From Bacillales bacterium UBA2289 (GTDB taxonomy: Bacteria; Bacillota_I; Bacilli_A; Izemoplasmatales; Hujiaoplasmataceae), in NCBI GenBank assembly GCA_002345505.1, contig DDWJ01000034.1, positions 23,747 to 87,746 on the forward strand: a DNA stretch of 64,000 nt, read 5' to 3'. Every line of letters starts with the position of its first letter. Within the stretch, counting starts at the first letter, position 1. Below are positions 1 through 64,000 of the stretch, piece by piece. The notes beneath the pieces are model-generated. The model made no database searches and had not been told where the DNA came from. It worked only from the letters and a program-made list of their open reading frames with translations. Position numbers and translations under genes: made by a program.

Positions 1-165
1 AACAGAAAATTCGTCTATACCATCTACACCAAGTAATCTCAATACTGTTCTTTCAACACTAATAGTTGTATGTCTATCAATAAAGTTTTGAACATCATTA
101 GCAATTAAGCTTGCGTACTTACGACAAGAGTTAATTTGGTCTTGATTTAAATTTAGTTTATTCAT
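1..165 (-). CDS. kamD: Lysine 5,6-aminomutase alpha subunit, N-terminal fragment (runs off left edge)
   Basis: ATG at 165 opens a frame that runs to position 1. The translation MNKLNLNQDQINSCRKYASLIANDVQNFIDRHTTISVERTVLRLLGVDGID resembles the conserved KamD N-terminus as I recall it (..HTTVTVERAVCRLLGIDGVD..). The start overlaps the upstream stop (ATGAATAA). The gene lies directly downstream of kamA in the same operon. Confidence 0.75.
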   Translation of the reverse strand, partial: MNKLNLNQDQINSCRKYASLIANDVQNFIDRHTTISVERTVLRLLGVDGIDEFSV

Positions 166-1135
166 AAATACCACCTTCTAACACATTTAGCACATCTGTT
201 TTTAATGCATTCTTCAATTTGTTTTTAAAATCATTATTATCGAATTCATAACCTTTTGGAGAATATGGATTGTAGCAAATCAAGGCTACATTAACTGGAT
301 TAATTGTAAAAATATTGAAATTGAGTTTAAATAATTTTTCCAAATTATCATCACTAACTTGAATATTAATTGGTGTTTGAATTATTAAGTCAAAAGAATA
401 TTTACCTCTTTCAACTACTAGTTTTTCAACAAACTTATTAGATATTGTCTTAGGTAAATAAAGATATTTTGCATTTAATACCTCATCAACGAAAATATCA
501 TTAACATTTCCTATAACGGACGAAAAAGGTAATTCTTGAAAAATGTTATTTTGGCTCACATAACCTATATTATGGCCAAAACTATAAGGTAAAGCAGGCA
601 TGATTTCTAAGTTAAATTTGCGATAATGCAAATATGCATCTTTAACTACTTTATCAATGTCCTTGTCTTTATTCGCTCCTACAACGAAGATTGTCGCGTC
701 AGAAGTCCTTGCAAATGTTTGTCTTGAGAACGCCCCATCTATTATGATTTTCTCAAGCTCATATTTTTCCAAAATACTTATCAACAATTGCATATCTTTG
801 ACCCTTGAAGGACCAGCTACTAAAGCTTTGCCTTCATTTAAAATTTCAATAATAACAACTTCGCCAATTGAAGTTTTGATATTTGTTTTTTCCAAAATTC
901 TATAATCACAACTATAATTTTTCAACGTATCAATTGCTGTAGCGACGATGTAACTTTCTTTTACAAATATCCGAGGCTTCTCCATGGAAGTAATTTGATC
1001 TATTTCTTCTCCGTCTAACCCAATTGACGTAATTGCTAAACGACAAAACAACTGTTCTAAATAATGATTCATAACAGTTGTTTTTCCAGCATTTTTTGTA
1101 TTACCGACGATGCTGATTATTTTAAATTTATCCAA
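158..1135 (-). CDS. P-loop NTPase of unknown function, embedded between kamA and kamD
   Basis: 325-aa ORF with an N-terminal Walker A (IVGNTKNAGKTT) and a Walker-B-like hydrophobic strand ending in Asp (KIIIDGAFSR). It is 8 nt from the kamA stop and overlaps the kamD start by 8 nt. I recognise no named family. Confidence 0.6.
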   Translation of the reverse strand: MDKFKIISIVGNTKNAGKTTVMNHYLEQLFCRLAITSIGLDGEEIDQITSMEKPRIFVKESYIVATAIDTLKNYSCDYRILEKTNIKTSIGEVVIIEILNEGKALVAGPSRVKDMQLLISILEKYELEKIIIDGAFSRQTFARTSDATIFVVGANKDKDIDKVVKDAYLHYRKFNLEIMPALPYSFGHNIGYVSQNNIFQELPFSSVIGNVNDIFVDEVLNAKYLYLPKTISNKFVEKLVVERGKYSFDLIIQTPINIQVSDDNLEKLFKLNFNIFTINPVNVALICYNPYSPKGYEFDNNDFKNKLKNALKTDVLNVLEGGIYE

Positions 1136-1143
1136 ATAATCAA

Positions 1144-2391
1144 CTATTTTTTTAATGTTCTTTTCCTTCTTTCCAATTCTTTCGGTTCTAGAGAAATCAT
1201 TTTTCCTGCTAATAACCCGCTAACACCATTAACATTTTCATACTTTTCTTTGTTGATATAGTTTTGTGGTTCTGAATATGTAGAAATAACCCCTTCATAA
1301 TTTCTTAAAACGATTTTACCAGGAGCTTGTGAAATTACATAATTTGGCATTACTGGAATTTTACCTCCGCCTCCCGGAGCGTCCACAACGAAAGTTGGAA
1401 CACAATATCCTGAGGTATGTCCTCTCAGACCTTCAATAATTTCAATACCCTTAGAAACAGGGGTTCTAAAATGCTCTATACCTAAAGACAAATCACATTG
1501 ATAGATATAGTATGGTCTAACTCTTATATATGCTAATCTTTGAACTAGTTTTTTCATAACTTCAACTGAGTCATTAACACCTTTTAACAAAACTGATTGA
1601 TTGCCTAATGGAACTCCAGCATTTGCTAAACGATCTATCGCGGCCTTTGATTCCATGGTAATCTCATCATAATGATTAAAATGGGTATTCAACCATATTG
1701 GATGATACTTTTTCAACATATCTACGAATTCTTGAGTAATTCTTTGTGGCAAAACAACTGGAGTTCTGGTTCCTAAACGAATTATTTCTACATGTTCAAT
1801 TTCTCTTAATCTTTTGATAATGTCTTCCAAAATTTCATCACTTACTAATAAAGCGTCTCCACCAGAAAGCAATACATCTCTAATTTCTTCATTTTGTCTA
1901 ATATACTCAATTGCTAAATCTATTCTATCTTGTGGCATTTTTTGATCTTTTTGACCAGCAAATCTTCTTCTTGTACAATGTCTACAGTACATAGAACACA
2001 TATCCGTAATCAAAAACAATACTCTATCTGGATAACGATGTGTTAATCCCGGAACAGGTGAATCAGTATCTTCAGCTAATGGATCTAACATATCATTTTC
2101 CCCAACGACCATCTCATAAACGCTTGGGATGGCTTGCTTTCTAATTGGGCAATTAGGGTCATCAGTATTAATTAATGTTAAATAGTAAGGAGTTATCGCC
2201 ATTCTGAATTTTGACAAAACACTTGTAATATCATTTCGTTCTTCTTCAGTCAATTTAATATATTTATCAAGATCATCAACATTTTTAATTCTGTTTCTTA
2301 CCTGCCAACGCCAATCTTGCCAATCAGAATCTAAAACACCCGGGAAATACTTCTTCTTTCTCAATAAATATGTGTCATTAGTGACTTTCAT
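1144..2391 (-). CDS. kamA: L-lysine 2,3-aminomutase (radical SAM/PLP)
   Basis: 415 aa. Carries the radical-SAM cluster motif CSMYCRHCTRR, a PGGGGK motif and the typical KamA length. It sits among kdd, kce and kamD. Confidence 0.95.
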   Translation of the reverse strand: MKVTNDTYLLRKKKYFPGVLDSDWQDWRWQVRNRIKNVDDLDKYIKLTEEERNDITSVLSKFRMAITPYYLTLINTDDPNCPIRKQAIPSVYEMVVGENDMLDPLAEDTDSPVPGLTHRYPDRVLFLITDMCSMYCRHCTRRRFAGQKDQKMPQDRIDLAIEYIRQNEEIRDVLLSGGDALLVSDEILEDIIKRLREIEHVEIIRLGTRTPVVLPQRITQEFVDMLKKYHPIWLNTHFNHYDEITMESKAAIDRLANAGVPLGNQSVLLKGVNDSVEVMKKLVQRLAYIRVRPYYIYQCDLSLGIEHFRTPVSKGIEIIEGLRGHTSGYCVPTFVVDAPGGGGKIPVMPNYVISQAPGKIVLRNYEGVISTYSEPQNYINKEKYENVNGVSGLLAGKMISLEPKELERRKRTLKK

Positions 2392-3428
2392 TATTTATCA
2401 CTTCCGTATCTCTCTTTAAAAATCTCATATAATTCTTTTGATTCTCTTAAAAGATTCAAAGTGAATTCTGCATGATCTTTTGTATAACCATTACCTATTA
2501 TCATCAAAGCTTCAGATGCTATACCTTCTGCACCTAAAGCCGCTTTTGTGAATGATGTTGCCATAGAGAAAAAGTAAATTGTTCCTGCCGATTTTGTTGG
2601 TAAAATTGAAGTCATTTCCGTATTAGGAACATTTACAACATTAATTGTCACATCAACCATTTCTGGTAAAACGTCTTTAACTTTATTATATATTTCCATT
2701 GGTTTTGTAGCATCGCCAACGATAATGTAATCACAAACATTAAGCTTTTCTAAATCATGGCGATGTCTATCAGAATGAATCAATCCGATTACCTTACCAT
2801 TTTTACCTGCACTTTTTCTTGCTTGATAAGCACAAAGTATTCCAGATTTACCACCAGCACCTAATATTAATACTGAATCATCTTTTTTAACAAGTTTTTC
2901 TACTTGTGCTGCAGCTCCTGCTACATCTAAAGCAGAAAGAACTATATTAGCTGGCAAGTCATTAGGGATTACAGCATAAATTCCGGTTTCAAAAAGTATA
3001 GCTTGACCGATGATATTTACCTGATCTTTAGATAGATCTATACTTACGATTTTTTCTATTTTTAAAGGTGTTAGAGATAAAGAAACTAATGATGTAATTT
3101 TGTCCCCAGGCTTTAAATTAAGATGAAGATTTTTTCCTACTTCTTTTATTCTTCCTAAAAACATACCACCGCTTCCAGTAACTGGGTTTTGCATCTTACC
3201 CTTATTGTTTACGATGTTTTCAATCATTTCTTTCATTTTATCAATATCACTATTGCATGCATTTTTAATTTGTGTGAATGATGCTGAATCAATATTTAAA
3301 GTATCTACGTCTACTAATATTTCGTTGTCATAACATACCATCTCATTGTTAATTTTATCAGCTGTTTGTGGTAATGTTCCTTCTGGATAAATAACTCTAT
3401 GTGTTCCGTACTTGCATAATTCTTTCAT
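2391..3428 (-). CDS. kdd: L-erythro-3,5-diaminohexanoate dehydrogenase
   Basis: 345 aa with a Rossmann motif ILGAGGKSG. Length and position between kce and kamA match lysine-fermentation clusters. Its stop shares one nucleotide with the kamA start (TAATG). Confidence 0.8.
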   Translation of the reverse strand: MKELCKYGTHRVIYPEGTLPQTADKINNEMVCYDNEILVDVDTLNIDSASFTQIKNACNSDIDKMKEMIENIVNNKGKMQNPVTGSGGMFLGRIKEVGKNLHLNLKPGDKITSLVSLSLTPLKIEKIVSIDLSKDQVNIIGQAILFETGIYAVIPNDLPANIVLSALDVAGAAAQVEKLVKKDDSVLILGAGGKSGILCAYQARKSAGKNGKVIGLIHSDRHRHDLEKLNVCDYIIVGDATKPMEIYNKVKDVLPEMVDVTINVVNVPNTEMTSILPTKSAGTIYFFSMATSFTKAALGAEGIASEALMIIGNGYTKDHAEFTLNLLRESKELYEIFKERYGSDK

Positions 3429-3429
3429 C

Positions 3430-4257
3430 TTATTTTTCTCCCATTCCTAATATAATTCTCGCTTCTTTTGGAGTTGCGATCTCACGATTGTATTTTTTTG
3501 CGATTTGTACTACTTTTTCCACTAACTCAGCATTAGACTTTGCTAATACTCCTTTTTCTATATAAATATTATCTTCTAATCCAACTCTAACGTGTCCGCC
3601 ATGTTTAATTGAAAGTTCCGCTAATGAAAACTCATATCTTCCAATACCGGCGACACTGTATGTTGCGTCAATAGGTAAACTTTCTTTTAAGAAAATAAAA
3701 TCTCTTTCTTCACCTGTCATGCCACCATTTACTCCCAAAACAAAACTATAATGCAGGTGACCTTTAATAATACCTTTTTTTATCAATCGAATTGTTGTAT
3801 CAATATGACCTTTTTCAAAACATTCCATCTCATATCTTACATTCAATTCATTCATCTTATTAGCAAAATATATTATATCGTTTTCTGTATTTACAAAAAT
3901 TTCATCTCCGCCAAAATTTAAAGTTCCGCAATCTAAAGTTGCCATTTCCGGTTTAATATTTAAAACATCAGATCTTTCTTCTCTAGACATACCAACAGCC
4001 CCACCAGTTGAAACTTGAATGATTAACTCAGGGCATCGTTTTTTAATAGCATTATGAATTTCTTGATATCTTTCTTTATTTTGCGTTGGCTTTCCATCGT
4101 CGAATCTTGCATGCAAGTGAATAACTGAAGCTCCAGCTTTATAAGCAGCCTCAGCAGCCTCAACCATTTCTTGAACCGTATAAGGAACTGATGGATTATG
4201 CTCTTTTGTAACCTCGGCTCCTGATATTGCGCAAGTGATAATCAATTTATCCTTCAT
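3430..4257 (-). CDS. kce: 3-keto-5-aminohexanoate cleavage enzyme (BKACE/DUF849)
   Basis: [19 protein letters not shown]...VIHLHAR...[11 protein letters not shown]...[14 protein letters not shown] closely resembles the characterised Kce as I recall it. I chose the ATG at 4257 because an AAGGAG RBS lies 9 nt upstream. The ORF track extends the frame to 4293. Confidence 0.85.
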
Positions 4258-4633
4258 ATCTTTGTAACTCCTTAGGAACAATACATGTTCCAACTGCTTT
4301 TGTAGTAAGAATTCGTTCTTCTAAAATATCACAAGCACTAGGAGAAATATCAGGTCTAGCCGCTATAATTTTATAACAATAAAATTCCATTTTTCTTGAT
4401 GTATTTCCTGCTTCAATAATTTCCGCTTCAATTTCAACAAAATCGCCAGCATAAACAGGCGCTAAAAAATCAACTGACTCATAAGCTCTAAATAAACCTT
4501 CATCACCATCTAGCCTAATCAAAAGTTCTGTAGCCGCATCACCAAATAATGCTAAAATCTTAGCTCCATCAACCAAATTGCCTCCGTAATGAGCATCTTG
4601 ATTTGACATTCTCATTTTTAAAATTGTCTTCAT
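4247..4633 (-). CDS. kal: 3-aminobutyryl-CoA ammonia-lyase-like hotdog-fold protein
   Basis: 128 aa, the small size expected of a hotdog-fold protein. It lies between the CoA-transferase genes and kce, as kal does in known lysine-fermentation clusters. Confidence 0.7.
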
Positions 4634-4636
4634 ATC

Positions 4637-5278
4637 TTATACTCCTTTCATTCTCTCTACATTATTTATAATCAAATCCGCTTCTGTAGCGTTAACAACA
4701 TCTTCAATTGTGTAATCAGGATGCACTTCTAATAAATGTAATCCATCTTTTTCGACTCTCATCACAGCCATCTCAGTAACAATCATGTTTGCTTGATGAG
4801 CGGCAGTTAATGGCAATCTGCATTTTCTTAAAACTTTTGACTGTCCTTTATTTGTATGTGTTAAAGCAATTATTACTTTCTTAGCACCAGTAACCAAATC
4901 CATAGCTCCACCCATACCTGGAACCTTCTTACCCGGTATTATCCATGACGCTATTGAACCTTCTTGATCAACCTCTAAAGCTCCCAAAACAGTAACATCA
5001 ATATGTCCACCTCGAATAAAAGTAAATGATGTTATTGAATCAATAAAAGCTCCACCTATAAGTATTGTTGCTTTCATTCCTCCAGCATTAACTATATTTG
5101 TTTCTTCATCAGTCAAAGGACCTAAACCAATAATCCCATTCTCTGCTTGAAAAGTAACAAGCTTGTCTTTTGGCACATAATCAGCAACAAGCGTTGGAAT
5201 ACCTATGCCTAGATTTACTAAATCCCCATCTTTTAATTCAAGGGCTATTCTTGAAGCAATAATTTCTTTTTCATTCAT
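4637..5278 (-). CDS. atoA: 3-oxoacid/acetoacetate CoA-transferase subunit B
   Basis: Contains the catalytic-Glu motif [12 protein letters not shown] and has the typical length of about 215 aa. The ATG at 5278 overlaps the atoD stop (AATGAATGA). An alternative GTG start lies at 5287. Confidence 0.85.
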
Positions 5279-5924
5279 TGTCTTCACCTACCAATATATA
5301 ATCAACAAAAGGATATGGAGTAATAACGTTCTCAGGATCAATAACATCAACTGACTCAAACGGCTCAACAACAACCAAATCAGCTGCAGTCGCCATTACC
5401 GGATTAAAATTTCTCATTGTTTGAGAATATTTAAGATTTCCGTATTTGTCGTTAATTGCACCACCAATTAAAGCTAAATCAGCTCGCAAAGGTTCTTCCA
5501 AAAGGTATTTATTCCCCTGAACCTCAATAATTCTTTTACCCTCTTCAACAATTGTATCAAGTCCAGTAGGAGTTAAAACTCCACCTAAACCCGCTCCATA
5601 TGATCTAATTCTTTCCGCAAGCGTGCCTTGAGGAACAAGTTCAACTTCTATATGACCTTCTTGCATCAATTTGCCTACATAAGGATTTGTTCCAATATGA
5701 GAAGCAATTAATCTTTTTACTTGATTGTTGACAATTAACTTACCTACACCTTTATCTTCGTATCCACCGTCGTTACAAATGATAGTTAAGTCCTTTACTT
5801 TTGATTCAACAACATAATCAATCAGTTTTTCTGGTGTTCCATTTGTTAAAAAGCCACCTACTGATACACTCATACCATCTTTCAACAAATCAATAAATTG
5901 ATTTTTAGTTATATATCCTCTCAT
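5271..5924 (-). CDS. atoD: 3-oxoacid/acetoacetate CoA-transferase subunit A
   Basis: 217 aa with the subunit A signature SVGGF..NGTPE...LIASHIG. It is paired with the subunit B gene. Confidence 0.85.
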
Positions 5925-5927
5925 ATC

Positions 5928-6350
5928 TCAAACCTTTCTTGGAGGCATTATCTCCGCTTCTCCAATTATGACTACTTCTTCATTTTGATTTTTTGCTAAG
6001 CAATCAAAAGTAACTCGATTTCTTTCTAAATTGATTTCTTTAACTGTTACAATAGCTGTAATTTCATCGCCAAAATATACAGGTTTTGTAAACTTCAAAG
6101 ATTGCTTAGTATAAATGCTTCCTAAACCTGGCAGTTGAACACCGAATAGCGAACTAAATAATGATCCCACCAGCATTCCATGAACAATCTGTTGCTTAAA
6201 CATTGTTTTTTTAGCATATTCAGGGTCTACATGCGCTGGATTATGATCAGTAGAAATACGTGCGAAATCTAAAACATCAGACTCATTAAAAATTTTTCTT
6301 GTTTCAGCCATATCGCCAATTTTGATTAGATCAATTGTTAAATTATTCAT
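5928..6350 (-). CDS. MaoC-like (R)-specific enoyl-CoA hydratase/dehydratase
   Basis: 140 aa with the hotdog hydratase motif ISTDHNPAHVDPEYAKKTMFKQQIVHGML. An AGGAGG RBS lies upstream. It is the first gene after the riboswitch. Confidence 0.8.
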   Translation of the reverse strand: MNNLTIDLIKIGDMAETRKIFNESDVLDFARISTDHNPAHVDPEYAKKTMFKQQIVHGMLVGSLFSSLFGVQLPGLGSIYTKQSLKFTKPVYFGDEITAIVTVKEINLERNRVTFDCLAKNQNEEVVIIGEAEIMPPRKV

Positions 6351-6370
6351 TTTTTCCTCCTAAAAATATA

Positions 6371-6407
6371 ATAAAAAAAGCTATTATATTATAAAAATAT
6401 AACAGCT
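6371..6407 (-). terminator. Riboswitch expression-platform intrinsic terminator
   Basis: 12-bp stem AGCUGUUAUAUU/AAUAUAAUAGCU (one G-U pair), loop UUUAU, followed by a U-run. The 5' arm contains the P1 3' strand CUGU. Confidence 0.8.
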
Positions 6408-6563
6408 CTCCATTTGCATAAATGGCAGTATTTAACCTGTATGTCTAAATACCAAGATTTTGATTTATAGACTAATCAAATCTTTCGGCGAAATACTCCT
6501 TCTTAAATCTTTATCCGTCCAAAATAAAAAATTAGATTTAATACCAATATTTCGCGCCTCTGT
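6402..6563 (-). promoter_or_regulatory. Lysine riboswitch (L-box) aptamer
   Basis: On the minus strand the five-helix L-box layout can be read directly. P1: ACAG (overlapping AGAGGCGC) pairs with CUGU after GGAGAG. P2: GGCGCGAAAUA/UAUUUCGCC. P2b: UUAAAUCU/AGAUUUAA. Junction: GCCGAAAG. P3: GAUUUGAUU/AAUCAAAAUC. Then UGG. P4: UAUUUA/UAAAUA. Then CUGCC. P5: CCAUUU/AAAUGG. Confidence 0.85.
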
Positions 6564-6583
6564 GTTGATTTAGTTACACAGTC

Positions 6584-6612
6584 ATTATACTTAAAAATGT
6601 AAGCGTTGTCAA
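6584..6612 (-). promoter_or_regulatory. Consensus sigma-A promoter of the lysine-fermentation operon
   Basis: On the minus strand: TTGACA, 17 nt, TATAAT. It lies about 20 nt upstream of the L-box. Confidence 0.7.
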
Positions 6613-6676
6613 TAACAAAAAGCATCGATTCGCTCGATATATTTAAACCATAAATAGATACATATTTGTATTTTTA

Positions 6677-6685
6677 TGATATAAT
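6677..6685 (+). promoter_or_regulatory. Extended -10 promoter (TGATATAAT) for the SDR gene
   Basis: TGnTATAAT lies 26 nt upstream of the ATG at 6711. It falls inside the ORF-track N-terminal extension, which supports the 6711 start. Confidence 0.45.
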
Positions 6686-6710
6686 TTTATTAAACGTTTG
6701 GAGGATCTTT

Positions 6711-7457
6711 ATGTTAGCTGTAATTACTGGTGCATCTTCAGGTATTGGAAAAGAAATTGCCTATAGATTAGCCGAAAAAAATTATGATTTAATACTTATC
6801 GCTAGAAGAATAGGTCGATTGGAATCAATTAAAAAAGATTTATCAAAACTACCTATTAATGTCGAGATTCTAGCTTATGACATTAGTGATTTAGATAAGT
6901 GCAAACTGTTAATCAATCATTTAAAAACCAACAAGCCTGATATATTTGTAAATAACGCCGGCTATGGTATATACGGTGATTCCTTTAAGACAGACACTTC
7001 TAAAGAAATCGAAATGATTGGATTAAATATTACAACTCTTCATTTTTTAACAAAGGAGTTAATTCAATTTATGGATTCCGGAACAATTATTAACATTAGT
7101 TCTATGGCTGCATTTCTTCCTACTCCTTTATTGGCAAGTTACGCAGCAACAAAAGCTTATGTTTACTCTTATTCGCAAGCATTAAATTATGAACTCAAAA
7201 AAAGCAAAAAAGACATTCGAATAATGACTGTTTGCCCAGGGCCAGTAAAGACTGAGTTCAATCAAGTCGCTAACGCTGATCCAAAAATGAAAGGAATCAC
7301 TGTTGAGCAATGTGTAGATTCCATAATGAACGGTCTAAAAAGAAATAAAGCTTTAGTAATACCGAGTTTTAAAATGAAATTCTTAAGATTTATTATGAGG
7401 ATAGTACCTACTTCACTGATCTTAAAAGTGTCGTATCAAGTGCAAAACAAGAAATAA
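6711..7457 (+). CDS. Short-chain dehydrogenase/reductase (SDR) family oxidoreductase
   Basis: Carries the cofactor motif VITGASSGIGKE and the catalytic YAATKAYV (YxxxK). A GGAGG RBS precedes the ATG at 6711. Confidence 0.85.
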   Translation: MLAVITGASSGIGKEIAYRLAEKNYDLILIARRIGRLESIKKDLSKLPINVEILAYDISDLDKCKLLINHLKTNKPDIFVNNAGYGIYGDSFKTDTSKEIEMIGLNITTLHFLTKELIQFMDSGTIINISSMAAFLPTPLLASYAATKAYVYSYSQALNYELKKSKKDIRIMTVCPGPVKTEFNQVANADPKMKGITVEQCVDSIMNGLKRNKALVIPSFKMKFLRFIMRIVPTSLILKVSYQVQNKK

Positions 7458-7515
7458 AGAAACTTCATATATCCCCTGCGAGTTTATAACTCGCTAAAAG
7501 CACGTGGAGGTAAAA

Positions 7516-10500
7516 ATGAGAAATATTATTAGTTTGATTCAATCAAACAAAGACGTAGAAAAAATCAACCGACTTTTCTGCGAGAATAAAGATATCTATA
7601 TAAATAACACAAACGAAGATAATGCTTTGCTTGTTCTTTTAGCGCTTTATTACAAAAATCAAGAAAGCATATTTGTCGTTACTCCTAATTTATATAAAGC
7701 TCAATTACTCTATGATAAACTCAGTAGAGTCCTAGATAAAAACGAAATATCTTTTTACCCACAAGACGAGTTTTTAACCAACGAATTGCTCGTTAGTTCA
7801 ATTGAATTTCGCCTTGAGAGAATTAATACTATCGTAAAATCTTTGGAAAATACAAAGCGAATTATTATAACAAACCTCTATGGTTTATTGAAACCACAAT
7901 TGCCTTACGAGAAATGGAAGAATTCTGAAATAAAGATTAAAGCTAATTCAATATATGATATTGAGCTATTAAAAAATACTCTTATTGAATACGGATATAA
8001 GAAAGAATACACCGTTGAAAAAATGGGAGACTTTTCAATTAGAGGTGGAATAATCGATATCTTTCCAGTTAATTCTAAACAACCGTATCGTTTAGATTTT
8101 TTTGGAGATGAAGTAGAAAAAATTAAGTCCTTTGATATTGACTCTCAAAGATCAATTGACGTTATTGAAAGTTTTTCTATCTATCCAATCATTGAATTCT
8201 TTTATACTGAGAATGAACTTGAAAAATTAAAGTTGATAATTGATGAAAAAAGAAAGTCTATTAATTTTTCTAAAGATGCAATTGATGCAATTAAAGATGA
8301 TATAGAAAAATTAGACTCTAGAGAAGAGCTAGATCGATTAAACCGTTATCTACCATTCTTAACCGATAAACATTATAAGATTACCGATATTGTCAAAAAC
8401 TCTAAACTATTCTTTTTGGATTATCATCGTTCTCTTGAACAACATGAGATTCTAATTGAAGAAATTAAAGAATGGTATATGCAATCTAATGATTATGTTA
8501 AAATGAATTTTGATGTTTTGTACGATGTTAACGAAGTAACGATTCATCCTGGTATAAAAGTTGATTATTTAGATTACAATTATCGAAATGAGTTTAAAAA
8601 TGTTTTTTCTATCTTTGGAGAGGAAGTTATAACCTACAATGACAACCTTGAATATCTATTTAGGGATATGTCCAACAACCTAAACAAGTATATTCAAATT
8701 GTAGCTTTTGAAAACGAAACTTCTTTGATTACTTTTCAGAATAAACTCGATAAAATTAATATTCCATATACGACAAAAAGTTTAGAAAAAGCCGAAAACA
8801 GTAAGGTTAATTTGATTATAAGTGACTCTGTTTTTGATTTCATTTCTCGGAGTTTTAATATTAAGCTCATAACTGAAGAGGCTCTTACAAGGAAACACAT
8901 AACAAGAAAAAGAGGTGAATATGTATCAGTTTACCGACGCTCAGAAAGACTGTCTAGCGTTAATGATCTATCACCGGGAGATTATGTAGTACATTATGAT
9001 TATGGTATTGGTAAGTTTCTGGAAATCAAAACTATGCAGTTCGGAAATGTACAAAATGACTATATTCACATCGAGTATAAGAATGGTGATAAGCTCTATG
9101 TAACTCTAGACGGAATCGATCAAATTCACAAATACTCTGGAAGTGAGGGCTTTAAACCGAAACTATCAAAGTTAGGTGGAAAAGATTGGTCAAAAGCTAA
9201 AGAGAGAGTAAGGCAACAAGTTCAAGAAATTGCGGATAAATTGATAAAACTCTATTCTTCAAGAGAAAAGGCTAACGGATTTGCATTTGCAGATTTTCCT
9301 AAAATGGAAAACGAATTTGCAAATAATTTTGAATATATTGAAACAAAAGATCAGTTAAAAACAATTCAAGAAGTCTTTCAGGACATGCGAAAACCGGTTC
9401 CTATGGATAGATTGATTTGCGGTGATGTTGGGTTCGGAAAAACCGAAATCGCTTTACGAGCAGCTTTTAAAGCCGTTTTAAATCAAAAACAAGTAGCTTA
9501 TCTAGCGCCTACTACTGTTCTTTCTAAACAACATTATGAAACTTTCCAAAAAAGAATGGAAGAATTTGGTATAAATGTTGCTCTACTAAATAGGTTTATC
9601 TCACCTAAGCAACAAAAAGAAACTCTAAAAGCTTTGAAGCAGGGTAACGTAGACATTGTAATCGGTACACACCGTATCTTAAGTAGCGATATTATCTTTA
9701 AGGATCTTGGTTTGTTAATCGTTGACGAAGAACAACGATTCGGTGTTTTGCATAAAGAAAAGATTAAAGAGTATAAAGTTAATATCGATGTATTGTCACT
9801 ATCGGCTACACCTATCCCTAGAACTCTTAATATGGCAATTATGGGAGTTAAAAACATGTCTATACTTGAGACGGCTCCAGAAAACCGGTATCCAATTCAA
9901 ACATATGTATTGGAAAGAAACGATATTATTTTACGTGATGCTATTGAAAGAGAATTAGCTAGAAATGGTCAAGTATTTTATCTTTATAACCGTGTAGACA
10001 ATATCGACTTCATTGCTGATAAAGTTAAATTATTAGTTCCTGAAGCTAGAATCGATATTGCTCATGGTCAAATGAGAAAACACGACCTAGAAAAAGTAAT
10101 TGACAGTTTTATCGAAAAAGATATTGATGTTTTAATATCCACTACAATTATCGAAACTGGGATTGACATCCCTAACGCTAATACTTTAGTCATTCATGAC
10201 GCTGACTTATTAGGTTTGTCACAACTTTACCAAATTCGCGGACGTGTAGGAAGATCAAACAGAATCGCCTATGCTTACTTAATGTATAATAAGAATAAGA
10301 AACTTACTGAAGAAGCCGGCAAAAGACTTCAAGTAATTAAAGAGTTTACTGAATTAGGTAGTGGTTTTAAAATTGCACTTCGAGATTTATCTATTCGTGG
10401 TGCGGGTGACGTATTAGGACAAGAACAAAGTGGCTTTATTGATTCAGTCGGTATCGATATGTACATGCAAATTCTTCAAGAAGAAGTCTCTAAAGCAAGA

Positions 10501-10974
10501 GGGAATGAAAAAAATATTGATAATTCAAGAAAAATCAAAGCTAATGTTTCTAAATTTATCGAAAAAGATTACATTGAAGATGATTACATTAAGATTGAAA
10601 TGCATAAGAAAATTAATTCAGTTAAAACGATTAAAGACGTTAAAGAAGTTCTCTCAGAAATCAAAGATCGATTCGGTGATTACAATATTGAACTTGAGAT
10701 ATACATATATGAAAAACTATTTGAATATCTGGCAAAAGAATTGGATGTTGAAAAAATTAAAGAGAATAAAGCAAGAATAACCTTAACTTTATCAGAAGAT
10801 CAAACAAATAGTATGGCAGCCGCAAACATTTTTAAAAGCAGTTTAGATGTTTCAAAAGACTTTAGATTCGCTATTGAGAAAAATCAATTTCAAATCATTT
10901 TAGAGACAGTAAATTTAAAACAACATTGGCTATATTCAATGGTTGATTTCCTGGAAAAAATACTTAATATTTAG
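7516..10974 (+). CDS. mfd: Transcription-repair coupling factor
   Basis: About 1150 aa. Has the CarD-like segment GDYVVHYDYGIGKF, helicase motifs GDVGFGKTE and DEEQRFG, and QLYQIRGRVGRS. A GGAGG RBS precedes the ATG at 7516. Confidence 0.95.
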   Translation: MRNIISLIQSNKDVEKINRLFCENKDIYINNTNEDNALLVLLALYYKNQESIFVVTPNLYKAQLLYDKLSRVLDKNEISFYPQDEFLTNELLVSSIEFRLERINTIVKSLENTKRIIITNLYGLLKPQLPYEKWKNSEIKIKANSIYDIELLKNTLIEYGYKKEYTVEKMGDFSIRGGIIDIFPVNSKQPYRLDFFGDEVEKIKSFDIDSQRSIDVIESFSIYPIIEFFYTENELEKLKLIIDEKRKSINFSKDAIDAIKDDIEKLDSREELDRLNRYLPFLTDKHYKITDIVKNSKLFFLDYHRSLEQHEILIEEIKEWYMQSNDYVKMNFDVLYDVNEVTIHPGIKVDYLDYNYRNEFKNVFSIFGEEVITYNDNLEYLFRDMSNNLNKYIQIVAFENETSLITFQNKLDKINIPYTTKSLEKAENSKVNLIISDSVFDFISRSFNIKLITEEALTRKHITRKRGEYVSVYRRSERLSSVNDLSPGDYVVHYDYGIGKFLEIKTMQFGNVQNDYIHIEYKNGDKLYVTLDGIDQIHKYSGSEGFKPKLSKLGGKDWSKAKERVRQQVQEIADKLIKLYSSREKANGFAFADFPKMENEFANNFEYIETKDQLKTIQEVFQDMRKPVPMDRLICGDVGFGKTEIALRAAFKAVLNQKQVAYLAPTTVLSKQHYETFQKRMEEFGINVALLNRFISPKQQKETLKALKQGNVDIVIGTHRILSSDIIFKDLGLLIVDEEQRFGVLHKEKIKEYKVNIDVLSLSATPIPRTLNMAIMGVKNMSILETAPENRYPIQTYVLERNDIILRDAIERELARNGQVFYLYNRVDNIDFIADKVKLLVPEARIDIAHGQMRKHDLEKVIDSFIEKDIDVLISTTIIETGIDIPNANTLVIHDADLLGLSQLYQIRGRVGRSNRIAYAYLMYNKNKKLTEEAGKRLQVIKEFTELGSGFKIALRDLSIRGAGDVLGQEQSGFIDSVGIDMYMQILQEEVSKARGNEKNIDNSRKIKANVSKFIEKDYIEDDYIKIEMHKKINSVKTIKDVKEVLSEIKDRFGDYNIELEIYIYEKLFEYLAKELDVEKIKENKARITLTLSEDQTNSMAAANIFKSSLDVSKDFRFAIEKNQFQIILETVNLKQHWLYSMVDFLEKILNI

Positions 10975-11001
10975 AGCGCTAAAAAAAGCGCTCTTTTTAT
11001 T
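10973..11001 (+). terminator. Intrinsic terminator after mfd
   Basis: AGAGCGCT-aaaaaaa-AGCGCTCT followed by TTTTT. Confidence 0.8.
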
Positions 11002-11021
11002 GGTAAATTACTTCAAAATCA

Positions 11022-11050
11022 TTGAAAAATTGAGGCATATATTATATAAT
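11022..11050 (+). promoter_or_regulatory. Sigma-A promoter for yaaA-recF-gyrB-gyrA
   Basis: TTGAAA, 17 nt, TATAAT. Confidence 0.6.
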
Positions 11051-11083
11051 ATATTATATATATAATAATATATGGGGAAACTG

Positions 11084-11292
11084 ATGAAAGATGTAAAAAT
11101 CACAACTGAATATATAACTTTAGGACAGTTAGTAAAGTTTTTAAGCCTTGTCGGTTCTGGTGGAGAAGTCAAGTTTTTTTTACTTGAAAACGAGATTTTA
11201 ATCAATGGGGAAATTGATAACCGACGTGGTCGAAAAATCTATCCAAACGATATTGTTGCTATAAACAATCAAAGATATAAGCTTGTATCAAA

Positions 11293-11296
<4 letters not shown>
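11084..11296 (+). CDS. yaaA: S4-domain RNA-binding protein YaaA
   Basis: About 70 aa. ITLGQLVKFLSLVGSGGEVKFFL...NGEIDNRRGRKIYPND resembles B. subtilis YaaA, and the gene sits immediately upstream of recF. An alternative ATG lies at 11072. Confidence 0.75.
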
Positions 11297-14290
<2,994 letters not shown>

Positions 14291-14303
14291 AATGGAGGAA
14301 AAC

Positions 14304-16949
14304 ATGGAAGAAAATAAACCTATTATCGATGGAAAGAATTTCGATAAAATATCAGAAATAAATCTTACTAGTGAAATGAAAACCTCCTTCTTGTCTTACG
14401 CTATGAGTGTAATTGTTGCAAGAGCAATCCCAGACGTAAGAGATGGATTAAAACCAGTACATAGACGAATACTCTATGGAATGGATGAATTAGGAGTATA
14501 TGCCGATAAAGCTTATAAAAAATCAGCGAGAATCGTTGGGGATGTAATGGGTAAGTATCACCCTCATGGTGATAGTTCAATCTATGATGCTCTAGTAAGA
14601 CTTGCTCAAGACTTCAGCACAAGATATCCTTTAGTTAACGGTCACGGAAACTTTGGTTCAATTGACGGCGATCCACCTGCAGCTATGCGTTATACAGAAG
14701 CGAGAATGGAGAAAATTACTCACGAAATTCTTAAAGACTTAAAAAAAGATACCGTTGATTTCGTTGATAATTACGATGGATCAGAATCAGAACCAAAAGT
14801 TCTACCAACTAGAATTCCAAATCTTCTAGTAAATGGTTCGAGCGGTATTGCCGTAGCGATGGCCACGAATATTCCACCTCATAATTTGAATGAAATTCTT
14901 GATGGTTATATTGCTTATGTTAATAATAAAGACATTGAATTAGATGAAATAATGGAATTTATTAAAGGTCCCGATTTCCCTACCGGCGGTATCATTTTAG
15001 GAACATCGGGAATATTATCTGCTTACGCTACCGGTAAAGGCTCAATTAGAATCAAAGCTAAAACCGACATAATTGAATTGCATAATGCCAAAAAGCAAAT
15101 TATCGTTAGAGAAATTCCTTACGCTGTAAATAAAACAACCTTAATCGATCGTATTGCCGAGCTAGCCAAAGAAGGAAAAGTCGACGGTATTACCGATTTA
15201 AGAGATGAATCAAGCCGTAAAGGTATGAAAATAGTAATCGAATTAAGAAGAGATGCTAACGCTGAAGTTGTTCTTAACAACTTGCTTAAGAATTCTCAAC
15301 TCCAAACAACCTTCGGTGCTAATATGCTTGCTCTTGTTAATGATAGACCTGTTGTTTTAGGCCTTATTGATATGATTAAGTACTATTATGAACACCAAGT
15401 TGAAGTCTTAGTTCGTAAAACAAAGTTCGATTTAGAAAAAGCTCAACAACGTCTTCACTTGCTGGAAGGTTTTATAATAGCTTTAGATAATATTGACGCT
15501 GTAATTAAAATTATTAGAGAGTCTTATGATGATACTGAATCACTTCTAATGACTGCTTTCAATTTATCTGAAATCCAAACTAAAGCAATTCTACAAATGC
15601 AATTAAGAAGATTATCTGGGTTGGAAAGAGAAAAGATTGATCAAGAAGTCACGATTTTAAATGACACAATAAAAGACTTACAAGAAACTCTAATCGATAA
15701 AAACAAACAAGATCAAATCTTAATCAATGAAGCAATTGAAATGAAAGAAAAATATGGCGACGCGAGACGAACAGATATTGATCCTTTTGGAGATAGTGAT
15801 ATCGAAGATGAAGATTTAATTCCGATTGAAGACGTAATAATCGCTGTAACCACCAATGGATACGTTAAACGTATGAATTTAGATGTCTATCGTTCACAAA
15901 ATCGTGGTGGTAGAGGAAAAACCGGAATCAACCTTAATGAAGATGATGTAATTGATTCAATTACGTTTACTCAAACGCATGACTACTTATTATTCTTTAC
16001 CAATATGGGTCGCGTTTACAAAATGAAGGGTTATAAAGTCCCTAATTTCGGAAGAAGTTCAAAAGGATTGCCAATAGTTAATTTGCTTAACTTAAACGAA
16101 GGCGAAGAATTAGCTGCTGTAATGTCTTTAAAGAATTTTGATGAAGGCTATTTATTCTTTACGACTAAGAATGGTTTAGTAAAGAGAACTTCCGTATCTA
16201 ATTTCCAAAACATCAGAGTTAATGGAATTAGAGCTATAACATTAAGAGACGATGATTTCTTACACTCAGTTCGTTTAACTGATGGTCAAAGAGACGTTAT
16301 CATCGGTGCATCAAATGGAAAAGCAATCCGTTTCAATGAAAATGATGTTAGAGAGATGGGAAGAACTGCTGCTGGTGTAAAAGGTATAAGTTTATCAAAT
16401 ACCGAATCTGTTGTTGGTGTATCTACTGTAACTGAAGATCGAAACCAAATTCTTGCAATTACCAAAAAAGGTTACGGTAAGAGAACAGATGTTGATGAAT
16501 ACCGTCTACAAAAACGTGGTGGTAAAGGTGTTAAAACCATCAATGTCACAAGTAAAAACGGAGAACTCGCTAAACTTATTTCCGTTGTTGGCAACGAAGA
16601 CTTATTAGCTGTATCTGACAAAGGTATTATTATCAGAACACCAATAGATCAAATTTCAATTACTAAACGTGCTACTCAAGGAGTAAAGATTATCAATCTT
16701 GTTGAAGATCATGTAGTTTCAACAATAGCCTTAGTGGACAAAGATGAGGAAGTTGATGATATAAATATTGAAGTTTCTGATGGAATGATTCAAGAATCAA
16801 ATGCTAATATTCCTTTAGAAACACCGAAAACAGAAGCTTTTTCAGAAGTTGATGAAGACTCATTTGTTGAAGAACCAGATAATGAGAATGAAAACAGCGA
16901 AGATGAAGAAGTTGATGAATTAGAAGAAATATTGAAGAACTCATATTAA
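14304..16949 (+). CDS. gyrA: DNA gyrase subunit A
   Basis: Has the motifs [12 protein letters not shown] and AAMRYTE (active-site Tyr region), plus a C-terminal beta-pinwheel and an acidic tail. A GGAGG RBS lies 5 nt before the ATG at 14304. The ORF track starts at 14283. Confidence 0.98.
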
Positions 16950-16955
16950 AAAAAT

Positions 16956-16997
16956 ATCCTAGACTAATGAAATATCAGTCTAGGATTTTTTTATTTT
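16956..16997. terminator. Bidirectional terminator between gyrA and the ZIP transporter gene
   Basis: ATCCTAGACT-loop-AGTCTAGGAT flanked by T-runs on both strands. Confidence 0.75.
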
Positions 16998-17009
16998 TAT
17001 AATTATATT

Positions 17010-17816
17010 CTAACCTAATGCAACATCTAGCAACATCATAACTGAAAAACCAATCATGGCTCCTATGGTTGCTATTTTCGTTGTTTTAAGCATTTGTGAT
17101 TCAGGAATCAATTCCTCTATGACAACATAAATCATCGCACCAGCAGCGAAAGAAAGTGCATATGGTAAAATATTTCTCATAGTCAAAGCTAATAAGGCTC
17201 CAATAACTCCGGCTATAGGTTCAACGATGCCGCTTAACTGACCAATCATAAAAGCTTTGTTCTTCGACATACCTTCTCTATGTAAAGGAACACTAACTGC
17301 AGTACCTTCAGGTAGATTTTGTATACCAATCCCAATTGCAAGCGCTACTGCAGCTCCAACAGTTGCTCCAGGAATGCCTGCGGCTGCTGCACCAAAAGCA
17401 ACCCCTACAGCTAAACCTTCTGGGATATTATGTAAAGTAATTGATAATACCAATAAAACTGATCTTCTCCATTTGCTTGGCAATCCTTCTTCATGATGTG
17501 ATTCAACATGCATATGAGGTAAAAATTTGTCTACCGCCATAAGAAAAACTCCACCAGATAAGAATCCAACAACTGCTGGTACCCATGGTATCATACCGAT
17601 TTCTTCTGCTAATTGAATACCTGGGTTCAATAAACTCCAAAATGAGGCAGCAATCATTACTCCGGCACTAAAGCCAAGCATTCCATTCATAAAAGATTGA
17701 TTCATACTCTTAAAAACAAAAACTAAACCCGCTCCAATAGCCGTCATCGAATAAGTAAAAAGAGTACCTATTAAAGCTGCTAAAACAGGATTTATGCTTG
17801 TAAAAAACTCTACCAT
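17010..17816 (-). CDS. ZIP-family divalent metal (zinc) transporter, ZupT-like
   Basis: Polytopic protein with the ZIP signature HNIPEGLAVG and a His-rich loop HMHVESHHEEG. A GGAGG RBS precedes the ATG at 17816. Confidence 0.85.
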   Translation of the reverse strand: MVEFFTSINPVLAALIGTLFTYSMTAIGAGLVFVFKSMNQSFMNGMLGFSAGVMIAASFWSLLNPGIQLAEEIGMIPWVPAVVGFLSGGVFLMAVDKFLPHMHVESHHEEGLPSKWRRSVLLVLSITLHNIPEGLAVGVAFGAAAAGIPGATVGAAVALAIGIGIQNLPEGTAVSVPLHREGMSKNKAFMIGQLSGIVEPIAGVIGALLALTMRNILPYALSFAAGAMIYVVIEELIPESQMLKTTKIATIGAMIGFSVMMLLDVALG

Positions 17817-17850
17817 AATAACCTCCGTCAATATCAATTGTGTTGATAAA

Positions 17851-18804
17851 TTATATCATATTTTTATTGATAAAATCACTAAAACTACTATATTTGTATT
17901 TTTTCATCACTAATAATACTCTATAAGTATTAAATGGTGATAATTGGTTCGCTCTACGATAAATTCCATAATATTTACCAACCGATAAACTATCTGCTTT
18001 AATTCTTCCGTAATCATCAAGTCTATTTAAAATGGATTTCAGTCCATCTTCCATTCTCTCATCATATGGTATATTTAAATTTGCCATAACATATAAAGCT
18101 CGTAAAATATCATATTTCCAACCATATGGAAACGGAAATTTCAACATATCTTTGTGAATGGTTTCTCCAGTTTTTACAGACTTAAACAATCTTTTCGTTA
18201 AAATGTATTCTGACCCCGTCTTGCAACCTTCATTAATTTCTTGTAACCTGTAACTATAATTTAGTTCTTTCAGATTTGCAAAAGCTTCTAGAACTGACAA
18301 GGTCGTATGCAAAGAAGATTGTTTAGGGTAAGGTCTTCTTTCCCAAGAACAATTCCAACCACCATCACTCATTTTGTGATCTAAAATATAATCAATCATT
18401 TCAAACAATCTTATATCATTCAATCTAGCTTGTGAGCATATCCTTATCATCATAGCTACCACACAAATATCTTGATGTCTATAATTACTTACCTTACCAT
18501 CTTTATACCATAAATTTTCTAGCAAGATTTCAATAGCTTTTAAGTATCTTGTTTTACTCAAATCTATTCCTAATTCACAAAGAATTAGTAGTGAATAATG
18601 AGTTGAAGTATATTTTGGCGAATAAACGCCTTCACTCCAAAATGAGGTTTTCAAATCTTGTTTGGATATAATTGTTTTAGCGAAATCTGAGGAGTCAATT
18701 ACTTCTTTTATATCACTAGCTAAATAGTGATTTTCTAATAAATATTTCTCAACATGATATTCTGTGAATAAATCTTCTGATTTTAGCCATTCAATAACAT
18801 TCAT
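17851..18804 (-). CDS. Alpha/alpha-toroid protein, prenyltransferase/terpene-cyclase-repeat-like, function unknown
   Basis: About 317 aa. A repeat-like SDGGWNCSW motif and a helix-rich periodic sequence suggest the fold. There is no DxDD or DDxxD catalytic motif. An AGAGGTG RBS precedes the ATG at 18804. Confidence 0.45.
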   Translation of the reverse strand: MNVIEWLKSEDLFTEYHVEKYLLENHYLASDIKEVIDSSDFAKTIISKQDLKTSFWSEGVYSPKYTSTHYSLLILCELGIDLSKTRYLKAIEILLENLWYKDGKVSNYRHQDICVVAMMIRICSQARLNDIRLFEMIDYILDHKMSDGGWNCSWERRPYPKQSSLHTTLSVLEAFANLKELNYSYRLQEINEGCKTGSEYILTKRLFKSVKTGETIHKDMLKFPFPYGWKYDILRALYVMANLNIPYDERMEDGLKSILNRLDDYGRIKADSLSVGKYYGIYRRANQLSPFNTYRVLLVMKKYKYSSFSDFINKNMI

Positions 18805-18824
18805 AAATTGCACCTCTTTTTTTT

Positions 18825-18853
18825 ATTATATAATTAATCAAAGACTGTTACAA
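18825..18853 (-). promoter_or_regulatory. Putative promoter of the toroid-ZIP operon
   Basis: On the minus strand: TTGTAA, 17 nt, TATAAT. The leader would be very short. Confidence 0.4.
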
Positions 18854-18860
18854 TAGATAT

Positions 18861-18884
18861 AAAAAAACACCATAAAAATGGTGT
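18861..18884 (-). terminator. Intrinsic terminator after tRNA-Ser
   Basis: On the minus strand: ACACCAT-TTTT-ATGGTGT followed by T7. Confidence 0.8.
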
Positions 18885-18897
18885 TTAATTTATTAAC

Positions 18898-18988
18898 TGG
18901 CGGAGTAAGAGAGATTCGAACTCTCGCGCCGGTTTCCCGACCTACACCCTTAGCAGGGGCGCCTCTTCGGCCTCTTGAGTATTACTCC
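18898..18988 (-). tRNA. tRNA-Ser (anticodon GCU)
   Basis: 91 nt cloverleaf read by hand. Acceptor GGAGTAA/TTACTCC, anticodon stem CGCCC/GGGTG, loop CUGCUAA, long variable arm, T-arm GAGAG-TTCGAAT-CTCTC, encoded CCA. Confidence 0.95.
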
Positions 18989-19009
18989 ATTTCAACAGTC
19001 AGCCATTTA

Positions 19010-19038
19010 ATATTACTAGATTTTTTACTGACTGTCAA
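19010..19038 (-). promoter_or_regulatory. Consensus promoter for tRNA-Ser
   Basis: On the minus strand: TTGACA, 17 nt, TAATAT. It lies about 20 nt upstream of the mature tRNA 5' end. Confidence 0.65.
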
Positions 19039-19045
19039 GATTTTT

Positions 19046-19717
19046 TTAACTAATGTAAGATTCAGGTTGTTCTACTTCATCCTCGATAGGTTTTGGTAAT
19101 TCTTTTTCAACTTCTTTGTTCTGAACTTTGGTTTTTGGTTGGTTCAATGTCTTTGAATATTCTCTGTATTTTCGATATCCGCCATAGCCATCAAATCCAA
19201 GATAAATACCTCCACCTATAGCAATAATCAACAATAACCATCCTAATGTGGAAATAATTGTGCCATTGCCTTGTAAGGTCAACGTCAATACAACAGGTCC
19301 AATCCCAATGAAGAACATATGCATCCAAAACTTAGCAGATTCGCTTTTCTCATTAAAATAGTATAATGAAACAAAGTAAATAATACCTCTTGCTAGTAAG
19401 AAAAATGTTAACATATATCCATATAAAGCTGACCAAATTCCTTCATCTGATTTCCCAGAAAAAGCTACATAAACCATTAATCCCCCAATTATGAATTCAA
19501 AAATAATTTCAATTAGGTTTATGGTTCTTAATACTTCAGTTTTCAATGTTTTCATTAAAGGATATACTCTAAAAACAGAGAAAATTACAACTGCGAGCCC
19601 TGTAGCAGCATACACAATGTCTTCTTCATATATTTTTGATAAAATCCCCACAGCTAAAATAATCGCAGCTAGTGCCCACTTTATTACCCAGCCATATCCG
19701 TATTTTGGTTTTGTCAT
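19046..19717 (-). CDS. Hypothetical polytopic membrane protein with charged C-terminal tail
   Basis: 223 aa with about 6 hydrophobic segments and a Lys/Glu-rich C-terminus. A GGAGG RBS is present. No family recognised. Confidence 0.5.
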   Translation of the reverse strand: MTKPKYGYGWVIKWALAAIILAVGILSKIYEEDIVYAATGLAVVIFSVFRVYPLMKTLKTEVLRTINLIEIIFEFIIGGLMVYVAFSGKSDEGIWSALYGYMLTFFLLARGIIYFVSLYYFNEKSESAKFWMHMFFIGIGPVVLTLTLQGNGTIISTLGWLLLIIAIGGGIYLGFDGYGGYRKYREYSKTLNQPKTKVQNKEVEKELPKPIEDEVEQPESYIS

Positions 19718-19787
19718 AATAAAACCTCCTTCTTATTACTTATACTAATTATATTACTATCAGCAACTTATTTTCAATAACCTAAAG

Positions 19788-21989
19788 CTAATTAACAAAA
19801 CTAGGTTTATCTTTTGGATTAATCATAGTCAGTTGAAGTCTCTTTCTGTTTAAATCAACACTAATAACCCAAACTTTAACAATATCTCCAACACTTACTA
19901 CATCTAAAGGATGATTAACATATGATTTACTTAACTTAGAAATATGAACTAATCCTGCCTCTTTTATACCAACATCGATAAAAGCACCAAAATCAACAAC
20001 ATTTCTAACTGTGCCTTGTAATTCCATATCAACTTTTAAGTCTTCTAAAGAAAGAAGTTCGCTTTTTAATAACGGTTGTGGAAAATCATCTCTTATATCT
20101 CTTGTTGGAGAGATAAAAGCCTCTAATATATCTTCAACTAAGATGATACTCTCGTCGAAATATTCTGCGATTTTTGCCTTATTTACAGAATTAATAGCAT
20201 TTTTACATTTTTCAGTACCTATTTCATCAACATTTAGGTTTAAATATTGAAGAATACGATAGGCCAAATCATAACTTTCCGGATGTATTGGAGTCTTATC
20301 CAATGGATTTATTGAATTGAATATTCGTAAAAAGCCTATTGCTTGTTCAAAAGTCTTAGCTCCAAGATTAGGTACGTCAAGTAATTCTTTACGACTTTTA
20401 AACGGTCCAAATGTTTCTCTTTTATCAACAATGTTTTTAGCAACTTTATTTGATAACCCTGAAACATACTGCAATAAAGAAGTGGATGCAGTGTTAACAT
20501 TAACTCCGATTTGGTTAACTGCAGTAGTCACTACGAAGTCTAATGAATCAGATAGTTTTGATTGTGTAACGTCATGTTGATATTGCCCCACACCAATTGA
20601 CTTCGGATCGATTTTAACTAACTCGCTTAAAGGATCTTGCATTCTTCTCGCTATTGATACTGCCGATCTCTCTTCTACTTGAAACTCAGGAAACTCTTCT
20701 CTTGCAAGTTCAGAAGCGGAATATACTGAAGCTCCAGCTTCATTAACAATAACATATTTAACTGGTCTACTTAACTCTTTTAATATTGAAGCAATAAAGC
20801 TTTCTGTCTCTCTTGATGCGGTTCCATTTCCAATTGCGATTATATCTACTTTATATTTTTCAATAAAGCTAATCAATAATTTTTTTGCTTCTTCAATTTG
20901 CTTAGGGTTAACGTTTTGGCCAATATATGCTTCATGTGGATAGATAACACCTTTGTCGATAAACTTACCATACCTATCAATTATCGCTAATTTGCAGCCG
21001 GTTCTAAATGCTGGATCCACTCCAAGAACCATTTGACCTTTAAGTGGTGGCTGTAATAGTAATGATCTTAAATTTTCAGAAAAAATATGGATTGCTTGAT
21101 TTTCAGCACGATCGGTAAAATCAGTTCTTATCTCTCTTGAAATCGAACCGCTGATTAATCTTTTATAGGCGTCTATATATGATTCCTCAATTAATTCATT
21201 AACAATTGATTTGTTTTGTTGAATAACTTTTTTACTTAAATAATTGAAGATATCATCAGTATCAACATCTATCTTAACTGTAATAATTTTTTCTTTTTCA
21301 GCTCGATTGATTGCTAAAATTCTATATAACTTAATAGTTGATAAAGCTTCTTCATAATCATAGTAATTTTGATAAGTTTGATATTGATCCTCTGAATCTT
21401 TTTTTATCTTAGTAACAATTTTTCCATTTTTATAAGTAAAATCTCTTATCCATTTACGATAATCAGCATTATCAGAAACCATTTCAGCAATAATATATTT
21501 AGCTCCTTGTAAAGCATCTTCAATCGTTTTCACTTCATCCGTCAAATAAGGCGAAGCCAAACTATCTAAACTTTCAATGTCCGGGAATAATAAAATTTCA
21601 TTGGCTAAAGGTTCTAAACCCATTTTAATTGCTTCGGTAGCTTTAGTTTTCTTCTTTTCTTTAAATGGTCGATAGATATCTTCCAAATCTACTAACTTAT
21701 CGCAAGCATTAATATCTTTTACTAGTTCATCAGTAAGCATGCCTTTTTCATCAATAAGCCTTATAATGTCATCTTTTCTTTCTTGTAATGACTTGCCATA
21801 CTCATATTCTTTTTGAATAGCTCGTATTTGTTCCTCATCTAAAGAACCAGTTTTTTCTTTACGGTATCTAGCAATAAAAGGAACCGTATTTCCTTCCTCT
21901 AGAAGTTCTAAAACCGTTTCTACTTGTTTAATACTAATACCTTGAGTTTTGGCGACTTGTTTAATCAGTTCTTCATTAATATATTCCAT
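19788..21989 (-). CDS. tex: Tex-like transcription accessory protein (YqgF/HhH/S1 domains)
   Basis: 733 aa. The N-terminus VPFIARYRKEKTG and the C-terminal S1 domain GTVRNVVDFGAFIDVG are typical of Tex. Confidence 0.9.
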   Translation of the reverse strand: MEYINEELIKQVAKTQGISIKQVETVLELLEEGNTVPFIARYRKEKTGSLDEEQIRAIQKEYEYGKSLQERKDDIIRLIDEKGMLTDELVKDINACDKLVDLEDIYRPFKEKKKTKATEAIKMGLEPLANEILLFPDIESLDSLASPYLTDEVKTIEDALQGAKYIIAEMVSDNADYRKWIRDFTYKNGKIVTKIKKDSEDQYQTYQNYYDYEEALSTIKLYRILAINRAEKEKIITVKIDVDTDDIFNYLSKKVIQQNKSIVNELIEESYIDAYKRLISGSISREIRTDFTDRAENQAIHIFSENLRSLLLQPPLKGQMVLGVDPAFRTGCKLAIIDRYGKFIDKGVIYPHEAYIGQNVNPKQIEEAKKLLISFIEKYKVDIIAIGNGTASRETESFIASILKELSRPVKYVIVNEAGASVYSASELAREEFPEFQVEERSAVSIARRMQDPLSELVKIDPKSIGVGQYQHDVTQSKLSDSLDFVVTTAVNQIGVNVNTASTSLLQYVSGLSNKVAKNIVDKRETFGPFKSRKELLDVPNLGAKTFEQAIGFLRIFNSINPLDKTPIHPESYDLAYRILQYLNLNVDEIGTEKCKNAINSVNKAKIAEYFDESIILVEDILEAFISPTRDIRDDFPQPLLKSELLSLEDLKVDMELQGTVRNVVDFGAFIDVGIKEAGLVHISKLSKSYVNHPLDVVSVGDIVKVWVISVDLNRKRLQLTMINPKDKPSFVN

Positions 21990-22013
21990 TTTTGTCTCCT
22001 TGTCCTTATGAAT

Positions 22014-22022
22014 ATTTTACCA
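22014..22022 (-). promoter_or_regulatory. Extended -10 promoter (TGGTAAAAT) for tex
   Basis: A TGn + TAAAAT element lies on the minus strand between the upstream terminator and the tex RBS. Confidence 0.4.
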
Positions 22023-22040
22023 TATATTACAAAAAAATGC

Positions 22041-22069
22041 TAAAAAAAAGAGCCTTTCATAGGCTCTTT
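22041..22069 (-). terminator. Intrinsic terminator after the thioredoxin-like gene
   Basis: On the minus strand: AAAGAGCCT-ATGAA-AGGCTCTTT followed by a T-run. Confidence 0.8.
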
Positions 22070-22074
22070 ATTTG

Positions 22075-22608
22075 TTATTCATTAAATGGTTCGTATGTTC
22101 CTTCTTTAATTGATGTTAAAGTATTGATTACTGCAGTTGGTCCTACATGAATTTCTTCAAAATTACCATTAACTACTACAACAAGCATAGGAGTAGGAAT
22201 TTGATCTTTTCCAATTGTTTCTAAGAAACTAGTGTATGCTGGTAAAGTATTATTTTCAGTATCTTTTGTTGTAAGTGTAGAAGAGTTTAACAAGAAAAAC
22301 ATATTTTCATCTAGTTTATTACCTAATCTTAAAATATCATTCTTGTTTTCTTTACAACTGAAACATGTATCTGAATAAACATATATTACATAATCACCAA
22401 GCTCTACCTCTGCATCATCTTTCATTTGAAAAACATCTGCGTAATTTTCTACTTGATCATAACTCTTGTAATCTTGCCATTTTGTAACTGTGTTATAAAC
22501 AAATGCTATAGCTACTAATAGTATAACTGAGACGATTACAACTACAATCGTCTTCAATAATAACATCTCTGTATTTTGTTTTTTAAATCCTTTTTTATAA
22601 GTCGCCAT
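22075..22608 (-). CDS. Membrane-anchored thioredoxin-fold protein (CxxC)
   Basis: 177 aa with one N-terminal TM helix and a CFSC motif in the context YVYSDTCFSCKE. Confidence 0.55.
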   Translation of the reverse strand: MATYKKGFKKQNTEMLLLKTIVVVIVSVILLVAIAFVYNTVTKWQDYKSYDQVENYADVFQMKDDAEVELGDYVIYVYSDTCFSCKENKNDILRLGNKLDENMFFLLNSSTLTTKDTENNTLPAYTSFLETIGKDQIPTPMLVVVVNGNFEEIHVGPTAVINTLTSIKEGTYEPFNE

Positions 22609-22678
22609 TTTTTCACCTCAGTATTAACATTTTATCTAATTTTTAGATAATTTGCAACTATTATTTTATTTTAAATGT

Positions 22679-23023
22679 CTATTCCAAAGATTCGATTATC
22701 GCAAAAGCAACACTATAATCTTTTTCATGTGAAATCGAAACTGAAATTCTAATATTTTCAAACTTAGGATAATCAACATAAGGTCGGTTTAAATTGTCAT
22801 TTAATACGATAATATCTCTCATAAAAACTTCGATATCCGCTTGAGAACAAGCTTTAATTATCGCTTCTTTAGCTGCGAATCTACCACATAAGAATTCTTG
22901 TTTTCTTTTATCTAACTTCAATTGATTAAATACTTCGAATTCTTTTTGATTCAGTACTCTTTTAGCTATTGATAGTTCTATTCTGATATTTTCTACAATA
23001 TCAGTACCGATACCCTTAATCAT
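22679..23023 (-). CDS. acpS: Holo-[acyl-carrier-protein] synthase
   Basis: 114 aa with the motifs GIGTDIVE and FAAKEAIIKA. Confidence 0.9.
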   Translation of the reverse strand: MIKGIGTDIVENIRIELSIAKRVLNQKEFEVFNQLKLDKRKQEFLCGRFAAKEAIIKACSQADIEVFMRDIIVLNDNLNRPYVDYPKFENIRISVSISHEKDYSVAFAIIESLE

Positions 23024-23970
23024 TTCATACCTTCTTCAATCATCACTTTATTTGCTAAATCCTTAATTGCTCGGAATCGATGATTTAATGCTGATTTAGA
23101 TATTTGTTCATCAAAATGTTCGACTGAAACATATGATAATTCAAGCAAAGAAGCTTCAGGATAAGTTTTCCTTAAAAATATTGCCTCTTGAATACTCTTA
23201 GGCAAATTAGTTTTAGCCTTTTTTTCTATTATTTCTATGTATTCCAGTTGCTTATTTGCAGCATCCATAGCTTTTTTTTCATTTGCGAGATCGCAGTTAA
23301 TTACTCTGTTAATTGAATTCTTAAAATCTCGCTTAATCCGAGAGTCTTCAAAATCAAATAATGAATTGTTAGCTCCGATCACTCTTAAGAAGTCTGCTAT
23401 TTTTTCAGCCTCTTTAACATATGTTATGTATCCTCTTTTATTACTAGAAACTTTAGCATTTAATGCAAATTCATTGCATAATTCTTGAATTACCTTAGCT
23501 TGCTGTAAAGAGTAAGATTGAATTTCCATATGGTACGCGCTTGTTTCGGGAGAATTAATCGATCCAGAGGCTAAAAAAACACCTCTTAAATATGCTTTTT
23601 TACAGCACTCATCATTAATTAAACGTAAATCTACATCTTGGAAAAAAAGTGATGCTTCATTTATTAACGACAAATCACTGATAAGGAAGTTAACCTTTTC
23701 AGTGATTTTAGCAACAAATAAATCGTGTTTTCTTAATTGCTTTACTTGTTTTTTCAATATAGTTAAATCGATTTTGTAAAGATCTTTTGTCAAAGTCATA
23801 AATCTTCTAATAACTGCATTATTAGTTGTTTGAAAAACTATACTTATGCCTTCTGAGTTCTTTTCAATCGAGCCATTTATATGTAACATAGCCGATAATT
23901 CAGCTTTATTACAACAGCTTAAATGTTTTAAACTTTGCAGTTCTGTCTTTACTTGTTGGGAAAAAGACAT
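23020..23970 (-). CDS. whiA: Sporulation/cell-division regulator WhiA
   Basis: 316 aa. The N-terminus MSFSQQVKTEL, the LAGLIDADG-like middle region and the C-terminal HTH (LSKSALNHRFR) are typical of WhiA. Confidence 0.9.
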   Translation of the reverse strand: MSFSQQVKTELQSLKHLSCCNKAELSAMLHINGSIEKNSEGISIVFQTTNNAVIRRFMTLTKDLYKIDLTILKKQVKQLRKHDLFVAKITEKVNFLISDLSLINEASLFFQDVDLRLINDECCKKAYLRGVFLASGSINSPETSAYHMEIQSYSLQQAKVIQELCNEFALNAKVSSNKRGYITYVKEAEKIADFLRVIGANNSLFDFEDSRIKRDFKNSINRVINCDLANEKKAMDAANKQLEYIEIIEKKAKTNLPKSIQEAIFLRKTYPEASLLELSYVSVEHFDEQISKSALNHRFRAIKDLANKVMIEEGMK

Positions 23971-23989
23971 TTAAATCACTCCTATTTTT

Positions 23990-25222
23990 TTAAAACCAAC
24001 TACCATCTACAGTTGAATAATCCATGCCTTTACGCCTAATTCTAATGTAAACTGACAAGCTAATTCCTGCCAATATCATCAAAGTAGATGTGACTATCGC
24101 TGATTTTAATGTCATACCGAATATTTCAAATACTAATGGATCGGTTCTCATGGTTTCAATAAATATTCTAACTCCGCCATACCAAACTAAATAGAAAGCT
24201 AATAATTCGCCAAAATGAATCTTCTTATATCTTCTAAGAACCAACATGACTATAAAGCCCAAAATGTTTAGTGTTGATTCATAAAAGAATGTCGGGTGAT
24301 AATATCCAGTGAAAGGTTCAACTGCATATGAGTGAAGTCCTTCTTGGATGTACATGTTATTTACGATAAACTCAGGAATGTGAAGTGTGTATCTTAGATA
24401 ATTAAATTGTTGATCTACAGACAAATTCATTGTACCGTTGACTGCGCCACCTACAATACCGCCATGAGCCTCTTGATTGAAGAAATTTCCCCATCGGCCG
24501 AATGCCTGGGCAATAATAAAACCAACAGCAATAATATCGAACACTTTGTAAATATCAATTTTTCTTTTTCTAGTATAAAAATAAGTACAAATCAATGCAG
24601 TTACAAAGGCTCCATGAATTGCAAGACCGGATAACCCAAATGTTGAAAAATCTAATGTTCCGCTTGAAAAACCAATCATCCTTAAGAGCGAAGGGAAAAA
24701 TCCTCCCCCAACAAACTGATCAAGTTCAAATACTACGTACCATAACCTCGCACCAATAATAGATATCGGAACTATCCATAAGAATCCATCAATCAAATCA
24801 TCTTTCTTCACGCCGATTCTCTTGGTTTCTCTAAGTCCTAGTCCTAAAGCCACAAAAATACCTGTCATAATGAAAAAAGAATAAAAATAAATCGATCTTC
24901 CGAATACAGTAACTAGTCTATTATCAAGTGTATATATTGGTTTAATAACAGTATCTTTATTAATTTCATCAAAATCGCTTTCTAAAACTGACCATCTAGT
25001 AAAATACCTTTGACCTATGTCTTCTGGGGATTGTGGCGGTGTTATATTACACTCGCTGATCCCATCACAATCTATTTCTTTTAAAATATTTCCTTCATAA
25101 TCAACAAAAGTTACCTTATAAGGCTCATCATTTTCAATATTATTTTGACATCCGGATAGATTTAATAAAATCACTCCAAAAAATATAACATAAATTATAA
25201 TTCTAATCTTCTTCATTGTCAT
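23990..25222 (-). CDS. lgt: Prolipoprotein diacylglyceryl transferase with about 100-aa N-terminal lipobox plus repeat-domain extension
   Basis: The C-terminal ~300 aa is Lgt-like (GRWGNFFNQEAHG motif, polytopic) and lies downstream of hprK. The N-terminus carries the signal/lipobox ILLNLSGC, followed by YKVTFVDYEGN...YFTRWSV, which resembles a Listeria-Bacteroides (Flg_new) repeat. Confidence 0.9.
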   Translation of the reverse strand: MTMKKIRIIIYVIFFGVILLNLSGCQNNIENDEPYKVTFVDYEGNILKEIDCDGISECNITPPQSPEDIGQRYFTRWSVLESDFDEINKDTVIKPIYTLDNRLVTVFGRSIYFYSFFIMTGIFVALGLGLRETKRIGVKKDDLIDGFLWIVPISIIGARLWYVVFELDQFVGGGFFPSLLRMIGFSSGTLDFSTFGLSGLAIHGAFVTALICTYFYTRKRKIDIYKVFDIIAVGFIIAQAFGRWGNFFNQEAHGGIVGGAVNGTMNLSVDQQFNYLRYTLHIPEFIVNNMYIQEGLHSYAVEPFTGYYHPTFFYESTLNILGFIVMLVLRRYKKIHFGELLAFYLVWYGGVRIFIETMRTDPLVFEIFGMTLKSAIVTSTLMILAGISLSVYIRIRRKGMDYSTVDGSWF

Positions 25223-26150
25223 TCTCCTGATTTAACTTAATATGTTCATTCAACTTCTTGTTAAATTCTTCAGCTGAATTATAACCCAAATTTTTAGATT
25301 TATAATCAAACGCCGCTGCCTCTACTAAAGTAGCTGCGTTGCGTGCCTCAGTAATCGGTAATGCTGCATATGATACATAGGTATCAAAGATTTTTCTCCT
25401 ATCAGCTTTTAATCCTAAGCGATCATAGTTTTGATTGTCATCATCCCATTTTTGCAGTTCAACAATTAACGATATTCTTTTCTTCTCTCTGTATGACTTA
25501 ACACCATACAAATATACTACGTTAACAACGCCAACACCACGAATCTCTAAATATTTTTTTAAAACATTCGGAGCTTCTCCGACAAGTATACCCTTTTCAA
25601 CTTGATATATCTCTACAGTATCATCAGCCACTAAAATGTATCCCCGTCTTATAAGTTCCAAAGCAACTTCACTTTTTCCAAGTCCGCTTTTACCTGTCAT
25701 TAAAACACCAACGCCATTAATATCTAATAAAACTCCATGCATGGTTGTTCTTTCTGCCAAAGCTGCCTGTAAAAAAGAAAATAGTTCGCTAACAAGAGAT
25801 GTAGTTTTATAAAAACTCTTTAATATTGGGATGTTATAGATATCACCATAATGAATAAAGACTTCCGGTACATCAACGTTTTTGGTAAATATAAAAGCTG
25901 GAGCGTCTTTTTCAAAAAGTGCTTTTATTCTTTCTTCTTGAAGCTCAGGCTCCAAAGAATGAAAGAAAGCGGCCTCTTTAGAACCAATAATTTGAATTCT
26001 ATCATTTTCATAAAATTCTAACATTCCCGCTAATTCAATACCAGGCTTAACTAAAGCCGGATTGAATACTTTTCTACTAACTCCATCATGACCAGCTAAA
26101 AGTTCTAATCTTAACCCTTCAATAACTTCTTTTATAGTTACTGATGTCAT
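25203..26150 (-). CDS. hprK: HPr kinase/phosphorylase
   Basis: Walker A GKSGLGKSEVALELIRRG and hprK-lgt synteny. I prefer the ATG at 26150 (MTSVTIKEV..). The ORF-track GTG is at 26159. Confidence 0.95.
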   Translation of the reverse strand: MTSVTIKEVIEGLRLELLAGHDGVSRKVFNPALVKPGIELAGMLEFYENDRIQIIGSKEAAFFHSLEPELQEERIKALFEKDAPAFIFTKNVDVPEVFIHYGDIYNIPILKSFYKTTSLVSELFSFLQAALAERTTMHGVLLDINGVGVLMTGKSGLGKSEVALELIRRGYILVADDTVEIYQVEKGILVGEAPNVLKKYLEIRGVGVVNVVYLYGVKSYREKKRISLIVELQKWDDDNQNYDRLGLKADRRKIFDTYVSYAALPITEARNAATLVEAAAFDYKSKNLGYNSAEEFNKKLNEHIKLNQENDNEED

Positions 26151-26155
26151 ATAAT

Positions 26156-26716
26156 TCACCTTCTTTGTCTTAATCTCTTTAAATTAATTTGCTTAACGAT
26201 TCTTATATATACGATTTTAATTATTGTTCTTACAAAATGTAAAAACATTACAAATATAATCGGATCCCAATGGCTATTAAAATAAAACTGATCTCTAAAA
26301 ATAACTAAATCTATAAAATACAATAAAATTAAGTTCATCAAAAAGAAAATCAAGCCTGATGAAAAAACTACGATGGACATAAAATTCTTTACTAGATATC
26401 TTCTTAGTAATTCTTCATAAAACGTCAATATTAAAGCTATCAAAACAATATAAATCGGATCTGCAATATAGGCGAAATTTATCAAGTTAAACAAGCCAAA
26501 AATAATGAGAAAATTAACCACAAAACTAATAAGCAAATTTACAAAGATATTCCTTGAGTATTCCATTCCAAGGTTAATTTTAATAACAACAGGTCCCCTA
26601 GGGCCTAAATTCTTCTTTTGTTTTTGCTTTTCTTCCTCGTTTTGTCTACGAACTTGCTCAATCAGTTTTTCTAACTCTTCAATTTCTTTTCTTATATCTT
26701 TATCGTCTTTATCCAT
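26156..26716 (-). CDS. Hypothetical membrane protein (charged coiled-coil N-terminus plus about 4 TM)
   Basis: 186 aa with an EKQKQKK-rich N-terminus followed by hydrophobic segments. Its stop abuts or overlaps the hprK start. Confidence 0.5.
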   Translation of the reverse strand: MDKDDKDIRKEIEELEKLIEQVRRQNEEEKQKQKKNLGPRGPVVIKINLGMEYSRNIFVNLLISFVVNFLIIFGLFNLINFAYIADPIYIVLIALILTFYEELLRRYLVKNFMSIVVFSSGLIFFLMNLILLYFIDLVIFRDQFYFNSHWDPIIFVMFLHFVRTIIKIVYIRIVKQINLKRLRQRR

Positions 26717-26746
26717 AGTAAAATCCCTTGATTATTTAATACAACT

Positions 26747-26755
26747 ATAATATCA
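26747..26755 (-). promoter_or_regulatory. Extended -10-like promoter (TGATATTAT) upstream of the hprK operon
   Basis: A TGn + TATTAT element lies on the minus strand 30 nt upstream of the ATG at 26716. Confidence 0.35.
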
Positions 26756-26785
26756 TAATTCATTAAAAATTACGAGATATTATCC

Positions 26786-29596
26786 TTATGCCTGTAATAT
26801 TTCCTTTAAATACTGACCAGTATAAGATTTTTTATTTTTAATAACTTCTTCTGGTGTTCCCAAAGCGATTATTTCTCCGCCTCTGTCTCCACCTTCTGGT
26901 CCTAAATCAATTATATGGTCGGCAACTTTAATTACATCTAAATTATGTTCAATTAAAATAACTGTGGCTCCCTTATCAACGATATCATTCAATACTTCAA
27001 TTAACTTTTTGATATCATGAGTGTGTAATCCTGTAGTTGGTTCGTCCAAAATATAAATTGAATGATTAGAAATCTTCTTATATAGTTCGCTGGCAAGCTT
27101 AACTCTTTGTGCTTCTCCGCCAGAAAGTGTTGTAGAAGACTGTCCTAATTGTATATATCCTAGCCCCACATCATTAATAGTTTTTAAACGATTATAAATT
27201 TTAGGAAGATTTTCAAAGAATTTTAAACTTTCCTCAACTCTCATATTTAATACATCAGCTATAGTTTTTCCCTTATATTTGACCTGTAATGTTTCTTTAT
27301 TATATCTCTTACCATGGCATTCTTCGCATTCCACATATAAATCTGGCATAAAATGCATTTCTATTTTGATAACGCCATCTCCTTGACAATGTTCGCAACG
27401 GCCACCTTTAACATTAAAAGAAAATCTACCTTTATCATAACCCCTAAGTTTAGCCTCTTTTGTTCTCGCAAATAGATCGCGAATATGATCAAAAACACCG
27501 GTATAAGTAGCCGGGTTAGATCTTGGAGTTCTACCGATGGCAGACTGGTCTATATCGATTATTTTATCAAATATTTGGTAATTTTCAATTTTTTCTACTT
27601 TTCCAGCAGTCTCATTTCTTCTTGTAATTAAATTCGCTAAATTAGTATACAAAACATCATTAACTAGCGATGACTTGCCAGAGCCTGAAACTCCAGTAAC
27701 TACAGTAAAACAACCGATTGGAAAATCAACAGAAATATTCTTAAGGTTATTCTGAGTCGCTTTTTCGACTCTTAAATATCCATTTTTATGTTCTCTTCTT
27801 TTCTTAGGAATAGGTATTTTATAATCGCCTCTTAAATACTTTGCGGTAATTGACTTTTCATCTTTCAATAACTCTGCAGGAGTTCCAACAAAAACAACTT
27901 CTCCTCCGTGATCTCCCGCTCCAGGACCAATATCAACAACTAAGTCGCTATCCATAATCATTTCATGATCATGTTCAACAACAATCATTGTATTTCCTAA
28001 ATCGCGCATGTCTTTTAGCGTATTTATTAGTCTTCGATTATCTCTTTGATGAAGACCGATTGAAGGTTCATCTAAAACGTACAAAACTCCAGTTAATCTA
28101 GAACCTATTTGTGTTGCTAATCTTATCCTTTGGGCTTCGCCACCGGATAAAGTCCCAGCTAATCTTGATAATGACAAATAATCTAATCCCACATTAATTA
28201 AAAAGCCTAATCGAGCCTTCATTTCTTTAATAATTGGTTTAGCAATCTCAAATTCTTTTTCAGTTAAATTGATATTATTTAAGAAATCCACTAAATGTAA
28301 AATACTTAATTCCGATATTTCATATATATTCAATCCATCTACATAGACAGATAAAGCTTCTTGGTTGAGTTTTTTTCCATGACAGACATCACATGGAATA
28401 TCATTCATCATTGATTCAATCCAATTTCTAACAGCTTTAGATGTAGAACTTAAATATCTTCTTTCTAAACTTGTAACAACTCCCTCAAAAGGTCTTTTGG
28501 CATTGTGGTACATGTTACCGGTTCTTGAAATATAACGGAAATTAATAAGTTCATTAGTACCATATAAAATAATATTCTTTTGTTTTTCGGTTAAATCTCT
28601 AAATGGTTTATCTAAAGGTATGTCCATAGCGATAGCCGTTTGTTCAATTTGCTGATAATAAAGAGAATCCATATTTGCATATTTTCTAAATACATTTTCT
28701 TTTAAACTTAAACCTTGATCTGGCAATAAGATATTTGGATCTACTTTTCGTTTGAATCCCAATCCTGCACAAGTTTCGCAAGCACCATAAGGAGCGTTAA
28801 AAGAAAATAATCTTGGTTCTAGTTCTGGTACAGTAAATCCACAAATAGGACAAGCAAAGTGTTCGCTAAATAATTGTTCTTCACCGTTGATCAAAACTTT
28901 TACATGTCCTTCTCCAAGTTTTGAAGCCACTTCTAACGAGTCATATAATCTTGATGTTGCACTCTCTTTAACGATGATTCTATCAATCACAACATCAATA
29001 TCATACCTTAGATTTTTTTCTAATTTTATATCTTCATCTAACTCGTGTTCTTCTTTATTGATTCTAACTCTTGTATATCCATCTTTTCGTAAATTCTCAA
29101 TAATATTCTTATGCGTACCCTTCTTGCCTCTTACGATTGGCGCTAAAATAACAAGCTTTTCACCATCATTCTCTAAAACTTTATTAGTCATCTCTTGTAT
29201 CGTTTGAGATTTTATTTCAATTTTATGAGTAGGACAATATACTCTACCAATTCTCGCAAAAAGCAATCTAACATAGTCATAGATTTCCGTAACTGTTCCT
29301 ACTGTAGATCTTGGATTATTCGATGTAGTTTTTTGATCTATCGATATCGCTGGAGATAAACCTTCAATAACATCGACATCTGGTTTTTCCATATTTCCAA
29401 GAAATTGTCTCGCATAAGAACTCAAAGATTCTACGTATCTTCTTCTGCCTTCTTCATATATGGTATCAAATGCCAAACTGGTCTTTCCCGAACCGGAAAG
29501 ACCTGTCATAACAATTAATTGATTTTTTTTAAATTCAAGGTCTATTGATTTTAAATTATTCTCTCTAGCACCTTTGATTGTAATATAATCACTCAA
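26786..29596 (-). CDS. uvrA: Excinuclease ABC subunit A
   Basis: 936 aa with two ABC modules (GLSGSGKTSLAFD, GVSGSGKSSLV, LSGGEAQR twice) and zinc-finger Cys clusters. Confidence 0.98.
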   Translation of the reverse strand: MSDYITIKGARENNLKSIDLEFKKNQLIVMTGLSGSGKTSLAFDTIYEEGRRRYVESLSSYARQFLGNMEKPDVDVIEGLSPAISIDQKTTSNNPRSTVGTVTEIYDYVRLLFARIGRVYCPTHKIEIKSQTIQEMTNKVLENDGEKLVILAPIVRGKKGTHKNIIENLRKDGYTRVRINKEEHELDEDIKLEKNLRYDIDVVIDRIIVKESATSRLYDSLEVASKLGEGHVKVLINGEEQLFSEHFACPICGFTVPELEPRLFSFNAPYGACETCAGLGFKRKVDPNILLPDQGLSLKENVFRKYANMDSLYYQQIEQTAIAMDIPLDKPFRDLTEKQKNIILYGTNELINFRYISRTGNMYHNAKRPFEGVVTSLERRYLSSTSKAVRNWIESMMNDIPCDVCHGKKLNQEALSVYVDGLNIYEISELSILHLVDFLNNINLTEKEFEIAKPIIKEMKARLGFLINVGLDYLSLSRLAGTLSGGEAQRIRLATQIGSRLTGVLYVLDEPSIGLHQRDNRRLINTLKDMRDLGNTMIVVEHDHEMIMDSDLVVDIGPGAGDHGGEVVFVGTPAELLKDEKSITAKYLRGDYKIPIPKKRREHKNGYLRVEKATQNNLKNISVDFPIGCFTVVTGVSGSGKSSLVNDVLYTNLANLITRRNETAGKVEKIENYQIFDKIIDIDQSAIGRTPRSNPATYTGVFDHIRDLFARTKEAKLRGYDKGRFSFNVKGGRCEHCQGDGVIKIEMHFMPDLYVECEECHGKRYNKETLQVKYKGKTIADVLNMRVEESLKFFENLPKIYNRLKTINDVGLGYIQLGQSSTTLSGGEAQRVKLASELYKKISNHSIYILDEPTTGLHTHDIKKLIEVLNDIVDKGATVILIEHNLDVIKVADHIIDLGPEGGDRGGEIIALGTPEEVIKNKKSYTGQYLKEILQA

Positions 29597-29600
29597 ATTA

Positions 29601-33772
<4,172 letters not shown>

Positions 33773-33788
33773 GTTATCACCTTTAAAT

Positions 33789-33797
33789 ATTATATCA
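33789..33797 (-). promoter_or_regulatory. Extended -10 promoter (TGATATAAT) for pcrA-ligA-uvrA
   Basis: TGnTATAAT on the minus strand 17 nt upstream of the pcrA GTG. Confidence 0.45.
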
Positions 33798-33863
33798 TAA
33801 TCTTACAGATATAATAATATATATGAACGATATTTCTCGGAAAGCATCTAGTGAGCATATGCT

Positions 33864-33892
33864 TTGAAATACACCGAGATTTGTGAGATAAT
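33864..33892 (+). promoter_or_regulatory. Putative sodA promoter
   Basis: TTGAAA, 17 nt, GATAAT, with TG at the extended -10 position (TGAGATAAT). Confidence 0.5.
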
Positions 33893-33927
33893 TAGGGTAC
33901 AAACAAATATGAAGGAGTGATTTTATA

Positions 33928-34536
33928 ATGAAACACATTTTACCAGAACTATCTTATAAATACGATGCATTGGAACCTTATATTGATGCAAAAACTATGG
34001 AAATTCATCATACAAAACATCATCAAGGCTATATAACGAAATATGTTAATGCTTTAGAAGGACATAACGAATTATTAAACAAAGATGTAGAAGAGGTTCT
34101 AAAAAACATTAATTTAGTACCAGAAAACATTCGTCAAGCTGTAATAAACAATGGTGGCGGTTACTTTAATCACAGACTTTTCTGGGAGATTATGTCACCT
34201 GAAAAAACTACTATGAGTGAAAAGTTAGAAACAGGAATTAATAAAGACTTTGGAACAATTGAAAAATTCAAAGAAGAATTCTCAAATGCAGCGGCTACAA
34301 GATTCGGCAGTGGATGGGCATGGTTAGTTGTTAACAAAGATGGAAAACTAATCGTCACATCAACAGCTAATCAAGATGCGCCTTTTGATAAAGGAAATCC
34401 TATTTTAGGATTAGACGTATGGGAACATGCATATTATCTAAATTATCAAAACAGAAGACCAGAATACATTGAAAACTTTTGGAATGTAGTTAATTGGAAA
34501 AAAGTATCCGATAATTTTGATAAAGAATGTAAATAA
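33928..34536 (+). CDS. sodA: Fe/Mn superoxide dismutase
   Basis: 202 aa with [22 protein letters not shown] and [17 protein letters not shown] is present. Confidence 0.95.
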
Positions 34537-34545
34537 GCATATATT

Positions 34546-34569
34546 AAAAACGCCCTAAGGCGTTTTTTT
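34546..34569 (+). terminator. Intrinsic terminator after sodA
   Basis: AAACGCC-CTAA-GGCGTTT followed by a T-run. Confidence 0.85.
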
Positions 34570-34600
34570 ATTGCCTTTATTTCAGTAAAAATGATTATAG

Positions 34601-34609
34601 TGATATAAT
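34601..34609 (+). promoter_or_regulatory. Extended -10 promoter (TGATATAAT) for pncA-pncB
   Basis: TGnTATAAT lies 26 nt upstream of the ATG at 34635. Confidence 0.45.
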
Positions 34610-34634
34610 AATTACATAAGTGTTGGGGTGAATT

Positions 34635-35162
34635 ATGAAAAAATTATTAATAATTGTAGATTATCAAAATGATTTTATTGATGGCAGTTTAGGTTTTGAT
34701 TCCGCTATCAATATTAAAGAAAACATAATCAAAAAGATTATTGATTATAGAAAAGAAAATAATGATATAATCTTTACTATGGACACACATTCGGATGATT
34801 ATCTTAAAACCGAAGAAGGAAGAAACTTAAATATTAAACATTGTATTAAAAACACTAAAGGGCATCAAATTCAATCTGATGTAAATGCCTTAAAAAGCCC
34901 AAAAGATAAGGTTTTTGAAAAACATACTTTCCCATCTTTACAATTGGGAAAATATCTAGAAAACAAAAACTATGAACAAATCGAACTATGTGGTTTGGTG
35001 TCAAATATCTGTGTAATAAGCAATGCGATAATCGCAAAGAGTGCAATTCCTAATGCTCATATTGTAGTTGATGCTTCAGCAACCGACTCATATGATAAAG
35101 ACTTACATAATAAAACTATGGATGTCCTTGAGGGTCTCCATATAGAAGTGGTGAACAAATGA
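34635..35162 (+). CDS. pncA: Nicotinamidase/isochorismatase-family cysteine hydrolase
   Basis: 175 aa with LLIIVDYQNDF and the catalytic Cys context CGLVSNICV. It overlaps the pncB start by 4 nt. Confidence 0.8.
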   Translation: MKKLLIIVDYQNDFIDGSLGFDSAINIKENIIKKIIDYRKENNDIIFTMDTHSDDYLKTEEGRNLNIKHCIKNTKGHQIQSDVNALKSPKDKVFEKHTFPSLQLGKYLENKNYEQIELCGLVSNICVISNAIIAKSAIPNAHIVVDASATDSYDKDLHNKTMDVLEGLHIEVVNK

Positions 35163-36589
35163 AAAATTATCGAGAATCAATGCTAACAGATTTATATGAA
35201 TTAACAATGGCCAATGGCTACTACTTAGAAAACAAGCAAGATGATATAGGGTATTTTGATTTATATTATCGCAAGACTACCGACGAGGGCGGGTATGCTA
35301 TTTTTGCTGGTTTGGAAACAATTATTAAATTTATTGAGTCATTAAAATTTAATGAAGATGATATCGCGTTTTTAAAGAAAAAAGCTATCTTTAACGAAGG
35401 GTTTTTAGAATATTTAAAAAACTTTAAATTCACTGGCGACATCTACTCTTTTAAAGAAGGAAGCATCGTCTTTCCTAACGAACCTATTATGACAATTCGA
35501 GCTAAATTAATTGAAGCCCAAATAATCGAAACATTCTTACTTCAAACAGTGAACCATCAAAGCTTGATCGCCACAAAAGCAGCGAGAATAAAACAAGCTG
35601 CTAAAGGAAGAATCGTACTTGAAATGGGAGCTAGAAGAGCTCATGGAGCTTCAAGTAGTGTTTTAGGAGCTCGTTCTGCTTATATAGCAGGTATAGACGG
35701 TACTAGCAATGTTCTAGCTGACCAGATTTACGGTGTGCCTTCAGGTGGTACAATGGCTCATTCGTGGGTACAACTCTTCGACAATGAATATGAAGCTTTT
35801 AAAGCTTATGCTAAGCATTATCCTAATTCAACAACTTTCCTAGTTGACACTTATGATACTTTAGATAGCGGAGTCCCAAATGCAATAAAAGCTATTAAAG
35901 AAGTCTTAATTCCTATGGGAGCTACCAACTACTCAATAAGAATTGATTCAGGTGACTTGACATATCTAGCAAAACAATCAAGAGCTTTACTTGATGAAGC
36001 TGGATTAAAAAATTGTAAGATAGTAGTAAGTAACGCACTCGATGAAAGATTAATTAACACACTTCTATCTCAAGGTGCTCCAATTGATGTGTTCGGAGTT
36101 GGCGAAAGACTTATCACCGCGAAAAGTGATCCAGTATTTGGTTCTGTCTATAAACTTGTCGCGATTGAAAGAAATAATGAAATTATTCCGAAAATAAAAA
36201 TAAGTGACAATGTTGAAAAAATAACAACTCCTCATTTCAAGAAAGTATACCGTATTTATTCTAAAGATAATAAAGCTGAAGCGGATCTAATAACAATTCA
36301 CAATGAGGTAATTGATACTAACAAGCCATTAACTATTTTTGACCAACATAACACATGGAAAACAAAAACATTCACTAATTATACAGTAAAAGAACTACAT
36401 CATACTATATTTAAGAATGGTGAAAAAGTCTATAAAAGCCCTAAAATAAAAGCAATTAGAGAGTTTGCTCTTGAAGAACTTAATAGTCTTTGGGATGAAG
36501 TAAAAAGATTTGACTTTCCTCATAAATACTATGTAGACTTATCTAAAGCGCTTTGGGATGTAAAACAAAACCTAATAAATTCAAATTAA
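35159..36589 (+). CDS. pncB: Nicotinate phosphoribosyltransferase
   Basis: 476 aa with LTDLYELTMANGY and GGTMAHSWV. It is coupled to pncA. Confidence 0.9.
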   Translation: MKNYRESMLTDLYELTMANGYYLENKQDDIGYFDLYYRKTTDEGGYAIFAGLETIIKFIESLKFNEDDIAFLKKKAIFNEGFLEYLKNFKFTGDIYSFKEGSIVFPNEPIMTIRAKLIEAQIIETFLLQTVNHQSLIATKAARIKQAAKGRIVLEMGARRAHGASSSVLGARSAYIAGIDGTSNVLADQIYGVPSGGTMAHSWVQLFDNEYEAFKAYAKHYPNSTTFLVDTYDTLDSGVPNAIKAIKEVLIPMGATNYSIRIDSGDLTYLAKQSRALLDEAGLKNCKIVVSNALDERLINTLLSQGAPIDVFGVGERLITAKSDPVFGSVYKLVAIERNNEIIPKIKISDNVEKITTPHFKKVYRIYSKDNKAEADLITIHNEVIDTNKPLTIFDQHNTWKTKTFTNYTVKELHHTIFKNGEKVYKSPKIKAIREFALEELNSLWDEVKRFDFPHKYYVDLSKALWDVKQNLINSN

Positions 36590-36620
36590 AAGAGACGAAA
36601 AATTTCGTCTCTATCTTTTT
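36588..36620. terminator. Bidirectional terminator between pncB and glnS
   Basis: AGAGACGA-loop-TCGTCTCT with T-rich flanks on both strands. Confidence 0.75.
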
Positions 36621-38253
36621 AGTTAAATGATGATTTTAATTCAACGATTCGATTAAAAATTAATCGGTCTTTTTTCGAATCATAATCGGTAGTAAAATAT
36701 CCTTTTCTTATAAATTGGAATCTTTCTAACGGTAAAGTATCTTTTAACGAAGGTTCAACGAACCCTTTAAATGTTGCCCACGAATTAGGATTTAATCTTG
36801 TAAATAAATCTTTTTTACCGTCGGAATCCGTAAGCAATGGCTCGAACAAGTTAATATCTGCCGGTAAAGCTGTTGATGCTTCTACGAAATGAATATTTCC
36901 ATTTGGTTTTCTTTCATCAAAGCCACTACCTGATTTCGTTAACTCATCATAAGTACAATGTAGTTCTTTTATCGAACCATCTTCATTATAAATAACTTCA
37001 TTACATTTAATAAAATATGCATGCATTAATCTAACTTCAATACCTAAAGATAATCTCTTCCATTTCTTATTAGGTTTTTCTTCAATAAAATCTTCTCTTT
37101 CAATATAAATCTCTTTACCAAAAGCGATTTTACGTTTACCTAAATCTAAATTATCATTATTGAAATCTACGTCAATCCACTCTACATTATTATCTGGGTA
37201 ATTTATAATTATTACTTTTAACGGATCAATAACTGCATTTACTCTTTTAACCTTAGTATTTAAGTCATTTCTTAGAGAAGTTTCCAACATTTCACTTGAG
37301 ACTGTCGAGTTAATTCTTGATAGTCCTGTCGACAAAATGAAGTTAATGATTGAATCTTTAGTATAACCTCTTCTTCTTAAGCCCGCTAATGTAGGCATTC
37401 TCGGATCATCATAGCCTTTAACCATTTTTTCATCAACTAATTGTTTTAAATATCTTTTAGACATAATGGTATTAGTTATGTTAAGTCTTCCAAATTCATA
37501 TTGATGAGGAACATGTTCCATTTCGCATTTTTCTACGAACCAATCATATAAAACTCGGTGATCATCATATTCCAAAGAACAAAGCGAATGAGTGACCCCT
37601 TCAAAAGCATCTTGCAAAGGATGGGCGAAATCATACATCGGATAGATACACCATTTGTTTCCGGTATTATGATGTTCAATATGAATTATTCGATAGATTA
37701 CCGGATCTCTCATATTCATATTCGGAGAAGACATATCAATTTTAGCCCTTAAAGTCTTTTCACCATCTTGGTATTTACCATTCTTCATGTTTTCAAACAA
37801 GATAAGATTTTCTTCAACAGTTCGGTTTCGATACGGAGAATCTTTTCCAGGAGTAGTTAATGTTCCTCGATATTCTCTCATTTCATCAGGGTTTAAATCA
37901 CAAACATAAGCTAAACCTTTTTTTATTAATTTTATTGCTAACTCATAAGTTGCATCAAAATAATCCGAACCAAATAGAATGTTTGCCGGTTTATATCCTA
38001 ACCACTCAATATCTTTTTTTATCGCTTCAACAAAAGAACTATCTTCTTTTACTGGATTGGTGTCATCAAATCTTAAATTTGTTTTTCCACCAAAATGTCT
38101 CGCTAACTCAAAATTTGTAATTATCGCCCTTGCGTGCCCTATATGCAAATATGCATTTGGTTCTGGTGGAAATCTAGTAACAATTTCGTTAACTTTTCCA
38201 CTATTTAAATCCTCTTCCATAATTGATTTTATGAAATTTGATGTTATTTCCAT
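36619..38253 (-). CDS. glnS: Glutaminyl-tRNA synthetase
   Basis: 544 aa class I aaRS with HIGHARA and MSKR motifs. The length and C-terminal beta-barrel region fit GlnRS better than the roughly 490-aa bacterial GluRS. Confidence 0.85.
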
Positions 38254-38255
38254 TT

Positions 38256-39263
38256 TTATTCCTCCATATTTAGTCTTGATTGACCATTAAGATACAAATC
38301 ATCTGTTTTAAATCCTTTGAGATACTGAAAATATCCCGCTGTAGCAATCATTGCTGCATTATCAGTGCAATATGCCATGTTTGGAAAATATATCGGTACA
38401 TCTTTAATTTTTTCTATCATTTTCTTTCTTAAACCTGAATTTGCAGCTACGCCACCAGCTACAATAATCTGTTTTATATTATACTCGTTCTTTGCCATAA
38501 TAGTTTTATGAACCAATACATCCGTAACTGCTTCTTGAAAACTTGCGCAAAAATCCTCAATAATTATATCTTCCTTACGCTGGACCATATTATGGTGAGT
38601 ATTTATAACATGAGATTTCAAACCAGAAAAACTAAAATTGTAATCTCCACTATCAATCATTGGCCTAGGAAAATTTAAAGTATCCTTTCCTTTACTTGAC
38701 ATTTTATCAACAATTGGTCCTCCTGGATAAGGTAAACCCAAAACTCTTGCGACTTTATCGTAAGCTTCACCTACAGCATCATCTTGAGTTTCTCCTAGTT
38801 TAAAGAAATCGTAATGCTCTCTCATTAAAATTAATTCTGTATGGCCTCCAGAGACAACCAAAGCTAAAAGCGGAAACTCCATCGTATTGTCAATATTATT
38901 TGCGTATATATGTCCGGCAATATGATGAATCCCAACAATAGGAATATCATAATTTAAACTTATTACTTTAGCTGCGTTAACTCCAATCAACAAAGAACCT
39001 ATTAATCCTGGCCCTTTAGTAACCGCAATCAAATCTAAATCTTGATACTCAATCTGAGCTTCCTTTATAGCTTTATCGAAAACATAAGTAATACCTTTGA
39101 CATGTTCTCTTGAAGCTATTTCTGGCACAACTCCTCCATATTCCTTATGAATATCTATCTGCGATAAAACCACATTGGATAAAACTTTTTTACCATCTTC
39201 TACAACACTGACACTAGTTTCATCACAACTCGTTTCAACTCCTAATACATACATACTACTCAC
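38256..39263 (-). CDS. tsaD: tRNA N6-adenosine threonylcarbamoyltransferase
   Basis: 335 aa with [11 protein letters not shown] and HIAGH motifs. Operon is tsaE-tsaB-rimI-tsaD. Confidence 0.95.
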
Positions 39264-39693
39264 TTCCCAATCTTTTATACATTAAATAAGCATCTTCACC
39301 ATTATTGTAATATGCTTTTCTAACAGAAACTTGTTTAAAACCCGATTTAACATACAAACTAACCGCTGCTATATTCGAAGGTCTAACCTCTAAAGTAACT
39401 TCTATTACTCCATACTCACTTAATATTTCTAAAGTATTATCTAAAAAATACTTTCCATATCCTCTTCTTCGAAGTTCTTCAATAACAACAAAGGAATTTA
39501 TTTGCGCTTTGTCCTCATCAACCCAAAGAATCACATATCCTAGAATTTCTACATCTACTAACAAATAGAAGTGAATCAAAGGATTATAAAAATCCTCTTG
39601 TAATTTTTCTAACGTAGTAAAATTATGAAAATATTTATTCTCATATCCTAATATTATTTCTAAATCTTCTAATACGGCTTTTCTAATTTTCAT
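39256..39693 (-). CDS. rimI: Ribosomal-protein-alanine N-acetyltransferase (GNAT)
   Basis: 145 aa with the GNAT motif RRRGYG. It occupies the canonical position between tsaB and tsaD. Confidence 0.8.
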   Translation of the reverse strand: MKIRKAVLEDLEIILGYENKYFHNFTTLEKLQEDFYNPLIHFYLLVDVEILGYVILWVDEDKAQINSFVVIEELRRRGYGKYFLDNTLEILSEYGVIEVTLEVRPSNIAAVSLYVKSGFKQVSVRKAYYNNGEDAYLMYKRLGSE

Positions 39694-40294
39694 TTCTTAA
39701 GTTTCTCTCCGCTTCAGTAACTTGAAGATAATTTGGAGTTAGACTATGTACATCGTCAACTTTGATTAGTAAGTTTGATTTTAATAACTTATTTACGTCT
39801 GGTTTTCCTTCTTCTACAACTTCAAAATTAACATCAAAAGAACTCTTGAATTTTTCAATGTTTTGCAGGCAATCATCTTTAACTAAATTTAATTTTTCAT
39901 CACTATTAGCATATAAACCCATAAATGCATTACCTCTTCTAGCGTCAATAAGGGCTAAAACATAAGGTTTATTTGATGAAGAAGCCATCAAAGCTAACGA
40001 TGAAACTTTATATAAAGATAAATTATTAAGATAAGCAATCATCTTAGCGACTGTAACTCCGATTCTAACTCCGGTATAACTACCAGGTCCTACGCCAACG
40101 ATTATTTCGTCAATTTCTTGTAATTTAATTTTCTCATTTTCTAACATCTTTTGAAGATAGGGCATAATGGTTACAGAATGATTATTTATACCTGCTTCAT
40201 AAAAATGCTGCTTTTCAACTCCGTCAATTACTAGCGATAAGAAGATATATTTAGTTGCTGTATCTATTATTAATTGCTTCAATAATTTTTTCAT
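39683..40294 (-). CDS. tsaB: t6A biosynthesis protein TsaB
   Basis: About 203 aa with IIDTAT and GPGSYTGVRIG. I prefer the ATG at 40294 over the TTG at 40312. It overlaps the 3' end of tsaE. Confidence 0.85.
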   Translation of the reverse strand: MKKLLKQLIIDTATKYIFLSLVIDGVEKQHFYEAGINNHSVTIMPYLQKMLENEKIKLQEIDEIIVGVGPGSYTGVRIGVTVAKMIAYLNNLSLYKVSSLALMASSSNKPYVLALIDARRGNAFMGLYANSDEKLNLVKDDCLQNIEKFKSSFDVNFEVVEEGKPDVNKLLKSNLLIKVDDVHSLTPNYLQVTEAERNLRNEN

Positions 40295-40733
40295 ATCTTC
40301 CCTTTCCTTCAATTAATAGACTTCTTTTAAATTCTCCATCTGCTTGAATATCTATTGTTAGTAATTCTTCTGGTAATTGATCTTTAATGTAGGTATACCA
40401 TTCTATTACACTCACACCTTCTCCGTATATAAAATCGTCCAATTCGTAATCATATCCAATATCTTCCAATCTATATACGTCCATATGATATAAGTCGAAA
40501 TTTCCTTGATAAATCTTCAAAATTGTAAAAGTTGGTGAATTTATATTATCTTTCACACCGATATTTTTTGCTAAATATTTTGTAAATGTTGTTTTCCCTG
40601 ATCCTAAGTCACCAGCTAAACCTATTATCATACCTGAAAACGCATAATCCGCAATAATCTTAGCTAGTTTTTTTGTATCTTCAATTGAATTTAATACTAT
40701 TTTTGTTTTCAAATAAATACACTCATTTCTCAT
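40251..40733 (-). CDS. tsaE: t6A biosynthesis ATPase TsaE
   Basis: 160 aa with Walker A GDLGSGKTTF and HMDVYRL. Confidence 0.9.
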   Translation of the reverse strand: MRNECIYLKTKIVLNSIEDTKKLAKIIADYAFSGMIIGLAGDLGSGKTTFTKYLAKNIGVKDNINSPTFTILKIYQGNFDLYHMDVYRLEDIGYDYELDDFIYGEGVSVIEWYTYIKDQLPEELLTIDIQADGEFKRSLLIEGKGRYEKIIEAINNRYSN

Positions 40734-40749
40734 AAATATTCATAGTAAA

Positions 40750-40758
40750 ATTATATCA
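40750..40758 (-). promoter_or_regulatory. Extended -10 promoter (TGATATAAT) for the tsaE operon
   Basis: TGnTATAAT on the minus strand 17 nt upstream of the tsaE ATG. Confidence 0.45.
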
Positions 40759-40846
40759 TATAAACCGTAAAAACAAATCAAAATCATGTTATAAGGTACT
40801 TTTTCGTCACAATCTAAAACATTTATATCCTTAAAATTATTCTTTA

Positions 40847-40855
40847 TGTTATAAT
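40847..40855 (+). promoter_or_regulatory. Extended -10 promoter (TGTTATAAT) for the lipid kinase gene
   Basis: TGnTATAAT lies 38 nt upstream of the ATG at 40893. Confidence 0.45.
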
Positions 40856-40892
40856 AATTCATGATGATTCAGGTAAAAATAAGGAGCTTATA

Positions 40893-41771
40893 ATGTTTCT
40901 AATCGTACACAATCCTCTATCCAGTAATCGCAAGTCTAAAAAAACCACATATAAGTATGTCAAATTCTTTAAAAAATATAAAATACCTTTCCGTTTAAGA
41001 TCAACTTTAAAAATTAAAAACTTAAACGTATTTCTTGATTCTAATCCAGAAATTACCGATATTTTGTATTTAGGTGGAGACGGTTCAATCAATCACTTAA
41101 TAAATAATGTTAATGTCAATGATATCAAGCAAAACATATACCTTGGCAAAAGTGGTTCGGGAAATGACTTTTTGCGCACCTTAAAGAAATTTAAAGAAGC
41201 CAACATTACTTTAGGCGAAGCGAAAACCAACATTGGATCGACTAAATTTATTAACGGGTGCGGTCTAGGTTTTGACGGTTTAGTCTGTCATTACGTAAAT
41301 AACGACTCGAAAAAAGGTAAATTATCTTATTTTATCAACGTTTTTCGTTCTATAATCAAATATCAACCAGTTGAAATCGATATAAATGTTGATGGTAAGG
41401 ATTACCATTTCAAAAAAGTGTTTATTTCCGCAATTCAAAACGGAAGATATTTTGGTGGAGGCATGAAAGCTACTCCAAATGCCAATCCAACAGATGATAA
41501 TTACATAATATGTGTTGCTCATAACTTATCAAAATTAACTCTTCAACTTCTACTATTAACAATTTATCCCGGATGGCATAGATTCATAAAGGGAAAAGTA
41601 ACAATGCTAACTGGAACAAATATTAAAATTAAACATCCCTCAGAAACTTACTTCCAAGCAGATGGAGAAGTGATGGGGAATATTAATGAAGTTGAAATCA
41701 AACCTATTCAAAAGCGAATGTTCATCGCTTTTAACAAAAAAGATTTTAAAAATAAATCAGCCACTAAATGA
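40893..41771 (+). CDS. DAGK-catalytic-domain lipid kinase (YegS/BmrU-like)
   Basis: 292 aa with a GGDGS motif (ILYLGGDGSINHL) and the C-terminal motif QADGE. An AAGGAG RBS is present. Confidence 0.7.
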   Translation: MFLIVHNPLSSNRKSKKTTYKYVKFFKKYKIPFRLRSTLKIKNLNVFLDSNPEITDILYLGGDGSINHLINNVNVNDIKQNIYLGKSGSGNDFLRTLKKFKEANITLGEAKTNIGSTKFINGCGLGFDGLVCHYVNNDSKKGKLSYFINVFRSIIKYQPVEIDINVDGKDYHFKKVFISAIQNGRYFGGGMKATPNANPTDDNYIICVAHNLSKLTLQLLLLTIYPGWHRFIKGKVTMLTGTNIKIKHPSETYFQADGEVMGNINEVEIKPIQKRMFIAFNKKDFKNKSATK

Positions 41772-41787
41772 TGGCTGATTTTTTTTA
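41756..41787. terminator. Bidirectional terminator between the lipid kinase gene and pgi
   Basis: ATCAGCCA-loop-TGGCTGAT with T-runs on both strands. It overlaps both stop codons. Confidence 0.7.
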
Positions 41788-43116
41788 TAAATTCTCTTCC
41801 AACTTTTTTCTTAAAGCTTCATAACCAGGTTTTCCAAGTAAAGCAAACATATTCTTTTTATAAGCTTCTACTCCCGGTTGATCGAATGGATTAACTCCTA
41901 ATAAATATCCGCTTACACCTACAGCTAACTCGAAAAAGTAAACTAAATATCCAAATGTGTAAGGACTAATATTATCAATTTCGATAACTATGTTTGGAAC
42001 TCCTCCATCTCTATGAGCTAATAACGTTCCTTGAAGTGCTTTCTTATTTACAAAGTCTAAACCCTTTTGTTTTAGGTAATTTAAACCATCTAAATCACTT
42101 TTCTCTTCTTCAATTATTACATCCTTTTCTGGATTTTTAACATTTATAACTGTTTCAAAAAGAATTCTTTCACCGTCTTGGATATATTGTCCCAAAGAAT
42201 GAAGATCGGTTGAAAAAGAAGCACTTGATATAAATAATCCTTTATGATCTTTTCCTTCTGATTCACCAAAAAGTTGTTTCCACCATTCAGCAAAATAAGT
42301 TAATTTAGGTTCATAGTTCACTAACATTTCGATACTATAATTATTTCTATATAATAGATTTCTTAACGCTACATACATATGAACATCATTCTTATATATA
42401 CTATACTTATCGTATTCTTTTCTTGATGCTTTAGCTCCGGCTAACATCTGTTTGATATTAATGCCAGTAGCAGCTATCGGCAATAACCCCACTGCTGTTA
42501 AAACCGAAAATCTTCCGCCTATATCATCAGGAACCACAAAAGTCGTGTAACCTTTTGAATTTGCTAATTCTCTTAAAGCGCCCTTAGCCTTGTCTGTTGT
42601 TGCGTAAATACGGTTAGCTGCTTCTTTTTCCCCGTATTTTTCTTCAAGCAATCTTTTTAATACTCTAAAAGCGATAGCTGGTTCAGTAGTTGTTCCGGAT
42701 TTAGATATCACGTTAATTGCAAAGTTCTTATTTTTCAAAAAATCTACTAATTCATTTAGATAAGTACTACTCATATTATGCCCAGCAAATATTATATCTA
42801 CATTTTTTCTCTTTGGAAAATACGGTTTCAAAAATTCAATCGCTGCTTTAGCACCTAAATAAGATCCTCCAATGCCAATAACAACTAATATATTCGCTTG
42901 CTTTCTTATCTTTTTAGCGGCTTCGTAAATTCTTTCAATTTCGTCATTATCATAATTTTCTGGTAAATCCAACCACCCTAAATATTCACTACCTAGACCG
43001 CTTTTATCCTCAAGTATTTTTCTCGCTTGTTTAATCTCTTTATTGATTGAATCGAGATCTTTATCATTAATAAATGGTAAAGCAAATCTATAATCTAAAT
43101 TTAAATGTTTACTCAT
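41785..43116 (-). CDS. pgi: Glucose-6-phosphate isomerase
   Basis: 443 aa with [17 protein letters not shown] and GESEGK motifs. Confidence 0.95.
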
Positions 43117-43143
43117 TAAAATATCCTCCTATATACAACAAAT

Positions 43144-43152
43144 ATTATAACA
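43144..43152 (-). promoter_or_regulatory. Extended -10 promoter (TGTTATAAT) for pgi
   Basis: TGnTATAAT on the minus strand 28 nt upstream of the ATG at 43116. Confidence 0.45.
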
Positions 43153-43201
43153 TAAAGATAGCAAATCGAGCCTCTTAATGTTCAAAATGCAACCACTTTC
43201 A

Positions 43202-43236
43202 TAAAAAAAACAACTCAAATTTTATACAAAATTTGA
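43202..43236 (-). terminator. Intrinsic terminator after the S1-domain gene
   Basis: On the minus strand: TCAAATTTT-GTAT-AAAATTTGA followed by GTTGTTTTTTTT. Confidence 0.75.
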
Positions 43237-43247
43237 ATCGCCTTTTT

Positions 43248-43586
43248 CTAGTTATTGTCTTTTTGATACTTTTCAACCCAAGCTTTTAGTTGTGTTTCAA
43301 AAGGCTTGAAACCACTTGTAAGTTCAGTTGACTCTCTTTTTTTACGTCTTTTCTTATTTTGGGTCTTGTAACTTAAACTAATTTTATTGTTATCAATTTT
43401 GATAACTTCTAGCGTTACTTCATCCCCGACACTAAGATAGTCTTCTATACTTCTAACATAACCATCACTAATTTCTGAAATATGGATTAATCCATCAATC
43501 TCATTGTCAATTTTAACAAATGCTCCGTATGGTTTAATATTAGTAATCCGACCTTTGACGATGTCACCTTGTTTCATATTTAACAC
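43248..43586 (-). CDS. S1 RNA-binding domain protein (YugI/general stress protein 13-like)
   Basis: 112 aa with the S1 motif GDIVKGRITNIKPYGAFVKI...GLIHISE and a basic tail. Confidence 0.8.
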   Translation of the reverse strand: MLNMKQGDIVKGRITNIKPYGAFVKIDNEIDGLIHISEISDGYVRSIEDYLSVGDEVTLEVIKIDNNKISLSYKTQNKKRRKKRESTELTSGFKPFETQLKAWVEKYQKDNN

Positions 43587-43606
43587 CCCTCAAAGAAACT
43601 GTAAAT

Positions 43607-43634
43607 ATTATAACACATATCGATTTTTTTTCAA
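43607..43634 (-). promoter_or_regulatory. Promoter for the S1-domain gene
   Basis: On the minus strand: TTGAAA, 16 nt, TATAAT, with an upstream TG (TGTTATAAT). Confidence 0.55.
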
Positions 43635-43681
43635 GTAATAATCCCCCTCAAGCTAAAAATAAAAAGACTAACTTTAATAAG

Positions 43682-44185
43682 TTAATCTTTATCCCCTACT
43701 GCGTTGTGAGCGATTGAACTAGCTGCAGCCGCTGCTATAGCTCCGATAATATCGTCTAGAAAGGTATGACATTTATCAGGTTGTTTTCCGATTTCATCCA
43801 GTTCACCAATTATACCAGGTTTTACTTTGTCAACATATCCAAAATTGGTTAATCCAATAGAACCATAAACATTTGTAATTGATAAAACTAAAATTTCATC
43901 TATACCATAAAGTGGATTGTCTTCGCTAATTAAAGTTTGCAACGGTTCAGATAACAACTTCTTTTCGGCCAACATATCAAGTTCAACGCCTGTTAATATT
44001 GCGTTTTGAACCTCTCTTTTATCCAACACCCTACTAACGGCATTAAGACAAAGTTCTTTTGTGATGTCAGGAACGTATTTTTTTTGAAGGTCATAGACAA
44101 TATCAACAATTTTATCTAATGTGACTCCTCTTTCTTCAAATAATTTTATACAAATTTCCTTCATTCTTTTTTGTTTTTCTACCAT
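43682..44185 (-). CDS. pgpA: Phosphatidylglycerophosphatase A family protein (YutG-like)
   Basis: 167 aa. Overall resemblance to YutG/PgpA, including the ending HTFLDDIIGAIAAAAA. Confidence 0.75.
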   Translation of the reverse strand: MVEKQKRMKEICIKLFEERGVTLDKIVDIVYDLQKKYVPDITKELCLNAVSRVLDKREVQNAILTGVELDMLAEKKLLSEPLQTLISEDNPLYGIDEILVLSITNVYGSIGLTNFGYVDKVKPGIIGELDEIGKQPDKCHTFLDDIIGAIAAAAASSIAHNAVGDKD

Positions 44186-44415
44186 ATATGTTCAACTCCT
44201 ATAACTCCAGGAACTCGTTCCAAAAGTGTATCCTCGATTAAATCTGACATTGTAGATTCAAACCCAGCGCAACCAACACATGCACCTTGCAATTTAACAT
44301 AAACTATTCCATCTTCGAACTTTACAAACTCAATATCGCCACCATCGCGATTAATATATGGTCTAATAAGTTTAATTACTTCTTTAATTTCAGCAATAAT
44401 TTCTTCGTAATCCAT
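44179..44415 (-). CDS. NifU-like Fe-S cluster scaffold domain protein (YutI-like)
   Basis: 78 aa with IRPYINRDGGDIEFV and the CVGC motif. Confidence 0.8.
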   Translation of the reverse strand: MDYEEIIAEIKEVIKLIRPYINRDGGDIEFVKFEDGIVYVKLQGACVGCAGFESTMSDLIEDTLLERVPGVIGVEHIW

Positions 44416-44426
44416 TCAAATCACCT

Positions 44427-44699
44427 CTATTCTTCAAACTTCTTGTTTTTATCGTAATTAGGATTTTTTAAAATATAATAAGCACAATTAGGGGAACACG
44501 ATTCAACGACATAATCGGGAATTAAATGATAATTATCATCTGAAAAACCTTTCAAACGTAAAATACCCGCCGAATAATCTCCGACTAAATAAGGATAAAT
44601 ATCAAAAAAATCTACATATCTCTTATTGAAGTCATCCATAACGAAGGCTTCACGATAATTTTTAATTAATTCAAATTCTCCATGCACTGATTCAATCAT
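44427..44699 (-). CDS. YutD-like protein (DUF1027)
   Basis: 90 aa. ELIKNYREAF...GDYSAGILRLKGF...CAYYILK resembles B. subtilis YutD as I recall it. It neighbours the yutG/yutI-like genes. Confidence 0.65.
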   Translation of the reverse strand: MIESVHGEFELIKNYREAFVMDDFNKRYVDFFDIYPYLVGDYSAGILRLKGFSDDNYHLIPDYVVESCSPNCAYYILKNPNYDKNKKFEE

Positions 44700-44764
44700 A
44701 TAATATCACTCCTAGCATTAATATTTTATCACAGTAGTATTTTTTTTAAAAACATATTTACTTT

Positions 44765-44794
44765 AAAAGAAAAAACTAAGAGAAAATCTCTTAG
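44765..44794 (-). terminator. Intrinsic terminator after ispF
   Basis: On the minus strand: CTAAGAGA-TTT-TCTCTTAG followed by TTTTTTCTTTT. Confidence 0.8.
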
Positions 44795-44797
44795 CAA

Positions 44798-45289
44798 TTA
44801 ATCTAACATATAATCTGACTTCTCTAAAATCACTACAGATTCGCAGATAATTCCTTCTTCTCTACCCACAAATCCCAAGCCTTCAAATGTAGTAGCTTTG
44901 ACTGACACCAAATGGATATCACAATTAAGAATAGAAGCAATATTTTCTCTAATGGCTTTAATATAAGGTCTAATCTTTGGTTCTTGCAAAGAAACCATTG
45001 TATCGATATTTGATATTTCATATCCTTTGGAACTAATATAATTAAAAACTTCTTTCAATATTAATCCCGAATCGTAATCTTTGTATTTTGGATCATCATC
45101 AGGGAAAAATTTACCCAAATCACCAAGCGCTAAAGCTCCTAACATCGATTCAGCTATCGCATGTAACAAACAATCTCCGTCGGAATAACCGACTGATCCT
45201 TTATAATGAGGTATTTCTATACCGCCTAGAATAAATTTAGATCCCTCTTTTAATGGATGAATATCTTTTGAAAATCCTATTTTAATCAT
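44798..45289 (-). CDS. ispF: 2-C-methyl-D-erythritol 2,4-cyclodiphosphate synthase
   Basis: 163 aa with IGFSKDIHPL, SDGDCLLHAI and GDLGKFFPD motifs. Confidence 0.95.
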   Translation of the reverse strand: MIKIGFSKDIHPLKEGSKFILGGIEIPHYKGSVGYSDGDCLLHAIAESMLGALALGDLGKFFPDDDPKYKDYDSGLILKEVFNYISSKGYEISNIDTMVSLQEPKIRPYIKAIRENIASILNCDIHLVSVKATTFEGLGFVGREEGIICESVVILEKSDYMLD

Positions 45290-45936
45290 AACAAATCCTC
45301 CAAAATCCTTAAATCAAGTTCAGTGGTTAATTTAATGTTATTTTCATTGCCTTCTAATATTATAACATCTTCTTGTAGTTCTTGCATATATAAACTTGCG
45401 TCGTCACTATAAGAATTTTCATTAACCATAGCTAACTCATAAGCTTTAATAATTTTATCTGTTGTAAAAGCTTGAGGTGTTTGTAATAGCATATAATTAT
45501 CCCTATTAACGTAACTCTTCAATTTTCCAAATGAAACTTTTGCGATTGATTCCTTTATTTTTTTGCCTAAAACACAAGGACTTTCCTTCACGGTTATCTT
45601 TAACTTTTCAATATCACTTTTATCAATAAAAGGACGAGCCCCATCATGAATCAACACATATTTATTATTTACTTTCTTCAAACCGTTATAAACACTTTCT
45701 TGCCTAGTAATACCGCCTAAGGTTATTTTCACATCTTTCCCTTTCAGTAACTCTTTAACGTGAGATTGGTCTTTCTCAGTAGTTACAATGATTACTTCAG
45801 AGAATGAAGAGTCTTTTAAAAAATACTCAACTGAATATTCTAAAATCGATTTTTGCTTTATTTCATAAAAAACTTTATTATAACCCAAGTTTAAACGCGT
45901 ACCTTTACCTGCAGCTAAAATGATTACCGAATACAT
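45286..45936 (-). CDS. ispD: 2-C-methyl-D-erythritol 4-phosphate cytidylyltransferase
   Basis: 216 aa with ILAAGKGTRL and IHDGARPF motifs. It overlaps ispF by 4 nt. Confidence 0.9.
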   Translation of the reverse strand: MYSVIILAAGKGTRLNLGYNKVFYEIKQKSILEYSVEYFLKDSSFSEVIIVTTEKDQSHVKELLKGKDVKITLGGITRQESVYNGLKKVNNKYVLIHDGARPFIDKSDIEKLKITVKESPCVLGKKIKESIAKVSFGKLKSYVNRDNYMLLQTPQAFTTDKIIKAYELAMVNENSYSDDASLYMQELQEDVIILEGNENNIKLTTELDLRILEDLL

Positions 45937-45939
45937 AGC

Positions 45940-47112
45940 CTATCCTCCGAAAATTGAATAGTTTTGCTTGTTATTTCTTATCGCTTCTTCTAAAGCTTTA
46001 TTACTTAAGCTTATAAAATCTGTTATTTCAATTGATTGCCATGGATCGTTCTTAATGATTCCGATATTCGGATAAACAATTTGGACTATTCCGCCAACAT
46101 TTATTCTAACGTTAATCAAATCGCCACCACTGACTAAAGCTCTATGAAGATTAGCATATCTTTGCTCATCTTCAATTATTACCGCAAATTGAATCCCAGT
46201 AATCCTAAAAACCGTATTATTATCTTTTGCAAAATGAAACTTCATTTGCTTAATATATTCTGCTATCATCAAATTCCCCACGTCTCTACCAAAACGTTTA
46301 TTTATATCAGGAATATTAGTTAGATGCATCATTGCTAAATAGAATGGTTTTCTTTCTTTTCGTAAGTAAGAAATTTGATTTGTCAAATCATCTTCACCAG
46401 GTAAACCATCTACTAACTGAAGTGATGTTTCTGGAAATAATTTTATATCCAATTTCTTAATAACGGATATAAGATAATCTGAGTTATCATGACTGAATAT
46501 CTTCAATTTTTCTTCAACCCAAGTATATGTATCACCTATTTTGAGACGGTACTTATGTACAAACTCAGGTATCTTCTTACTCACTTTTTTCAAGTTTAAG
46601 ATGTATGAAGCTTTGTCCTCGGGATGCAAGTAACTACTAAATTCCTCTAATGTCATTTGCGATTTATCTGCATTGATTATCTTTAGTACTTCGTCTGTCA
46701 TAAACAAACCATTTCGGTCGTCATCATAGAAAATCAATCCATCATTCAAGAGTCCGATTGTATGAATGAATCTTTTTCTCAAAAGCTCTGATGAATCCCG
46801 CGTATTATTTAGTTCCTTTTCTAACTCGAAGAAATCATAGTCAGTTAAGTTCTGTGTAATCTTAATCTTATTTTTGAAATTAATGGCCAAAACAACAACA
46901 ATTAAATATAAGTAATAATGAAGATATTCTTTTGTATTTATATCCTCTAAGAAAACAAGTAGTTCTGGAAAGAACTCAATTATGACGAACAAAACCAAGG
47001 AAAATATAACTAAGATTAATTTCCAAATTCGAAGTTTCTTATATAAAATTGTACTAAATACAAATAGCAAGACAATTATTAAAATTGAGCCATAATATAG
47101 ATAATCATTCAT
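45940..47112 (-). CDS. Membrane protein with PAS-like domain and degenerate GGDEF-fold domain
   Basis: 390 aa. It has 3 N-terminal TM helices, a PAS-like block (LNDGLIFYDDD...LHPEDK...YRLKIGDTYTWVE) and a GGDEF-fold block aligned by eye. That block reads LAMMHLTNIPDINKRFGRDVGN and has TGIQF where GG[DE]EF is expected. Confidence 0.55.
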   Translation of the reverse strand: MNDYLYYGSILIIVLLFVFSTILYKKLRIWKLILVIFSLVLFVIIEFFPELLVFLEDINTKEYLHYYLYLIVVVLAINFKNKIKITQNLTDYDFFELEKELNNTRDSSELLRKRFIHTIGLLNDGLIFYDDDRNGLFMTDEVLKIINADKSQMTLEEFSSYLHPEDKASYILNLKKVSKKIPEFVHKYRLKIGDTYTWVEEKLKIFSHDNSDYLISVIKKLDIKLFPETSLQLVDGLPGEDDLTNQISYLRKERKPFYLAMMHLTNIPDINKRFGRDVGNLMIAEYIKQMKFHFAKDNNTVFRITGIQFAVIIEDEQRYANLHRALVSGGDLINVRINVGGIVQIVYPNIGIIKNDPWQSIEITDFISLSNKALEEAIRNNKQNYSIFGG

Positions 47113-47124
47113 AATTTTCTCCTA

Positions 47125-49467
47125 TTATTTCTTAATACTAGTTCTAACATAGATAATTGGATAAAAGTAAGTTAATAAAATTCCAAAGAATAAGAAGCTA
47201 TAAAACATTGATACGTAACTGTTACCAACTAAGTATGTACCGCCGAGAATAACCAAGAAGATGAATCCCCAGATAAATGTTAATCCATTTGTGATAATTC
47301 TAAATAATTTGGTATTTCTATAATCTGCTTTCATATCATATCGATGATAAAGATAAACAATAGGCTGATTAATAATTACTGAGGTTAAAAATACCAAAAT
47401 AATAAATCCTAGGAAAATATCGTCCGAATAAAAGTTATTAAATTTCGATATGAAAATAGACAAAACCGAAGCTATAAGTAGACCTGAATTAAGTACTATT
47501 TCAAACCAACTTACATGCTCATAAGTTTGATACTTTATAATGCTTACAATAATACTTAAACAAAAAGCTACAGGGAATATATAAATATTCGGGTAGTAAT
47601 TACTCAATAAAGAAGCAATAGAATAAATAAACAGATGCATAAAGAATAATTTAACTCCAAAATACTTATACTTCGATGTCAAATACTCCTCCTGAACAAA
47701 TTCTTGATAATCGTCTAATTCAAATGCATCTACAGCTTTATAAAGCAACTCTAAATCTCCGCGATATTTCAAAGAGCCCGATTCCAAAACTGACTTGAAA
47801 CTAGATTTTTTAAGTAATAGATCGCTCAGCTTATCATTTGTAGTATATATAGAAAGGTCTGAATTACTATATTTGCCATGATGAACTATTATATTCTTAC
47901 CTTTAGTTCTAATATAATAATTGCTTTTCCCAATATGGAAGTTAATATGTATTTCTTTGCTTCCCAATTTTTGGTAACCATAATTATGTCTTATCATCAT
48001 CATAATTTCATCATTAGAGAAGTATTCAAAATCATCAGTATTATCACCATAATAAAGTTTATCTTCAATCTTATCCGCGTAAATAATACTTTGGTTTATC
48101 GCTCCAAAAAATCCTGCTTCAGGGCGAATAAACTCTCCACCAATGAATAAATTTTCAAACACTTGAATATGCTCAAAAGTTTCGACATTAATCATTTCGT
48201 TAATCGACAAATTCCTTCTTAGTTTGGAATCTCTAAGCATTGATAAATACTTACTTGATTTTCCAATTTTTAAATCGCCAACGAATTTTCTAAGTTTGGG
48301 AATATATATATCAATTAACTTCAATAAATCTTCCTTACTAGGAACAACTTCTCCAACATAAGTAAAATCAATACATAGTAAACCTTCTTTTTTACGCAAA
48401 TCTTGATTTATTGCCTTGCTATAATTATAAAGTCTCAAAAGTTTTGTTGAGTTTGAATTATCATTTTTGAAATAATATATTAAGTCTTCAATACCAATAT
48501 CTGTAGGTTTTGTGTTTAAAGCTAAATATAATGTAGAAATTTTCTGATCACTATTGATGTTCGGATAATATAGATTCAGTAATTCCATATCTTTGCTTGA
48601 TATATTAAAAAACTTTTCATAAAAATCAATTGGATTTCCACTTACGAAAAAGTATTTTGCATAAATCAAATTATTCTGTGAATCAATAATACATTCAATC
48701 TTTTTGTCTTTTACCACAAACTCCTTAACAGAAGTTGATAAAAAAGCTTTTGGATTAACCAAATTAATCTTTTCAATTGATTTTAAGCAAATATCTTTAT
48801 AAGAATTGTTTAGAAGATAAAAACCTGATTCTAAACCTAAAAAGTAGTTAGAAAAGAAACTATAAGCATTTACTTCCTCTATCGGTAATCCACTTATAAA
48901 GTTATTGTATGTAAATTCTTTAATTAGTTCATCGCTAGAAAAATATTTAGTCAAAAGTTCTTCTAAAGAGTAATCTCCCCACTCAATCATTAAAGAAGAA
49001 AGGGTATAATCCGTATTAATCAACATGTTTAGAAACTGTTCTTTGTAATTTATATAATGTTTTTTCAAAATTTCGAAAAAGTTGTCGATTTCTTTAATAT
49101 TCTTAGGATAATGTCTTACAAGATAAATTCTAAAGCCTTCTAAGGAATTAAGTTGTTTTTGAAAATCACTATTTTGATTAATCAAGGTATTTTCTTCAAT
49201 TTTTTCATAAGAAAGCGATTTGACTAAACCCAAATTGTCTAAATATGCATATAAAAGTCCTGATTCATCTAGACCAGAAACTATGTTGTTGCGATTGTAA
49301 ACAAGGTTGAATTTTTTATCCGCAAAAGATAAACGAACCTTCTCGTAGTCACTACTTTGATGAGAATCTTGAAGCACTAAAACCTTTCTCATCTTTCTCG
49401 ATAAAAACAAAGCGACGGTAAGAGCATACAAATCTTCACCAACTACTACTAAATCGTATAATTTCAA
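47125..49467 (-). CDS. Fusion protein: CrtI/amine-oxidase-like domain (degenerate dinucleotide motif) + SCP2-like domain + about 6-TM C-terminal domain
   Basis: 780 aa. The N-terminal beta-alpha-beta reads DLVVVGEDLYALTVALFL..KVLVLQD, with GEDLYA in place of GxGxxG. A late motif FIGGEFIRPEAGFFGAINQS resembles the C-terminal FAD motif of the phytoene-desaturase family. Residues ~505-590 look SCP2-like (SDLSIYTTNDKLSDLLLKK...GSLKYRGDLELLYK). The last ~180 aa are hydrophobic. Confidence 0.5.
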   Translation of the reverse strand: MKLYDLVVVGEDLYALTVALFLSRKMRKVLVLQDSHQSSDYEKVRLSFADKKFNLVYNRNNIVSGLDESGLLYAYLDNLGLVKSLSYEKIEENTLINQNSDFQKQLNSLEGFRIYLVRHYPKNIKEIDNFFEILKKHYINYKEQFLNMLINTDYTLSSLMIEWGDYSLEELLTKYFSSDELIKEFTYNNFISGLPIEEVNAYSFFSNYFLGLESGFYLLNNSYKDICLKSIEKINLVNPKAFLSTSVKEFVVKDKKIECIIDSQNNLIYAKYFFVSGNPIDFYEKFFNISSKDMELLNLYYPNINSDQKISTLYLALNTKPTDIGIEDLIYYFKNDNSNSTKLLRLYNYSKAINQDLRKKEGLLCIDFTYVGEVVPSKEDLLKLIDIYIPKLRKFVGDLKIGKSSKYLSMLRDSKLRRNLSINEMINVETFEHIQVFENLFIGGEFIRPEAGFFGAINQSIIYADKIEDKLYYGDNTDDFEYFSNDEIMMMIRHNYGYQKLGSKEIHINFHIGKSNYYIRTKGKNIIVHHGKYSNSDLSIYTTNDKLSDLLLKKSSFKSVLESGSLKYRGDLELLYKAVDAFELDDYQEFVQEEYLTSKYKYFGVKLFFMHLFIYSIASLLSNYYPNIYIFPVAFCLSIIVSIIKYQTYEHVSWFEIVLNSGLLIASVLSIFISKFNNFYSDDIFLGFIILVFLTSVIINQPIVYLYHRYDMKADYRNTKLFRIITNGLTFIWGFIFLVILGGTYLVGNSYVSMFYSFLFFGILLTYFYPIIYVRTSIKK

Positions 49468-49494
49468 GTTCTCACCACCTTTACATCAAATCAA

Positions 49495-49503
49495 ATTATA
49501 ACA
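49495..49503 (-). promoter_or_regulatory. Extended -10 promoter (TGTTATAAT) for the 780aa-390aa-ispD-ispF operon
   Basis: TGnTATAAT on the minus strand 28 nt upstream of the ATG at 49467. It lies just downstream of the cdaA terminator. Confidence 0.45.
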
Positions 49504-49529
49504 TAAACAAGGTAATATTTCTATTAGCC

Positions 49530-49554
49530 AAAAAAATAAAGCGCTAAAAGCGCT
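49530..49554 (-). terminator. Intrinsic terminator after cdaA
   Basis: On the minus strand: AGCGCT-TTT-AGCGCT followed by TTATTTTTTT. Confidence 0.75.
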
Positions 49555-50298
49555 CTATTCCATTTTTAAGAATTTTTCAAAGTAAAGATTCAATGTTTCT
49601 CTACTAATATTGTACTCGATTTCCTTATTTACTGTAATGCTTACGTGCCCAGTTTCTTCTGAAACAACTATTGTGAATGCGTCACTTTGTTCACTAATGC
49701 CTATTGCAGCTCTATGTCTTGTTCCAAAATGCATAGGTAAGTCAGTTCTCTTGGTCGAAGGATAATATGCTTTTGCACAAAGAATTTTATCGCCTCTAAT
49801 AATAACTGCTCCATCATGTAAAGGTGCATTAGGAATAAAAATCGAAGTTAGTAATTCTTTAGAAACATCCGCATTAAGCATCAAAGCTTTATTAACGATT
49901 TTTGATAAATCTACATTTCTTTCAACAGTTATCAATGCGCCGATTTGATTTTTAGATAAAAATTCAACAGCTTGATATAAATGATCGGCTAAATCATTAT
50001 TAACAAAATAAGCCTTATCTCTAGATGACTTTAATCCTGTCTTTTTAGCGAATTTATAGATATCTTCCGTAAATATCATAAATATCAAATAAATTACCGG
50101 TAAGTAAACTACTATTCTTAACCACAGAGGTAGATTAGCTACTTGCTCTGTAATCAAAAAGTACAAACTTGCAAGCGATAAAACCAAGAAAATAATCTTG
50201 GTAATTCCAGCTTTAATGTATGTAACTTTTGATTCCAACTGCAAAACAAACACTGCATACAAATATGTAATTATTACCAATAATTCAAAAATACTCAT
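49555..50298 (-). CDS. cdaA: Membrane-bound diadenylate cyclase CdaA (DisA_N/DAC domain)
   Basis: 247 aa with 3 N-terminal TM helices and the DAC motifs LHDGAVII and GTRHRAA. Confidence 0.9.
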   Translation of the reverse strand: MSIFELLVIITYLYAVFVLQLESKVTYIKAGITKIIFLVLSLASLYFLITEQVANLPLWLRIVVYLPVIYLIFMIFTEDIYKFAKKTGLKSSRDKAYFVNNDLADHLYQAVEFLSKNQIGALITVERNVDLSKIVNKALMLNADVSKELLTSIFIPNAPLHDGAVIIRGDKILCAKAYYPSTKRTDLPMHFGTRHRAAIGISEQSDAFTIVVSEETGHVSITVNKEIEYNISRETLNLYFEKFLKME

Positions 50299-50347
50299 AA
50301 TATTACCTCTATCTCAATTATAAACTATATTCTTTATGAAATAAATA

Positions 50348-50812
50348 CTATTTTGCAACATCTGTTTTTTTGAAAACGATATCTAGAGCAAAATATGCTA
50401 TTGGTATCAAAAGCGCTGATGCAAAGAAAGGTGCTATTGATTTAGCTATAGGGTAAACAGCATAATCAATTCCAACCCAATTAATAACCATAAAATCGAA
50501 TAACTCTGCTAATAAACTACTTACCAACAATCTTGATAAGAATACTAAAATAACAATCGAAAACTGCATTGTGCTCTTATTTTTAGGCTTAAAAGTAAAA
50601 TAAGCATTTGCGAAATAAGAAAAAATAGATGCAACAATAAACGCAATTGAGTTCGAGAAAAATGCACTACCGACAAAACTTGTCGTATTCTCATTATAAA
50701 TTAGTGAGTAAACCAGCAAATGAATAAATGTATTTAGTATTCCGATAACTCCAAAAGTTAAAAATTTCCTAGTCAAAAAATTCTTTTTAACAAATAACCA
50801 TATCTTATTCAA
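50348..50812 (-). CDS. GtrA-family small membrane protein
   Basis: 154 aa with 4 TM helices. The N-terminal LTFGVIGILNTFIHL pattern is typical of GtrA. It overlaps the upstream GT2 gene by 8 nt. Confidence 0.75.
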   Translation of the reverse strand: MNKIWLFVKKNFLTRKFLTFGVIGILNTFIHLLVYSLIYNENTTSFVGSAFFSNSIAFIVASIFSYFANAYFTFKPKNKSTMQFSIVILVFLSRLLVSSLLAELFDFMVINWVGIDYAVYPIAKSIAPFFASALLIPIAYFALDIVFKKTDVAK

Positions 50813-51731
50813 ATGTTATATCCTCCGATGTTTCTTCCACCAAGTAAATAGGACGATTGAGGATTTGCTTGCGATTAGAGTAAAGTAAATATATCACCAC
50901 ATATGAAAAAATGCTTAGCACTATAAATAATAACGACATATGGAGACTTAAAATCATGCTTGTTAAATCCATTACATTAGTGAAATACAAAACCAAATCA
51001 GCAACAACTAACAATAATCCCATGAAAAAGAAAACTACCGGTAATACTAATAGAATCATTGAAAATTGATTCATTCCGTTAAAAGCATATTTAACTAGGG
51101 ATTTGAAACTCCACGAACTCTTTCCATGCTGCCTTGGGATAAAATCGTACTCTATACATTTTCTTGGATATCCAACCCAAGAGAAAATACCTTTTATAAA
51201 ACGATAATTATCTTTAATCTTCAAGAACGCGTCCACAACTATCTTATCCATCAACTGATAATCTTTTGCACCATTGTCCAAAGGTTTTTCGGTATAAGCA
51301 TTATAAATTTTATAAAATATATTCGCGAAAAATGTTCTTAATTTTGGTTCGCCTTTTCTAGATTTACTTCTGGTATATACAATTTTATATCCTTCTCTAT
51401 AATGTTTAATCATTTCAGTAATTAACTGCGGCGGTTGTTGCAAATCGCAGTCGATAATAATTATAAAATCTTTATCTCTTGAACTTTCTAAACCAGCGTG
51501 CATTGCAGCTTCTTTACCAAAATTTCTTGATAAAGATATATATTTTACAGATTTATCTTTTTTGTTTAGCTTAATAATCTCTTCTAAAGTCTTATCTTTT
51601 GATCCATCATTGATAAACAAGATATCAAATTCGATATCATCATATTTAAGATATTTTGTTGCTTCTTCATAAAATAACGAAATATTCTCTTGCTCATTAT
51701 ATGCGGGAACAATTAATCTTGCTTTTTTCAT
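50805..51731 (-). CDS. GT2 polyprenyl-phosphate glycosyltransferase (CsbB/GtrB-like)
   Basis: The N-terminus LIVPAYNEQENI, DGSKD and DCDLQ motifs, and 2 C-terminal TM helices fit this family. An AAGAGGA RBS precedes the ATG at 51731. Confidence 0.85.
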   Translation of the reverse strand: MKKARLIVPAYNEQENISLFYEEATKYLKYDDIEFDILFINDGSKDKTLEEIIKLNKKDKSVKYISLSRNFGKEAAMHAGLESSRDKDFIIIIDCDLQQPPQLITEMIKHYREGYKIVYTRSKSRKGEPKLRTFFANIFYKIYNAYTEKPLDNGAKDYQLMDKIVVDAFLKIKDNYRFIKGIFSWVGYPRKCIEYDFIPRQHGKSSWSFKSLVKYAFNGMNQFSMILLVLPVVFFFMGLLLVVADLVLYFTNVMDLTSMILSLHMSLLFIVLSIFSYVVIYLLYSNRKQILNRPIYLVEETSEDITFE

Positions 51732-51735
51732 ATAA

Positions 51736-54700
51736 TCATCCTCTTTTTTTCTTATTAACAACTAACGGCGTTATAAAAATCAAACCATAGATTGCTAAAG
51801 ATCCTAAACTAATATACAAGCCTAAGTCCATGTATTTTGGCGAAAATTTCATGGTTATCTCAACTTGAGAAGTACCTTTAGGAATAACAATACCTAAAAA
51901 ACCTCCGCTTACACTAATTGTATCATATACTTGTTCTGATGTGAATTGCCAATCTTCAGAATAAGCAACTGGTATAACTACTATTTGGTCTTTTTCTGAA
52001 CTTATTAAATTATTATACTTCAAATTAATTTTTGCATTATTAATACTTAGATATTTATTATCAATATTATCTTGTGTCAGTATATCATCTAAATCTTCAT
52101 ATGTTTCGGCAATATATCTTAATCTTAAATTGTAAAGATCATAATAACTATACATGCCAGAAGTTTTAAAAATATAAAGCTTATCTGGTTTAGTCTCATA
52201 ATGATAGTATCCATCTAAAACCTCATATCTGTCACCAAACTCATCGACAATAAAAACTTTTTCAAAAGGTTTTTCAATAGCCATATCAAAAACTAAAAAT
52301 CCTTTTTCGCTAGGTAAATCAAGTTGAGAGAGATCATAGGTTAAATATGCAGCAAATTCAAGTGCTCTTTCATTTCTCATTTTAAACACTGGTGCTGTCG
52401 TTAAATTTTCATTTTTCTCAACAAATATTTTTACTGGTCTCTTCCAAAATTCACATTTAATATGATAAGGTGATTTTATTTCATTTTCACCGACTCCGAA
52501 ATTGTATACACTACATGCTTGTCTAGTTCCGTCACTAAACTCCATAAAAACTTGGCTTAAATTCGAAACTAAATCATTTGTATCAAAAAACTTGATATAA
52601 GCAGCTCCAACAGTAAAATTAATGTCTATTGTTTCCTCATCATATAGGTAAAATTCTCTTTCAATATCATCATTAAAACCTGTTGTCATAACAGTTGTTC
52701 CACTTATTACTGTATAAGAAGAAATTGATTGCATATTAGTCGAACTGAATTCATCTAAATAATTCAAATCATACTGACTCATATCATATTCTTTATCAGT
52801 GTCAATAATCGCTGACATAAGAAATGCTTTCTGTCTAACTAAAGCCGAATTTATATCTTGCAAACTATTATTTACTTCCAAATCAATATCATCGGAGTAA
52901 AAATAAGTATCAAAGACTTTAAAGCTTGAGGAATAGTTCATTTCATATAACTTATATTTTTCGTTTTCAGCAATCATACTGAAATAATCTTCTTCAAAAT
53001 CGAATTCATATGTAGCGTCAACTAAAACATACTTGTATCCTAAGAAATGATTTATATAAAAACCAAAATAATTCATTCTACTCTTTGACTGGTATTCATT
53101 TGAATTAAAAATCATTTTACCAATGCCGTTTGTTTCTGAATCTGTCCATGAATGGAAGATATAAGTATTGGTTGGGAAAACTGTCATGCGGTTAAAATTG
53201 GTTTTATCTAAGCCGATTCTACTCATATCAATATATACTCGATAGAATTCTTCTTGATCTAAATTAGCTTCTAAAAACTCATTAACATCATGGCTTCTTT
53301 CAAAAACATCAATCTTATCTCTGATTGAAAAAGGTCCAGAGAAGATATATCCTAGGGCTACTATTACTTCAATCCATACAAACCACTTAATTACTGTAAA
53401 CTTTTTAAGCCATCCAAAAACAATAATTACTACAAGATAAATTATCGATATGCCAATCATTACAGTATCCGCGGTTAATGTTTCTCTTCCCGCATACCTA
53501 ATATTAATATCTAATTTTTTAATATAGTAATAAACTAAGAAACTTGACAATAAAATCAGTAAGGATGCGACTATTGTCATTTGTTTCATTTTGATTTTTT
53601 CAAAACCGTAGTGATCAAAAACATGTGCCAAAGCTAAAACTTCAATCAACGGTAAGAAATTAATCCATCTCGTATACGGTTTATCAAGTGTGCCTGAAAA
53701 AACATATGAAAAGAGTGGGAAGAACATAAACACAAGAGCTATTAAAAAACTTACTTTATAGACTCTACTAATCTTGTCTTTCATAAAGAAAATCAAACTC
53801 ATGTAAGCAAATCCTATTATAGTTATATAAAGTGATGCATGTTCTAATCCATAATCATTTTCAAAACCATAGAAACCAATTGGTTTTTGTTCCGCAACTA
53901 ATTTGGCTAAGTATCTAATATATATTTCTGGTTGGAATAATTTCAACTCATAAGAACCGATATTTATAATCCAAGCATTGAAAGTTGCAGTGCTGCGATA
54001 AGTTTCTTCTAGAATAAAATTGATTGATGGCAGTAAAATGACCGCAGCCATTCCCACACCTAAAAGTAACAAACTAAGGAAAATAGCTCCTTTTTTTATA
54101 AAATCAAATAGATTAAACTTATAACGCTTAAAGTATTCTAAAATGAAGGCAAATGATGTAAATGCCAGAATCATATACCCTAAATAGAAATTATAAAAAA
54201 TGATTATAAGTGCGAAAAGAGGTAGTATCCATCTCTTCTTGTTAAAGAAGTAGTGGATAACTATTAATGACAGCGGAAGATAAAAGGCTATTGAAAGGAA
54301 TGCTGGAAAAGCCATAAAGCTTACCATACCACCACTAACAAAATAGAAAATGCTAGCCCAAAAGATCGTTCTATTTTTTCTTCCCTCAAGATGTAAGAAA
54401 TAAGCTAATGCCATTACCCCAGCAAATATCTTGAATAACTCCATGATAGAATATGCTATCTCGACGTTCATTACATAACTCAGTATAAAAGTTAAAAATG
54501 TAAATATGTCCAATGGAATATAATAAATATCCGAAAAAAACGATGCGCCAAAATAATTATTCAAATTAAATAACGACAAAGAACCTCCTTTTACAGAAGC
54601 TATAAAATCATTCATTATTGTATAATATTGTAAAATATCATCAGAAAAATTGTTATAAAAGCTGTTATTAACAATGATTATACCGGCCTGAATTATAAAC

Positions 54701-54822
54701 AAAGCTGTAAAAACTACTAAAGCTAGAATCTTAAAAGTTTTTCTTCTGCTCTTGAAACTAGCTGAGAAGTAATTAGTAAAAGAGTCTCTAATTTTGATAA
54801 TAAAAGTTCTAATATGTGCCAT
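51736..54822 (-). CDS. yfhO: YfhO-family polytopic membrane glycosyltransferase (large, 1028 aa)
   Basis: About 13 N-terminal TM segments, a large extracytoplasmic domain and a terminal TM helix. The call rests mainly on architecture and the classic GT2+GtrA partnership. Confidence 0.65.
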   Translation of the reverse strand: MAHIRTFIIKIRDSFTNYFSASFKSRRKTFKILALVVFTALFIIQAGIIIVNNSFYNNFSDDILQYYTIMNDFIASVKGGSLSLFNLNNYFGASFFSDIYYIPLDIFTFLTFILSYVMNVEIAYSIMELFKIFAGVMALAYFLHLEGRKNRTIFWASIFYFVSGGMVSFMAFPAFLSIAFYLPLSLIVIHYFFNKKRWILPLFALIIIFYNFYLGYMILAFTSFAFILEYFKRYKFNLFDFIKKGAIFLSLLLLGVGMAAVILLPSINFILEETYRSTATFNAWIINIGSYELKLFQPEIYIRYLAKLVAEQKPIGFYGFENDYGLEHASLYITIIGFAYMSLIFFMKDKISRVYKVSFLIALVFMFFPLFSYVFSGTLDKPYTRWINFLPLIEVLALAHVFDHYGFEKIKMKQMTIVASLLILLSSFLVYYYIKKLDINIRYAGRETLTADTVMIGISIIYLVVIIVFGWLKKFTVIKWFVWIEVIVALGYIFSGPFSIRDKIDVFERSHDVNEFLEANLDQEEFYRVYIDMSRIGLDKTNFNRMTVFPTNTYIFHSWTDSETNGIGKMIFNSNEYQSKSRMNYFGFYINHFLGYKYVLVDATYEFDFEEDYFSMIAENEKYKLYEMNYSSSFKVFDTYFYSDDIDLEVNNSLQDINSALVRQKAFLMSAIIDTDKEYDMSQYDLNYLDEFSSTNMQSISSYTVISGTTVMTTGFNDDIEREFYLYDEETIDINFTVGAAYIKFFDTNDLVSNLSQVFMEFSDGTRQACSVYNFGVGENEIKSPYHIKCEFWKRPVKIFVEKNENLTTAPVFKMRNERALEFAAYLTYDLSQLDLPSEKGFLVFDMAIEKPFEKVFIVDEFGDRYEVLDGYYHYETKPDKLYIFKTSGMYSYYDLYNLRLRYIAETYEDLDDILTQDNIDNKYLSINNAKINLKYNNLISSEKDQIVVIPVAYSEDWQFTSEQVYDTISVSGGFLGIVIPKGTSQVEITMKFSPKYMDLGLYISLGSLAIYGLIFITPLVVNKKKRG

Positions 54823-54859
54823 TTTTACTCCTAATTTCAGTTAATATTCATAGAATATT

Positions 54860-54868
54860 ATTATATCA
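54860..54868 (-). promoter_or_regulatory. Extended -10 promoter (TGATATAAT) for yfhO-GT2-gtrA
   Basis: TGnTATAAT on the minus strand 38 nt upstream of the ATG at 54822. Confidence 0.45.
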
Positions 54869-54906
54869 TAATTAGTTGGGTTTATATAGTTATTATTTAA
54901 GTTTAA

Positions 54907-54935
54907 TTGCTTTTAAACGCTAGATTATATATAAT
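54907..54935 (+). promoter_or_regulatory. Putative hflX promoter
   Basis: TTGCTT, 17 nt, TATAAT. Confidence 0.4.
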
Positions 54936-54952
54936 ATTTATGAGGTAATAAT

Positions 54953-56191
54953 ATGGAAAAAGCAATTTTAGTAGGTTTAGACTATCGCAATGATGAATAC
55001 TTTGAAGAAACAATGGAAGAACTTGAAAACTTAGCTATTGCTTGCGATGTTGAAGTTCAAGATAAGTTGATTCAAAAAAAGGAAGCGCCAACTCCCAATT
55101 TTTTTATTGGTACAGGTAAAATCTCTGAGTTGAAAAATCTAATAAATCTATATGATGCAAATCTTGTTATTTTTAATGATGAGTTAAGTCCAAGTCATAT
55201 AAGAAATTTGGAAGAAAAATTAGAAATTAAAGTTATTGATCGAACTGTTCTAATACTTGACATATTCGCAAAAAGGGCCAAAACAAAAGAGGCTATGCTA
55301 CAAGTAGAGCTAGCTCAATCACAGTATATGCTTCCAAGAGTAGTTGGTATGTATAAGTCCCTTTCGAGACAAAAATCTGGGACTGGATCAAAAGGGCCTG
55401 GAGAACAACAATTAGAACTTGATAGACGAATATTAAGAGATAAAATAACCAAATTAAAAAGAGAACTTAAAGAACTGGTAAAAGTTCGGAGAACTCAAAG
55501 ACAAAAAAGAAGCGAAAGTGCTACTAAAACAGTAGCTCTTGCAGGTTATACAAACTCTGGAAAATCAACTTTAATGAATGCAATTATTAAACATTCCATC
55601 CAACCTGAAAAAGATACTATGTTTAGCAAAGATATGTTATTTGCGACCTTAGAAACAAAAACAAGAAAAGTAGAACTAGAAAACAACAACAATTTTCTTT
55701 TAACCGATACAGTAGGCTTTATTAGAATGCTACCACATGATTTGATTGAAGCTTTTAAATCGACTCTTGAAGAAATTAATGAAGCTTCTTTAATACTTCA
55801 TGTAATCGATGTTTCTAATCCTAATTTTCCACATCAAATACAATCCGTTGAAGAAGTACTGCAAGATTTGGGTGTTCATGATGTTCCAATAATTCATGTA
55901 TACAACAAAATCGATTTACTAACCGATATTCCAAATATCCCTACTTCTGATTCAATATTTGTATCCGCTAAGGAAGATCAAAATATTAAAAGACTACTAG
56001 AAGAAATAAATCGTATATTATACAAGAATATTGAAGTCAGCATGATCGTTCCTTACAATAACGGTAATGTATTCTCGGATTTAAAAGAAAATTCTAAAAT
56101 TATTGAGGCTATGTATTTTGAAGACGGAATTCATATCAAAGCGATAATAAATGAGTATTACTATCAAAAATATAAGCAATACATAATATAA
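54953..56191 (+). CDS. hflX: GTPase HflX
   Basis: 412 aa with the HflX N-domain, G1 GYTNSGKSTL and DTVGF motifs. Confidence 0.95.
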   Translation: MEKAILVGLDYRNDEYFEETMEELENLAIACDVEVQDKLIQKKEAPTPNFFIGTGKISELKNLINLYDANLVIFNDELSPSHIRNLEEKLEIKVIDRTVLILDIFAKRAKTKEAMLQVELAQSQYMLPRVVGMYKSLSRQKSGTGSKGPGEQQLELDRRILRDKITKLKRELKELVKVRRTQRQKRSESATKTVALAGYTNSGKSTLMNAIIKHSIQPEKDTMFSKDMLFATLETKTRKVELENNNNFLLTDTVGFIRMLPHDLIEAFKSTLEEINEASLILHVIDVSNPNFPHQIQSVEEVLQDLGVHDVPIIHVYNKIDLLTDIPNIPTSDSIFVSAKEDQNIKRLLEEINRILYKNIEVSMIVPYNNGNVFSDLKENSKIIEAMYFEDGIHIKAIINEYYYQKYKQYII

Positions 56192-56223
56192 AAATCATCT
56201 CAAAAATGAGATGATTTTTTTTA
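56191..56223. terminator. Bidirectional terminator between hflX and dusB
   Basis: ATCATCTCA-AAAA-TGAGATGAT with a T8 run on plus and an A/T run on minus. Confidence 0.8.
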
Positions 56224-57195
56224 TTGAATTGAATCAAAATAATTATTGATAATATCAACAATCTCTTCAACGCTTTTGGCATGAACAATCTGAGTCTTAA
56301 TCTTCGTAGCGCCAGGTAATCCTTTGACATACCATGCACCATGTGTTCTCATTTCTAAAATAGCTATATGTTCCCCTTTATATTTAATCAAATTATCTAA
56401 ATGTTTCAAAAGATACGCTTTCTTAGTAGCTATACTGATTTCTTTTTCATAATTACCAGTCTTTAGATAATCTACTGTTTGTTTAATAAGCCACGGATTA
56501 CCCATTAATCCTCTTCCTATCATAACTCCATCGCAATTTGTATACTCAATCATCATTTTTGCATCTTCAGGAGATTTTATATCTCCATTACCAATAACTG
56601 GTATTTTTACCGCTTCCTTAACGGCTTTAATTATATCTAGGTCAACTCTTCCGGAATACATATCAGTTCTTGTTCTTCCATGAATGGCAATCAAAGACGC
56701 TCCAGCTTCTTCCATAGCTTTTGCAAAAGAAACTGCGTTAATACTTTTATGATCCCACCCACTTCTAAATTTTACAGAAACCGGCTTGTTTACAACTTTA
56801 ACAATTGAACTTACAATCTCTTTTGCAAGTTTAGGAGTGGTCATTAATTTAGACCCACTGCCTGCTTTTGTGACTTTAGGAACCGGACATCCCATATTAA
56901 TATCAATAATGTCACAATTAGATTCTTTATCTATTAGTATTGCTGCATTAACCATTGATTCAACATCACTGCCGAACAATTGTAATGCTATGGGTTTTTC
57001 ATAATCAGATATTTTAATCATATCTTTGGTCTTTTGGTTATCATATAGCAAGCCTTTATCAGAAATCATTTCTGTATATATTAGTCCTGCTCCAAACTCT
57101 TTTAAAATCAAGCGATAAGATAAATCAGTCACACCAGCCATTGGTGCGACGAAAACATTATTATCTAGTGTTAAATCTTTAATTTGTAATTTCAT
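56221..57195 (-). CDS. dusB: tRNA dihydrouridine synthase
   Basis: 324 aa with VAPMAGVTD, DINMGCP and IHGRTR motifs. Confidence 0.9.
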   Translation of the reverse strand: MKLQIKDLTLDNNVFVAPMAGVTDLSYRLILKEFGAGLIYTEMISDKGLLYDNQKTKDMIKISDYEKPIALQLFGSDVESMVNAAILIDKESNCDIIDINMGCPVPKVTKAGSGSKLMTTPKLAKEIVSSIVKVVNKPVSVKFRSGWDHKSINAVSFAKAMEEAGASLIAIHGRTRTDMYSGRVDLDIIKAVKEAVKIPVIGNGDIKSPEDAKMMIEYTNCDGVMIGRGLMGNPWLIKQTVDYLKTGNYEKEISIATKKAYLLKHLDNLIKYKGEHIAILEMRTHGAWYVKGLPGATKIKTQIVHAKSVEEIVDIINNYFDSIQ

Positions 57196-57269
57196 ATTAT
57201 CACCCTTATCAACAACAATTATATAACAAAAATACTGAATTACAAAATAATAGATTTTTAATTCGTTTA

Positions 57270-57278
57270 TGTTATAAT
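57270..57278 (+). promoter_or_regulatory. Extended -10 promoter (TGTTATAAT) for hslO
   Basis: TGnTATAAT lies 24 nt upstream of the ATG at 57302. Confidence 0.45.
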
Positions 57279-57301
57279 ACTGTCTGTGGAAGGTGATTTA
57301 A

Positions 57302-58165
57302 ATGAATGATTATTTAGTTAAAGTTTACGCTTTTGATGGAACAGTTAGAATTTATGCAGCAACAACTACAAATCTTGTTGAACATGCAAGACAAATACAT
57401 GATACATTTCCAGCAGCTAGCGCTGCTTTTGGAAGAACTTTAACCGCATCTTTAATTATGGGAGCTATGTATAAAGGCGATCAAACTCTAACAATTAGAA
57501 TTGATGGTGGTGGACCTATCGGAAAAATTATAACCCAGGTTAATGCTAATGGAATTGTTAAAGGTTTGGTAGAAAACCCTCATGTGCATATATCAAAAAA
57601 AGATAAATTAGCTGTCGGTATGGTTGTCGGAAATAACGGATTTATTCACGTTACCAAAGACTTAAAAGTAAGAGATGTATTTACTTCCTCTGCGGAACTT
57701 CAAACAGGTGAAATAGCAGAAGATTTCACCTACTATTTCGCTAAGAGCGAACAGATTCCATCTTCTGTTGGATTAGGTGTTTTAGTAAATGAAAAAAATG
57801 AAGTTTTTGCAAGCGGAGGTTTTATCCTACAAGTTATGCCTGGGGTAAAAGATGAAACAATCGCCAAAATAGAAAGCAAAATCAATTCTATGAAACCTAT
57901 ATCAGAATTGATTAAAGATAATTATAAACCAGAAGACATCATTAATCTTATAACCGATGGAAATCATGAACTTGTCGAAGAAATGCCTTTAAAATATGAA
58001 TGTGATTGCACAAAAGAAAGATTTTACAATGGCCTTTCTACTCTTGATAAAAAAGAAATTGACTCCTTAATTGAGCATAATGAAAACATTGAAATTCTAT
58101 GTGAATTTTGTAAAACGAATTATACTTTTACAATCGAAGAGTTGAAAGAAATAAGAAACAAATAA
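57302..58165 (+). CDS. hslO: Redox-regulated chaperone Hsp33
   Basis: 287 aa with the C-terminal zinc centre CDCTKERF...CEFCKTNY. Confidence 0.95.
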   Translation: MNDYLVKVYAFDGTVRIYAATTTNLVEHARQIHDTFPAASAAFGRTLTASLIMGAMYKGDQTLTIRIDGGGPIGKIITQVNANGIVKGLVENPHVHISKKDKLAVGMVVGNNGFIHVTKDLKVRDVFTSSAELQTGEIAEDFTYYFAKSEQIPSSVGLGVLVNEKNEVFASGGFILQVMPGVKDETIAKIESKINSMKPISELIKDNYKPEDIINLITDGNHELVEEMPLKYECDCTKERFYNGLSTLDKKEIDSLIEHNENIEILCEFCKTNYTFTIEELKEIRNK

Positions 58166-58166
58166 A

Positions 58167-58200
58167 AAGTTTGCGATTAGATTCGCAAACTTATTTTTTT
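58167..58200. terminator. Bidirectional terminator between hslO and glyA
   Basis: AAGTTTGCGA-TTAGAT-TCGCAAACTT followed by ATTTTTTT. Confidence 0.8.
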
Positions 58201-59437
58201 AATATTCTAAAGGATATTTATCTGTTAAAAGTTTAACTCTCTTTTTAACTTCGTTTAAAACTTCTTCGTTTTCAGGATTCATTAAAATCATATCTATCAA
58301 AATTGCAACTTCAACAAAATCATCCTCTTTAAATCCTCTAGTTGTCATTGCTGGAGTTCCTAATCTAATACCGCTAGTTATAAAAGGTTTTTTGGTATCA
58401 TAAGGTATAGTGTTTTTGTTACAAGTAATATTAGCTTGATCTAACAAGTTTTCAGCTTTTTTACCAGACATATTCGCTTTAGATAAAACATCCAACAATA
58501 ATAAGTGATTGTCAGTACCGTTACTGACGACATGATATCCTAACTCAATGAATTTTTCAGCAAAAACTTTAGCGTTTTTAACCACTTGTTTTTGATATTG
58601 CACAAATTCATCGGTTAAAGCTTCTTTAAAAGCAGCTGCCTTTGCAGCTATTATATGCATTAAAGGTCCACCTTGAATTCCCGGGAAAACTACTCTATCA
58701 ACATTTTTAGCAATTTCTTCATTGTTAGTAAGGATAATTCCGCCTCTTGGTCCTCTTAATGTTTTATGTGTTGTTGAAGTAACTATGTCTGCATAATCGC
58801 AAGGATTTGGATGCAATCCCGCTGCTACTAATCCCGCTATATGAGCCATATCGACCATTAACATAGCTCCAACTTTGTCACAAATATCTCTAAATCTCTT
58901 AAAATCAATTATTCTAGGGTATGCGCTAGCACCTGCCACGATTAATTTTGGTTTTATTTCTAATGCTTGCTTTTCCAAATCTTCATAGTCAATCATTTCC
59001 GTTTCCTTATTAACGAAATAAGGATGGAATTCATAATCAATACCACTAAAACTTAATGGATGGCCATGAGTCAAATGCCCGCCTTGGTCTAAAGCCATAC
59101 CTAAAACCACATCTCCATGATTTAAGATAGCGCGATAAGCTCCCATATTAGCTGTTGATCCAGAATGAGGTTGAACATTAGCGTATTTAACATTAAATAA
59201 TTGTTTTATTCTTTCTCTCGCTAATTCTTCTGCTTCATCGACAAACTCACACCCGCCATAATATCTTTTTCCCGGATATCCTTCAGCATACTTATTTGTT
59301 AAAACACTTCCATCAGCTTCTAAAACTGCTTTTGAAACAAAATTTTCTGAAGCAATTAACTCAATGTGCGATTGCTGACGATCTAATTCTTTTTGAATGA
59401 CTTGAAAAAGTTCATTATCAGAATTCTTTAAATACAT
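58199..59437 (-). CDS. glyA: Serine hydroxymethyltransferase
   Basis: 412 aa with the PLP-Lys context [14 protein letters not shown]. Confidence 0.98.
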
Positions 59438-60300
59438 GAATTTCTCTCCTTTATAAAATCTCTAAATATTTTTTTAAACTCTTCTACATCAAGAGCTTCT
59501 CCTCTAATTGTATCAATTATATTATTTCTTTCAAGCAAATTCTTAAAAAACTGCTTCGAACAATCCTTATAATTTTCACTTAAATTATTGATTAATGTTT
59601 TTCTTCTTTGCGAGAAGGAATTATGCAAAAATTTATAAAAATCAGTTTTGCTAAAATCATCAAAATTGTTTTTTCTTTCTAGTCTAATTACTGCAGAATC
59701 AACCTGAGGTCGTGGTTTAAAAACTGTCTTTGGAACCTTGAATAAATACTTCACATCCGCTTGATCTTGAATGATAATACTTAAAGCGTTATAGTCCTTT
59801 GTGTTTGGTTTTGAAGTTAAACGTTGTCCAACTTCAAGTTGCATCATAAGTGTCAAATCCCTTATGTTTTCGGTCTCCTCTAACACTTTCATGATTATTG
59901 GAGTTGTAATGTGATAAGGCAAGTTGCTAATAAGACTAATATTTTTACTACCGTCAAGATACAATTCGATATCATTTTTTATATTAGATTTCAAAAAATC
60001 CTGATTAATAATTTTAATATTCTTTTTGTCTTTAAAGAATTCTTCTAAAATCGGAATCAAGTCGTTATCAACTTCATAAATAAGAACTTTTTTTGCTTGG
60101 TCTACAATATATTTAGTTAAAGCTCCTAAACCAGGTCCTATTTCAATAACGTATGAATTCTTATCTATTTTAGATTCTTTTATTATATTCTTAATAATGT
60201 TTTCATCTAGTAGAAAATTTTGACTAAACTTCTTTTTTATAAAAAAATTGTCTTCGTCAATTATTTTCTTTGCTGATAAATTATGATTTGAACTCATCAA
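59428..60300 (-). CDS. rsmA: 16S rRNA (adenine1518/1519-N6)-dimethyltransferase
   Basis: 290 aa with FSQNFLLD, the SAM motif [10 protein letters not shown] and NLPYHITT. Confidence 0.95.
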
Positions 60301-60826
60301 TTATTTCATCAATCCTTTCCAATTTTATTCCTAACATATTTAGATTTCTAAGTAAAGCTTTTCCATTCACATATGGAATATTTAGTTTTTCGCATAAAAT
60401 ACTTCTTTTATTCGCAGAGTTTTCACTACTAATAAACCCTCTTCTAAGAAGGTCCAATCTTGTAATTGAATCTCTTGTATAATCAAGGCTAATTAAATTA
60501 TTTAAAGCAAATATTATGTCTTCTCTATTACAATGCTCAATCCCGACTTTTGTATTTGTTTTATTTAATGCCTTCATTTTATTAATATATGCAATCTTGA
60601 AATTACCTTTTGTATTTAAAATCTCATTTGTAATTTTCTTGCCTGGAAAGTCTGGATCAAGAAACAAAATGACATCTCTAATTAAACTTGTCTGATAAAT
60701 TAAATTTAAAGTCTCTGTAGATATTTCGCTTCCGTTTGTTACTATACAGTCAATGTTAGGATAAATTGACTTAATCTTTTGTTCGTCGTGAGTGCCTTCT
60801 ACAACTATCACTTGTTTATAATTCAT
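60281..60826 (-). CDS. rnmV: Ribonuclease M5 (Toprim)
   Basis: 181 aa with VIVVEGTHDE and LDPDFPG. Synteny is rnmV-rsmA. Confidence 0.9.
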   Translation of the reverse strand: MNYKQVIVVEGTHDEQKIKSIYPNIDCIVTNGSEISTETLNLIYQTSLIRDVILFLDPDFPGKKITNEILNTKGNFKIAYINKMKALNKTNTKVGIEHCNREDIIFALNNLISLDYTRDSITRLDLLRRGFISSENSANKRSILCEKLNIPYVNGKALLRNLNMLGIKLERIDEIIDEFKS

Positions 60827-61731
60827 TGATTTTTAAAATACCTTTTCTTTATTTTGTGTGGGACAATTATTTCTATAGCTTTGCTAGCTACTTCAATAAT
60901 TTGATTTCCTTGCCCGCCATATTCACCATCAATATTCCATTTTGCCTTTGATTCGGTTCTAATTTCCATTTTTTCAGTTTTGAATCTAGTCACTAAAGGA
61001 GTAGACCAAAAAGGAAAAATAAAAGCTAATGCATAAAGGTAGAAGTTAAAAGGAAAGATATTTTTGTACAAAACAACATTGACTAATCCATCATCTAAAC
61101 TCGGCTTATAAATCATGTTAATGCCTGCTACTCTTTTAGAATTAATTATCATTACTAGCGAAAAGACACCTTTGTATACTTCGTCGTTGTGATGAATCGT
61201 CATCTTTATTTTTGGAATCGTAAAAACTTCTTCAAAAGCTTTAACAATATAAGCAAAATAACCTATCTTTTTCTTTAACTTTGAATCTGTAACGTAACTA
61301 ATATCAATAAAAGCTCCCGATGCTGTCACATAACATGAATATCTATCATTCGTTTTAACAATATCCATTTTAACAGGAATACCTTTTAAGATTATATCCA
61401 CTGATTTTTCAACCTTTTTAGATAAACCCAAACTCATACCAATATCACAACATGTTCCAGCCGGTATGTATCCTATTCTTGGCCTTTTTTCGTATCGCAT
61501 CAATCCATTGACACACTCGTTAAAGGTTCCGTCTCCACCTACAATAACTAACATATCATAGTTATCTTGGCAGGCCATTTCAGCTAAATCTGTAGCGTGA
61601 CCTGGATACTCTGTCGCAAAGACAAAAATATCATGAAAATGAGGTTTAAATCTTTCCATGACATATTCTAACTTTTTAACAAAGTTTTGCTTACCGCTTT
61701 TAGGGTTGTAAATAAGCATTAGTTTATCCAT
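60823..61731 (-). CDS. dagK: Diacylglycerol/lipid kinase (DAGK catalytic domain)
   Basis: 302 aa with LIYNPKSG and VIVGGDGTFNE motifs. Confidence 0.75.
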   Translation of the reverse strand: MDKLMLIYNPKSGKQNFVKKLEYVMERFKPHFHDIFVFATEYPGHATDLAEMACQDNYDMLVIVGGDGTFNECVNGLMRYEKRPRIGYIPAGTCCDIGMSLGLSKKVEKSVDIILKGIPVKMDIVKTNDRYSCYVTASGAFIDISYVTDSKLKKKIGYFAYIVKAFEEVFTIPKIKMTIHHNDEVYKGVFSLVMIINSKRVAGINMIYKPSLDDGLVNVVLYKNIFPFNFYLYALAFIFPFWSTPLVTRFKTEKMEIRTESKAKWNIDGEYGGQGNQIIEVASKAIEIIVPHKIKKRYFKNQ

Positions 61732-61746
61732 TTAATCACCACAATA

Positions 61747-61755
61747 ATTATATCA
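61747..61755 (-). promoter_or_regulatory. Extended -10 promoter (TGATATAAT) for dagK-rnmV-rsmA-glyA
   Basis: TGnTATAAT on the minus strand 16 nt upstream of the ATG at 61731. Confidence 0.45.
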
Positions 61756-61834
61756 TAATCAAAAATAAAATGTAACTTGTCTTTACTATAAAGGCAATTG
61801 TTTATTCAAAAGTAATGAAACCTAAATGATTATT

Positions 61835-61843
61835 TGATATAAT
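61835..61843 (+). promoter_or_regulatory. Extended -10 promoter (TGATATAAT) for the HAD-HIT pair
   Basis: TGnTATAAT lies 18 nt upstream of the TTG at 61861. Confidence 0.45.
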
Positions 61844-61860
61844 ATAATTGGTGATGAAAA

Positions 61861-62514
61861 TTGGGAAAAATTAATACAATACTTTTTGATTTAGACGGAA
61901 CTTTAGTTGATTCAAATGAAATTATTATTCAATCTTTCAAAGAAACGTTTAAATATTATCAACCAAACATTGAATATACTCGTGAACAAATTATTGAAAT
62001 GATTGGTCCGCCTCTAAAAGAGACATTCAAAATAGTCAGTGAAGAACCAAAAGTAATCAATGAGATTATTGCTTACTATCGAACTTTCTATCAAAAACAC
62101 GAGTTCGAATATATTAAACTTTATGACAACGTAATCGAGACTCTAGAAAAACTCAGTAGATTAGATGTTAATCTAGGAATTGTAACTACTAAGTTTGAAG
62201 AATCTGCTATGCCATCAATAAAATGGTTCTCAATCGATAAATATATTAAAAACTACTCTTTTTTAGGAAGTGTTCCTGAGCATAAACCAAGCCCAGAGCC
62301 TATATTCTATGTTCTAAGTCAGTTTAATAACGTTGATAAGGCATTAATGATTGGAGATAATCCTTCGGATATTTTTGCGGGAAAGAATGCGGGAATACTA
62401 ACTTGTGGTATCGAGTGGACATTAGTAAAAGATAAATTAAAAGCAACAAATCCAGATTTTTGGATTAAAGATTATAAAGAAATAATTGATATCATAAAAA
62501 AGGAGATAGAATAA
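61861..62514 (+). CDS. HAD-IA family phosphatase (PpaX/Gph-like)
   Basis: 217 aa with motif I LFDLDGTLVDS and motif IV GDNPSD. The start appears to be TTG, because no in-frame ATG precedes the DxDGT motif. Confidence 0.8.
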   Translation: MGKINTILFDLDGTLVDSNEIIIQSFKETFKYYQPNIEYTREQIIEMIGPPLKETFKIVSEEPKVINEIIAYYRTFYQKHEFEYIKLYDNVIETLEKLSRLDVNLGIVTTKFEESAMPSIKWFSIDKYIKNYSFLGSVPEHKPSPEPIFYVLSQFNNVDKALMIGDNPSDIFAGKNAGILTCGIEWTLVKDKLKATNPDFWIKDYKEIIDIIKKEIE

Positions 62515-62924
62515 TGGACTGTATTTTCTGTAAAATCGCAAATGCTGAAATACCTAGTTATAAAATCTATGAAGATAATAATTTAATTGCTATCCTAGAC
62601 ATATCACAAACAACAAAAGGTCATACTCTAGTGATACCAAAAAAACATTATAAGAATCTCTATGAGTTAGATTCTTTGACAAGTGGTGAAATTTTTAAAG
62701 TCATACCTGATATTGCAAACGCCTTAAAGAAAGCTTTTAATCCAATTGGATTAAACTTGATAATAAATACTGAGAAACCTTTACAAACAGTAGAACACTT
62801 TCACATTCATTTAATCCCAAGATATGAAAACGATAAACTAGATATCAACTTTCAAAACAATCAGAAAGAAATGACTGCTGAAAAATATAACCAAATTAAA
62901 GAACTGATTATAAAGAACCTATAA
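62514..62924 (+). CDS. HIT-family nucleotide hydrolase
   Basis: 136 aa with the histidine triad HFHIHLIP and an N-terminal CIFCKI. Confidence 0.9.
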   Translation: MDCIFCKIANAEIPSYKIYEDNNLIAILDISQTTKGHTLVIPKKHYKNLYELDSLTSGEIFKVIPDIANALKKAFNPIGLNLIINTEKPLQTVEHFHIHLIPRYENDKLDINFQNNQKEMTAEKYNQIKELIIKNL

Positions 62925-62946
62925 ACAATAATAAGTGAATAGAAAT

Positions 62947-62982
62947 AAAAAACTCCTCAATTTAAAAAAGGAGTTTTTTTCT
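62947..62982. terminator. Bidirectional terminator between the HIT gene and the DUF3137-like gene
   Basis: AAACTCCT-loop-AGGAGTTT followed by a T-run. Confidence 0.75.
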
Positions 62983-62990
62983 TTAATATT

Positions 62991-63848
62991 TTACTTAAAA
63001 AGAGTAGAATTTAAGTTTAAAATCGTAATGAAATCTTTAATGTCTTGGAATTCTTCTTGATACTCTTTAATTAAACTTTCATCAACTTTTTTATATGCTT
63101 TTATGTCAAAATAATCTTTTCTACTATCAATTGCTATAAATAATTTGTTATCTTTAAATGAAAAACTGATTTTATCAAAATACTTCTCATCTAAGTATCG
63201 AATCTTTTCCATAAAATCTGGAGTTAAAATATAAAAAGCCTCATGATCATCTTTTGCATATATTTTTAAATCGCTATTAAATTCAATGCTTTCAGTCTCA
63301 ATTTTTCTAAACCCGCTAAAAGGCCTAAAATTAAGAGGTTGCAGCAATAACAAATCATATTTGAATGACTTATGAAAATCAAACTCATAAAAACGACCAT
63401 GAAAAACAGTAACTACCTTAGTTGTTTTTCCTGACTTTCTAACATCTTGTTGTTTTACATCTGAACACCTAAAGTTTACTCCTTCAAAGTTTCCCATAAT
63501 TAAGTCCTCGCTATAATAGCGATCTCTTTCAAAAAGAAGATTTGAGTAAACAACTTCCTTTTCCTTAAATCCATCATATGGTTTATATTCGCTATATGGA
63601 AAAAACTTAACCAATTCTTTTTCAAGGTATTCTTTTTTAAAATTAACGCTAATTTCCTTGATTTTTTTTGATTGATTACCTGAATAAATAGCTCCACCCA
63701 TAAAAGGAATCATCATTAAAAATCCTCCTAAAGGTCCAGCTGACATTCCGGCGGGAATAAAGAGAACGAAAGCTACTATTGATATTGTGAAGCCTATTCT
63801 CATTTTTCTTTCATAAATCGCTTTTTCTTCATTAATCTTATCAAACAT
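62991..63848 (-). CDS. Hypothetical membrane protein, DUF3137-like
   Basis: 285 aa with two N-terminal TM helices followed by a soluble domain. The resemblance to DUF3137 is from memory only. Confidence 0.45.
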   Translation of the reverse strand: MFDKINEEKAIYERKMRIGFTISIVAFVLFIPAGMSAGPLGGFLMMIPFMGGAIYSGNQSKKIKEISVNFKKEYLEKELVKFFPYSEYKPYDGFKEKEVVYSNLLFERDRYYSEDLIMGNFEGVNFRCSDVKQQDVRKSGKTTKVVTVFHGRFYEFDFHKSFKYDLLLLQPLNFRPFSGFRKIETESIEFNSDLKIYAKDDHEAFYILTPDFMEKIRYLDEKYFDKISFSFKDNKLFIAIDSRKDYFDIKAYKKVDESLIKEYQEEFQDIKDFITILNLNSTLFK

Positions 63849-63864
63849 CCACTACCTCCTGATT

Positions 63865-63893
63865 ATTAAAAAAGAAAAAGCTATATAGCTTTA
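63865..63893 (-). terminator. Intrinsic terminator after the edge gene
   Basis: On the minus strand: AAAGCTAT-ATAGCTTT palindrome followed by TTCTTTTTT. Confidence 0.6.
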
Positions 63894-63907
63894 AAAATTA
63901 ATTTTAA

Positions 63908-64000
63908 CTATATAGCATCCTTTTCATTACTAGTATTATATTTATTCATAATTTCTTCAAAACGAACTCCATTAATAAAATCCGTCATTAGATTTACGAC
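63908..64000 (-). CDS. C-terminal fragment of an unidentified gene (enters from right edge)
   Basis: An open frame of 30 codons runs from the window edge to the TAG at 63908-63910 (..FINGVRFEEIMNKYNTSNEKDAI*), and a terminator follows. It is too short to identify. Confidence 0.3.
   Translation of the reverse strand, partial: VVNLMTDFINGVRFEEIMNKYNTSNEKDAI

Follow-up and report, generated by a model that had tools for sequence, protein, structure and literature searches.

A predicted lysine-ON riboswitch on a lysine-fermentation operon of an Izemoplasmatales-type bacterium

Eight open reading frames lie on the minus strand, 3' of a lysine riboswitch, in the 64 kb stretch of DNA analysed here (the window). 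The first gene, at 5928–6350, encodes a MaoC-like (R)-specific enoyl-CoA hydratase and is followed by the genes for the A and B subunits of a CoA-transferase of the AtoD/AtoA type (4637–5924). The other five products exceed the NCBIfam equivalog cutoffs. They are Kal, the 3-aminobutyryl-CoA ammonia lyase (4247–4633; equivalog NF052388, 183.8 bits against a cutoff of 160), Kce, the 3-keto-5-aminohexanoate cleavage enzyme (3430–4293; NF052387, 418.8 bits against 382), Kdd, the L-erythro-3,5-diaminohexanoate dehydrogenase (2391–3428; NF052381, 251 bits against 200), KamA, the lysine 2,3-aminomutase (1144–2391; TIGR03820, 610 bits against 525), and KamB, the reactivase subunit of lysine 5,6-aminomutase (158–1135; NF052386). 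The lysine-catabolic operon that an earlier note on this DNA had placed downstream of the riboswitch is thus confirmed at the equivalog level by Kal, Kce, Kdd, KamA and KamB. The Kce ORF as listed begins with a TTG at 4293 and shares 47 nt with the end of kal (4247–4293). The family match of Kce starts at residue 16, and an internal ATG at residue 13 is probably the likelier start. Fused Kal-Kce proteins are also known, as the NCBIfam family NF052389.

The operon crosses the edge of the window. KamD and KamE lie past this edge and are present in the sister locus L001, whose genome is 92% identical in DNA to the window over the shared 4.7 kb. At 4565–11997 of L001 the operon runs on past kamB with KamD and KamE, the alpha and beta subunits of lysine 5,6-aminomutase, followed by an adenosyltransferase of the PduO type. 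A short gap separates these genes from those for GlmS, GlmL and GlmE (glutamate mutase) and for methylaspartate ammonia-lyase, so that this Izemoplasmatales-like genome has two adjoining B12-dependent pathways of amino-acid fermentation. L001 carries the name 'Tenericutes bacterium HGW-Tenericutes-5', and the proteins closest to the Kdd of the window bear names such as Candidatus Izemoplasmatales and Mycoplasmatota. By these names the host is a free-living, A-T-rich relative of the Mollicutes and not a Fusobacterium or a Clostridium.

Between 6640 and 6340 the minus strand contains, in this order, a promoter, a leader of about 13 nt, the aptamer, a hairpin, a U-run, the sequence AGGAGG at 6361–6356 and the ATG at 6350. 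The promoter is a perfect sigma-70 promoter, TTGACA-17-TATAAT, at 6612–6584 (12/12 matches), and it lies where a consensus promoter had been proposed. Its -35 box TTGACA (6607–6612) is invariant in the 12 aligned leaders, and its -10 box TATAAT (6584–6589) is conserved in the aligned leaders. Judging from the spacing, transcription of the operon would start near 6577, about 13 nt 5' of helix P1. Promoter-like matches are fewer in this region than expected (5 versus 8.2 in shuffles), and one of them, a 10/12 match within the terminator (6412–6383), was rejected as a chance match in A-T-rich sequence.

The promoter also carries a candidate cre-like operator, TGACAACGCTTACA, at 6598–6611, which overlaps the -35 box and the spacer. 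The consensus of the Firmicute cre, the operator of CcpA, is TGWNANCGNTNWCA (Weickert and Chambliss). As in Firmicute cre/CcpA elements, the 14-nt TGACAACGCTTACA fits TGWNANCGNTNWCA and overlaps the promoter, which is the usual position for repression, although its likeness to these elements is partly due to the -35 hexamer. The site at 6598–6611 is the single match to TGWNANCGNTNWCA in the whole window. In 1.23 Mb of fetched loci the pattern has 12 matches, 9 of which are at the equivalent promoter position, and the chance expectation is about 0.0007 per 70-nt window. The 12 aligned leaders conserve TTGACA[AG]CG[CT]TT[AT]CA, that is, past the -35 box, while their flanks vary; conservation of the promoter region is restricted to this cre-like/-35 block and the -10 box. 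The 14-mer TGACA[AG]CG[CT]TT[AT]CA is also found on the promoters of L003, L006, L008, L010, L013, L014, L015, L018 and L030. A regex search of the window and of the 80 fetched kdd loci found no gene for a LacI-type HTH regulator, which makes a global regulator likelier than a local one.

The lysine riboswitch aptamer (L-box, RF00168) with helices P1 to P5 is encoded at 6395–6570 on the minus strand. The match to RF00168 runs from 6570 to 6395, covers model positions 1–182 of 182 and scores 75.1 bits (E 8.4e-18) against a gathering score of 30; RF00168 is the only Rfam family matched in the window. The RNAalifold consensus of seven orthologous aptamers recovered P1 to P5, with compensatory changes in 32 of 50 pairs. 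The earlier note had described a complete five-helix L-box, and both the full-length match and the RNAalifold consensus bear this out. The junction strands of the aptamer, AGAGGCGC, GCCGAAAG, UGG, CUG and GGAGAGC, all fit the consensus. The whole junction set of lysine aptamers (AGAGGNGC, GCCGAA, UGG, CUG and GGAGNGC) is present in the window and is invariant or nearly so in the aptamer alignment. P1 is short, as the note had also stated (about 4 bp). It consists of four standard pairs only, between ACAG (6563–6560) and CUGU (6405–6402), and the two positions beyond them are flagged as non-canonical by Rfam. The 5' strand (6560–6563, minus strand) covaries with the 3' strand, as seen in GUGG/CCAC in L017 and AUAG/CUAU in L029. 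An anti-P1 hairpin, CUGUGU (6581–6576) with ACACAG, was considered and rejected; CUGUGU lies mostly 5' of the inferred start, and the pairing is unconserved beyond L003.

A terminator hairpin follows directly. It has the form AGCUGUUAUAUU-UUUAU-AAUAUAAUAGCU, with 12 bp and a 5-nt loop, at 6379–6407 on the minus strand, and folding, shuffles and covariation support it. The U-run at 6373–6378 has six U, or seven counting the last base of the stem. By itself the 12-bp hairpin has a folding energy of -11.3 kcal/mol. When G-U and A-U pairs extend it into the U-run, it reaches -15.5 kcal/mol (z = -5.1), and none of 200 dinucleotide shuffles folds as stably as this extended hairpin. A simple terminator scanner missed the hairpin because the scanner requires at least three G-C pairs and this weak, A-U-rich stem has two. 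A6407-G6406, with which GGAGAG ends, opens the 5' arm of the terminator, and CUGU lies wholly within this arm; the spacer between aptamer and terminator is zero. Junction J5/1 (GGAGAG, 6411–6406) and the P1 3' strand (CUGU, 6405–6402), at 6402–6411 of the minus strand, are thus common to aptamer and terminator. Since the 5' arm contains the P1 3' strand, P1 and the terminator cannot coexist. All of these points had been read from the DNA before, namely the 12-bp terminator with its U-run and without a spacer, its overlap with GGAGAG and P1, and the lack of room for a separate antiterminator, and they hold up: with a spacer of zero, there is no separate antiterminator. Translational control was rejected as a candidate, since neither conformer pairs the ribosome-binding site AGGAGG (6356–6361, minus strand) and there is no anti-SD sequence; with the site free in both states, no translational component is seen.

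To compare orthologous leaders we used 80 kdd loci, one genome per species. The custom covariance model R1, built from seven aptamers found with Rfam, was run on all 80 loci. R1 identified the aptamer in 15 of the 80, always on the operon strand and directly 5' of the operon; the leading gene encodes a MaoC-like protein in 13 loci and Kal in two. The loci that bear it belong to Izemoplasmatales, Acholeplasmataceae, Vallitalea, a 'Christensenella' MAG with 61% G+C and two contigs labelled Bacteroidales, and the G+C content of these lineages ranges from 25% to 61%. Apart from L012, described below, 64 kdd loci are left, mostly of Bacteroidales and some of Clostridia, and in these the R1 search found no aptamer within reach. 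The window and the 15 aptamer-bearing loci make up 16 leaders, and in all 16 a hairpin with a U-run is located on the P1 3' strand, straight after the aptamer. All four P1 3' nucleotides and one to six junction nucleotides are within the stem in 14 of the 16; the stem of L030 takes in CUG of its CUGG, three of the four. Twelve of the 13 leaders with a scored P1-overlapping hairpin have at least five U within the 9 nt that follow the predicted stem, and a U-run is present both in L030, which is not among the 13, and in L017, where the hairpin was mis-picked. Pairs of the terminator were counted on a MAFFT alignment made without reference to any structure. For the 12 terminator pairs, 87.9% of cells are paired, and the share is 28–61% once the partners are shifted by one to three columns. 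Seven of the 12 pairs have changed on both sides, and none of 500 shuffles matches the covariation score. Across orthologues, then, the overlap of P1 and terminator is kept and the stem covaries.

We also modelled the energetics of the switch, using transcripts that ended just 3' of the U-run and comparing the best conformer in which P1 was forced with the terminator conformer. In the 16 leaders the terminator conformer beats the best P1-forced conformer by 6.7–14.1 kcal/mol. With P1 forced, the leftover downstream hairpin has 0 to -6.9 kcal/mol in 15 of the 16 leaders, and -1.2 kcal/mol in the window. The mutual exclusivity of P1 and terminator put forward earlier agrees with this collapse of the terminator in 15 of 16 leaders. 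In transcripts of increasing length, the minimum-energy structure contains P1, at a probability of 0.62–0.76, when the transcript ends at 6402; this probability is 0.1–0.4 when it ends at 6382, and 0 when the 3' arm is complete. The models thus indicate that P1 and terminator are mutually exclusive, that the aptamer can form first, and that the terminator wins without extra stabilisation. In the nearest-neighbour model alone the terminator always wins, P1 having only four pairs, and the ON state depends on energy from the ligand and from tertiary structure, which is outside this model. The short decision window and the weak P1 suggest that the switch is probably under kinetic control and probably responds to abundant lysine only. 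It may be speculated that the short P1 sets the threshold at high lysine.

Some leaders and loci depart from this pattern. In L017 the terminator overlaps P1 by 2 nt only, and a hairpin of -12.6 kcal/mol stays when P1 is forced. This leader, from an uncultured Mollicutes MAG (L017:1174–1240), is directly 5' of kal and has a G-C-rich terminator and weak mutual exclusivity, and its aptamer is the most divergent in sequence of the set. L029 of Vallitalea maricola (L029:597–805) has a two-hairpin platform, the first hairpin being on the P1 3' strand. The second terminator-like hairpin (14 bp) persists in both modelled states. It was considered whether the inner part of hairpin 1 acts as an antiterminator of hairpin 2, and constrained folding gave no support for it. 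In this locus 188 nt separate the aptamer from kal, with about 140 nt of further leader before kal. No lysine aptamer was found in L012 (L012:640–1000, a Bacilli MAG), where a plain promoter and a ribosome-binding site are directly before the first gene; the order MaoC-AtoDA-Kal-Kce-Kdd-KamA-KamB is kept there. In L006 and L007, contigs labelled 'uncultured Bacteroidales', the operon genes are ordered as in the Izemoplasmatales type, the promoter is Firmicute-style, the lysine riboswitch is present, and Kdd shares about 70% identity with the Kdd of the window. Genuine Bacteroidales kdd loci have a different gene order and no aptamer. For L006 and L007, mis-binning is the probable cause, or else horizontal transfer. 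Many Bacteroidota loci (L033, L034, L036, L040, L043, L044, L047, L048, L058, L060, L065, L070 and L072) have two kdd paralogues in tandem, and their atoA is located about 4–6 kb downstream, apart from atoD.

We consider it very likely that this canonical lysine riboswitch is a transcriptional ON switch of the lysine-fermentation operon, because the terminator is built on the P1 3' strand, no antiterminator is present and the operon degrades lysine. Lysine binding itself and the direction of the response are inferred from this arrangement. The same ON reading was the main proposal of the earlier note; the overlap in 16 of 16 leaders, the covariation of the stem and the predicted collapse of the terminator with P1 forced in 15 of 16 now support it. 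The mechanism would be as follows. RNA would be made from about 13 nt 5' of P1, and the aptamer would fold during synthesis, with P1 (ACAG/CUGU) and GGAGAG doubling as the base of the terminator 5' arm. When lysine is absent, the terminator 3' arm, emerging about 12 to 25 nt later, would displace the 4-bp P1, and transcription would end in the U-run at about 6378–6373. When lysine is bound in the five-way junction, P1 and J5/1 would be locked, the hairpin would be reduced to a 6-bp all-A-U remnant and RNA polymerase would read through. This read-through would lead to expression of maoC-atoDA-kal-kce-kdd-kamA-kamB(-kamDE).

A different ligand is conceivable on the same platform, such as beta-lysine or an intermediate of the pathway. 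Variant riboswitch classes with altered ligands are known in other families, and the GGAGAG junction does vary in a few orthologues, being GAUGAG in L013, L014 and L024 and GAAGCG in L006. However, the window aptamer scores 75 bits with the standard lysine model and all of its junction strands fit, and lysine is the natural inducer of an operon in which lysine 2,3-aminomutase catalyses the first committed step. We thus regard a ligand other than L-lysine as very unlikely.

It is likewise highly improbable that the aptamer is a relic or nearly inert, leaving the hairpin as a constitutive attenuator and control to the promoter, for example through the cre-like operator. A full-length aptamer has been kept with compensatory changes across lineages of 25% to 61% G+C, where a relic would decay, and a constitutive terminator of 12 to 15 bp before an 11-gene operon would be pointless without relief. 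The observations that could be taken for such a relic are the P1 of only 4 bp, the secondary-structure model that always favours the terminator, the same operon without an aptamer in L012 and the conserved operator-like site on the promoter. An OFF switch like that of lysC, in which lysine would promote termination or block translation through an unseen pairing, is hardly credible even though every natural lysine riboswitch characterised by experiment is a repressor (PMC10974012). The P1 3' strand is part of the terminator 5' arm, so the two structures exclude each other, and no spacer is left to hold an antiterminator. Forcing P1 leaves no terminator-grade hairpin in 15 of 16 leaders. The ribosome-binding site is free in both states and no anti-SD sequence exists, and repression of a lysine-degrading operon by lysine would be physiologically senseless.

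The lysine-ON reading can be compared with known systems. The five-helix aptamer and the conserved junction sequences (RF00168) are shared with the lysC OFF switches of B. subtilis and E. coli. In lysC a separate antiterminator or sequestering element inverts the logic and lysine represses, whereas the present switch has a P1 of only 4 bp that the terminator overlaps directly, and it serves a catabolic operon. The arrangement resembles the pbuE (ydhL) adenine and gcvT glycine ON riboswitches, in which the 3' strand of the closing helix is also inside the terminator 5' arm, the ligand prevents the terminator and control is probably kinetic. It differs from them in ligand and aptamer class; the lysine aptamer, with about 165 nt from one P1 strand to the other, is far larger, and it has a shorter P1. 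Lysine also activates expression through a lysine aptamer in engineered riboswitches (Zhou and Zeng 2015; Lys-A variants, PMC10974012), but these were selected from libraries of OFF switches and act on translation, whereas the switch described here is natural and acts on a transcription terminator. Engineering work treats natural lysine riboswitches as repressors and evolves activators by selection (PMC10974012).

ON wiring has been described for this riboswitch class before. According to Barrick and Breaker 2007 (PMC2258182), who cite Rodionov 2003 on this point, some lysine riboswitches are ON switches that bury pieces of the terminator stem. Mukherjee 2017 (PMC5584792) places lysine riboswitches before catabolic kal and kce genes and, citing Serganov and Patel 2009, states that these genes are positively regulated. 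These texts confirm the comparative-genomic hints mentioned in the earlier note. Lysine-ON LYS elements before lysine-catabolic genes are predicted in Thermoanaerobacter tengcongensis, Fusobacterium nucleatum and Clostridium sticklandii (Rodionov 2003, cited in PMC2258182; PMC5584792). Compared with those predicted switches by their published description, the window has the same aptamer class, the same pathway (kal, kce, kamA) and the same terminator-burying ON logic. Going by that description, the differences are that the hosts here are Mollicute relatives of the Izemoplasmatales/Acholeplasmataceae type, that the operon here opens with maoC-atoDA and theirs with kal or a pspF-type regulator, and that a conserved cre-like operator is located on the promoter here. 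No experimental test of a natural catabolic lysine-ON switch was found in the literature searched, which covers few subscription journals. In summary, ON wiring before lysine-catabolic genes has been predicted since 2003, and the window is a well-supported new example of it, in a lineage (Izemoplasmatales-type) where a lysine-ON switch had not been noted. Current understanding is unchanged by the locus, and nothing is overturned.

The cre-like site on the promoter suggests, as a reading of the sequence, dual control by catabolite repression and by lysine. If the site is real, the operon would require two conditions, absence of a preferred sugar and presence of lysine. We tentatively propose, as a possibility held with somewhat less than even confidence, that leader and promoter together form a conserved two-input gate of free-living Mollicute relatives (Izemoplasmatales and Acholeplasmataceae), made of a CcpA-type operator and a minimal lysine-ON switch. 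In such a gate the operator over the -35 box would close the promoter when sugars are available, and the 4-bp P1 with its decision window of about 25 nt would allow elongation only with abundant lysine. If true, experimental validation would for the first time have a natural lysine-ON set to work on, and the 16 natural variants of this set would offer a ready-made lysine-activated part of the kind that is now obtained by selection.

For a first biochemical characterisation of a lysine-ON switch from nature, this locus offers good material. The window and its 15 relatives are natural variants of one compact ON platform that differ in G+C (25%–61%) and in terminator strength, and such a set is suited to testing how a five-helix aptamer with a 4-bp P1 outcompetes a terminator during transcription. 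For the organisms themselves, the gene content of these loci documents fermentation of lysine, and of glutamate next to it, in Izemoplasmatales-type bacteria, with the lysine genes under predicted RNA control.
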